Shown piece after piece: positions 1 through 64,000 of a stretch of 64,000 nucleotides of DNA. The stretch is from the NCBI GenBank assembly GCA_904063045.1, contig CAJFCJ010000033.1, positions 124,001-188,000 on the forward strand, written 5' to 3'. The notes under the pieces were generated by a model. That model had not been told where the DNA came from. It made no database searches and saw only the letters and a program-made list of their open reading frames with translations. Made by a program: the position numbers and the translations under genes. This DNA is from Dimorphilus gyrociliatus. Its lineage: Eukaryota > Animalia > Annelida. Positions within the stretch are counted from its first letter, which is position 1. Every line of letters begins with the position of its first letter.

Positions 1-197
1 CCTAGGAAAGATTTTCTTGACATAAATACCTAGTCGCCAAATGAATGGAAATAATAATTATATAGGAAACTCTTTAAATTCATAAACATTTATTGACATA
101 ATAGTAATTGAAATATAAACAAATTTTTTTTGGTTGAGAACATACGAGAAAGAATAAACTTATTTTCGAAGTTTTCCAGAAAAGATCCTAATGGGAG

Positions 198-204
<7 letters not shown>

Positions 205-235
<31 letters not shown>
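205..235. repeat. (GA)n microsatellite; representative of many (GA/CT)n tracts, e.g. ~17437-17472, ~23620-23646, ~34226-34253
   Basis: Direct reading of the dinucleotide run. Confidence 0.9.
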
Positions 236-239
<4 letters not shown>

Positions 240-489
240 AAAAGTTTTTCTTATTGTTTTCTTTTTAATAATTTAAAATGAAACAATTAACCTTGTCGTT
301 GTACCCAATCACAATATCCAGAAACTGTGATTTCTAGACTAGAGGAATTTTTTATAATTAAACAATAAAATATTGTTGCCCAAACAGAGATTTTTTTCAA
401 ACTTATTTGATGATTTAATGAAATAAATATTATTTCTTTTAAACTACATCATATATATATATATAAATATATATGATTATTAAGGACTT

Positions 490-3400
490 TCAAGTAAATT
501 TTGGACTATCACTTGAAAATGAATTATCCTGATTGGCTTGTTGAATGAGACGAATTTCAACTTTAACATTTAGGCATGCTTGCCTTTCTTGATGAATTTT
601 GTCACATAAGTCTTTACTCTTAAACTGAAATAGAATAAGAAAACAAAAAAAAGTTAGCTTTTTTTCAATATCGTAAGAAAAATGAAAAAAAAAAAGAATT
701 TGTTACCTCTTCGTTTTCATTGCTTTTTGTTATATTTTGCAAGTGGAGAATTAAATCATTAAGATCTTCATCGTCACTATCGGAATCTGACGATTCAGTA
801 CAATATAATTCTTCATTAATAGCTTTCATATCGCTTATTTCCTATTGAAAAAAAAAATGTAATTTTAGTAGAAAAACTACAAAAGAGATATGTTAATTCA
901 AGAAATATGACTTTTAAAAAAATATTTACTTGGTGTAACTTTTCAATTTCCAACTGTTCTGTATCGATTTTTTGTCTCAGTTCGTCACCTAAAAGCCAAA
1001 ACGAATTTAATTAAAATCATAATAAATATCTACTTACGTATTGCTATCAATTCTTCCTCCTCCAGAACAGCTTTTTGGTGTATGACTAGCAATTCTTCAT
1101 ATTTAGATGCACTCATATCATCTCCTTCTACAATCTCATCGTCTGAACTAGTTACAACTGTTTCAGAACTACATTCAGTTGATATGACAAGGTCATCATC
1201 ATCATCATCATCATCGTCGTCGTCGACATCATTTTCCTCCACTTTCTCCTCTTCGCTCTCATAAAATTCTTGATTACGTTCATTAATCATCTTAATTTCG
1301 CGAGCCTCTAGCGAATCACTACCTTCTTCGTCCTCCAGCGATATAGAATCATTGGGTACTTCTACGAAACGTTCAACTTCATTCGCATTTGCTATTTCCT
1401 CCATCACAACGACAGCTTCGCCTTTTTCAATCGAATTTACTTGCTGATCATTCTCAACTTGATCTGGTGGAGCATTTTCTTTTTCTTCAGCGGACAGTCG
1501 TTTTCTATGTGCATCGGGAGTGGCTTTTTTTGGCTGTTCGGTTAATTCTTTTAACGACCTATCATGTTTCATATTTAAGTTTGGGGTCGATTTGAGATTT
1601 ACTTCAGGTGTAGTTTTGGTTGAATGTCTTTCAACAGGAGTTAAATTAGTGACTTCTGCAGGCGTAATTTCTTTGAGTTTGAGAATTTGCTTCAACTTCC
1701 TTTTTAGTTGAGTAATTACTCGTTGAACTTCCCATAATTCCTCTTCCAATTCAATTTCTCGACAAATAATTAATCTTTGGTGTAAAAACGACAATCGAGA
1801 TTCCTGTTTAGATAATTCCTCTTGTAAAGCTTCAGAATTATCTGGTAATTCAAGAGACCATTTAGAGCCAACTGGTTTCAAAGGAGCGGCGTATCTTAAA
1901 AAAATAAAAAACAAAACAAAATAAAAAAAATACAATAGAAAAAAAAAAACAAATAGTATGTTTGAAAAATTTAACAATTTTTATTTATTTCTTTTATTAC
2001 CTTTTAAGAGAAACATGATGAAAAAAATGCTTGGAATTTTGAAATAGAGTGTTTAATACACTATGGGTTGCACGTACTGTAGGACTAAGTACTATTGCTA
2101 CGTTCTGTAGAGACATTTTATTTTCTTTTCTCTTTAAAAAGAAAATTATAATTATTATTTTATCATTCAATTATAAATGAATATACATACGTATTCGATA
2201 ACATGCGATAAATGCACTATAACCCAAGACATGAGAAGATAATTAGGTGAAGGTAATAATTTCATTAATTTTTCAAATTCTTCTAATTTTGCTGTTATAT
2301 TTTTAATTTTTGCTAAAAAAATAAATTATTTTCCTATTTAATTTTGTCGATTAAAAATTAAATCAATTCTTTTTACTTACAAGCTTCCTCGAATTGGGAA
2401 TTTAATTGTTTCGTAAGTAAGGGTTCTGGTAATTCTCGAAGAAACAGCTTAAATAATGACGCAACCGTATGAGGGTCGTACTCTTTTAAGCATACAGTCT
2501 CCCCCCGATTATACATTTCTCTAAGAGCCTGTACTTTAGATTTAACGCCCGATATACGATAAATTCCTTCGCAGGTTAGGCCTATTAAGAAAAAAATAAT
2601 ATGCCAATATTTATATTATATATAAATTCTTAGAAAGTTTTGATGAGATTAAATAATACAAGATTTTTAGTTAAGCCTTACCGAATTCTTCTATATAATC
2701 TATACAATTTCTAACAATTAACGGCAAATGTATGCCATCGTAGTTATTACTCCTTTCAATTGCAGTTATTAAAGATATACCAAACATAGGAGTTTGTGAT
2801 TCTTTTTCCTTCTTTCGGTCTAAATGAAAAGGAAATTATAAAAAAGAGTGAAAAACTTATCAATTAATTTTTTACCTGAATTATGCGCATGACGTTTCCG
2901 CCTTTTTAATTTCTTTTTTTCTTTACTACTAAGATCATCTTTTTCCTTCTCTTTATCCTTATCTTTATCCTTATCCCTTTTCTTCTCGGGCTAGAAGAGT
3001 ATTTATTTATAAATACGTCTGATTCTTAATTTTAATGATTTATTTAACTTTTCGAAAAATTATTAAATACCTTAAAGAAATCTCTTGACGGAAATTTAAA
3101 ACTTTTACTTGACTTTTTCACTTTCACTGGACTCCTAATTAAAAATACAAGAAAAATTACTATTTACAACGAAATTTTCCAAAATTCGTAGTCTTTATAT
3201 AAATTATCATAAAAAGATGCTTCGTTAGCATTTTTATTTATACAGAAAATACAGAGATTTATTGAAAAAGAGCGTATTTATTTCTACAAATTTTCCTTAC
3301 CTTCCCTCATCAGCACCTTGTACAAGGGTTTCTTCTTCGCTATGCTCTTCTTCAAATGGTTTATAACCTTTGTCTTTCTTTTCTTTTTTGTCTTTTATCA

Positions 3401-3649
3401 GCTTCTTCTTTTTATGCTTATCCTCATCGTCACCTATATTAGAAAGAAAATATATTGGAATCGCTGTGAAAAAAGTATGATCTTTCTTTCATATAACATT
3501 AAAAATTGATGGTAAGTGGTGGATGCGGGTAGGAATTTTGGCTGTCTAGAGTTTATCATGCCCAACTTACTCATCAAATTTATCAAACCAGGAAATTCCT
3601 TAGCGATATCAGGACTCTCCAAACTTACTGTTCTTTCGTAGATCGCCAT
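490..3649 (-). CDS. RALBP1: RalA-binding protein 1 (RLIP76), multi-exon; start codon tentative
   Basis: Hand-translated exons: N-terminal SLESPDIAKEFPGL (like insect Rlip DSPxxKEFPGL), Lys-rich KDKKEKKDKGY, and RhoGAP FGISL..DGIHLPLIVRNCIDYIEEF / CEGIYRISGVKSKV..TVASLFKLFLRELPEPLLT / QNVAIVLSPTV. The Ral-binding coiled coil EEELWEVQRVITQLKRKLK is in ORF 1030..1977. The last exon is HQERQACLNVKVEIRLIQ..KFT with stop at 490-492. Confidence 0.93.
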
Positions 3650-4797
3650 TAACAACAATCTTTGAAGTGGGTGCAATAATAGTTAAAAGTGAGAATGCGA
3701 AGAAAAAGAGAAAATTAAAAAAAAGCATTGTTCGAGGTGCTATCATTGATACTTCAATCGCATCTTAAGCGAGAATGATGTATACAAAGAATTGATTAAG
3801 ATTGCAAAGGATTTATATATTGTGTATTCATTAGTAAGTAAGATTGGCCAAAATATTTCAAAATAACAATTTAATAAAGGAAAATATATACCTGTCGTTA
3901 TATCCATGTCATCTACAGAGAGCTTTAGAAATTACTCCAAAAGCGTTTTGAAATGCCGGAACGGGTATTAATACCTACCGCGCGGCGTTGGGGGGACGCC
4001 GTTAATTTCCTAATTCGCTTTCGAAAAAATGTTACTTGGTAATTATGTCATCAGGTGACCGGATTCCTATGAATTCTATTCCAAGTTTTAATAAAGTTAA
4101 GCAGAAGTTAAAAAAATCAAGGATTCCCCTTCTTTTTTCGTATAAATGTATAACTTTGACTTGTGCACAATCAATTAAAATAGCTACAGTAATTCCTTTT
4201 AATTACAAAATTAAATATTTATTGAAAATTATAATAAATTGTATTGTTTACACAAAAAAAATTTAAGTCTTCAACTATTTTCGTCGAATGAAGTGATACG
4301 CATATGTTTTAGTAATATCCAAGACTGGCGCAGTGCAATTCTTTCATTCCAAGTCTGGTAACAAGTCAAAGAAAGTATAAGAAATACTCTCTGATACTTT
4401 ATTTATCATAAAATTAAATTGGATTAATATAGTAAGTCGATATATTAAATAGTTACATTGAATATTACTTCGAAAAATTCACTATTTGGAAGAGAACATA
4501 CCAGGGTTTTGTTTTTAAACGAGCTTATTGGTCAAAAAGGCTCACGTGCGCACCCTAATATTTTTTGCAACGTATGAAGCTTTTCATTTTTCCATTTAGA
4601 ATAATATCTGGAAAGAGTTTCTGTAAAAATAAAGATGTTTATGTATGTTTTTCTAAAAAAAGAAAGTCATTAGAACATTCGAATTTGGAACACCTGCGAA
4701 TATTCTGTTCTAAACACAGCAAAAAAAAATTAACACATCTTAACATCATAGTTTAACACAATTTGTTTTTAAATTATCTCAGAAAGAACATTCTGCA

Positions 4798-5463
4798 ATG
4801 GGTAGAAATATCGAATTGAAAGTTAACGTAAACAGCGTACAAGAAATCGAAAAAGTGTTGAAAGAAAAGTTCCATAAAGAAAATCCAAAAATTCTCATAC
4901 AAAAAGATATTTTTTTTTTGGTGAATGGCAGAGAAAATGAACGACTTAAATTAAGATATTTTGATGAGGTTTAATCAGTGATATCTTTTTGTTTTAATAC
5001 CTTGTACAGTTTATTTTATTTGTTATTTATCTACAGGATGAAGGCGAGTTGATTGCTTACAAGAGAGCAGACGAAATCGGACCCAAAATGTCCTCTTACG
5101 AAAAATTTCCTACAAACAATCCAAAACAGCTTGAAGAGACTCTTAAAAAGGCTCTACCTATTTTGGGAGTTGTCAGGAAAGTTCGAAAGTTGTATATGAT
5201 TGGTAAAGCTCGCATACATCTGGATGTTGTAGAAGGTTTAGGTGACTTTATGGAGTTTGAGGTTAGTTCAAATGTCATTGAACCTGAGAGAAAAAAATAT
5301 TGACACGAATATTGCTAAATAGGTTGTATTGGACGATGACGAAATTGATGAAGATGGAGAAAAGATAGCGTACGACTTGATGTTTGATTTAGACGTTGAA
5401 AAATCATCTCTTGTCGATTGCGCTTATATTGATCTGCTTCGGAAGAAGCGAGAAAAAATTTAA
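4798..5463 (+). CDS. CYTH-domain protein, class IV adenylyl cyclase (CyaB)-like / triphosphate tunnel metalloenzyme; 3 exons (4798-4968, 5037-5261, 5323-5463), 178 aa
   Basis: GT-AG exons join in frame to MGRNIELK..QKDIFF..RLKLRY..VRKVRKLY..RIHLDVVEGLGDFMEFEVV. The ExExK motif and LDxVxxLGxFxExE are CYTH hallmarks. Confidence 0.9.
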
Positions 5464-6236
5464 AAAATAAGCTACAATATTTTGTTTTTTTTTCTACATT
5501 CAATTGTTATTCAAACAATTACTTCATTGAAAATTTAATACTTAAAGCGTTCAAAATTTTTTTTCAATACATTGAATTTAAAACTTCTTCTGTTTGCTTA
5601 GCACAAATTGTTTTCAAATTTTCTATATATATAAATTTATATATATATTTCTTAAAAACGTGACGTTTAACCTAATAGCAGGACTATCTTATTATCAAGG
5701 CAAACAATATTACAATATTTGAGGTGATAATAATGGATAAAAACTAACTCGTTGACACTTTAGAATGCCTTATATACCTCATAGAAGCGAATAAGCCAAT
5801 TATTTTAGGCTTGTGAAATAATCTACTTGTAAAATATAATGTAAATACCAATTTCCTGCATTTGATTTAGTTTTTTATCTTTTATTTTATCAAACAACAG
5901 ATGGCCCTAGTCGGATGATTCCAGTTAAATGACTAGCAGACGCCTCCGAAATAAATTATAGCATTGTTTTCTGATAAAAGTAAAAAAATATACGTAATAT
6001 AATTATTTGAAAAGTTTGATTTTATTATTAATAAATATAGTATTAAAGTAACTGTTGTACAATATCTAATCAATTAATAGTTTTGACGACAACTAACATC
6101 TAAGAGTGTCGTTTATAGTATTGCACAACGTATTGCAATTATACTATAGATAACTTTATCGAGCAGAGCTACCTTAAAAAGCAGAGACGAAAACAATACT
6201 TGGTACTCATTCTTGGCTGTCTGTGCTAAAAAAGAC

Positions 6237-9200
6237 ATGGCTTTGGAATTAAGCGATCTGCCTGATAAAGGAACGAACTGCAGGTAAGGCTGAAAAAAAT
6301 GTTATTTGTTTAAACTATCACCTCACTCTCTTCAGCTTGTTAGTCTCCAATAAAATTATATATATACTTTATATATATATACGTATATTACTGAACGTTT
6401 TAAAAGAAATTAAAGCTTGCTTTCAACTACAGTAATATTTTTTTCCTCTAGGAAGTTGAAAGGACCAGAAGTTGTTTTTAAAGACGTATCATATAAACTA
6501 CCAAGTGGAAAACAAACGCTCTTTAACATATCTGGAATAGCACCACCAGGTCAAATACTTGCAATCCTTGGCCCAAGTGGTAAATACTATTATAAAATAG
6601 TGTATTTGCTATCTATCTTATTTTATCATAGGGTTTTAATCGTTTAATCTACTTAATATATATATATATATAAATTATATATATATATATATATCTTTAG
6701 GTCTATCTACTAGTCACCAAAATTAGAGTAATTCTCTGATTATTCCTGATTAAAAAGATATATTGCATGTAATAAATACACAAAGTTTTTTCCTTATCAC
6801 AATGAAGATTTTAACATTTAAACAATGAAATGCTTGTTAATTTTTTTCATATTATATTTTATAAATATTTAAAGGTGCTGGCAAAACGACATTTCTAAAT
6901 GTCCTTTCAATGCGTGAAACGGAAAACATCACTGGAAATCTATTAATTAATGGAGTACAGATGGGAAAATCTATGAAGAGACAAATGTGTTATGTTAAGC
7001 AAGAAGATCTATTTTTCGAGAGATTAACATTAAAAGAAACTCTAATGGTAACTTCCTTTTTCTAAATATAGATATTTTACTGTAACCCTCTAAAAATGAA
7101 GTAACACGTCGTAATAGAACAAAGAGAATAGACAATACACCTTGATTGATAAAGCTGTATTTTTCTCTATCCCATTTAAGAAAATCAGCCTTAAGGAAAA
7201 TCCACAATCTCCTTTTGTCTGTTTGTTTGTTATTTAAATATAATATCATTACCAAGTTTAGCCAATTTCCTTTTTTTTCGTTAAAAAAGATTTCGGCTAT
7301 TAGGGAATTGTAGAGAAAGACAGAGAGAGAAAAAGAGAGATTTGATGAAGACTAAGTTAAAAGGAATAGTGTTCCAGGAGTTTGCCTTTATTGTAAAAAA
7401 CACTTTGAAAGGGGTTGATTGTGTTATTTTATTTTTTTTAAAGGCAGTTATAGATTATTTTTCTTTCCTTTTAGCGGCAAATTATTTTCTTTTTTATTAT
7501 ATTCTGTTTAGGTAAATTTTCTCAGGAGAAAGACTAAATTATAAACTACTCATATTGCTCTCTCTTCCCATTTGTCTGGTCATAAAAGAGGGTACAAATT
7601 TTTATTGTTGACTTATTAAATGTTCTCTTTTTGGAGAGTGCTCTATTTCATATTTTCTACACCTGTAGCTCCTTTTCCATAAAACAGCATAGATAGATAT
7701 CTATTTTGGTATTTTTTTTCACTCTTTTCACATTCTTTACTTTTATTTAAATACTATCTGAAAATGGTTTTTTTTTCATCCTAACACATACTGTTTTCAT
7801 TTTGGCTATTGAATAAAGTGCGACTTTTAATTTTATTAATAATCATGTTTTCTTTCATTTTCAGTACACAGCAATGCTTAGGCTACCAGATAAGATGCCT
7901 AAGCAGATGAAAATTGATAGAGTCGACGAACTAATTAAAGTTCTTGACTTACAAAAGTGTATAAATACTAGTAAGTGAATGAAATAGTTAAATTTGTTTT
8001 TATGCTTATATATAAAATCAAATGTATTAGGAATTGGCGGAATTGAGATTCAAGGTTTGTCTGGAGGGGAGAAGAAACGAGCTAACATTGCCTGTGAATT
8101 GTTAACAAATCCAAAGTTAATGCTATTAGACGTAAGCCAGGCACTTTAATGATTTAAGATTTAGCTATTAATAATTTCTCATTATAATATTGCAGGAGCC
8201 AACGTCTGGACTGGATTCGAGTACATCTTACAGTTTAATAAAAACGCTGAAAGATTACTCAGTAAGACAAGGAAAGACTATCATAACTACAATTCACCAA
8301 CCGAGTAGTCAGATATTTTATACATTTGACAAACTATTGTTATTATGCGATGGAAGAGTAGCCTATTACGGAAATGTGAAAGAAGTCACCCAATTCTTTT
8401 CGAATATAAATATACACTGTTCACCCGAATACAACCCTGCAGATTTTATCAGTATGCCTCTTCTCTTAATCCTCTTAGGTCCAAATCATGTTATTCTTTA
8501 AAATTTTTTTTACCTACAGTTGAAAAGGTTAAAGACGAATACTTGAAAGGCGAAATATTTGAAGCTGCAGAAAAAAAATTGTGAGGAATAAGATTTTTAT
8601 TTTTTTTTAAAAAAAATATCATTCTAATATAATATTACTTAAAATTCATTAAGACAAACAATTGAATGGCCTAGCGAACAAAGGCAGGAAATTAGTATGA
8701 AAAATAATGAGAACACTGTATCTAAATCTCAATCAACCGTGACATATGAAAAATATAGAAAATACGATGGTTTGTCAATAAATTTCGAATTAAAATATTT
8801 AATTAGTTTGATAATAATTCTAATATCTTTTAATAAACTTTTTATAGATATAGATGCTTTACCCTCTGAAGGATGTAATGGTACATCTGTACAGCTAGAA
8901 CTCGGTCACGATTTCTATACACAATCCAAATGGCAAACTAAATTCACGACTCAATTAGTCGTTCTAACTAAACGTAACTTTAAGGCGTCTCTGGGTAGAA
9001 TTCTGTCGAAGATGGCCGTTTCTGTTGTAAGTATAAATTTAAAGAAATAAAAGCAACAAAAGCTAAGGGAAATTAATTTCTCTTTCTGTTTTTTTTTTGT
9101 TTTAAACCTACATGCAACTATCTTATCGTTAAGTGTATCTATTTCTTTCTCGTAATAGAATGTATTTACTGCAATTGTCATGAGTCTATTATGGTTTCGA

Positions 9201-10275
9201 TTAAAACGAGAAGAAGACTCACTAAATAATCGTATAGGAATGGTTTGTGTAAAAACAGTAAAATTGATACAATTGTTGTTGATTAACTCTATTTCTTTCG
9301 ACTAGATATTCTTCATATCAATTCATCTACAATTTTCGACTATGATAGACGCAATACAAAGCTGTAAGTTGCTAATTAAAATAATCTCGTCTATTTTACT
9401 TAATGTAATTTTTTTCAAACAATACGAATATAAAGTTAATCTAGCTTTTTTTGTGTATTTTTAGTTCCCTTTGAACGTCCCATAATTAATAAAGAAAGGT
9501 CTTCTGGTGCATATCGCCTAAGCGCATATATATCATCAAAGTACTTTAGTGAGACTCCTTTGCAAATGGTTCTACCCTTTGTTATTATAACTTTAACGTA
9601 CTGGTGCGTTAATTTACATGCTCACGCCGGTTATTTCTGTATATATCTACTTTTGGGCTTATTAAACGCCTTGGCAGCATCTGTTAGTTATTAAATTCAA
9701 TAGAAAATATATATAATTGTATGTATCACTGTTATTATATAAATAATATTTAATAGGGAGTTGGAATGTGTATTGGATCTATTCTGAATGACTTTCAAAC
9801 CTCTGTAACAAGTGCTGCTATATACGGGATTGTTAATATGATGGCTGGAGGATGGTTTATTCGAAATATTCCACCGGCCCTTGCCTGGTTGAAGCATATA
9901 TCTTTGGTTGGTGTATCATTTAACTCCCTCCTTAAAGTTGAACTCAATTATGGACCCGATTTAAAGTAGTTAATTCAGTTGATAAAACGATATCTTAATA
10001 CAAAATAGTGTTTGTTCCTTTTTTTTAATAGATGTTCTGGACTGAACGAAACGACTTTTGATATCTGTAAAAGAAACGGAACTTTACTTTCAGGAAAAGA
10101 AGTTATAAGATCCTTGGGATTCACTAGACCTTTGTGGCTTGATATACTAGTTTTGTCTTTGATAGCGATTCTAACTCGCTTGGTTGTATATGCATCTGCT
10201 AGATATTACCAAACTGCAAATGGACCAACAAACCCTTTTAGGAATTGTTTTAGTTCTGTCAAAAGGAAAAAATAA
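6237..10275 (+). CDS. ABCG (white-family) half transporter, NBD followed by TMD, multi-exon
   Basis: Walker A GPSG|AGKTT across an intron, signature LSGGEKKR, Walker B LLLD|EPTSGLD, TIHQPSS H-loop, [16 protein letters not shown], and C-terminal TM exons ending at TAA 10273-10275. First exon [16 protein letters not shown] is followed by gtaagg. Confidence 0.93.
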
Positions 10276-10715
10276 AGTGAAATCTGAATTTATATTTAAC
10301 TTTAAATTTAAAGTATCCTTTTAATCTTGCGCAACAATTTATTAGATAATAAAAAATATCATAACATTAGGTTCACAGTGAACATAACCAAAAAGAATAA
10401 TTTTTTTTTGATTTGGCAACTTTTTTTATTTTCGAATTTCTTCCTGAATATTAAAATTTCCACAAAATAATTTTTATATTTTTCTGAAGAAAACTGATAA
10501 GATGTTATGGAAATATTCAGAAATACTATTTTCTTAAAAATAACTGCGGCCCTATATTGAGAAAAATAAAGATGGCGGTTCAACGTTCTGACATATAGAA
10601 TCAGTTGCTCAACTGTAATTTCTGCTGAATGTCAAGAGAAGTTTTCTATGAAACTTAAAAATTATAAAGTGTCCCAAATTTATTATTCACAAGATGCCTA
10701 TAAATTTGCCTGACT

Positions 10716-12385
10716 ATGCCAACAATGCCGTTTTTTCCTAGAAATAGTATATTTTTGTTGCGGTATTAAATAGGTAATTTCCAGGGTAACTCCTTTTTTT
10801 TTCAGATAAGAGCTCGTCGTGTCCTAAGGACACCACCAAGAATCATCTGAATAATATTAACTTCCCTGTTAACGGTAATATTGTTAATAACGGATAAAAG
10901 TATGTAATTGTAAATCCTTTCGTAATTAGATAATCTCCGTCTATTATCCTCTTCGGAAACCGAAAATTACAACATTCCCAAAAGGTTTTCAAGACTTCAT
11001 CAAACTCTAAATGAATTATTACAAGACAATGATTCCATAAAATATCTCTTACGATATTTGGAAACAAAAGGATTTGACCATTACTTGAAGTTTTGGCTAG
11101 AAGTGGTGAGTTTTAAATCAACGACGACTTCCAGAACAAACGCATCTAATCAGGGAAAAAATTCAAACTTAGCTAATGGATTTGCTGAAAAAGGTAGTTG
11201 ATAAATAGCTGCTAATTGCTTATGAATAATTGATTTAGTGATCGATACGATTGTTTCTGTTTTTTGTTTTTAAACGCAGCAATAAAACGGGACGCAGTTA
11301 CAATATATCAAAAATACTTAGCACATGATTCAACAAACCCAATAGGCATAAGCGAAGACTTGCGAAATGATGTTATGTCACGAATGTGCATGGAAGATGG
11401 ATCAGTGGATCCTAATTGCTTTAATCATTGTCAAAATTTTGTTTTGGAGTTTATTTACAGGGCCTTTGAAGGCTATAATAATAGTAAATTCTTTTATCAA
11501 CGTCAAATAGATATTTTGACATCCAACGTTAGAATGCCGGATATACTATTTTATCAGGCAGCATTTTTCTATTTTATGGAATTTATGGAAAGGGAGGGCG
11601 GCTCTATTCTCATAGAATGCTGGATAGCAATGGACAATTTTGAATATGGAGAATCGGCTGCTCAAGAAGATGCAATGGTGATCTACGATAAATATTTCTC
11701 GTTACAAGCAATCTCTCCTGTAGGATTTGATGATAAGATTCGTTTTGAAATTGAAACGAATATATGTCGGGAAGGTGGGCCTTTAAAGGATTGCTTTCTT
11801 TGTGCTCAAAAAGTTGTTCTATGCTCTCTGGAAAGGATATATCTACCTGTTTTTCTCAAATCCGATTTATACTTGAAGTATTTAGATGAACTGATTTCAG
11901 CCGCAAAAAATCAACATAAAAGGAACTCAAGCAACGGTTCCAATAATTCTATTCACCAAGCAACAGCGTCTTCTCATCCAAAAAAGTCCACCGATAAAGT
12001 TAGCGAAAATTTTACAATCGATAATAGTCTATTCGAACCCGATACGCTTTGGCAAAGAGATGAAGGACAAATGACTTTAGGTAGAATAAACGAATGGGGA
12101 GAATACGTTCGCAGATTCGAACCGGAACCGGAGAATGACAAAAGAAACTTTGGTAAATATTGCTGATAAAATTTTTGCGTTTATTTCATTATGTCCGTAA
12201 TGAAAATGATATTTTATTTCTGTTTTTTTATTATTATACTATATATTTTTGATTCTTTCTTTTCAGTTGAAAAAATATTCGTAAGAAGTAAGGAAAAGGA
12301 TAAAACTGAGGAAGATATGGCTAGTCAAGTGGCTAAGATGATAATTAACGATATTGTGTCGGTTACGAAGTCTACTAAAAAGTAG
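10716..12385 (+). CDS. AKAP10: A-kinase anchor protein 10 (D-AKAP2), two RGS domains plus C-terminal PKA-binding helix
   Basis: N-terminal MPFFPRN, RGS1 SRLHQTLNELLQD..YLKFWLEVVSF, RGS2 ILFYQAAFFYFMEFME..DAMVIYDKYFSLQA..PVGFDDKIRFEIETNICREGGP, LGRINEWG, and AKB helix EEDMASQVAKMIINDIV. It ends STKK (vertebrate STKL). The exact C-terminus could be spliced further. Confidence 0.92.
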
Positions 12386-13109
12386 AAATTATAGCTTATG
12401 TATTACATATACAAATTCGTACGTAAATGTAGGGAAGGAGATTATTCTGCAGATATAAAGAAGAAAACAATTACCCTCACCATGGTGCTCACTATACCCT
12501 CTTTCTTTTCAATAGACGTCCTGAGTTGAGTGGGTATTATTAAAAATGTTAAAATGTAGATTTTTTTAAAGCAAGTATGAAAGTTTTTTTTCTACGGAAA
12601 GTTGAAAAAGAAAATGAAAAAAAAATAAAAATTTGTGAATTTGATTATAGAAGAGTATTAACAAAAATAAAATAAATATTAGTTTATTTAATTTGTTTCT
12701 ACTTTTTTATATATGTTTGTATTTATTGAAAAAATCATGTAATTCATCTTTAAGGATCGTTTGTTATTTATGTAGATTTTTCTATTAAAATACACGTTCG
12801 TCGAATCCTTGTTTTCATGTTTTTCTGGAGTTGAAATGAAAAAACGTTGACAATATATATCGTGTTCATATTCAAATATAGTTGAGCAGTTAGTACTGAC
12901 ACCTACAATTCTTTGATCTTTCAATGTCAACGAACATTTACAAAGATTGTGATAAGATCTTGAGGTAAATAGCTATCATATCGTGTCTACTGCACTTTAA
13001 CTGCTGTCATAATGTACATATTTCCTTTAATTACTTCAGAATCAATAGCTGCTGAGGGAAAATAAACTCGACTTTTGTAAAATTCGCGTAGTTCTTTATT
13101 CCGTTTAAA

Positions 13110-15574
13110 ATGAGCCAAAAAAGTTTCACCTATTACAAATGGATAACATTTGTATCAATGTATTCTGGATACTTCCTATACATATTGGACAGGAAAGCTT
13201 TCGCTTTTTGTATGCCTGCAATCATGCAACAATTATCTTTCGGAGAAAATGAACTTGGTAAAGATTCTTTGAAGCCCGTCAAAATTAAACATAATCAATT
13301 ATATAATTAAGCTAAGAAAAGTTGATTTTTTACATTTTGAATTTGTTTAAAAAGAAGAAAAGAATAGCTTGAATTATAAAAGAATTGTAAAAAAAATTGT
13401 TTAATAATAGGTCTATTGGCAAGTTCGCAGAATATTGCTTATACGATAAGTAAATTCATTGGAGGAATCCTTGCGGATCGATATAGTTGCAGATGGCTGT
13501 TTGCTTTCGGCCTTTTCCTTAACGGCTTTATTATTGTCATGTTTACAGGTAAGAAATATGATATCTATTTTTACTCTTCTCAATTCAAAGTAACTTTTAA
13601 AGAATGAATCGACATACTAAGCTTTCTTTTTAATTTGCATCTATTTACATATATTTAATCAATATTAAAATTAATTTATTACTTTAAATATGTAATTTAT
13701 AAGTAAAATATCGAATTTACTTCCACTGGTAGAGATAGTTAATTAACAATGAGAGTGCTTGGTAGATTTCATGCATAAATTTGCATGTTAAAAAATTAAC
13801 TGAAAATGAATATTTATGAATGTTTTTATTCGTTAACAGCATTTGAAAATATTTACGTTCTAACGCTCATCATGTTTGTCAATGGTTTGGCTCAGGGTTT
13901 TGGTTGGCCTGCGGCTGCAAAAATGCTTAAAAATGTTTGTTTGTTAAAATTAATTCAAGAAAAGATAGACTAAACATCATATTTTGACAAACAAAATGTA
14001 TATATTTATATACAGAATGCGTTTATTAATAGACTAGTGGTTTTCATCAGTTATTAATTAAGTATAAACATATACACAGATAGTGTGTACCGTAGTTATG
14101 GTTACGTATTTTAACTATCTGTATAAATATTTTACATTTATTTTTAGTGGTTCTCGCCTACCGAACTCGGTACATGGTGGAGTATTTTGTCATCTTCAAT
14201 GAATATTGCATGCAGTGTAGGTCCTATAGTAGCAACATATCTCATCGGAATTTACGGATGGAAATCATTTTTCTATATTATTGGTATACGCATCTTATCT
14301 ATAATATTATCTTTAATCTTAAATCTTTCTCATTCCATTTAAGGTGTTTTCTCTGTTTTGTTAACGCTTTCAACAAAGTTTTCTCTGTTCGACAAACCCC
14401 AAGATTTTGGCTATAAGCCTATAGTTAAAGATCAAACTACAAAACAAGGAAGAGGCTCTTTCAAAGATTTACTAACAAATCGTTTAATGTGGATTGTTGG
14501 CTTCTGCTATATGAACATATTTTTAATTCGCACAGCTGTCCTAGATTGGGGCCAACTATTCTTTATACAAGATAAGAAACAATCGGCATTAGTTGGTGAG
14601 TTAAGTTGATTTTTTAACTAATTTACCGAATTCTTGTTAATTTAACTTTTTGTTTTAGCTAGTTCCTACGTCAGTTCTCTAGAGATCGGTGGATTTTTTG
14701 GTTCAATTGTTGCCGGATATGCTACCGACAAGGCCGTATCGGCATACGTAAGTAATGCAATAATAATAATATTCAATTGAGATTTTGTCGAGTTGGTTCG
14801 AAATCTATAACCTTTCCCCCTCTATTTCGTATTCGTATAAATAAGCCTATATATTTTCTCTTTTTCTCCTATACAATATTAATTCACCTTAATTCAGCTC
14901 ATCATTTCTCTCACATGATAGATAGGGCTTTGTGTAATTATGCATAACAAAGTTACGTACGTGATTATTTCAATCTTTCTTTCTTTCAGTTCAATTTTCC
15001 TTTTCTTTCTTTCAATTTTATTAATTAGCAAATTTCATTAAAGAAAATTAATGAAATGTCTTCACTCTTGCTCTCTTTCAGGGTAAATCAACGAAATTTG
15101 GAAGCACTAGAATGATTGCAACCCTAATTGGCTGGATTGGAACAATAACTTTCTTGCATTTGACAGTCTTTTTAGTAAATAAAGATTCTTCCCAACTGTT
15201 AATATGGACTTTGGGTCTTTTATTGGGAGCGGCTGTCTATTGTCCAATCAACTCATACGGTGTAGTTGTCATTGAAGCATCACCTTCGCATCTATCTGGA
15301 ACAGCTCATGCTCTTGTAGGATTTGCAGCAAACAGTAAGAAATTCCACATATAAATTATATATATATATATATATACTGTATACCTGTATATGTATTTTT
15401 ACAGTTGGAGGAGTAATGGCTGGCTTACCTTTAAGCTCGTACGCAAAGTATTACGCATGGACTGGATCTTTTATCTTGTTAGAAATTATCGGAGTTATTA
15501 CAATAATAATTTGCGCAATAGCTCTGAGAAATGTTAAATATTCAACTGTTAATATGAAGAAAAAGGATGAATAA
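13110..15574 (+). CDS. SLC37A4: Glucose-6-phosphate/phosphate exchanger (G6PT), MFS OPA family, about 8 exons
   Basis: YYKWITFVSMYSGYFLYILDRKAF, SSQNIAYTISKFIGGILAD, NGLAQGFGWP, WFSPTELGTWWSI, IRTAVLDWGQLFFIQDK, SPSHLSGTAHA and GLPLSSYAK match the SLC37A4 motif order. Confidence 0.93.
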
Positions 15575-16184
15575 ATAACAATAAATTTTATTAGGTATAT
15601 TTTGTTCTAATTAACTAATTAAAGAAAATATATGTCATTAATTAATTACACAAAGATGTGTTTTAATTTTTCGAAATGAATGTGTTTTGTTATTTTTATC
15701 TTATCAATAGGTAACATAGACAATATAGAACAAAAGTATCTAGTTAAGAAGGAAATAATAAAGAATATCTATCTATTAAGCGTAAAAGAGAAGCTAAGAA
15801 TATCGTCAACCTTACCAGATAATTTCTCCTTACTGTTTTGTTTAACGCAATTTAGATAAATCAGGATTTACGAGAATGTTAAATTTATTAAGTAAATTTA
15901 TTATATTATTGAGAATGAAAGCAGTCTAGAAAGAAAAAGGGAAAGAGAAAGAGAGAGAAGAAAATAGAAAGAGCCATAGAGAAAAAAGTAAAAAACATAA
16001 TAACGAGATTAATAATGAAAATTATGAAAGAGAGAATAAAATCTAAGCATATTACGCATATATACAGTACATATCCAGTATATATGTAATTGAGGACAGC
16101 AGTGAAGAAAAACGAATATATAAAGTCTAAAGAGATAACTTTCCCAATGATCTAATGAACAAACTTTAAAGAAAAACGTTTATT

Positions 16185-17158
16185 TTATCCTTTTAACTCT
16201 ATCATTTCACTCTCAGCAGCTTGATTTGGAATTCGAATTTGAGGTCTTCGCCTACTTTTCATAGATCGTATAGAGTTGAAAAAAGTCCTCCTAAATTCTG
16301 GCGATAGCGTAAACATTATGAAATAATTAAGTGTAAAACGAATTTGATATAGAACATGAAGAATGATAAACGGATAGTTATTATTAAAAGTCCAATTCTG
16401 TGGTATTATACCACTAGCTAAAATTCTCAGAAATATTACTGGCAAGCTAGTAAAAACGTGTGCGGAAGCAATAGCTACAACGCAATGAGTCAATTGAGAA
16501 CTAAATTTACCAACTTCACCATTTGTCTCCGGCTTGCTCTTATGAAAGTTGCGTACTTCCTTAATTATGCAAATACATAGAGTAATTAAAGTCATTGTAG
16601 CTATTAAACCGTTAAATATCATATCGAAAAAGTCTAATACCCAATAAATTTCTTCGTTATTCGGTCTGCAGAATGATTGACTTGTATTTCCAGTATCAAC
16701 ATTATTTAATAAAGTTGTGTTTATGTAAATGGCCGCAGCGAATAGAGCAACCAAAATGACAATTAATCTAGCCGCTGTTCTAGTTCTAAGTTTAATTGCA
16801 ATTTTCCAATTACGAAAGTACAGGATATAGTCAAAACACATAAGTGAAGCGTACCAAACCGTTAAGAAACCACAGATATTCATTGCGTAAGTTATAGGAA
16901 GGCAACCATATTCAGTTGACTTGGATCTTATACCGAACAATTCAGCCCAGGTCAACAAAGAAAGACAAGAGTATACTCCGTCGGCAACTGCTTGAGAAAT
17001 TATATACACCACTGTTGATTTATTACAAAGCTCTGCATTCCGTATTGTTACTATTAGTGCCACATTTGATATAAGGGAAGTGATGAATATTGCTGGCGTT
17101 AAGTATATACCCAATAAATGTTGCAGTCTGTATCCACTATCTGTTGCAGTGTCATTTG
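16185..17158 (-). CDS. Orphan rhodopsin-like (class A) GPCR; all 7 TM in one exon, upstream first exon not located
   Basis: Open 974-nt exon behind acceptor ttttcctacag (phase 1). It has seven hydrophobic segments, TM1 SN, TM2 AVAD, Cys at the top of TM3 and in ECL2, TM6 TSLP and helix 8 SPEFRRTF. Confidence 0.85.
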
Positions 17159-17432
17159 CTGTAGGAAAAACATTTAACTTTAAATCAAAGCTATTTTTCT
17201 CAATTAATAAGTATGGTAAAAGGAATGAAAATATTTATTCCTATAGATAATTGTTCCTTTTGCTTCCTTTATTTCCTATTCTCGTTCTCAATTTCTTCCC
17301 TTTACTAAGCGTACTTATATTTTAAAAGGCTTAAGCATAGTGACTTGAAACCTAATGATTTATAATCCCTAGCACTTTTAGAAATGTATAATTCTTAGAA
17401 GTTCGATGAAGAGTCAGCGGGCGATAGAGAGA

Positions 17433-17475
<43 letters not shown>

Positions 17476-18331
17476 GGGTAATCGGAATTTAAGCTTGAAG
17501 TTAAATAGAAAAAGTAGTCATATCATAAAAGATAGGCACAGATTACAAACATTAACAATTAATAGTACTCTCATTATATATGCTTCTTTTAATTCATAAA
17601 TAGCTTATTAATTTTAAGAATGCTTACTATAGTTTGCCATTATAACTTTTCTTTATCCGTTAAAGAAGAAATATCAAGTTCATTCTTTAGAGAATCTTCA
17701 TTCTGACATAATCCAGAAATTGATAAATTAGAAAAGACTTTTCAAATACACTATTCAATTTTGAAAAGACGAAGAGAGAAAAGGAATGAAAGATATAGAG
17801 ATAGGATACACAGTATTTGCAGATAGATAAATAGATAGATAGAAGAAAGAGATAAAAGAAAGTGTCTAGACAGTAATCTTAAAGATAACTGGAGACTAAC
17901 CGAAAAAAGTTAGCAATGATCTGGAAAGCCAGCAACTGAAAGAGAGAATGAGAGAGAGGCACTTTTCGTAACGCCATCAACCGGCGTTTATTGTCATTAT
18001 AATAGAGAGAGAGAGAGAGAGCGATAGATAGAGAGATAACTATGCAACGGAAGAACAAGATTAAGAAAATAAGGAATAAAGAATGAAGAAAGTGGATGAA
18101 ATGGATTTGATAAAATGTTTGATAATGAACTGTATTCAATTCATATAAATTCTTAATACTGTATACATAAAATGAAAGTTGAGTAAGGAATAAATACAAA
18201 ACATACAGTATATACTGTATATATATACTAATATATATATATATATATATATATATACTATGTAGTAAATATAGGAAAAATACAAGAGTTTCATCTGCAA
18301 ACATGGAAATAAACATTTTAATGACAGCTAA

Positions 18332-19011
18332 TTATAGCGGAGAAATAGTTTGATCGATTGGTTTCAATACAGGCTTCTTTGGGACGGGAGTTTTCATCAC
18401 TATTACATCAGATGCTCCGTAAACACTATTCTTTCTAAGTTTCTCATTATTTGCCATAGTAGGCGGTAAACGTTTGGGTCTCGGGTCGTCCTCTTTAATT
18501 AAAATATCGAAATCAGGAAGGGGCTTCATAAATCCAATCTTACCAATTAGCCAGTATGTTGTCATATTACCCTTTCCCTGTTTAAAAGTATAGTATAGAT
18601 ATATAAATGGAGACCAAACAAAACAAAAATACTATTTCGAGTTGGACATTAATTGCCATTGAAACTCGAGCAGAATCTTAATTTGAATGGGACGGGACGT
18701 CTCTTTTCAAACTGAGAGAAATTACTATAAATTCTCTATTTTACTAGATAAATATTAAAATATTCTTCTCAGAGATAATCAATTGCATTTGAATGAATCT
18801 AAATTAAAAATCTTATAGTTCTCTTCTAAAGGAAAAATAATTCGTTAAAAAACTCGGACGAAAAGCTTCCTTTCTTTTCTCTTTTGTTTATTCTACACTA
18901 ATTAAGGGAAATAATATATACAATATATGACACCGATAAAAGCAATAGAGATCTTTGAAGAAAACTGTTAAATAATTCATTGCATAAATGTTAAGAGGGT
19001 AAAATATTGTA

Positions 19012-19055
<44 letters not shown>

Positions 19056-19207
19056 GTGATTTTTCAGCTATTTACATACATTTAGCTTGTTTAATTTGAT
19101 AATTTTCTTAATGTTATTATAACCTATAATTGAATTTATACTCTATAACTGATGATTAAATTTTCTACAAAAAAGATTCGTTAGCTTGGACGCTAGAGAT
19201 TGTTTCC

Positions 19208-19241
<34 letters not shown>

Positions 19242-22200
19242 CATTTTTATATGTTAATATTGACTATCTTGCTAATATTTTCAACTTACCTTAACTTCTA
19301 TACCTCCTCTTTCAGCCATTAAATAACCATCGAATAGGCTTAGACCTTTGAATGTACTTTTACTTAGATGGATTCTTAATGCTTGTAGAACAATATGTTT
19401 CAATATACATATATATATATATACTTTTTGTATTAGTTACTTACGTAGTCCGTTGCTTTCCATTCGACTCGCTGTGTTGACTGTATCTCCGAATAGACAA
19501 TACCTAGGCATTGTCTTTCCAACTACTCCAGCTACGGCACTACCACTATGAAGACCTATCAATTTGCATTTACTTATTTACAAATAAGAAGCAAAACAAA
19601 GCAAGAGAAAAAAATAATACATTTGTTTACTAAAAGACTCTTTTCATATTCACAACAAAAGTATGCCTCTGTTATTAATTTAGCTTAATATTTGTCAGAA
19701 ATAGGGGAAAAGTACGGTCGGCGGGAGTTAGGAAGGAAGGAAGGGAGAGAGATAGGGAGAGAGGGAGGGACGAAGAGATAGAGATAGAGAGAGAGAGAGA
19801 GTGAAAAAAGAAGGATTTAATAATGATCATTGACTTTTTGTACGTAATCTTTCCCTTGCCCTATCTTTATAAATTTACAAAATAGATGAAAGCATACCAA
19901 TTCTAATTTGTATTTTATAGTCAGGCAAATGAGGAACTTTAAACGATAAGATACCACTGAGAAGATCTAAAGCGCAGTTTGCGATCTCTGTACAATGTTT
20001 TTCACCGTTTCTCCTCGGTAATCCGCTTACTAACATGTAAGCATCTCCAATAGTTTCAACCTAAATTTTTGTAAAAAGAAACCTTTTTAAATACTGTTAA
20101 TCATAGTTTTTTATAAGATTATACACTATCGGCAACATTATTATACATTAATACAATAAATATATAAACAGTATATACTGTACATTAGACGCTAAAGATA
20201 AAAGTTAATATAACAGTAGGGTAGAGTGGTAAGGGTAGATACCATCAAAAGTTTCTGTGAACTTATTTATATACAGATACTGTATATTTATTAATGTCCT
20301 TCCAATAGCTAAATGTTGTTCATGACAGCTCTGAATGAAACCCTATTTCCTTCATTTCTCATTAAACTAATCGCGTAATATTCTTAGAATATTTTATAAA
20401 TTACGTTAATTCAGCATAATAATTAAAATTAATGAAGTTGTTATATCTTTGTACAAATGAATGAATCTATCGTAATAGACATATTTACTGTACGTAAATC
20501 ATTTTCTCTTACCTTATATACGTCGTGTACACTAATTGTTTGATCAAAAAGAGTGTAAAGAGCGTTCAATAAGTCGACAACTTGCATTGGTGAGCTTTTA
20601 GCAGCTAGATTTGTAAACTTAACAATATCTGAGAAATAGATTGTAACCGCTTCAAAACTCTCCGCTTGAATTCCTTTTCCATTTATTAATTCTTTAGCGA
20701 TTAGCCTAAGTAAAAGATGAAGCTAAATAAGTAAATGTCTATAAAGGTTAACGGTGAAAGGAAGAAGAAATTGGGAAGATGTAAGAAGATGGAATAGTAT
20801 GAATAATTTTGTAGCAAATAGAAATTTTTATAATATACTCAGGTAGCATCCTGTTAAGCAGCTCGAGCGACCTTTTCTTTTCCGCTTCTATCTGCTCACT
20901 CTTTTCACCGACAATCTTTTCTAATTGTTCCGATTGCTTCTCCAGCATTTTAGCCATATTATCAACAACATTTTTAGAACGATGGGGATTTATAATAGCC
21001 AAATTCTTTAATAGATTAGATGAACTCGGTCGCTTTTGATTATCGATTTGCCAAGTTTGTTTTATAAGATTTGATATTTGCGATTCGAGTGAACTGGACT
21101 CTTCTAAATCCTCCAACTTTGGACATAAATTACCATTAATAATCTCTTTAATAATCTCATTGTCATTTAGATCGTCGTATTCCTCGAAAGGGGAAGTTCT
21201 AGTGAATATCTCTTTAAATATTATACCGACGCTATAGATGTCACCTTCTGGCGATCTACCAGTTATTCTTGGTGGTGTAGAATCGTCGAAATCGGTATCA
21301 AGATGCTCAGGAGCAATCCAAAATAAGTCTAGCAAATGGTTTCAATATCAGCCATTGTTTATTTATATTATTTTATTATAAACAGTTATTGAATACTACC
21401 TGAAGTTGTCAGATTATGATCTTCTCCTTCTTTAAATTTCTCTAAGCCGTAATCTGTTAATTTACATAGCCATCTTCCATCGATAATGCAGTTTTTACTT
21501 GTTAATTTTCCATGGTACTTCAAAGGGCTTGTATGCAAGTACTTTAAGCCCTATTAAAGAAAATCAAACAAAAAAAAAATCCTTATTTAATATAGTCGTA
21601 AATGATGGAGAGGAAGAAGGGGAAGAAGTGAAAGTAGTAAGAAGAAGCATATGTAACTTACGCTTAGAATATCGTTAGCAAAAGAGAATTTAAATGTATC
21701 GTCTAGGAATATATCATCGTTCTCTAGAACATCTTTAAGACTTCCTTTCGTACCGAATTCCCATATTGCACAAACATTAGAAATATCGGTGGAAGCTCCA
21801 ATAAACGATGCCAAAAAATTCGACTTGAGTTCGGTCATCTAATAAATACATGTAGTTTTTATCCGGGTAAATAAGAATAGTTTAAGTGTACTGGTTTTGG
21901 ACGAACAGTTGAAGAGAAAGGACATTTACTGAAGAGGAAGAAGAAGAAGAAGTAGAGAAATAAGAGAGAAATTAGAATGTTAAATGAGATAAAACCTTTA
22001 TAAGGTTAAAAGAAAAGTCTAATATGTAAACATACGGAGCGCATTTCAATCTTCAAATCCCTGTCGATTTTGACACGTTGTTTTCTCAAGCTTTTAACTA
22101 CGACAATGCCTCCTCTATATTCAGCAGTTTTAATTGACACCTTAGTTTCAGGTGATGTCGAATGGTCTAGAGTGGAATTTGTGCATATTGACCCTTTAGA

Positions 22201-25200
22201 GATTATTGACGCATTCTGACTGGCTAAATCCTTTTTAATCTCTTTCAAATCGTCGAATCTAATTTTCCACGTCATATTTTCCAAATCTTTTTCCCTTTGA
22301 AAACGTCTACAGAGAACGTAAGCTATGGCTCCAATAATACAAGAAATCATAATTGCAGTCGGGGGAGTTATATATAAAGCCAAATCTGTTACAAATGAAT
22401 AAAATATTAAAATACACTAATTACTCTTATACTGTATACAGAATAAAGTATATTGTTTATATACTAATATACTGTATATGCAGTTCTTTACAATAAGTTA
22501 CATCTGACAATTTGACCTACTAACTGGGACAATTCTCATTTTGAAAGCCACAATCTGGAATATCTTGCGGTTTATTAGAAAGTCCAGCTGTTCCATCTCC
22601 CCAAATTATACTCGACAACGATTTCACGCTTGTTGTAATATTTGCACTCAATTTCTCTGGTATTAATTCAACGGCTTCCTCGAATATTCCATTGGATTTT
22701 AAATCAAAAAGTGTGAATCCTGGTTGCCTATCCCCATTATCCGATATATACACATCACCAGTCGACCAAAAATTATCTAAGGAATACAAAGGGATAGGGT
22801 TTAAAAAGGATAAATATGCATTATTAATGCTTAAATATATCCCCTGTTCTAAAAACGATGAGTAGATAAAGAAGTTAACCTGATTTTAATGGATAAAATC
22901 TATTTTTTACAATGGAGAATAATGATGTTCCACTTGTGGCTTGATTTTTATTCTGTAGCTCCTGATGAGCAGTTGCGAATAGAAGAAGAGCATCGTGCAG
23001 ATATAATGAATAGCTGTTACTCTATCCCCAAAAGAGAGTAATAGAAACATTTAACATATCACAAAGTATATATCAAGTCTTTCTCTAAAAAGGATTTATC
23101 ATTTTATTATATATGATGATTTTATCTCTATCTTCCCACCTCTCATTCCCTTTACGTCGGGTAAAAGAGATATCAAATCTTATAAGTTATATAGACGCCG
23201 ACACTTTCCGTCAGTCGATTTACAATTTAATAAAGAGTGTTTTTGTCGATAATCATCTTTCGTTTAGCATGCGATAAAGTCTGTCTACGATACAGTAGGA
23301 GACAGAAAGAGAGAAAAAAGAAAGGAAATATATGCGAAAAAATGCATTGCACAATATAATACAATAGAAAGAAGAGAGAATGAAAGATAGAATTACTAAG
23401 AATCGCATCTTCAGATGGATAGACGATAGAGATGAGCCAAAACTATGGCAATAGCTTTACGCACGATAGATTTTGAGATTTCAGTTTAGTCTGTCATATT
23501 TGAAAAACACTTTATAAGAGTGAGTTTGCATTGACAAACTATAGTAATTCTATACAACTACAGTATATAATTATAGAATACAGTAAGTAGATGTTAATAT
23601 GTATCTGATATTGCTAAAGACTCTCTCTCTCTCTCTCTCTCTCTCTTATTCTTTATCTCTTGATGCCTTCATACCTTTTTAAACTGTACTCCAAATTTAT
23701 TCAAATATCCACTCTTCGTGGCCGCCTCGTCAGCTTTTGTTAAGAAACTTTCAACTTCTTTCTTCATTAAAGACTTCATACAGAACTGGAAAGAATTCTT
23801 AATTTTAATTATGAATGAAATAGTATTTTAAAGCCAACCATTAGGAGATTATTAAAGGCATTTCTTGCCAGACTATCAGATCCGTCGTTCCCTTTCCAGA
23901 TATTTTCTGACGTTAATTCATTAATATATACCGGATCTGGAATGTGGGTGGTTGTATATACAAATACATATTCTCCACCTTCCATATTATTTTCAACAGA
24001 TCTTAGCATCCATTTACGCAATTGATGCGAAGGTACACATAATATGATTACTGTATTAAAATATTTGATTATATCTCTTTTTTATGAAAAAATTAATTAA
24101 AACAATGATGCTAATTACTTCGTGCTTCAGACTTAATCTTAACTAAAATATTATCTATTTCATTCTCAGCTGGATTCAGATCAACATCCATTATCCATCT
24201 TGCTATACTCCCAGAAGCTTTATATATATCATTAATTGATCCGGCTAAGGTTCTATATTCGGCGGCGTTACTCGATACTAGGAATATGTGACTCCATCCT
24301 ATATAGGATAACATTTTGCGTAATCCAACTGCAACATAGTTGGTAGGCCCAAGCAGTCGTACTAGAGTTGTAAATACAGACTTTTTGGAGAGATCTGGAC
24401 TAGGCGAAAAGAATCCAAAAATTGGAATATCTCTATAAGAAGCTAATTCAGCTGTAGGCTTCATCGCTGTTGTGATTAATTAGATTTAAAAAACACAAAG
24501 AGAGATAAGGAGAAAAAGCAATATTGGACACATAAAAATCTATTCAGTTGAAGATAAGCCTCAAGTAGAATTAATAAAGATTAATCCAACTAGCGAGATA
24601 GATACAATGGTATAGAATACAATTTGCCCTCTTAATTTGTTCCCAGCTTCCTTTTTCATATCATTTTTATTCTATATTTTAACAGTTTACTCTCAAAACC
24701 AATTATTTTTGAACAATAGAGTATGATAAGAAGAAAGGAGAGGGCCAAAATTTTTTGATAAGAATAGATTAGGAAGGAGAAATCCTTTAGAATACAGTAA
24801 AAAGAAAAGAAAATACTTTAATGAGTTTCTGTCGGAGAGAAAGAAAGATTGGCCTACAATTGTGGCAAACATATGATTAGCAGTTGAAATAAAATTAAGT
24901 GTATATGGAGGAGGAGGAGGAGGAGATGATGAAGATCATGATCTATCGCTCTCTCTCTCTCTCTCTCTCTCTGCCTCGCTCGCTCGCTCTTACATCGAAT
25001 TCTATAAATAAACGCTTGGTGAGAAGAGAAAAGATTTTAAATAAAAGCTCTTACTCTTTAAAATATATACAGCTTAATCATATATTAAATTCTGCTCATA
25101 ACCAGGCAATCCTCTTAAAGATATATCATTCTTTTTTCAGTCATAAGGAAACAATACTGTTTTCTATCTATAAATCGTCTGTATAGACTTATTAATATTC

Positions 25201-25997
25201 ATGAAACATCTAATTAAATTTCTTTTTAAAAATGTTAAAAATAAATTTGTTTTTTTTCGTGACATGTATACAATAACAAGAGTTTTAGATAAGAACCAAT
25301 TTGAGAAAAACAGAGAGAGAGAGAGAGAGAGAGAGCAGAAGAGATATAAGAGAAGCTTCATAGGTAGCTGGTATTCGTATATGCGTATCTACATTTGCCG
25401 CTGAGGTAGAAGGGCAGTGTAAGTAAGAGAGGAGGGGGAGGGGGCAGAGAGAGAGGAAGAAAAGAGGGATAACCTGAACATAAATATCTCGTTAAGACTA
25501 TTTACCCTCAGAACACGCTGGACCCATAATTAAAGAATATTTCGATTGTTCCATCAGCTCGTATAGAGCTGATATAGAACCTCCTTTTGAACATTTTGAA
25601 TCCTTCCATTCTATTCTGAATGAATTAAAAAAATATTATTGGATTATTTAAATATAAAGATTATTATATAGTTAATACGTCATATATACACCTTATATTA
25701 TGGATTATCGATTTTCATAAAAGAAGAAAAAAAATATATACAGTATATATATTTACAGTAAAAACGCTGTACATATTGCATATTTTATCAGATAATCCAT
25801 GGATTAAATAAAAAGTATTACTCGAAGGAATAACTCTTATTAATTTTTTCAATAGCCAGCTCCAAAGCTCCGATACTGGATCCTATCGTGGGAATATCTT
25901 GACCTTCTTCCGGCAACAATAATGCTACTTTGATTCCATTTACAAGTTGAATTAATTCTCCAGTAAGAAAGAGAACGTACAAAATGTGAGTAAGCAT
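18332..25997 (-). CDS. Receptor-type guanylyl cyclase 1 (signal peptide, ANF-receptor ectodomain, TM, kinase-homology domain, cyclase domain)
   Basis: Signal peptide [96 protein letters not shown], cyclase [13 protein letters not shown]|[31 protein letters not shown]. The Glu and Cys specificity residues indicate GTP use. Confidence 0.95.
19017..19052. repeat. (TA)n microsatellite; representative of many intronic (TA)n tracts
   Basis: Direct reading of the dinucleotide run. Confidence 0.9.
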
Positions 25998-26635
25998 ATT
26001 TCCAAAGATTCTCTTGATAAACTTGATAGGCGACGGGAGAGAAATGGGCTGCTAAACAGATGAATAAAAGGAGAACTAATACACAATAGAGACCAGCGAA
26101 GTTTCGTAAGGCTAATAGAGACAAGATGTATTCAATTGAAGAAGAAAAAGACTCACTTTTGAGGGAAGATTCGTAGGTAGGAGAGGTAGGTAGAAAAATG
26201 GATGGACGGACTCAGAGGGAGAGAGAGAGAGGAGAGAGAGACAGACAAACAGACAGACGAATAGATATAGAAACAGAGGGAAGAAAGGAGGAGAGAGAGA
26301 TATTCTCAAGGAATAATAATGCTTAAAAGAAAGACTAGTCGAAGCGATTTCGATTTGAAAAATAAGTCGATTATGTTTGTTAAATGTGCTGTAGTTAATG
26401 GTGAGAAAAATCTTATTGACTATTGGCCTTAATTATACGGTTCCAGAATAAATATTTAACTTTCTCTATGTTATTTCAACATTAAATATAAAATCTATTT
26501 TAAACAGTTGCCACCAGTTTACTCTTCTGTATTACCTTGTCATTTATATTTTTAATATCTTTCTCTATTTTTTCTACTAATTAACTATGACTTATTAATA
26601 TCATTCCCAGAAGGAAACCAACACAATCTATCTAT

Positions 26636-26668
<33 letters not shown>

Positions 26669-26984
26669 ATCTGTAGTTTATGTAGTATATTTCTTTATTC
26701 TATAAAAGAAAGCTGCTAAATGAATTATATACTAAAGCCTATACCGGATGTTCTAAGCCTAGTAAATGTATAATAGTTTTTTTTTCTCATCTTTCAAGTA
26801 ACTATCTCGAAATATCAACTGATAAATATTCATGAAAAGTATGCAAATAAAAAACGTACTTTTATTAAGTGATAAATTTAAAAAGTACAGATAATATATG
26901 AAATCTTAAGAAATCTTGGTCTATATAAATTTTATACAGTATATATATATATATGTAGATATGTATTGACTAGCTTATTATACA

Positions 26985-27022
<38 letters not shown>

Positions 27023-27738
27023 CTAAGTCTTTCATGTAGGCATAAATTTGATACTGAACGGTACAAGACATATATTTAATACCAATCATAGTTACTTAAA
27101 TTTAAATATATATATAACATTAAAACAAAGGGTAAAACAAGGTTTGCTTCATTTTTCAATGAAATGAACATGATACATCTTCAAAGTTCTAGGATTGCTT
27201 TTTGAATTTATGACGTATACGTTTAGATAAAACAATAAAAAGCATTTGATACTTTAATTAAATCAGATTTTTTAACAGTACTTTTAATTATCATAAAATT
27301 ACATTAATTTTATCTTATTCTAAACGTTAAACTTGTATTCTCTTAACGTTTTCTATGTATAACGTATGAAGAAATTCCTAATTTACTTTCTATCATTCTT
27401 TTTCCCTTTTATCTTCTCTCTATGTAGTGTATATATCTTTATCTTCATTTTTTGTTTTCTTTTGACAATCCTAAATCTTCTTCTTCATTCAATAAACAAA
27501 TGTTTAGAACATGAGATAAATGCAAAATAAAAAAAATAATCGTAATAAACAATATAAAAAAAAATTAGTTTTCAAGAAGAAAAGATGATAAATATGAATG
27601 TCTTTTTTTTATATCCTGCATTATATTTACATAACTATATATACACACTATAGTATGTATATATACTTATATAAAGGCTCTAATTTACGCTCTAATTGAT
27701 TTATGTACCATTGAAAATGTAATAGAAAATTACTGATA

Positions 27739-30700
27739 TCATTTCTCAACAGGAGGTAAACCGTTAGAAACTTTCTCTTTTGGTTGATGGAAACAATTTG
27801 TTATCGTTTCGTCAAATCCACTATCTTTTTTCATCTTTCCTTGCGTTACTGGTAAAGCTACAGGTCTTGGTAAATCGTCTGCACTTAATTTTGAAAAATC
27901 AGGTAATTCTTTATCATAATTTTCTTTTCCATAGAGCCAGTATGTTCTCATAAGACCCTTTCCCTATTATAAAAAAAAACATATTATTAAACTACACACT
28001 ATATATTCTTGGAAATTATTAATAGGATGAGGGGAGGTAAAAGGAATAGATGCGTGAAGAGTACGAAAGAGAGAGGAGTGTAGGATAAATGAGGTATAGA
28101 ATAGAATAAAGATGAAACTAATAGGGGTCATTCTGTGTTTTTTATATAAATGTATTTTTTTACAGATTGTTTTGTGTACCTTAACTTCTATTTCTCCTCG
28201 ATCCGCCAAACGATATCCGGAGAATTTGGATAGGCATTGATAGGATGAGTTACTCAAGTGAATTCTTGAAGCTTGTCCATTACTTTCCATTCTGGATGCT
28301 GTATTTACTGTATCGCCGAACAGACAATATCTGGGCATAGTCAATCCAACTACACCGGCCACAACAGGCCCACTATGTAGTCCTATGACGATGGGGGTTA
28401 AATAATAAATAATATACAAGATAGCCAACAGATGGCGTCATGGTACAATACCTATTCTTATTCGTAATTTAAAGTCAGGCTTATGGGGAACCTTGAATTT
28501 AAGAACGCCACTCAATAAATCCATAGCGCAGTCAGCAATCTCGACAGCATGTTCATCTTTATTCCTCTTAGGTAGGCCGGAAACTAACATATAAGCGTCG
28601 CCAATAGTTTCAACTTTATATACATCGTGCTGGCTTATAGCCTCATCGAACAGCGTATATAGATCGTTCAGTAGATCGACAACCTATCAATTGAATAGAA
28701 AATGAACTTGTAATACCTTTAACCTAAAGGCGATATCATCCAAATATTTACCTGTAAAGGAGTACTTTCAGCAGCTAAAGTTGTAAAGCTGACTATATCT
28801 GAAAAGTAGATTGTCACCGAGTCAAAAGATTCAGCTTGTATAGGCTTTCCGACTTTCAATTCATCAGCGACACTCCTGTTTTTTTAAAAAGAAAAAATAT
28901 TATGGTTATAAACAATAGTTTTCTTTCACTTCTTTTCTCTATTTTCATTAAACTTACTGTGGAAGCATCCTATATAGTAATGATTCCGTTTTCTTTTTCT
29001 CCTCGTCTAACTGAACTGTCCTCTCTGCAACTAAATCCTCCAAATGATTGGAATACTTCTCCATCATAGCTATCATATTATCCATAACGTTGGCCTTTCT
29101 GTATTATCGTTTTAGGAGAGAATGGAAAAGATAGAGTATTAGATAATATATAGACAGTATAGAAATATAGATATACTACAAAGTTCTTGTACATACTTAT
29201 TAGGATTAAGTTTTCCAAGTGTTTTTAGTATATAAGAAAGGCTAGACCTATCTGTTGGTCTTTCAGTCCAACAACTCTCAATCAAATCAACAAGACCGTT
29301 CTTTTCCGATTCTATTTTAAAATCGTTCAAATTAGGCCTAAATGGTGGATCAGTTCCCTCTTTAAGCTTTTGAATAATCTCTGAAAATAACGATAATCGA
29401 TTATGAATAATAATTATTTTCTATTCCAAATGTTTATTATCAATATATGATTACGTATAGTATCGAATTCGTGTTCGTATTCAGTATAAGGACTATTCCT
29501 GCAAAAAGTCTCTTTCATTATGATCCCAACGGCATAAATATCAGCCAAATAATTAAGATTCGATTCATTCCTTAATATTTCCGGTGCAGTCCAACATAAT
29601 TCTGCGGAGAGAGGAAACGAAAAGATAATCAAAATTAATTGTTACATTGATAATAAATTTCCCAATCTATCAAAGAGTTTGTCAATGTTTGTGGAAAATG
29701 CTCAAATATGCATTTATAAATCAATAAAGATATTGGATCTGTTTTGTTTGTTTTCGAGAAAACTTCAAGGAAAAATATTACGTGTAAATATCTTCTGACA
29801 AACTAATGATAAAATTAGAACTAGAAGAGAAATACGGATGGACGTTATCACATGATAATTGATACAGAAAATGAAGAATATGATTATTAGCTCCCAGCCA
29901 AAGGATTATCAATAATACTAATCTATTAATTACTTAATAATTCATTAAAGATATTACAAGGATTGGTGTAGCAATGGCGATAATAACAATGATCTCTTAC
30001 TTTCATTTATGGCGGCTTCAGTTATTTCGGGATCTTCTTCTTCGCCGTATAAGAATCTCCTAAGGCCAAAATCTGTTAATTTACAAGCCCAACGACCATC
30101 GATAACGACGTTACTACTTTTTAATCTACCATGAAATTTAATAGGAGAATCGTGAAGGTAGATGAGACCCTGTTTGTTTTGTTTGTTAATTAATTAGCAT
30201 TAAATTTAATCTAATTTAAAAATTACTAAACCCTTAGAACGTCGTTAACAATTGAAAATTTAAACATATCGTCCAAAGATATGTTCTCGTTATAAATAAC
30301 GTCCTGTAAACTTCCTTTTGTACAATATTCCCAAACAGAACAAATATTTGGAGAATCTATACAAGCTCCTACAAAATGAGCTAAATTGCCATGTTTTAAT
30401 TCATTCATATTTTTCATCTCTAATAATAGATCTCTTTCTATCTTTATCCTACTCTTCCTAACATTCTTAATAGCCACGTGATTGCCTTTATAATTTGCTA
30501 TTGTAATAAATATTTGGCCTGCAATCGTCTCGGCAATCGATGACGAACCAACTCTTGATTTTCTAAGATTCGTACTCAAACTTCGAAAATTAAGCTAAAG
30601 TATATAGAAATTCGATAAATATATCATATAGTATGCCAGTTAAAATATATTACCTGACTTCCAGGAATGTGCCCAGTTGTATAAACATGCAAATCTGAAT

Positions 30701-30977
30701 AATTCAACTTCCAAACCATGCTTGCAATTTCTCTTTCATAGCGGAATTGTCTATTTTACAATTCGAAGTTTTATATTAGTAAATAAAACTAATGGAAATA
30801 TTACTATTTAACAAAAAATTCACACAATAAACGAAAGATGACTATTCGATAATAATCAATAATCGATTGAATAGGACAGGTCTATTGACACCTAAAGTAA
30901 ACATCTTTTCTTATGGACAGTAGTCTATTTTCTTTCTCTTTTTTTCTTCTTTCTTTCCCTCCCTCTCTCTCTCCCTC

Positions 30978-31008
<31 letters not shown>

Positions 31009-34000
31009 TTCTTTCATTTAGAGCATGTTTGTTTTTTTTCTAAATAATTACAAACCTGTAGACTAAGAAACCAATTATCGCAGCCAGCAGAATAACACCC
31101 CCCACAACTGATGGTATTATTATGGATAAGTAGCTTTCTGTTTGTTATATTCAAAGTCTATTAGAATCATTAAAATGACAATTAAAACTCAAAAATAATC
31201 AAATAACACCAACTGCAATTTTCATCTTCGAAGCCGCACGATGGTACGTCTGGTGGTGCGTTGTTTACTCCTCTCTTACCATCACCCCATTTTGGTTCTA
31301 TAAGAATGTCCATCTGTCTTTGTCCTCCACCCTGAGTAGTAATAGTTTGCGCTATGATTGTAAAATTTCCATTTGAATCCAAATCGAATAGCCAAAAATC
31401 TGGATTTCTATCCGCCGACGAACCAAACATAATGTCTCCCGTTGCTCCGGATGGATAGTAGAAGTTCTTGGCCCTTTCAAATATCTCTCTCCCATTCGAA
31501 ACGGTACCAACTAAAGTTGCCAATCTAGCGTGAACCATAATAGCATCGTGCAAGAAGAACGAATAGATATCAGGCTATAGAGAGTTGATCATTACAAAAG
31601 AGAATGATTGGTAAAACTATACATACGGTAGTTGGATTGAATTTACTCCATCTTGCACCACTCGCTGCCGATACAAATTCTCTTTCAAATTTCTCAGTTT
31701 CTTTAAAGTTCAAGGTTTTCGTGTATAACTAAAGAAATGTTTACAAAGGATTAGTATAATCTATAAGAGACGGGAATGAAGAAATAACCCAAAAAAATGT
31801 ATATATATATATATACAGTATAGAGAGGAGTGAAAGAGAATGAGAGGAGAGAGAGAATGAGAGAGTTGATATAGGAGATGAGGAAAAGTAAAGAAAAATA
31901 AAGAAAGATGTATATATATTTGTTTATGCTTATATATAAATAAATAGACAAATCTGTAAATAGATAGACAGAAGAAAATTTGTAGAACTAACAATAAAAA
32001 GATTTTCGTACGCGGCTCTCGCGGCTGAGTCTCTTCCATCGTCTTTTTCCCAGAAACTAGTACTTTGAATATCGGCCAACACCTTATGGATTACAAAAAG
32101 GGATAAGAAGAGAGGATACTCTTATAAAATCTATTACACACTCGCTTTGAAGGTAATTCTTGGTTGACGTAAATGAAAACATAATCTCCGCTAGTCATGT
32201 CTTTATCGTAGGCTCCCAACATCCAAGATCGAAGGTCGTCTTTGGGTATTGCCAAGATAACAACTGGAAAATTGATTGACCTAGTTTTAGTAAAAAAATT
32301 TTTCACACCAGCTCATCAAATAAACTAATGTCAATATTAGTAAAATATTCTACGTATAGGCATTATTGATTCATAAACTCACTCCTGGCTTCCCTTTTCA
32401 CTCTATCATAAATGTCGCTTATTACACTTGAAGAAGCCTTCTCTTCGACATCCTGTTCCCATCTTGCTATAACAAATCCGTCCTTTTTCTTGTTCTGAAA
32501 TGCGTTTTTAACACCGCGACCCATTTCTCCATGGTCTGGTCCTATAGTTGAAATTAAGAATGCCCTCTTCCAGCCGAAGAGATTAAAAGTTTGTATAAAT
32601 CCCTCTCCTAGAACACTTAGCGGACCCAACAATCTGACTAAGGTGTTATGCTTTTCCTTATCTTCCAGTGAAGGATCGCTCGATATCCATCCAAAAACCG
32701 GTATGTTAAGGTGAGAGCCAAGCTGAGACACCGGATCCATACCTTAAAAGGTACAAATTGATTAGCGGTCCTAAGAGTACGCTATTTATTGTTTTCAAGT
32801 GTTGTTTGTCTTATTGAAAATGAAGAAATAAGAGAAAAGAGAAATAGAGTATGGGAGGATGAATGTCAAGAAGCTATGATACTTTCTCTTGTCAATTTCT
32901 CTCCTTTCTCTTTCCTCTTAATAAGTTTACAATATGTCTCTCTTCCCTCACTCCAAATTCTATTTTGTTAGAAAGTACATGATTGTTTTATAATGCAAAT
33001 TTAAGAATGAGAAATCTAACGCCTAGACAGGAAGTGACGCTTAAACAAAACATTTGATATTTCAAAAAATTCCCTTTCTATAAGTGTAAAATTGAAATGA
33101 AAACGTTTTCTTTGATCTATTTATTTACCTGGTGAACAGGATGGTCCAACGATGAGATCAGGCTTGAAGTTGTCTCTACCAATTAGGTCAAATGCTTGGC
33201 CGATTGCAGATTTAGAATTACAGTTGGAATCTCTCCATTCAATTCTGTGTAATCGAGATTTATTGACAGAGTTATTTCAATATTTTCAGTAAACCAACAA
33301 AGTTCTGCTTTGTCACGAAAACTAATTTTCCTTACAGCTGAACTTAAGAAAGGTGTTAGGGTGTATACATAATTATTATTACTATTATTATTATTATTGA
33401 TAACTAAACTATATTAACCTATAACAGCCCATTCCCCTCCAGCTCTTTAGTTGTCCTTTCCATCGTAACCCTATCAAACAGTTCCTCCCCCTATCAACTT
33501 TGGGGTTATCATTATAACGTAAAATATAACAAGAAATTATTACTCGTAATCGAAGGGCAACTGTCTAGTAATTAACCTAAAGTATTGATGCGACGAAACT
33601 GCATTCTATATACAAAGAAGTGTAATCTTAAAACGTGAAAAAGTGTTTATCTTTTTTTTTTTAAAAAAAAAATGAACTAAAATATAAACTATATAATATA
33701 TTATATATATTAATATATAATAAAATGAAAAAGAAAACTTTAGTTTCAATATTTATTCAATATAAACATAACTCTTTTCTTTTATCAAAGAAATGGCATT
33801 CTATGTATTATATGGTATTAAAAGGGGACAAAATACAATCTCAGTTCTTCCCATATCCATTATATAAGTTTTGACATTCATATACTATTAGAATAGGCAC
33901 AAAAGAGAGAAAGAGAGAAAGAACAGAGGAAGGAGTAATAGTACTAGCTAGAGAAGAGAGAAAGCGAGAGAGACGCAAAGGGATATTGTTTTTTTACATA

Positions 34001-34663
34001 AAAGTTCTACATACTCTATCGCCTAATTATCATAATGAAACGTTCTAGCCCCACTTTACGCTGTTCATTTTCCTCAAACGTAATTAGCTTAATACATGTA
34101 TTCTAATAGAGTACGTGTTTGAAAGAGACTGTGTCCATTCCAAAATTATAAAATTCCATTTCATCATAGTTCATTGACTAAATTGAACATTTTATCTATG
34201 TCTTTAATATTGGGTGCCTTTTTTGTGAGAGAGAGAGAGAGAGAGAGAGAGAGGGAAGAAAAGTAAAATATTAGTTCATCTTTTCTCACTTTTTTAAAGA
34301 TTACCCCTTCATTGTCGTCTTTAAATATATCATCTAAAGTTTTCTCATTATTTATTAAACGTTTGTTCTAAAATAGACAATTTATATACAAACTGCGTTA
34401 CACTATATAGATATATATGTATGTATATATAAACATATATAAATAGGATGATAGATAATGATGATGTTTACTTACATATATTTAGTAGGAGAGAGACTAG
34501 CATCATTTTCAACTTTTTGAACGGCGGCCGCTAATCCACCTATACTTGTTGAAACGTTCCAAAAGTAGTAAAACTTTTTGGGACAGAAGAATGCCAATTT
34601 AATTTCTTCTCCCAAAGAACATACTATAATTATTAATGATATAAATAGTTGAAGAAATCTCAT
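27739..34663 (-). CDS. Receptor-type guanylyl cyclase 2 (tandem paralog, same architecture)
   Basis: Signal peptide [89 protein letters not shown], cyclase [55 protein letters not shown]. Confidence 0.95.
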
Positions 34664-36055
34664 AACGTCTCTAAAGTGATAGGAATATAATATAACAAAG
34701 ATATTTCGAGGTGGTAACGTCGTGCGTCCTAGACGTCGACTGGCGGGAGAAAAAGTAAAAATCTAGGCGCTTTGTCGCTCTGGTAAACATAATGTGTGCG
34801 TACGGGTGAGGATTGAACTAGTGGGAAATTGATCTAAGAACGCCCGTACAAGACAAATGAACAGTTCAAACAATCGATTAGGTTCTGCATATTTTTACGC
34901 TCGTCGATGTGTTAGTTTTATCTAATAAAAAAAAAAATTTGCATAATCGGTTTTTGATAATTCCAAGTATATTCTAAATATAAAGATGTTCATATTTGTT
35001 TTCTTTCTTTTATGATATTTCTCTCTTCCCCTTTCTTGCTGTTCTCAAAAAGAAACAAAGTAAATACAATACTTATGTTTCTTTTATTAATTAATTAATT
35101 ATTAAAAATTAATTAGTTATTTTGTTTTGTTTATAATAGGGAGGTGGTTAAAAAAAAAACAATAGATACAAGAAGAGAGAAAAGCGTCTATTATCTAGCT
35201 TTTCTCCTTTCTTCCTAATAAAAAGAGAAAAACAAAAAAGAAAAGTCCTCAGCTGTTCTATACTTTAATAGACATTACTTAACTTGGTATACTTCTATTC
35301 CAGGTAAAGTGTACAAGTAATTCTATAATTCGATTTCATGAATAACAAAAGAATAATCAAGTAGTTTCAATGATAAAGAAACACTATTCCAATTTGATTG
35401 ATTTGTCAAAAGCCAATATTGACTCTATTGAAAAGGGGAGGAGACAAATGCTTTTCATAACAGTTAGAATTAACCGAATTTTTCATTATTATTTATATAA
35501 AAACGGTGCTTAGAAAGAAAAATCCAGAATAAAAGACTACGGTCATAAAATAATAATCTTTTATCTATAAAACGTACTACTACGCCTTGACAAGACGGGA
35601 TTATCGACCTCAGAGTAAGCTTAGCTTAACCTTTTACACATTCTACAAAAGAAAAACTTTAATTTACTATTATTAGAGTATTTTATTTTCTTTCAAATTT
35701 TTCATTAAAGCAAAAATACTTAAAGAGAGAAAAGAGATAAATATTAAAGTAAATTTGCAGAATGTACGAGAAAAGAAATTAACTAAAGCATTATAGAAAC
35801 TATAAAAGTTTCATAATGAAATAGTTGTCTTTTTTTTTGTTTTTAAAGTAGCGAAAAAACAAAATTAGCTAGACCCAAGAAAAAATAGAAAAATGCTTCT
35901 CAATTTGTTACACCCTCTTCAAAGCTCAATATTCCTTCTGTTTGGTATGGAAAATTCAGATATTTTTAATTACGTTTATTCATTTTATTTTTAGCATTTT
36001 TAAAAATCCTACCACTTCATAATGCCAGATCTTCCTTTTTTTTATAGTTTGCAAT

Positions 36056-38908
36056 TTAATAATTTTTCAAAAATCTCATAAAATCATGCTTATTTTCTAA
36101 TGGTGTTGTCGTAGGACGTCCCAAATCCTTTCTAGACCCCATCTTACACTTAATTTCACATAGTACTGGCCCGTCAAGTTGCATCATTCTCGTAATTGAA
36201 TTGATAATTTGTTCTTCGGTAGTAGAAACCCACGCCTATTAATGTGGAAAAAAAAGGAAACAATATGTATAATCTATGAAGAGAATATCATCAAATTTAT
36301 AGATTTGTCATCATTATTAATAACTCCACCTTAGTTAGTTGCAAAGAAAATAATAGATGAAAATATAGATTTTCTTTCTTAATTAAGTATTTACATCAGA
36401 ATGTAATTTTACACTATCTTATTTTTTTTTTAAAACAACTTCTAAAGTTACTTTAAATAGAGAAAAAAAATATAATAATAAATAAAATAAAAATATCTTT
36501 CATTCAATATTATAAATTAAACAAAATACGATATTATTAAAAAATAATATTTCTTTAATAAAAATAAAAAGTCTACTACCGATTTATAAATATTTTTAGT
36601 TAACAAATTATTAATTATTATTATTATAGATTGATTAATCGTTATAAGACATATTATTATTTAGTGTGTTTGTTTCATCTAGTGTTATCAGAAAAGAAAA
36701 AAGAAAAAAACACCTATAAATATGGAAATCAATATATTATATACGTATTTAAATATGTCTTACTTCGCGATATCCACTTCCCATAGCTATATGAGTGAAT
36801 GAAAATGAATCGCTAGAGGCATCTGAAGGCTGTCCTCCTACGCTATCATGACCTCCGTTATTAAATATAATATGTTTATAATTTTTGCATCCACTTTGTC
36901 CAACTGTTGCTAAGGATCCCATATGCATGATAGCTGCTCCGTCTCCATCCAAGCAGAAAACGTTACGATGTGGCTTTTGCATGGCAATTCCCAGGGCAAT
37001 TGAAGAGGCGTGACCCATAGAGCCAACAGTATAAAAGTCCCTTTCGTGTCCCTCATTTTTTGCATCTCTGCATTTGATTAAAATTAGAAAACGCATTGTA
37101 ATTATTGAAAAAAAAACAAAAAGATATAAAAGAAAATAATTATATTCTCTTTTTTTTTTATCAAGCTATTTTATTTAATTGTTTTCCATCAACCTATATT
37201 CATAAAGTTCCCTAGAAAGCATTCCAGTTGTTCCAACTACAATATCGGTCTCTCCTATTCGATCCGCAATTAACTTTATTACTTCTTCTCGGTTAAGAAC
37301 AGCTCTATATAAAAAGAAAACGAATATGAAGAAGATATAATAAAATTTAAATCACAAAATAAAATCTAACTTACGATTCATTTTTCTTCTTAGATTTTAG
37401 CTGGTAAGGTAGAAATGTTTGTCTCTTTACCAGCAAACAGTATGGACTTTTCGTAGTGACCATATGGTGACAAGCTGTTTCGATAACCTATTGAAAAATA
37501 TAAAAAATCATATATTTCTTGATTCAACGTGTAAAATTTGTCTATTCATATTTATTCTTTTCTTTTTTATAAAATTTATTTAATATGTTAAAAAGCCATC
37601 TCAAATCAAAAATGATACCTACATGTTCAGCTCCTTCCAAATAGTCAGGCAAAGGTTGAAAAGGTATTCCAACGGACGCTTAACAAAAAGATTACTTTTT
37701 ATAAATGCCAAAGCGAAAGTAGAAAATCTTAGAACTTCTGTATCTTATATACGAATATTGATAATATTTCTTTACCTAGAATACCAGGCGTAGCTGCTCC
37801 TTGAACATTGTGCTGCGGTTCATCTCTCTTTCCTGGTTCGCCTCTCCATCCAATAAGTATTAACATTGGAATACTATAAACAGAAGGTGTTGCTAACGAC
37901 ATTATGGGATTAATAATGTTACCTAAACCAGAATTCTGTATCGGAAAAGAAAAATTAGAAAATGCCATAAATAACTATTAACTGACTTCCACACCTGTAA
38001 ATAAACGACACCGTATTTATTAGTGGCCATATGATATCCAGCTGCTAGAGAAACTGCTGTTCCCTCATTTGAGGTAATAACATGTTTCTTCGAATCCGAA
38101 TTATTAGCAATATACGCGCAAAAGTCTGTACATAAATAATTTTTTGTTAGAATACTAAACGTCGATTAAAGCTGAAAAATTGCAGCTTGTTGTGTATTAG
38201 CTACTTTCAAAATCGATACTTCCACTTTTTAACATACTACCATCTGATACATTATCGGAATTAAATTATTATTTACCTTTAAGTAGAGAATCTGGAACGC
38301 CACAATAAAAGTCCATTCCATACTTTTTCAAAAGGGTATAAAAATCTGCTGGCGCTAAGAAATCTCTTACCAATTCCGTAAATGGCTCGTTCCCTTCATT
38401 CCTATCCTGTTGCTCTTCAACTTGCTGTTGAAAAAAATAAATATCGTCACAAAGACGATCAATTAGCGATGTATTAGTCATAGGCAATATTTTTATGACA
38501 TAGTAACACACAAAAAATGACTTATGCAACTTAAGGTCAAAGTTAACATATATTAAAAAGGTATTATCAATTTTAAGTGATAAACTTTTAGGTCGCGGTA
38601 TAACTTTTCAAAGATAACTACTCGTTCCAACACTTCATTTAATTATCAAATCAAACTTGTCATCACAAATACTTCTATGAAATGATCATATACATGTTTG
38701 CTATTACTGAACTTTAACGAGATCCATATATTTACCTCTTTTTGAGTACTTTTTCTTATCGATGATGTAACAAAGCTCGAAGATTGAGGTTTGATGTTTA
38801 GAAACTAAGAATAATTACCTCTTAATCGTGAAAATAAAAGTTATTTTATAATACCTTTTGTATAAAGTTTCCTTGTCTAATAGTGTTTGATGAAAGTTTT
38901 CTAATCAT
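36056..38908 (-). CDS. Phosphonopyruvate decarboxylase (Ppd/AepY, TPP-dependent), about 10 exons, with N-terminal extension
   Basis: [11 protein letters not shown]|[24 protein letters not shown]|[45 protein letters not shown] motif [24 protein letters not shown], and C-terminal [20 protein letters not shown] with stop 36056-36058. These are Ppd-family motifs. Confidence 0.95.
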
Positions 38909-39002
38909 GGTTTGCGTTTGTACTTTTTGCGATCAACAGTATTTACTGCCTTAGCACAACTGAGTTGTCGGTTTAGCTGTTTTCAGTCCTCACCTCACTA
39001 TA

Positions 39003-39017
39003 ACTTCCGCTTCCGGT
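39003..39017. promoter_or_regulatory. Tandem ETS/GABP-type motif (ACTTCCGCTTCCGGT) in the 290-bp Ppd/SNX bidirectional promoter
   Basis: Two CTTCCG cores lie between divergent ATGs at 38908 (-) and 39198 (+). Confidence 0.55.
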
Positions 39018-39197
39018 ATTTTCGTAAAAAAAAATATTCATCTAAATGGAACAAGAACATTTTAACTAGATTTAATTATTAATACAATGGCTTTTATAAT
39101 TTACTATTAAACTTTTTACGAAACTAATAAGGAATTCCTCAGCCTCGATTTTATTTCGCACTGGGTAACCCCAAGCTTGTAGTTGGTTTTTAATGTC

Positions 39198-42100
39198 ATG
39201 GCGAATGAACTAAAGGTAAATCTATGCTTCTTATTAAATTGATTTAATATTATTATTTAATTAAGTGTCAGTTTTACAATTCTATATTCATTTTATTTGA
39301 AAATTATATTAATGATCTGAATCTTTCTGATTGGATTGCTTCCGTCACGCATCCCGCCCATCGTATCAATTTAATTCAAGTGATATTTTTCCCAATGACG
39401 ATAAATTATTATAGGATATTGTCAATGAATAAATATGAAAATTTCTAGATGAAAAGCTAGTGTATGTCTTATCTACTGATAAACTCATGTTAATGTGATG
39501 TACGAGAAATTGTAATAGTATAGAAAAAAAAAAATATGGATGAAGAGTTCCCTATTGAGAAGTATGAAAAAATTTTACTGTACTAAAGAAGAAAACGTCG
39601 CCGAGACTAAAACGAGTTCAATTGAAGCATTACCAATATTAATAAATCCAATTTGAATAGAACCGTCTTTCTAAGAGTTAAATGACAAGATACATTTGAA
39701 TTGTCTTCAACAGTTTATCAACATTGAAGATAAACAATAGAAATGTTTAACAACGGAATATTGGTAAGGAGAAGTGCGCCTGTTGTCTAATCTGTTTCAT
39801 AGATTAGTATTATTCGATAGCAAAATAAAAATAATAAACTTGTACAAATGTATATTTTTGCATGTTTACAAATAACATTCTTATTTCTTTTTTTTTATTA
39901 AAACGAAGACCTTCAATACTAAAATTTGACTTTATTTTTAGACAGTCGACATAATGTTTCTTATTGTATAGTATAGAGAGTTTTATATTATTTTAATTTT
40001 ATTAGGCCCGGGTTCTATACGATTTCCGACCAATTGGTGAAGGAGAGGTATCTTTAACAGTTGGAGAGGAGATAACAATTGTTAAGGAGGTAGATTTATA
40101 CTTTTATACTGTATATATATATATATATATATATAAATTTAATAGAGATTTAATGTAATAAAAAACAATACTTAACGATTTTTTAATGCAATTAGTCGGT
40201 TGGAGATGGCTGGTGTGATGTTCGAAAATCCAATGGTACTGTTGGTTTAGCGCCAAAGAGTTATATTGAAGTAAGTTATATACAATTATAATTCTATTTT
40301 AAGTGTAACAATAAAAGTAAATAACAATTGATATTTAATTGTAATAATCTTCAAACTCTTATTACTTCGATTTCTTTCGATATTCTCTTTAAGTTTATTG
40401 ATTAGATAAAATATAAAAGCTTTTTAAGATTAAGAACTATTAGAAATTTAGCTTTAATTGTTTATCGAAATCTCTATATCACTTTATACTGTTTGAAGAA
40501 AACTGCATAATTTACTTTAATTTTGTTTAAACAGTTGCCATATCTATTAATTAGTAATTGTCATTTGTGTTTATCTTCTATCAATCGGGAATTTAATTAC
40601 ATTTACCCAAAATTTTCTCTCTTTGACATTGATTTATTTACGCTATTTCTACTTTTTTTCTCTTATACAGACTATAGAATATCCCGAGCCCAGGGTACCT
40701 CCACCCCCACTACCACCTCCTCAAAATAATTCATTTCAAAATCAATGGAGTGATGGTAAGGATATTTTAAGTGTGAACTCCTCATTAGTATACGAGTACG
40801 AACATTTACGTTCGAAAGCCTGATAAGGAAATGAGTGATTTTTTTTTTATTGCTATGATATCTTATCCTATGATTATTCATAAATTCCTATAATTATTCA
40901 GCCAGTAAAACCACAGCTAATCACAGATGGGGTACACCTACATATCCACCACCTAGACCCCGTCCTGATACAATTCAAACAAATCGCGTAGTACCCAACT
41001 ATGGTAAAGAGATGCTGTTGTTATAAAAAAAAAAGAAACAAACGTATCTTCGTTGTAAAAAAAAAAAAGCTTTCTGATTAATTATCTCATCATAATTTCA
41101 TTTTTATTTTAGCTTTGCTTTCCTTAATTTTTATCTGTATAGTTATCTAAATGATTTATTTTCTCCTTTTTTTTATAGTTTGTCTTGTCACATTTTAACT
41201 TGTGCTTTTAGTTTTTGTAAAAGCGTATCTATCTTCTCCTCTTAGTTTTTTCAAAAATTGAATATTGTTATATGTTTTTTTTTTACTATTTCTCTTCAAG
41301 TTTTATTATTTTTCAACAATTAACAGATAGTTAACTCTTTCTTTCCTTATCACAAAAGGTCAACAACAGCAGGGATATCAGCCTCCAGCTCAACAGAACT
41401 CTCCTCCAAAACCAATATTAACACCAAACGACGATTGGGACGAAGATGAAGATTGGGATGACGATGATTCAGTATCAACTGATCATACACAGGTATTCTA
41501 TTAATTTTATTTTATTACAAGATTATAAATTTAGCATAAACTATATGTAAAATTTTACAGCGAAATACTTTGCAGGTGAACAAGTTAATATTGTCTTTAT
41601 GATTATTCAAAATTATATTTATACAGCTATCTATCATAATTCACATCTGCAGTATATACAATATATACTGTATTTATCTAGTTCATTTGCTGTAGAGAAA
41701 ATATTAAAATAAAGCTCAGATACTGTACATATTCCCTTATGTTAATTAAATGTATTAACACTTTAAAACTAATAGGTTATTTATACCTTTGAACTTGATA
41801 TTAATAAAAAATTAATATTCTAGTAAATGAACTGGAAATATCTACATGTTAATTTATTAAGCTTAAATATTCATTTTGTTTTTTACGCGTTATATATTAA
41901 ATTATACGCTATTTAAATGTTAATTGAATGGAATAGCGCGATTTAGTAAGGAGAGAAAAAGAAAAAAATTACAATAAGATAATATTCACTACTATTTGAC
42001 GATTATCTTCTTTCTCCTACCAATAAACTATTCCAATGCTTTGACTGCCTTTTTTCTTCTTTTGACCTTTATGTTCTTGATTCGTACTTTCATCATTTTT

Positions 42101-45100
42101 CTTTTTTTTAAAAAGTCACAGGCGGACACTCAAAGTCAATATAGCGTATCAGGGGTATCAAGAGATTCGAAGTATGGCACAATTAGTAAAAAAATGAATA
42201 AGTAAGTAAACCATTTAAAAAACGAATTAATCATTTTATAAATAAATTTATAAATTCTCCCTCCTCTCCCTCGATTAAAACTCTTTCATTTCCTTTTCTC
42301 ACTTATTCTTTTGTTTATCATTTTCTTTCTTTCTTGTTTTATTTTCTCTTTAATATGTTTGCTTTATAAAAAATTGTTTCTCTTTAATTACAATATAGAG
42401 CGAACTTGAAAGGTGGCGACGCCTATTTGTTTGGTGCTGTTCCTGATACATCGCATGAAATCAATCATAGAATAGTGGTATGTTTGAAGTAATACATACG
42501 TATATGTATATGTATATATAATATCTATATATGGAGTATTTATTGCACAAATTTTGCCTTATAATTAAATATTTTATCAATACTATAGCATTCAATAGAA
42601 GGCCCTATGTGGGAAGAACCTGCAAATCAATATACGTGTATTATATCATCACCAACAAAAGAGAGTAAAATGAAGGGGCTAAAACATTTTATCGCCTATA
42701 AATTAACACCATCTGCAAATGTACGTATTATCTTTATAAATTAATTGAAATAATTGAATGGTTTTTTTTTTCTTTTTTCTTTTAACTATAACAAAAAAAT
42801 ATTTTTTTCTCTTTTTTTTTCTATTTTCTCTATTTTGTTTTTCTTTTTTTTTTTATTTTCAAATATCCAAAAACAATAACAAAAACAAATTTATAGACAG
42901 GAGAGGTAAATATTCATTAAACTTTTTTTTTTTTGGAAAATTCTAACTTAAAAAAGCAAAAAAACACAAAACACGAAAGAAAATTAATGAATAAACGAAG
43001 AATATAAGAAACATTTCTTTCCTTTCGAATTATTTTGATCTTTATCTATTTATCCATCTATTATTATTGTTATAATTTACTATTTTAAATTAATCAACAC
43101 TCTATTAGCTTACAATTTCATTGATTTAATTAAATCGACAACAATAAGAAATTATATCCTACGCTTTTATTAATTACTCTTCTGATAATTGTTGCTCTGT
43201 TTTTTTTTTGTTTTTTCTTTAATTACTCTCTTCTCACTCTTGTTCACTTTTTATGATTTAGAATTGGATGATAAAAGTTTAATTTTCTTTCTTTCATAAT
43301 GTTTTTAGTTTAGTGGAATTCAAGTTTCAAGACGTTTTAAACAGTTCGATTGGCTACATCAACGCCTAATCGAAAAGTTTCCAACTTGTCTTGTTCCTCC
43401 ATTACCCGATAAACAGATATCAGGTATATTTCAAATGATTATATTATATAATGTACAATTTAACAAAGATTTAAGTGCATCGACCATCAATACAATTACA
43501 CTCCGTTAGAGTGCGCCCTAATGCATAATTTTCTTTTTTTAAGGACGTTATGAAGATGATTTTATCAATGAACGAATGCGTCAATTACAATTATGGGTGA
43601 ATAGGTTGTGTTTACATCCAGTCATATCGCAATGCAAAGTTTGGCATCATTTCTTAAAATGTACGGATCTAAAAGTATGGAAGACGGGAAAGAGATCAGC
43701 TGAAAAAGACGACTTTCAAAATGTAAATTTCTTTCATACTGTGGGTGTACCTTCTCAGCCTCTCACGGTAGAACAAGTGTATGTTTTTCATTATTTAACA
43801 TCCTTAAATATAGCCCTTAATGCCCTACAATTTTTAACTTTTTGGCAGAGATCCAACATTAAATAACTTCACTATGTTTGTTAAGACAATGGATGATAGC
43901 CTAAAACATCTGATAAACGTTGGTGAAAGTAGTATGAAAAGATATCAAAATTGTAAGGGTCTTTTTATAATATGGTACTTTAAGCTTTTCTATTATTTAT
44001 TTGTTTTAATTAATTAGCGTTTAGAAAGGACTTTGTAAAAATTGGCGAATCTTTGGTAGCTCTATCAAGATCGTTCGATCACGATATGAGACCAGGTAAG
44101 TTTTATTGTTTTGTTTCCTTTTTTGTACGAAATTAATTTCTCTTTTATTTAATTTTCTATTTAAAAAAAAAATATAAAAGCGTCGAGAGAATTGTCCAAC
44201 GCAATAGATAAGACAGGAAAAACATACGAAGACATTGGAGGTCTTTTCGGCGAGCAGGTTTTTGCTTCTTTCTCTCTCTCTCTCTCTCTCTCTCATGGTT
44301 TCTGTTAATTTAATTAAATTCATTTTCGTTGTGTTTTAGCCGAGAAATGATATGGTGCCACTTTTAGAAGGTTTATTAGAATACAAAGGAATGTTATCCG
44401 TTTTCCCCGATATATTGCGAGTAGAGGAGGTATTAAAATATCTTTTTCTTTTTTTTCAGTATATTTAACCAATACTTCAAACAGCGGGTGCAATGGAGGA
44501 AATTTTTTTAAACATTAAACAAATCTAAGGACACTCTATCGGTACCCTTGTATCCGCTGACTAGTAGAAAAGCACATAAAATATATACGTATACATACTT
44601 ATATATACTGTATATAAAATTTATATACAGTATAATGTATATATACAATATTTAAATTAATATGTATATATTTAAATAATTTAACATAATGTTTTATCAT
44701 TTTCTTTTTATTTTTATCCAATAGGGATATAGAGTTTTATATGTTAGCTTTTAATTTTTAAAATTTCTCTTTTTAAGTGGTAATTTAGACGCAATAATTC
44801 ACCGGAAGTAGAAAAAAAAATAAAAAAACAAACAAATATCAACATATGTTCTAGTAGTTATTTTTATTATTATCATTATTAATTCATGTCCAAAAATTTA
44901 TTAATACTGCAATATGCATTCTATTATTTATTATAGTAATGACGTTGCTCTATTTCCTGTTTATTTTCTATTTCTTTTTAACTCTTTTATCATTAGTTTG
45001 AAACTTTATTAAAGTTTTGTTTTTTTTTAATTATAAATAGTAATTTATCAAAAAGATTAGAAACGATAGCAACAACAGTAACAATGAAATAGAGGTCTTG

Positions 45101-46863
45101 TTGAGAAAAAAAAGTAACAAACATATTTATAAATAGGGATAAGGTTTTAATGATCGTCTGTATTATCTCTAGCATGCAAGGGTGACGTTGGCGTGCACGT
45201 TTACCTCGCCAAATCAGCCTTTTTGGCTTCTACAGTTTGAACTATCTCCGTGTAACTCACCAGCTTCTTCCCCGCCACTCTCTCCTCGTCCTTCTTTCGC
45301 CCAGACCCCTTATAATGTATAATAGACGTTGTTATATACATTTATACAGTATATATATACATATTTATGTGTACCGGAAGAGTGTCCAATGTAAACGGAT
45401 AGTGATACTTAGAAAAAGTAGTCTGCACTCGCTGTTTGTTTATTATTTATTACTCATGTGCATCTGGCTATTGGTATGTTTGCGTGGGTCCTTGTCGAAT
45501 AATATCTAGTTTATAAATTGTAAACAAAGGTAGATGAGATAATTTATATGAAATATGCCCAAGACTTAACACAGCTGCCAACCTACCTCAGGGAACAAAA
45601 CCATTAGCCGGTAAAAATGAAACATCTAGTTAAATATTCTATAGAGATCTTATATAACAGTTAGCTTAATTATATTATAATAGAACAAATTGGCCATAGA
45701 TGTTTTCTATTAATTTTTCTCATTCTCCATAAATAGGAACAATAGGTTAATTTTTTTTTTATTTCTAAAGAAACAATTTTTTATTCGGCTGTCTGTCTTA
45801 CTTAAAAAATTAATTAGACAACTAATCAGGTAGAAAATGAGAGCAAACGCTAAACAAAGAGGAACTCAAGTAAAAAGTTGTTTTTGAGCATCTTTCAATA
45901 ACTACTACTCGTTAGAATTTTTTTGCTGTCTAGATCTTTTTTTAAACTGTTTTTTATTCCCAATGGGACGTCCTACAATTTTGGATGTAAGCAGGGAGGG
46001 GGGCTGCGGTGGTGGTGTGAGGAGAGGGTTTTGCAGTTTTTGCTGACTTTGTAGAATTAGAAAAAAAAAGTTTAGACGTTTCCGTAAATCCTAGAAGTCT
46101 AGTTTATGTGTACTAAGTTAGCCTAGGCGAATATGCTTGTATTTATGGAAAGGCATTAATAACAGTCTATTATTTATAACACTAACGGAATGAGAGTGCA
46201 TAGCTATTTTAGAATGTTGCAGTATGTCGGCTGTTTGATTCATTGAGAGTGTTAGTGCGTAATGTTGTTCTTGTTACTCCATTACAAAACAGACATCATT
46301 TTTCACTTCCGAGTTGACGGTCTTATCCTCGGGCAAAGATTAATCATGAAATTGTGCACAAAACGCATGATTCGTTTGTAAGGTGTTACTCTTGACTCTT
46401 GTTGACATACACAATATATTGCATCTGATAAAGTAGTCATATTCACATACAGTATATAAAATGTATACACCTTTTGTATTAATCGATATATTTATCAATA
46501 TGTGTATGTATTTGAACAAAAAAAAAAGAAAAACCCCATGTCGTTTTATTTTTTAAATCGGCCTTTCAGAATTTTTTCGTTAAACAAAATTATGAAAATT
46601 AATAATATTATTTCTTATTCTTTCTTTTTCAGAATTTAAGACAAAAGTTAGAAACTGTTAAAGCAAAAGAAATCGAATTAGAATCGGCAAGGACAAGAGC
46701 GGATGTGATTACCTATGCCACCTTAGCCGAGCTAAATCACTTCCATAGACATCGCGTTGCCGATTTTCGGATTTTAATGCACGGTTTTATCAAGGAGCAG
46801 ATAAGATTTTACGAAGAAATTGTCTGCAGACTGAAAGATCAACTGCCAAACTACGAAACATAA
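39198..46863 (+). CDS. SNX9: Sorting nexin 9/18/33 family (SH3-LC-PX-BAR; SH3PX1 ortholog), about 16 exons
   Basis: MANELK|ARVLYDF..GDGWC..GLAPKSYIE (SH3), DDWDEDEDWDDD acidic motif, PX SRRFKQFDWLHQRLIEKFPTCLVPPLPDKQISGRYEDDFINERMRQLQLWVNRLCLHPVI, WKTGKRSAEKD, and BAR C-terminus ITYATLAELNHFH..FYEEI. Confidence 0.95.
45236..45322 (+). CDS. Candidate alternative exon coding part of the SNX gene: FELSPCNSPASSPPLSPRPSFAQTPYNV-stop
   Basis: Acceptor cctttttggcttctacAG at 45234-35. The phase-0 frame matches the upstream donor at 44430. The segment is GC-rich within an AT-rich intron and is followed by double stop TAATAG. Confidence 0.55.
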   Translation, partial: FELSPCNSPASSPPLSPRPSFAQTPYNV

Positions 46864-48073
46864 TAAATATGGAATGAAAGAAAGCGGAAGAGGAAAACAA
46901 TAAGAATATCTTTACGTTTTAAACTAATCTTGGGGTTTTTCATCTAATTATATTTTTAAAAATTAAAATCGTCCTTTGAAAAGGTTGTTATAATAGAGGG
47001 GCGATGAATATTTATTTTATCCACAAGTAGAAAGGGAGGGGGCGGAGGGGGAGGGAGAGGACAATTCGTCACCTCTTCCTTTCTCTTCAACACTGAAAAA
47101 CATTTCTTTAAATAATACATTCTCTCTAAACTATTTAAAACATAGAAAAGTATATAATATGGTAAATTGTGATTATTAACTTTTAAAATTTTAATTTTTT
47201 TTTTAAAAAAAAATATTTTAAAAGAAAATCATTATCCTCTTTTTGGGTCAAATTACATTAATACTAAATTATTATCATATTTAATGTGACAGCTGCAAAC
47301 ATACGTCAAAAAAAAAAAGAGAGAAAAAAACAGCAATATTTATAAAGTGAAAATTATTATAGAATTATAATTTTATATTCATATATTTGTTTTTAAACAT
47401 TATTTATTTTCCAAAACAAACAAACAAATAAACATAAACAACTTTAAAAAGGTGTTGTGTAATTTTGTTTTAAAAAAATGTCGTATAATATAGTCATTTC
47501 AACTGGTAAACGCAAGATATAATCATCTGGACGATAATAGGCTTAGTCTGTGAATTAAATGTCTATACTTATTACCTTTCTATTGTTTTTTTTTCTCTCC
47601 TTTATGTAAAACTTATCTTATAAAGTATAAATTGTAAGAATTCATCGCCCTAATATATATTTTTCGATCGTATAAGCGTGTATGAGTGCAAATACACTGA
47701 TTTATGTTATAAAAATGGTCAAAAATTCTCTTTTTTCTGAAACTATTTAAAAGGTATTGATTTAAAATGTTATATTTATATTTATATTTAATATACAGCT
47801 TTATTTCATATATATATATAATAAGCGGAAGCCAATATATACTTTTTTATGAATGTGTGACGTTAAAAATTGATGACGTCATAGAATAAAAAAGTCATTT
47901 TTTTACCATTTAAATAGGACTAATTAATTAGATTTTAACGGTTTGAAAAAATTTTGGCAAGCTTTCAGTATAGAATCTATATAAAAATTTGACCGGTTTA
48001 CTACTCAACGAAAAGTATATAAGGCGGCGGCCAATGCGGCAGTAATCAGTTCAGCCTCAGACCGAGAGAAGCC

Positions 48074-49377
48074 ATGTCTAATTCGGGAGTTCTCTTGATC
48101 GGGCTTGCGTCGTTCCTGAACCGAGTGCTGGAAAGTTTTGGTATGAGCCTTCAAAGAATTTCGAAAAAAGCAATTGTCGATGGAAATTCTGGTCGTCTGG
48201 AAGAATGGGACGAAGGTTTCGACGTACTATTGAAATGTTTCCGGCGTATGAAAAAGCAACTGGGTTTCTTAGGTAGCGTATCAATAATTAAGCGTCTCCA
48301 GAAATTACTGGACTCAAAAGTGGAAATTTCGAAATACGTGAAAGAAAACCCATTGGCTATGAGGGTAAGTGTTCTTTTTCTTTACTACACGTGGCTTAAC
48401 ACGTCTAACTCTACACCTGTTTTTGAGTAGTTGTAATTAAACATTCATTGTCTTTTTTCAAGTTCAAGATTGTAAGGCCAATTTTTATAATAGGCCTACC
48501 AAGAAGTGGGACGACTCTACTCCATAGGCTTTTGTCGCAGGACGATAGGCTAAAGGCTCCACTCCAATGGGAAGTATTGTATCCGACTCGAAAAGATAGC
48601 CGGGACACGATAGATATGGTTCAAGATATCCTAAAGTATATAGAGAGGTCGTCGCCGGACTTTAGGAAGAAACACGACCAAGGACCGTACATGGCTGAGG
48701 AGTGTGAGGTACTATTAAATAGATGCGGTATATTCGGTGACTTTCCGGCACAGTTCGACGACACTCGGGAGTATGCCTCTTGGTTCTGCAAACAGAACTT
48801 GGACCAGATGAAAGAGAGATATGAATATTACAAACTACAATTGCAAGTAATGAGCTATAAGCAAAAGTTAAATCCTTGGGCGTTTATATTAAAATCGCGC
48901 ATTCATCTCTTTCATCTGGCCTCGGTTAAAGCGGTATTTCCTGAGGCAATGTTCGTTTGGACTCACCGAAATTTAGACGAGATAGTACCTTCATTCTGTT
49001 CACTAGAACTTTCGGCTTCACGAGTGATGGGGGTAAACAAGCTTTCGAAGAATGAACTGGGTCGAAATAGCTACCAACATCTAGTCAACGCAGCCAACAC
49101 GGCAGCCGACACAAGGGCGAATACAGAGCTGCACTGCGTCGATATAGACTACGAATCGTTGATTGAAGATCCAATCAAGTACATAAAGTTGATCTACAAC
49201 GAATTGGACTTGGACTACAGCGACGACGATTTTGCGAAACATCAGAAGTTCTTGGATGAAAATTCGCAGCATAAGTTTGGTAAGCATGAATATTCTTTAG
49301 AAGAATGGGGATTGGATGAAGAGAGCATCGAAAATGCTTTCGACGGCTATTTGCGAATGCAGAGGAATTACCTCTGA
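48074..49377 (+). CDS. PAPS-dependent sulfotransferase, bacterial-type Sulfotransfer_3-like; 2 exons (intron 48365-48462 or -48468), about 400 aa
   Basis: 5'-PSB loop PIFIIGLPRSGTTLLHRLL, PLQWE, AEECE, ILKSRIHL, 3'-PB region VWTHRNLDEIVPSFCSL, DIDYESLIEDP, GKHEYSLEEWGL. Donor AGG|GTAAGT joins ORF 48074 to ORF 48448..49377 in frame. Confidence 0.9.
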
Positions 49378-51345
49378 CGGAGAGCACGTGCAAAAATTAG
49401 TAATTTTGTTTGTTTGTTTTTCTACTATTACGACTAGTCGTTCGATCCGAGCCATTGCTAAAGAGATTATTTTTAACTATATCTAGAAAATTTAAAACCA
49501 AAAAAATCACTAAATCTCCCAATTAGCACAGTGAAAGAAGTCTATAATTAGACTTGTAACAAAAAAATTTAAATTAGTTTTTAAAAGTTAAAACTTAGAA
49601 CAGAAAAAAAAACAGAAAAAAAATTAATAATTTTCGTTTCTCACCTAACTAATTTTTGTAATGATAAAATGTGATCGTTTCTGTTGCATCGAACCGAATA
49701 TTTTTTTTAATTATTCTTTGAATATTCGACGAAATGTTGGAATTAAATTATATAGCAAAAAAAAACCAAAAAAAATAGCTTTATAATGACTAGGAAAAAA
49801 AAATCATAAACTTTTGTAAGAAACTTAGATTCATACCTTTTTAAAAATTTGAACAATTTCTATGGTCGTCTACTAGCAAAAGGTAATCTTGTTCTTTGCC
49901 TTTACTTTTTGCCGGTTAGTAAATCGACTGTAATTTAAGATAAATCTCGTGCGTTTAAAAGAGTTATTTATTTTTTGTTTCAAATGGAAAGTTATCTTAG
50001 TACTAATACTTAGTGTCGGGAACTATAATTTTCTTGTTGGTCCTCTATACCAATTTAGTTGCAAAAAAAAGAGCTCTTAATTTTTTGTTGTTACTCTTTT
50101 TTCATTCATCGTCTGCTTATTTTTTGATGATGACTGACTACAACGTCAAATATGTTACTTTAAATATTTTTAAAATTTAGAACGTTTCCAAAAAGACATA
50201 ATTATATTATTGAACGTATATTTAATTATGTCTCTGATCAGATCATCCAGTTGTGATATGTTCTTTTCCGATAAACGATTAGTTTGCCCAAACAATATTA
50301 ACTCATGCAAGATGTAAGTTAAATATGCTGTATCGAAAAATATCGAAATGAAATGAATTTATATGTATTTTGATTATTGATTTTTGAATGTACTGAATTG
50401 TATTTGTTTAAATGTATTTTTCTGCGCCGCTTGGAAGCTTAGATCGAACCGACCAATCTGGGTTTTTGGTCATTTATTCCGAGTCGACTTGCTCTCGAAC
50501 GATTGATGTGTATCTCGTTCCGTTTTTCGATATTTTGCTTGACTGCTATATCAGGAGCTAACTGACTTGAAGACGCTGAATGCGTATTTTGCGGGAAGGA
50601 TTTTAAGATTATTGATCTATAATCTAATCTTTCTCCCACTTGTCGATCTACCCCCGTTTTTAAGCGGCCCCTCTGAAATTTTTTTTTTTTGCTATTCGAT
50701 TTTTTTTGTAATGTTTAAATGATTGACTTGATTTCTATTATTTTTTTTCGAATGTATTGCATTTTAAAAACGCTCTGCGTTTAATCCCAAAATAATGTTT
50801 TTGCTTAATTTCCAGTGCAGGTTGTTATATTGAGGTGTGTTGCAGTGCCTCAATATGCATTGGACTTATTAAATCTTGGTAAAAGTTTGCATGTACTTGT
50901 TTAATTATCAAATGTTACGTACGACACTTCCGATAAAACTTTGATAAGTTTTATTATAATGTACTAATTTTTTATTATGTTCAATCTCTAATATTGACTT
51001 AAATTGATGTTTATTTTTCAAGAATTATATGTAAAACGTTTATTTCTAAGCTATAGGTCGTGTTTAGCCGTAGATATAAGAAAAATACCCAAAAAAAGAA
51101 TTATTAAACAACCTACTTGCTCCGTTTTTAAGAAAAATAGATGTAATTTGACTGTGTTTTTGTTTTCTCTCGAATAAAAACTTTGAAAAATGTCGATTAC
51201 CAAAAAAGCAAATGACTCTTTTATTTTTTATTCTTTAATACTCATTTTTTACTTTTAATATTAATTGGCGAGAAACTACTCAAAATCTTACAGACAAGTC
51301 TTTTCCACCTTAACCCTCGAGTTAGTCATTTATCGTTGAAGGAGG

Positions 51346-52537
51346 ATGTCACTTCGTTGTGCTACTGCTGCCGCTGTCGGCCTCTCTATAATATCCTTAT
51401 GCGTAATTGTTCGTGGTGAGTTGAATAACAGATGACGTTTTTCGCTTTCTCTAGCAAGGTTTAGATATCTCTCTCTCTCTCTGTCTTTCTTTATTATTTT
51501 CTCCTCTTATTTTCAATAGCATCAAAAATATCTACACTTAAACAATTCGATAGCACTAGTTCTAACACACATACACACACACGCACACACATTTCCTCTC
51601 TCTCTCTCTTTCTCTGTTTTCAATTCTCCTTCCTCTTCGCCAAACACTTACGTCTCCCTTTCTTATGCACAGGTGCCGAGTACTTTGATATAACTCAGAC
51701 GGTTTTCGATGGTGATACAGATCATAAGATTTGCTATCATTATCATGGAAAATTGGGTCAAAGAATCATGATCGCGAGTGACAAAGAGTTGGGTGAGTAG
51801 GAAAAGTTTAATCATATGTCTGTCTGGTGTTTTGTCGCAGAGAACAAAACAATGACTTGCTATATTTATATATATATAGTGTAGCTTTTAGATATATTAG
51901 TATATTTATAGACACCTTAAAGTATACTTTGCATATATGTTTCGAATAAAATACAGGATTTAAAGTTTATGCCAAATATGGGAGTTCTAAGACAATCAGT
52001 GAAATGCAAATTTGTTATACAAATACCAATATAACAATTACCCCGGACTCCATCGCCAAAAACAACTTGACGAATATTAAATGGCTCGATAGAGAATTAA
52101 AAACCGATATTAATGGCTTTACTTTTACTTTAAATGGTCAAACGATTCATATCAATGTTGAAGGAAAAGGGAGAAGTTTAAAGATGAGAGTTGTGAGAAT
52201 AGCTGAATCGGATTTATCTTATTTAAATTTTTATTTTGACCTATTAAATGGTAAAGAAAGTGTTGACGAGAAAATTGGAGGGCTTCTTGGTTAGTATTTT
52301 TTTTCATTTTAAAAACATTAATTATTCATTCATTCATTCATTCGTTCGTTCTTTCTGTCTTTCACCTTTTTAGGTCTAGTATCGGAGCACAAGTTTAAAT
52401 TTTATCCTCCCGTTCAAATGAAAACTCAGAGAGCAGCCGTCCAAATTGATAACGTGGTCGTAAAGGCGGAGTTTAAGAGAAAACGGGATTATATGTGCTG
52501 GTTTATAGACGTTTTAGACTTTATTAACGAACCATAG
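51346..52537 (+). CDS. Small secreted protein resembling the inter-alpha-trypsin inhibitor heavy-chain C-terminal (ITI_HC_C/VWD-like) domain; 4 exons (51346-51415, 51673-51792, 51957-52289, 52374-52537), 228 aa
   Basis: Four GT-AG exons sum to 687 nt with no internal stop. Signal peptide MSLRCATAAAVGLSIISLCVIVRG. The pattern ICYHYHG..RIMIASD..G..V..ITITPDSI..W..SYLNFYF..IGGLLG is as in ITIH C-terminal domains. Confidence 0.72.
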
Positions 52538-52604
52538 TATCTCAATGAAGCTTGCTAACTTAAAAATAATTTAATATTTTTAAATTCTATTTCTTCGCTT
52601 CGTT

Positions 52605-52650
52605 TGTTCATTTGTTCATTCATTCATTCATTCATTCATTCGTTCGTTCA
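52605..52650. repeat. (TTCA/TTCG)n tetranucleotide repeat in the 3' region of the ITIH-C-like gene
   Basis: ttcatttgttcattcattcattcattcattcattcgttcgttca. Confidence 0.8.
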
Positions 52651-55261
52651 TACATGCATATACTGTATATATATAGATATATACATTTGCTTCCTTTCTT
52701 CCTTTCTTTCTATCTATCTGCATACTACATACGTTTGTTTCTGTCACGCCTCACCTATCAATTAATTTAATATTTATCAAAATGTTTGTATAGTAGGAAA
52801 CAATTGCTCAAACAACATCATTTACACGCTAAGATAAACAAAGATAAATGTTAGTTTCCTTTTTCAAAGCTCTATCTAGCTAGCTGCCTATCTATCAATC
52901 CTTCTCTCTTTCTTTCTTTCTTTCTTTCCTTCTTTTTCTCTCTGTCCCACATATGGTGCTAAATTGACAGCCCGGCTATTTTTAACCATCGTTTACATAT
53001 TACGTCAATATGCCTTCAATACATCCTGAGTCATCACTTTTTAGTCTGTGATTCAACATCATACAATAAAATAAGCCTAAAAAATCTCTCTGGAGTCTCT
53101 CTCCAAGCGATGGAATTTCCTTTAATAGTATGATTCACCTATTTGACTTTATTCATGACAAACACGTTTTAAAGGGTATATTTATGCGAATTTTGAATTC
53201 TCATCGGGAAAAAAGTGAATAATAGGGTTATTTAAGAGAATTTCCGTTTTATTTATCTATTATTCTGAAGTAAAAAAGAACACAATAAAGTTGTACAATG
53301 AGTGTTTTCGATGTTTGTATTTCACTTTTCTTTCGAAAACCGTTTAGTAAAGGTGGCAACCAAATTTACAGCATCGAAAACATTCATCCAAAAAAATACG
53401 CGCTCATATGTCTGTCGATATATACCGTTGTTTAGACAAGCCTCCACTTTCAATCTCTCTCTCTCTCCTTGCTCACTCTGAAGATCTAGCCTCTTTTCTT
53501 CATCTGGTCGGTAAACTATACTTAGTGTTTCAATTAAGAAAGACTATGAACTACGCAGAATGCAAATAAGTAAAGCTAAAATAAACAATTACAAACCATA
53601 AAAGATACCCTCAAGCTTTGGGAAAGATGTATGCATAAATAACATTTGGATTGGTAAGGGTATAAAAACAATAAAGTACATTGACTAATGAAACTCTTTA
53701 TCTTAAAATTTCATATCTATTTTGGATAAAAAATCAAACGTTTCCCGAATTTTTTCCAAACTGTTAAAATTGCTTAGCAAGCAATTTTTCAGCCAGATGT
53801 TTACAGGATTGACGTAGGGCTTGAGCTGGTGTAAGTTTTACGTGTCGAAATCGATTACAAGATATGCTCATTTTAGATTATTTGGTTTAGTTAGAGTGCT
53901 TTCATAAACTTACCTAGAATAGAGTAATATTTTATCATCCGCCTCCCCCTCCTCCCACTCCTCATATTTATCTCTTGGGAATAAATTAGTCATTAAACCG
54001 ACTCTCTCCGTCCCCCTCCAAATAAATAATTCCCCCGTTTCCTTTTAGGTAATAATTTGTTCGTCGTAAACTCAGGCTACGCTTAGCAAATAACAATTGG
54101 AATACAGAATAGTTCTCTTATCGGAAAGGCTATTTTTAAAATCACATAAATTGTTGACAAGACAAATTTTTAAATATACGAAATACATCTTTCTGTCTTT
54201 TTTTCATAAAAGATCTCCAATTCAAACTAGTGTTAACAATTATTGAGAAATTAACAAGCATTTAATTATTATACGAAATTATACGACTGGAAAGGATTGA
54301 AATACAAAGCTTTTATTAAAAAGTACCATTTGATGATTCTTTTTATAACATTGCCCTGTATTTGAAATACGGATTTTTTATTCTTTTACTACGTATGAAA
54401 CGGATTTTTTTTATCTATCTACATTTTTACAGTAAGTATCTTTGTAGAGTTCGTGTTATTGAAACTGACCTCTGTCTCTCTCTTTACGATGAGAGACCAA
54501 CTCTTTAGCATAACTCACAAATTTCTATTATATGTAAACTATTTCATCTTACAGAAGATACATTTATGATAATCTGTAACTAGAATTTTACAATAAGTTA
54601 TAAAAACAATTTTTACATATTTTATTAATGATAAAGATAGAATTAAAATGTAAGGATATGCATTAAATATTTATCAAAAAATAATTAGGATGTTACACTT
54701 AATATGCTACAGTAACTTTCGAAACTGTAACCACTCAAAAAAACTTTAAAATCTTAGTCAAAGATCAATTTAAAGTTGTTTCTCAAGTAAATTCATAATC
54801 CAATATTACAATTAATTTAATTCAAACTAAAATGATCCATTTAAATCACCTTAAATCAGAATTTTCATATATATATACTAATATATTTAAAAGTCATTCA
54901 CAGGCATAGCATTAAACAAAACAACTGTATAATCATAAGTTATCAAGAATATATTAATTAATCAAAGCTCATTATGCAGACTCCAAGACCAATGAGCAAA
55001 TGGCGATAGTTGTACCATCTGTAAACGAGATGGCGCTTTGAAAAAAGACGTAAAATACCTCCATTCTAGTTCATTTACAAGTTTAAGTCACAGAGGTCAT
55101 AAGAAAACCAATTGTAAATGGAGGTTTATGGACCTCTTCTTTCTGTAAAGTACATACTTTTCAGCGGCCATTCTTCTAGATTAAGTTTTTCCGGAAATCT
55201 TGGTAGAGGCGTTCTAGAAATAAAAACGAATTTAGCTCAATGTTTAAATACTTAAATGTAC

Positions 55262-58200
55262 TTACGCTTCACGTCTTTCAATGTCACTTACGAACGCAAT
55301 CAAGTTTAACATATACACTCGATCCAACCGTAGCCGACCCGAGGTGATTTCCAATATTTCAGTAAAAGCCATATTGGGGTTTCCCCTAACTTCCAGTCGC
55401 CTTTTCTGTTCCTTTTGGAGGTCATTAACGCAATTTTCAATTTCAAAGACTGGCCAAGCATGAAACGACTCGGTTTCCCTCAATAGCTTGTTCAATCTTT
55501 CTTGTTCTATTTTACAATTTTCATAATCCAACGATAGTAAATAGCAATAGGCAATCATTTGCTGACATATCAATGATTTACTAGTTGTGTTCTTTCCACA
55601 ATTTTGAAGATTTCTAACGGACGTTCGTAAGTGTAAAAGAGCACGTTTAATATCACCAACTTGTAAAAAGATTACGCCCAAACAAAAATCTATCTTTCCA
55701 ATCATTGGATGAGGTCTCAAGGACGGTGATGACAAATAGAAAATTTGACGAGCTCTGAACAGGGAATGCATAGACTCTTCAAACATATTTTGAGCAAAAT
55801 GAAAAACGCCAGCCAACTGAAACTCCTGGGCCAGTGTTGGATCATCGTGAGCTTTAACTTTTTCGATGAGCATCAGAGCATCTCTTTGAGATATAATGGC
55901 TTGATGAAAGTTTTCAGTTAAAAAACATATCATCGCAAGAATTCGATAGCATATGGACAAATCGATGTGGATTGGACCGTATATTTCCTTGTTAATGAGT
56001 ATAGCATATTTGATATAATGATGAGCCAAATTCCAATTTCTTGCGCCTAGCTCCTTACGGCAGAGACCAACCAGACAATCGGCGTAGTTAGACTTTGTTG
56101 ATGAAATTTTGACTAAGGGATAAAACATCAAAATATCTTCAGGAGAGAAAATCTTATTTTCACTTTCAAATTCATAATCTCTCTGATGAACTTGAACACC
56201 ATTTGTTTTACAAAAGGCTCGGAGAAAGCAAACCTTCTTCAAAGCGTGAATCTCTATAAGCTTTGCAATATCCTGACACTCAACGGGTATAACAAATTGA
56301 AAGCTTTTCACCATATCCTCTTTTATTTCTGCCAAAAGCGATTGTCTTGTCGCATTCGTCCATTCAAGATTCTCAGTGAAGCTCACTCGTGTACTACTAT
56401 GTGACCGTCTTCTTTTCACCTTTCTCATACTCAAGCAGTCGAATTCTAGCAAACTTTTCTTTGAATCCGTTTGATGGCTTAAATAGCAATTTAAGAAATG
56501 GGATGTTGCAGCTGCCTTGTGATGTAATTCAACATTTGTAATAAATCGTCTAAGGATTAAAAGAAAATATTGTTAAAAATCCTTAACAGTTTATAAAATA
56601 GAACTTTTAACTCACTCTTACCTAAATATATGCTTAGCGGCTCTATTTATCATCTCTAATATAAAAATAGGAATAAGGAAGTGGCCATCTGGCAGTCGCT
56701 TTGTAATATTTCCCATATATCGAATATTTATTCCAAAGGTATGTAGCTTTGAAGTAAGTGAGAATCCATCTATTATTGAATAATCGTTGACATGACTTTC
56801 AATAAAGTCGGAAATATGAGTTGTGAGCATGAAATCTGCAGCTTTGGCCAGAATAAATTGGTCTCGATGAAATTCCCTCTGTTTCATTAATGGTATCCTA
56901 AGGTCACGATTAAAAGCGTTAGGGTTACCAGAGCAGAAAAAAGTTCGATTTTCGCTGGATCCTTCACACTGCATAATCAGGCAATGTTTTTCCCACTCTT
57001 CCTTAAAGTTTATTTCGTCTCCGACCAGTTTCTGAGCACGTTCAAGGAATGAATCGAGCCTTTCAATTTCATGTTCATTTCCTTCCTCAAAATGTAATGC
57101 ATTTTTTTTCACATCTTCCAGAATAATTTTAGAACACAACGGATTAACAAAATTATCTAGTTTTTTCAAATAGATCTGGAAACGGGTTCGTCGAAAAATT
57201 TTCCAAAAGTATTCTCGAAAGTAAGTGTGTTGATGCCTTGCAGCACGTGGAAAATTTTCCTCTTTCATTTTCGGACTTATTAAAATAGAAGGAAGATTAA
57301 GTAGAAAATTAGGATCAGGAGGAAAAAATGTCGTCATATCGGCCATATAACTACGATTATCGTCGCCTTTCGTCACAATCGTATTTATGGATAATTGGAT
57401 AGAATGAGTTTTGCGGTGACAGTCAACAATTTCCTGTGATTTATTACCCATACATCTACAAAGCTGTCGGATGTCCGTCAAAATATCAGCATCGGTACAG
57501 TTCACAACATTATCTCCAAAATCCACTGATCCGAAACACAAGTTATTTTTATACGATTCCGGTTTTTTGTGAATTACCGGTTCAATTATGGCACGAAATC
57601 CCTTATAATCAATAAGAATTTTCGTTAGAAAACGTAATTTTTCTGCTTTTGCTCTCCCTGCTCGTCGAGTATTTCGAACATCAGCATTAGCAGCTGCGTA
57701 TGAGTTATCATTCTTAACAATTTTAATCCTTAAACCGTTGAGAATGATAATTTCTCCATCTTTTCCTTCCACCACCCGCCCTTCACGATCGTCAATAAGA
57801 GAAGAAAATATCTTTGTTGCTGCAGAGCTAAATTTCATTTGAAGGTCATATAAATCTTTTTCCTTTTGAATTTCTTCATGGAGTTTAGAAACCTTCTTAT
57901 CAAGAATGGATTGTATCTGAGAATTAATGGTATGGTCTATAACTTCATGACCAGTGGGAAAATCCCACATTGAGAAGTCGTGCCGATGATCAATTGGAAG
58001 CTTTGGCGACAGCCAAGAGTACACTTGTTGAGGAGAAGAGTGAAATTCAAATAAATGTCTCTTTCCGTAATATTCTTCTTTAACACTATAACATTGCTTA
58101 AATCCCGGACTTAGGAATGAGAGAGTTTCAATTAGGTTATTGCTCATTAAAGAAGGAGTTTCAGGCGCCGGATTAAATTCAGTATCAGTTGACTGATTTA

Positions 58201-60179
58201 TATAAAAGCCTCTTGTACAACAAGTTATCTGTGTTTTTCGATCTTCTAAAGTTTCTATAGATAAATAAAACAAATCCCCTTTATTCTTTCGGGATATTGG
58301 AGGAGGATTCCACCCACTGAGACAAAATTTCTTTAAGCACGGAGACATAAAAAACTTGTAATTTCCTTTGTTAGTTTGATTTGGATGAAACATAGATAGT
58401 TTATGCCCCTCTTTAACTGGCAAAGGTATAAAAAAGGGTATTGGTCTAAAAATATTTTGATCTGAATTCAAAACAACATGAACAAAGCAGAGGGAGCGAC
58501 CGTTAACACCCAAATATGCTTCTATACTTTCTTGTGAGTTCAACATCTTCCAAAAGTCCTTCAAATATTTCCTCATCGAATAATGATCAAAATTACTAAG
58601 AGAGAGATTCAAAACACTACCATTAGCCAAATTTGGAACTGATACGATTTGATGTGATTCATCAAGTCTTTTTCCTTCAAAGAAAAACTGACATCCTATT
58701 GTTTTTTTAAAACTCCTTCTTTCCATCATTTGTCGTAGTTTCCCTATTACCTCATTCTTATGTACCCTAACCATCAATTCCGATTGATCATCAAATCTGA
58801 TATTGAGATTTATGTAGCCATCAGTCAGGATTCGGTCATTTTTCAACTTGTTTAAAAACTTATGATAGAATGAAGTTATCCAGGCTTCCATTGTACTTTC
58901 GACATCAGTGAAGTTCTGTGTGAGTTTAGTAGATATTTTTGTTGGAGCTTCTGAACAATAATCGAAATCTTTGCAAAAATCTCTTATGTCACTTTCCATT
59001 ATCTTACTATCCTCACATTGAACCTCGAAATTCTTCAAGTCTGAAATATAACTGACTGATATATCTAAGGAAAAAATTAATATATTAGTTTAATTTACCA
59101 AGAAAGGAATTTGTGGTTCTGTGAGTTGTCTCGTCGTTCGTCTCGTCTTCAGTTTCATCGGGAATGCCTATGAATACAACTTTTTTCTTCGGTTTGGCCT
59201 TAGCCTGGATCTGAATTTCATTATCTTCCTGAGTGTTCTTAATTTTACGTAGAATTCCTGGCCTCTTGTTCAACGAATCCTGTGTATTGTTTTGACCATA
59301 TATTTTTTCTTTATCATACTCTGTAGTTGTCTTCTCTAATTCTCCTTGACGTACTTTGGTTTTCTCAGAATTTTCCTCATTTTTATCATTAATCTGTGTG
59401 TCTAATATTGGGAATCCAATTAAATCTTTTATCAGTCTCGTGCTTGCGTTTATTTTTAAATTTTTTACATTTTCATACAACGGGTCCAGCGAATCTGGCA
59501 GTATTAGAGAAGCCTTAATGTCCGAGTATTCATATTCTTCAATTCTTTCGGACGTTTGGTGTTCACTTGATGTTTTAGAGTTTTGTATTTTATCCTCCGG
59601 CTTTTCAATGCATTCACTAACCACTTTATTAAATTGATCAGTGGCATGCTCTTCCTCAGTCTTGCTGGGAAAAGATTTCATATTCATATCAAATTCTGTT
59701 TGATCAACAGTCAATAGACTATCATCCATATCATTACTGTCAGAGCCATTGTTGTCCATATTACTAGATTGATTAGAGGTATGTGTTTCCTCAGTCTTGT
59801 TCATAACGAATGTTGTTTTTTCATCGGCCAATAAACTATCGTCCTCAATATCATTTGTATCGAGATCAGTTTCTTTCGCTTCTTGGTCATCTTGACAAAC
59901 TATGACAATGGCAGATTCTTTTGATTCATTAAGAATTTCTTCATCCCACTCAGGTTTACTGATAGGTTCAGAAACAAGTTCAGAGATAGTAATTGAAATT
60001 TCAGGAAGATCCACTGCCTCCGCACTCAGCTTGTTTTCACCTTCAGTTTTGTCTATACATTCTATATCGTCTGTTTGAACGCCTTTCTCACAAGTCTTTC
60101 GATAAAAGCAACGTTTACAATTTTCCTGCTTTAGAAGACTTGTTAGGTCTCCAGTCGACAAACTTCTTCCCCTACTCAT
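55262..60179 (-). CDS. Clustered mitochondria (CLUH/clueless)-like protein, divergent; 3 exons (60179-59099, 59040-56622, 56549-55262), about 1595 aa
   Basis: CLU-N segment, then CLKKFCLSGWNPPP..GDLFYLSIETLED..TRGFYINQST..FNP, IDYKGFRAI, FGSVDFG, KGDDNRSYMADM..FPPDPNF, LHTFGINIRYMG, MINRAAKHIFR, TSHFLNCYL and C-terminal TPRs. The two short GT-AG introns restore frame (4788 nt total). Confidence 0.9.
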
Positions 60180-62917
60180 CTTTCATATCTCGTATCTCTT
60201 TGAAAATAAAGCAAATAGGACACTTTCTCATCAACCGCTCAAAGAATAATCTGCCTTAATAAAAGTAATTTTAATAGCTTTCGAAGTAATGAAAAAAACA
60301 ACGAAATAAATTAAGCCTATTAACAATGTAACCACGTTGTCCAACTTGACTTACTAAAATAACGATTTACCGTATATTTAATATCTTCTGATTGTATTCC
60401 AACGAAACCTACATAATGGAAAATACCAAATTAGTATTTATAAATGAATTATAACACTTTATTTTAACATTTATTAAATAATTTAGAACAGAAAATGTTA
60501 ATTAAAAAAAAGAAGCTGAGCACGTCAACAAGCTAATTAAAATATGGATATAACTATGTATTCTTAAATCCTATAAATATGAAAAGTATATAGAAATGTT
60601 GGATAAAAATAGCTTGTTTGATCAGTAAATTTATTAATACTTACAAATGTGTAGCTTCGGAAATATTTTCAAGTTTTAATCAGTCATGTGGTAATGTCAC
60701 CAGACGCACGCGCTCGGGAACGAAAAGGACCGGTTTATGAAGATTGTTTATATCTATAGGAAATTTTAGAGTATTGTTAAATTGATGGTAAAATTATATT
60801 TTTAAAATTATGTTACTTCAAAAATAAATATTTTTTAATTATTTTAAAAGAAAAATTAAATTTTTAAAAAATTTTACGATTAAATCCGCAATTTTTTATG
60901 GAAGTATTTTTTTTTTGACGTCATGAATATTCTATTCTATTAATTAGGGTAAAAAGGCGCCCATTTTAAATACTTAACAAAGTAAATAACTAGGCTTAGC
61001 AAAATCTTCAACTTTGCAGAAAAAATTCATAAATTATATACCAATATTTATTAGAGAATGTTTTCAAGTATTTAAATCGGGCGTATTAATTCCTAGAAAA
61101 TATGGAAGTAACCTCCTACACATTTCACTGAAATTCTATCTAAAACGATTTAATTCAATCTTAGAATCTGCAGGTCACATAATAGCAATTTATTTTATAT
61201 TGAAAATATTTTAAACTTTGATAAAATTTTTAAAATATCATAAGATGTCTAATAATAAGAATTAAAACATATGAATTTTTTATAATAATAAATTATTTTA
61301 TAGATAATAAATGTCTATTAATATATTCAAAAATATAGGACAATAAAACGACACAGGATAACCAAAAACTTTTTGTAAGTGGTGACGGAACTACCAATTT
61401 GGATTTGAGATAGAGAAAGATTTGAGTCTAATCATCAAATCCTCGCTGCTATCTCAAAATCAATTCAGTGTATCTTTTATAGCATTCTTCGCGCGGAAAT
61501 CAGGCTGCAAATGTAGCAGTTAATTAATCGAAAAATATGCAGTTCATAGATGTGTTAGAATAAACTTCGCAGTAACACTATCCACAAACTGCAGATTTCT
61601 TGATTAGTATTAATACTGCTAGCTGTAGCTCAGATCCTAATAAGATTCTCACTAGACGCTTCCAATCTGGAAAACAATAAAAGAAAGTAAAACATAAAAA
61701 AAAACAAATATATAAAAACACTCCTTTAAGATGAATATCTCCTATGCAATTAATTATTCGTCTAATTAGCTTTAAGGATTAGAGTATGTTATTTGCACCA
61801 GGTATTGGTTAATCTGGTTAAGTCAAACAGAGAAATAGCTTCTTTATTGCAGTTTGTTTTGATCAAAAGGTACACTTAATGCATACGAAGAACTTTATAT
61901 TTCATCCCCGGATGCATTTAGTGTTTACCTATTATTATCAAAAAAGAAAAATTAAATATATAATAGCAGGTTGATTTAGTTTTTATAACAATAAGCTTAG
62001 TTAGTTGCTGAGGTAGTTAGATCTAATTCAAAGAAGTACTAAATCAAAATAAATTTACCGCTTCTACTCGTTCAGAATATCAACAATTGAGAATGAAACG
62101 TCCTTAGCGAAAGCGATTAACTATGCTCATGTCACAAACATGCAAGAGTACAGTAAATCGACTTCGTAAGAACGCCAGCTAACTTTTTCATTTTTTCAGA
62201 GATAAAAGTTTTTACTTCTTGTTTAAATTCGACACTGAAACTGTAAACAAAATTTTTAGTTTTATATTATAGACACGATCTTTGAAAACATCAATAAACA
62301 TTAAAAGAACAATTTTCAGCTTCGTATGTACATGCGTCGGTTGAAAGCCAAACTATGATTGGCAACCGACCTTTGACCAAGTGCTCTAGGCAACAACCTA
62401 CAATTACATTTGTAAAAACTTTTTAAATCCAATATAATTGTATAATAAGTAACCGTAATAGGATAAGTTTAAACAATTGTTTAAGCCATTTTATGTAGCG
62501 AATCAAATATGGCGGCCTCCTATTGAGATTGAGTACTTTGCAGGATGAGATTGGAAAAAACAAAAATTGTCTAAAATATATTCTTTCGGCTATTTAAATG
62601 ACCGCTAGACTAAATTGCTTTATATACTACTGGTATATTAACAAACTGACACGTAGTTCGTTTGTTGGCAAAAAATTCTATAACTTTCTATTCGCGACTG
62701 GATAAAATTTCCTCATTTTGTTTAAAAGAAAACTTTTTCAAAAGAACTAAATTACTTACTTTCTACTTACCTTTATAATTACTTTGGCTACATGAAGCCT
62801 GACGCTATTAAGCAGATAAACAGGTCACTGACTTAAGTGTTGAGTTGACGAACCATGTACACTCGACGGTTCCTGGCGGAAAAAGGAAGAATAACGTTGC
62901 GTGCCCATGATGTAGCG

Positions 62918-62958
62918 TGACGTCAGGGATTCCCGGAAGTGTCAACTACGCATGCGCA
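62918..62958. promoter_or_regulatory. Dense promoter motif cluster: CRE (TGACGTCA), kB-like GGGATTCCC, ETS CCGGAAGT, NRF1-like ACGCATGCGCA
   Basis: The motifs were read directly in a GC/CpG-rich island at 62870-62960. Confidence 0.55.
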
Positions 62959-63163
62959 AATAAAATACTAGTCATACTTTTAAAAAAGATGTATAATAAT
63001 CACTTTAAAGTTAAAAACGAATTAAAAAATTAACAAAAAAATTAATGCAAGACTGAATGCTATTTTTTTTGCTGTTTTAAGGATTCCCCAAAATACCTGC
63101 TGAAAAAAAATGGTACAACTGAACTTTGAAAGCTCGTAGCGATTAAAACTTGATTATAATATA

Positions 63164-63184
63164 ATGGCGGAAACTGATATTAAA
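63164..63184 (+). CDS. Candidate first coding exon (MAETDIK) of a + strand gene continuing beyond the window
   Basis: ATGGCG in a good context about 200 nt downstream of the promoter cluster, followed by a phase-0 donor AAA|GTAATA. No downstream exon was confirmed. Confidence 0.3.
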
Positions 63185-63368
63185 GTAATACTTAATTAAT
63201 TTTTAAATTTGAAAAATAGGATTATGATTTTCATCTAAAACAAAAATATTTTCAGCAATTTCATTTGATTTATTTCAGGAAATCGCTTTGTTTACATATA
63301 CAAATACTGCAAATTGCTCATAATATATTTAATACTGGTTTGCAAGAACATTAAAATAATGGAACGAA

Positions 63369-63998
63369 TTAATATCTAAGGTAACTACGATATTCTTGGG
63401 TTGACAGTGAAGGATCGTAGTTTTTCATACTTCGCTCTCTTTCTAATCTTCTACCATAACTGCTTACATCGTGTCGATTTGGACCAAATTGAGGAGTGTT
63501 CAACGATCTCCAATTTTGACGAAAACTAAGAGGACCAGCCGATGGTGGAAATTTGGCTTCGTCGTACAAACGAACCAAGCCGTCGACGTAACAAACTCTA
63601 TGTCCTCCATGGCCCATTACCTCTTTGACGTTTCTCCAACAAGATCCATGACTACCGTAACGCTCCTTGGCCGGACCGTAATCAGGATATCTGTATGCAA
63701 CCTTCTGGATGAGCTCTTCGTATTTTCGACCGTGCTCAGTTCGTGCATGATCTTCCTGGGAAAATAAATAACTATTAGCTGTTGGCGGTGCTGATTTTGG
63801 TCTGGACGGTTTCATTTTGGTGGCGAGATCGGCCACTTGCTTTTCCCATTTCTCCCATGCGTGTTTGCATGTGTCAGGATTACGGCAACCACAAAACTCT
63901 TTCTCCGGATCTACATCCTCCTCCTCCTCGTTCCATAAGCATTTGCGTATTTTTCTCGTATGAGGAAGGAATCCCCAAAAATGACTGCGATGATTAGC
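63369..63998 (-). CDS. Uncharacterised protein, 3' part; the frame stays open to the window edge
   Basis: The track ORF 63369..63836 extends without a stop to the edge (..HFWGFLPHTRKIRKCLWNEEEEDVDPEKEFCGCRNPDTCKHAWEKWEKQVADLATKMKPSRPKSAPP..). The GC-rich, coding-like composition supports it. No family was recognised. Confidence 0.7.
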   Translation of the reverse strand, partial: ANHRSHFWGFLPHTRKIRKCLWNEEEEDVDPEKEFCGCRNPDTCKHAWEKWEKQVADLATKMKPSRPKSAPPTANSYLFSQEDHARTEHGRKYEELIQKVAYRYPDYGPAKERYGSHGSCWRNVKEVMGHGGHRVCYVDGLVRLYDEAKFPPSAGPLSFRQNWRSLNTPQFGPNRHDVSSYGRRLERERSMKNYDPSLSTQEYRSYLRY

Positions 63999-64000
63999 AT

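Follow-up and report, generated by a model that had tools for sequence, protein, structure and literature searches.

Long-range RNA structures within introns affect how splice sites are used in Drosophila (Raker et al. 2009, PMC2724269), and a stem of this type has been described for Nmnat (PMC13092977). In the human ATE1 gene, competing RNA structures control a mutually exclusive exon pair, as tested by mutation and with antisense oligonucleotides, and the choice of partner is thought to set the splicing outcome (PMC7797038). Dscam1, 14-3-3xi and srp, finally, employ a system of docking sites and selector sequences (PMC12962786).

The last intron of the SNX9/18-type gene studied here resembles each of these systems in part. 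Like the Drosophila and Nmnat introns (PMC2724269, PMC13092977), it holds short complementary boxes (A with A' and B with B', Table 1) that lie hundreds of nucleotides apart, are conserved in otherwise diverged introns and sit beside splice sites, such that pairing would loop out or hide an alternative exon. Those cases comprise many genomes, compensatory changes and mutational tests, whereas the present one comprises one relative, no covariation and a candidate exon, and its right-hand boxes are found inside this candidate exon rather than in the intron beyond it. As in ATE1 (PMC7797038), one element has two mutually exclusive conserved partners, here box A with either A' or box C, but a single, predicted cassette exon stands in place of the ATE1 exon pair. 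As in the docking/selector genes (PMC12962786), more than one downstream site can pair with a single upstream box close to the constitutive donor; unlike in these genes, there is no cluster of mutually exclusive exons with a selector before each variant, the arrangement being one candidate exon with A' and B' inside its 3' part and with C as a local competitor. The partner sites being situated past the candidate acceptor, the expected effect of pairing is to conceal the exon and not, as in docking and selection, to activate it.

A further point of reference is formed by poison cassette exons, which are highly conserved, carry a premature stop, are coupled to nonsense-mediated decay and are classic in splicing-factor genes that regulate themselves. 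The intronic block described below is like them in being more conserved than the coding exons, in being framed by AG and GT and in having an in-frame stop 151 nt before the junction. It is unlike the classic examples in its host, as SNX9 is a membrane-remodelling protein and not a splicing factor, and in that inclusion and decay are predictions here. We regard the locus as a credible candidate for a new case of splicing control by long-range RNA structure, well supported as a candidate as opposed to a demonstrated mechanism.

Complementary boxes in the last intron

The penultimate and last coding exons of the gene correspond to positions 125-153 and, with an E value of 1.5e-15, 173-235 (of 236) of the Pfam BAR_3_WASP_bdg profile. 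Its other introns seen here measure about 65-200 nt against 2203 nt for the last one, and the exon joints of the neighbouring introns are present in RNA run X1. The comparison throughout is with the syntenic intron of one related species, which is at least 2468 nt long and for the most part unalignable, the coding exons being about 77-78% identical in DNA (67-77% at 4-fold sites) and the penultimate exon 97% identical in protein. The window referred to below is the whole 64-kb stretch of DNA that was analysed.

Table 1. Positions in the window of the gene parts, pairing elements, conserved blocks and antisense introns
Feature	Position	Strand	Remarks
Penultimate coding exon, SNX9/18-type gene	44340..44429	+	phase 0: last codon complete
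Last intron	44430..46632	+	2203 nt, GT..AG, read from sequence
Element D	44468..44474	+	weak 7-bp A/U-rich match to 45469-75, in another register than A/B
Box A	44478..44492	+	long-range partner A' or local hairpin partner box C
Box B	44529..44545	+	partner B'
Box C, ACCCTTGTATCCGCTG	44544..44559	+	3' part pairs with A; 5' part pairs with first bases of the conserved block
Mid-intron conserved block	45158..45490	unassigned	93-100% identical to relative, above exons
Candidate cassette exon (poison or alternative C-terminus)	45173..45473	+	301 nt; 49 in-frame codons, stop 45320-22
Antisense intron, 66 nt	45309..45374	-	joint 45307>45374, CT..AC ends, run X2
Box B'	45371..45387	+	invariant in relative; also spans minus-strand intron donor at 45374
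Box A'	45424..45438	+	invariant in relative
Antisense intron, 81 nt	45506..45586	-	joint 45505>45587, CT..AC ends, run X2
Second, smaller conserved intron block	46130..46247	unassigned	82-90% identity to relative
Last coding exon	46633..46863	+	76 codons + stop; encodes BAR domain end

Box A pairs with A' at 15 of 15 positions, one of these a G-U, and B with B' at 16 of 17, with one G-U and one A-A opposition, which agrees in position and pair count with the first-pass annotation, all strings quoted there being found in place. The duplex energies amount to -26.6 kcal/mol (A:A') and -28.0 kcal/mol (B:B'). None of 300 composition-matched shuffles equalled the partner energy observed within the intron, and this holds for A, B and C individually and in both species. 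Matches to A or B with at most three mismatches occur in the 64-kb window at the two places each given in Table 1 and nowhere else (chance expectation 0.19 for A and 0.04 for B), and in about 30 kb of the relative's DNA both boxes are found only at the orthologous places. The pairings are non-random and, in the DNA searched, not a visible dispersed repeat, in line with the earlier proposal. All five G-U pairs in A:A', B:B' and A:C are possible on plus-strand RNA only. A gathering-threshold Rfam scan of the window and a permissive scan of 44300-46700, both on either strand, returned only two chance-level TA-rich matches.

Both long-range helices share one ungapped register, with A-B and B'-A' spacers of exactly 36 nt each. 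The equal spacing had been noted before together with a lack of complementarity between the spacers; the former is correct, but the minimum-energy fold adds a 9-bp A/U helix (44503-11 with 45409-17), and in the relative the equality is lost, the A-B spacer being 165 nt there. Complementarity also extends outside the boxes into flanking TA-rich arms, the TA-rich parts of this long inverted repeat being built from the palindromic motif TATATACAGTATATA, which is scattered over the whole window. The continuous terminal inverted repeats of a MITE or other TIR element are not seen, as the complementary blocks are broken by unrelated 36-nt spacers, and no target-site duplication is evident flanking the outer ends of the inverted repeat.

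Box C offers A a second option. Its core TTGTATCCGCTG (44548-44559), 12/12 identical in the relative, pairs with A over 12 bp with two G-U in both species (-22.9 kcal/mol here), and across the whole intron of either species A' is the best and C the second-best partner of A, which bears out the local competitor that had been suggested. The 5' part of C (44544-53) pairs with 45174-83 at 10 of 10 positions here and at 9 of 10 in the relative. This pairing had been cast as a rival that favours inclusion; it is nested inside A:A' and B:B' and covers the first bases after the acceptor at 45172, so it would act with A and B and not against them. Two more elements of the original proposal do not hold up. 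Element D and its match D' lie in a register other than that of the boxes, are at chance level and unpaired in the minimum-energy fold, and the relative has a changed D' and nothing equivalent at that position, while the suggested partner at 46230-38 (GCTGTTTGA) falls at the edge of the smaller conserved block and is not kept intact in the relative.

In the first 700 nt of the intron, box A (an exact 15-nt island at 44479-44493), C (12 nt) and the core of B are the only non-trivial conserved islands, spacers and flanks having diverged beyond alignment in the one relative compared. Of B only the first 9-10 nt are kept, and its helix in the relative has 12 bp including two G-U. Between these two sequences, whose core pairs never vary, no compensatory double substitutions that keep pairing were found, because every difference is one-sided and located in the 5' boxes, the 3' boxes being invariant. 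Support accordingly comes from complementarity conserved in a single related species. A 7-bp spacer helix in the relative that appeared compensatory was discarded on the grounds that chance alone would produce about 0.8 helices of that kind in A/T-rich spacers this long, and that the left segments are not demonstrably orthologous. Querying for further relatives with the last exon matched the same species only, a more distant PX-exon match (L007) ends before the last intron, and exact-pattern scans of metagenome contigs with invariant 24-mers gave no match.

Partition-function folding of the first 1.08 kb of the intron, which runs from the donor to shortly beyond the block, yields pairing probabilities of about 1.0 for A:A' and 0.8-1.0 for B:B' in both species, and folding of the full intron yields 0.87-0.91 for A:C, with the caveat that predicted folds of RNAs 1-2 kb long are not reliable. 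Two alternative states are predicted by ensemble folding in both species. A:A' and B:B' are absent from the global minimum-energy fold of the whole intron, and for this reason box-by-box duplex energies and ensemble probabilities were used.

The mid-intron block on both strands

Within the conserved block, 45173-45322 is 93% identical to the relative and B', A' and 45474-45490 are each 100% identical; the strongest conservation starts about 15 nt before AG 45172, and a blastn-conserved span of 45137-45609 includes weaker conservation that reaches 45609, past the sense donor. On the plus strand a conserved pyrimidine tract and an AG (45171-72) kept in the relative precede the candidate exon, and GTATGT at 45474 is invariant together with the following 11 nt. 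This donor had been picked out in the first-pass annotation along with an acceptor at AG 45231-45232; the donor is upheld by its conservation, but the AG reads AA in the relative and the conserved acceptor-like site is the one at 45172. In both species the reading frame of the upstream exon continues open into the candidate exon, and the stop precedes 45473 by 151 nt, beyond the 50 nt taken to define a premature-stop exon. In the first 30 codons three substitutions separate the two species, all synonymous, and the codon changes number 5 synonymous vs 6 non-synonymous, which is weak evidence of coding. Searches of 1.84 billion representative proteins and of Pfam gave no match to the peptide. 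Junctions 44429>45173 and 45473>46633 are not seen in runs X1 and X2, in which coverage at this place is poor and gaps are uninformative.

Two introns are found on the minus strand. The 66-nt intron reads GTACAC...TAAG, with both ends kept in the relative, and its joint has a depth of 14 in run X2 beside an unspliced path of depth 26. The 81-nt intron reads GAG/GTAGGT...CTAG; in the relative its acceptor is kept and its donor is GA. These two joints are opposite-strand GT-AG spliced reads as expected of natural antisense, albeit from a single run without strand information, and they point to a spliced antisense RNA that overlaps the block. With the block transcribed and spliced on the minus strand and conservation reaching 45609, an antisense gene may account for some of the constraint. 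Antisense RNA had not been considered in the earlier reading of the locus, and it could explain part of the conservation of the block. Minus-strand coding of 45201-45341 was rejected, the changes there being 1 synonymous vs 8 non-synonymous.

Interpretation and competing explanations

Given the conservation of the boxes in the relative, the pairings of A, B and C probably make up a functional RNA fold, and inclusion of the block as a protein-truncating exon may depend on it. The explanation that we place first, if tentatively and with somewhat less than even confidence, is that the boxes are selected pairing elements of the sense pre-mRNA and, as the block is laid out like a cassette exon, that their likeliest role is to set how often this candidate exon is included. 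Boxes A, B and C, situated 50-130 nt past the 5' splice site of an unusually long last intron, would form a clamp in which C binds the first 10 bases of the block, and B and A pair with one site each close to its end. The clamp would fold the block away, with exon skipping and full-length protein as the predicted outcome. Alternatively, the local A:C hairpin would free the block and leave the exon accessible, the two folds being mutually exclusive, and inclusion would then exchange the 76 C-terminal residues of the BAR domain for 49 others and a premature stop.

The most serious competitor, in our view unlikely, holds that the block is mainly an independent antisense gene giving a short spliced RNA of about 350-400 nt, maybe with a small ORF, and that A, B and C serve a sense-antisense relationship rather than a sense cassette exon; self-folding of the sense pre-mRNA at A' and B' could, for example, compete with a sense-antisense duplex. 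Each of the two CT..AC joints in X2 comes with junction pieces of 30 + 30 nt, the length that a genuine alternative path would have in a graph assembled from 31-letter words, and introns of 81 and 66 nt resemble the other introns of this gene. On the minus strand a TATA-like element lies upstream and an ATTAAA, kept in the relative, downstream; the blastn span fits an antisense unit better than the sense exon alone, a short frame (MV..PEILFD..PRKHTN) is similar in both species, and boxes A and B nearly copy the antisense RNA's own sequence. The transcript evidence, however, comes from the one run, of unspecified library type and lacking strand information, at a depth about that of unspliced intron, the relative has GA at the first antisense donor, and the antisense exons have several frame-breaking indels and no long open frame. 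An antisense gene also leaves unexplained why C should pair with A through G-U pairs that exist on the plus strand only, and why the pyrimidine tract and AG 45172 are conserved. Somewhat less likely again is that the pairings do no more than aid removal of an intron that is unusually long for a genome whose introns are very short, by looping out some 900 nt and bringing the splice sites closer with no alternative exon involved. In favour of this, the intron measures 2.2-2.5 kb vs 65-200 nt for its neighbours, and no more than 50-130 nt separate the left boxes from the 5' splice site, but the right-hand boxes are mid-intron, some 1.2 kb short of the 3' splice site, which leaves most of the distance between the splice sites in place. 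Neither the 93-100% conservation of the surrounding 330 nt nor the conserved A:C competitor hairpin is accounted for in this way.

That the inverted repeat is a functionless relic of an old inverted duplication or of a foldback/MITE insertion is improbable. A single inverted duplication would predict precisely the one register for A and B and the equal 36-nt spacers, and the flanking TA-rich arms also pair; against it, the boxes are conserved islands amid spacers and flanks diverged beyond alignment, and they persist in the relative despite its 165-nt A-B spacer. No second copy is present in the 64 kb of the window and about 30 kb of the relative, nor is there an evident target-site duplication. 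A duplication origin in any case leaves room for later recruitment, and it is the absence of function that is incompatible with the conservation. We give the lowest probability of all to the boxes acting as DNA, that is, as pairs of sites for protein binding in an intronic regulatory element or an antisense promoter region. What is conserved in the boxes is indeed sequence and not merely pairing, and the second conserved block, A/T-rich, resembles regulatory DNA, yet both arms would need to have kept two different motifs in mirrored arrangement, the arms differ mostly by transitions, which preserve G-U on one strand only, and box C is a complement of A and not a copy.

Possible significance for SNX9 control

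The splicing fold and the antisense RNA could also be parts of one device, which we put forward as a long shot. In such a three-player switch, the A:C hairpin would compete with a clamp of A:A', B:B' and C with the acceptor region to set inclusion of a poison exon that truncates the BAR domain, and a conserved antisense RNA from the same block, which could displace A and B from A' and B' in trans because it carries near copies of both, would couple antisense transcription, or a physical cue such as temperature or elongation speed, to SNX9 dosage. Independently of this scheme, the locus could serve to test the interplay of an overlapping antisense RNA and an intramolecular fold.

If the proposed fold works, it would provide a compact and easily mutated instance of competing long-range structures that control an exon outside insects and vertebrates, in an annelid whose genome is small and for which an intron of 2 kb is already out of the ordinary. 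The SNX9/18/33 proteins are key endocytosis adaptors, and a working fold would then mean a built-in control of dosage or isoform for this family.

Gene context and conservation of the last intron

The exons of the host gene match the PX domain and Pfam BAR_3_WASP_bdg, the SNX9/18/33 architecture, and the exon calls in a related species agree, bearing out the SNX9/18 identity proposed in the first-pass annotation. Its last intron, which harbors the candidate RNA fold (see the table), is an outlier in this gene, as the other introns seen here span only ~65–200 nt. RNA data comprised two runs, X1 and X2, in which coverage gaps carry no negative weight. X1, a coral metatranscriptome, is the sole run containing SNX exons, and the near-identity of its spliced contigs to the window indicates that the coral sample contained this animal or a strain very close to it.

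The relative was reached with the intronless neighbor gene as query, which returned Logan contig L001, carrying the same gene order; a PX-exon query then gave L004, a second contig from the same run that terminates within the last intron. The two overlap by 29 nt of a TA motif, placing the relative's intron at at least 2468 nt, and because this overlap runs through a repeated motif we infer the join rather than prove it. The neighbor itself, a sulfotransferase-like gene, has one 81% match, in the related animal, its other best matches all being bacterial or metagenomic proteins (~30–34% identity), and it may have been gained through horizontal transfer.

Features of the SNX locus and its surroundings (window positions)
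Feature	Position	Strand	Remarks
Short SNX introns (four)	42201–42399, 42476–42588, 43952–44018, 44093–44179		65–197 nt; spliced contigs of X1, ~98–100% identity
Upstream exon	44340–44429	+	complete codon at its end
Last intron, with candidate RNA fold	44430–46632	+	GT..AG, 2203 nt
Left boxes A, B, C	44478–44492, 44529–44545, 44544–44559		near the intron donor
Right partners B', A'	45371–45387, 45424–45438
Candidate cassette exon	45173–45473	+	within the mid-intron block
Antisense introns	45586–45506, 45374–45309	-	81 and 66 nt; GT-AG, X2 joints
Purine-rich stretches	45985–46030; L001 1206–1275		window pairing: 45277–45288 with 46018–46029
Second, smaller intron block	46130–46247		82–90% identical to relative; A/T-rich, 3-nt indel
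Last exon	46633–46863	+	BAR model profile positions 173–235 of 236
Palindromic motif TATATACAGTATATA, examples	18209–18223, 25735–25749, 44602–44616, 45341–45355		among ~20 window sites
Sulfotransferase-like gene	48448–49377		intronless; Pfam Sulfotransfer_3

The two species are well diverged (coding DNA 77–78% identical, proteins ~80%, 4-fold sites 67–77%), and the majority of the intron gives no alignment at all. Against this background a block at 45158–45490 stands out, with 93% identity over 45173–45322, identical right boxes (B' 17/17, A' 15/15) and 14/14 identity at 45474–45490. Across the intron's first 700 nt, nontrivial conservation is confined to islands at A (15 nt exact), C and the first 9–10 nt of B, the local competitor within C, TTGTATCCGCTG, being identical at 12/12 positions. 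The second, smaller block shows no coding pattern and contains GAGAGTGCAT, which resembles box A; the third partner claimed at 46230–46238 sits on the margin of this block and has no intact counterpart in the relative.

Pairing in both species

All sequence elements cited in the first-pass annotation were located at their stated coordinates. Both principal helices exist as described: A:A' forms 15/15 pairs with one G-U, and B:B' 16/17 with one G-U and one A-A. With duplex energies of −26.6 and −28.0 kcal/mol, A' and B' are the best partners of A and B in the whole intron, as they are in the relative (−25.8 and −21.4 kcal/mol, B:B' being reduced there to 12 bp), and none of 300 shuffles per box reached an equally good partner anywhere in the intron. 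No extra copies of A or B with up to three mismatches occur in the 64-kb window (chance expectation 0.19 and 0.04). C is the second-best partner of A in both species (−22.9 and −23.4 kcal/mol in window and relative), as anticipated for a local competitor, and A is in turn the best partner of C in each. Of the nested arrangement with equal spacers, the single ungapped register for both helices and the two 36-nt spacers stand; the equal spacing is not conserved, since the relative's A–B spacer measures 165 nt. The D:D' pairing (44468–44474 with 45469–45475) is no more than a 7-bp A/U-rich match in a register other than that of A and B. The TA-rich portions of the long inverted repeat consist of a palindromic motif with ~20 occurrences in the window (0.7 expected), and are therefore not locus-specific. 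With up to two mismatches allowed, this motif, TATATACAGTATATA, gives 38 strand-matches where 0.7 are expected, a strong over-representation; it is present in introns of the relative as well, disrupting the assemblies there, and may represent the terminus of a dispersed repeat or a palindrome with a regulatory role.

A pair-by-pair comparison yielded no two-sided compensatory change, every difference falling in the left-hand boxes. C also has a partner for its 5' part, ACCCTTGTAT, at 45174–45183, pairing at 10/10 positions in the window and 9/10 in the relative. The suggestion that this pairing competes in favor of inclusion is contradicted by minimum-energy folding of the intron's initial 1.08 kb, in which the helix is nested directly inside B:B' and hence is predicted to be a component of the long-range state rather than a competitor. 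Ensemble folding from the donor to just beyond the block gives, in both species, A:A' a probability of ~1.0 and B:B' 0.8–1.0, whereas over the entire intron A:C reaches 0.87–0.91 and A:A' at most 0.08; such long-RNA predictions are to be taken solely as two states of similar stability. In these models the full-intron preference for A:C arises because a purine-rich stretch is predicted to pair with pyrimidine-rich sequence in the block. Such a stretch lies several hundred nt past the block in both species; the two do not align, and pairing between such low-complexity sequences can be fortuitous.

The conserved block as sense exon or antisense unit

Strong conservation begins ~15 nt upstream of an AG at 45171–45172, itself preceded by a pyrimidine tract, and GTATGT at 45474 plus the following 11 nt are invariant in the relative. 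The acceptor first proposed for a hidden exon, AG 45231–45232, reads AA there. From 45173 the upstream exon's frame continues for 49 codons to a stop, which comes one codon later in the relative. Its first 30 codons carry three substitutions, all synonymous, and the candidate exon overall 5 synonymous and 6 nonsynonymous codon changes; no homologue of the peptide was found. Inclusion would replace the final 76 BAR-domain residues and put a stop 151 nt upstream of the next junction. X1 contains SNX joints as far as 44231 and none beyond, and X2 covers 45084–46516 at a depth roughly as in the gene's other introns; sense junctions entering or leaving the block were seen in neither run, gaps in these data proving nothing.

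X2 holds two additional paths, 45307>45374 and 45505>45587, with CT..AC ends (GT..AG on the minus strand), each of 30 + 30 nt as expected for a true alternative path in a 31-letter-word assembly graph. They would correspond to a short spliced antisense transcript inside the intron (45130–45640, minus strand).

The reading with most support takes A, B and C for RNA-pairing elements under selection, through which the sense pre-mRNA would adopt either of two mutually exclusive states. In a clamp state, C would cover the bases immediately downstream of the candidate acceptor, with B and A covering two sites toward the end of the candidate exon; in the alternative, a local A:C hairpin would free the block. 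The most economical function would be control of the BAR-truncating, probably decay-targeted cassette exon, which we put forward tentatively, at somewhat under an even chance. The weightiest rival, itself unlikely, centers the block on the antisense gene: its two introns fit a short unit roughly coincident with the blastn-conserved span 45137–45609, with a TATA-like element upstream near 45650, a conserved ATTAAA downstream (45152–45147), conservation of 45587–45610 and a small reading frame, MVLFPEILFDKDPRKHTNSQMHMSNK, whose start resembles the relative's. However, in the relative the first antisense donor reads GA, frame-breaking indels are present in the exons, and the evidence is a single run without strand information. 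The G-U pairs in A:A', B:B' and A:C, five altogether, all require the plus strand as RNA, pointing to the SNX pre-mRNA rather than antisense RNA or DNA; that the boxes act as DNA-level sites is the least probable alternative, and very improbable. That the pairings simply assist removal of the long intron ranks just behind the antisense gene and is likewise doubtful. The equal spacing fits an origin by inverted duplication, but a functionless relic of such an event or of a transposon is contradicted by box conservation and is improbable.

Relation to known systems

To our knowledge, from a literature search neither SNX9-directed nor exhaustive, no such element is known for SNX9-family genes. 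The analogy with Dscam1-type docking/selector systems (PMC12962786) does not apply, because a mutually exclusive exon array is absent and the pairing partners are located 3' of the candidate acceptor. The arrangement, a candidate from sequence and folding, would work like the conserved long-range intronic structures of Drosophila (PMC2724269), the Nmnat stem (PMC13092977) and the competing structures of human ATE1 (PMC7797038). The fold of the SNX last intron adds a candidate to the known long-range intronic RNA structures.
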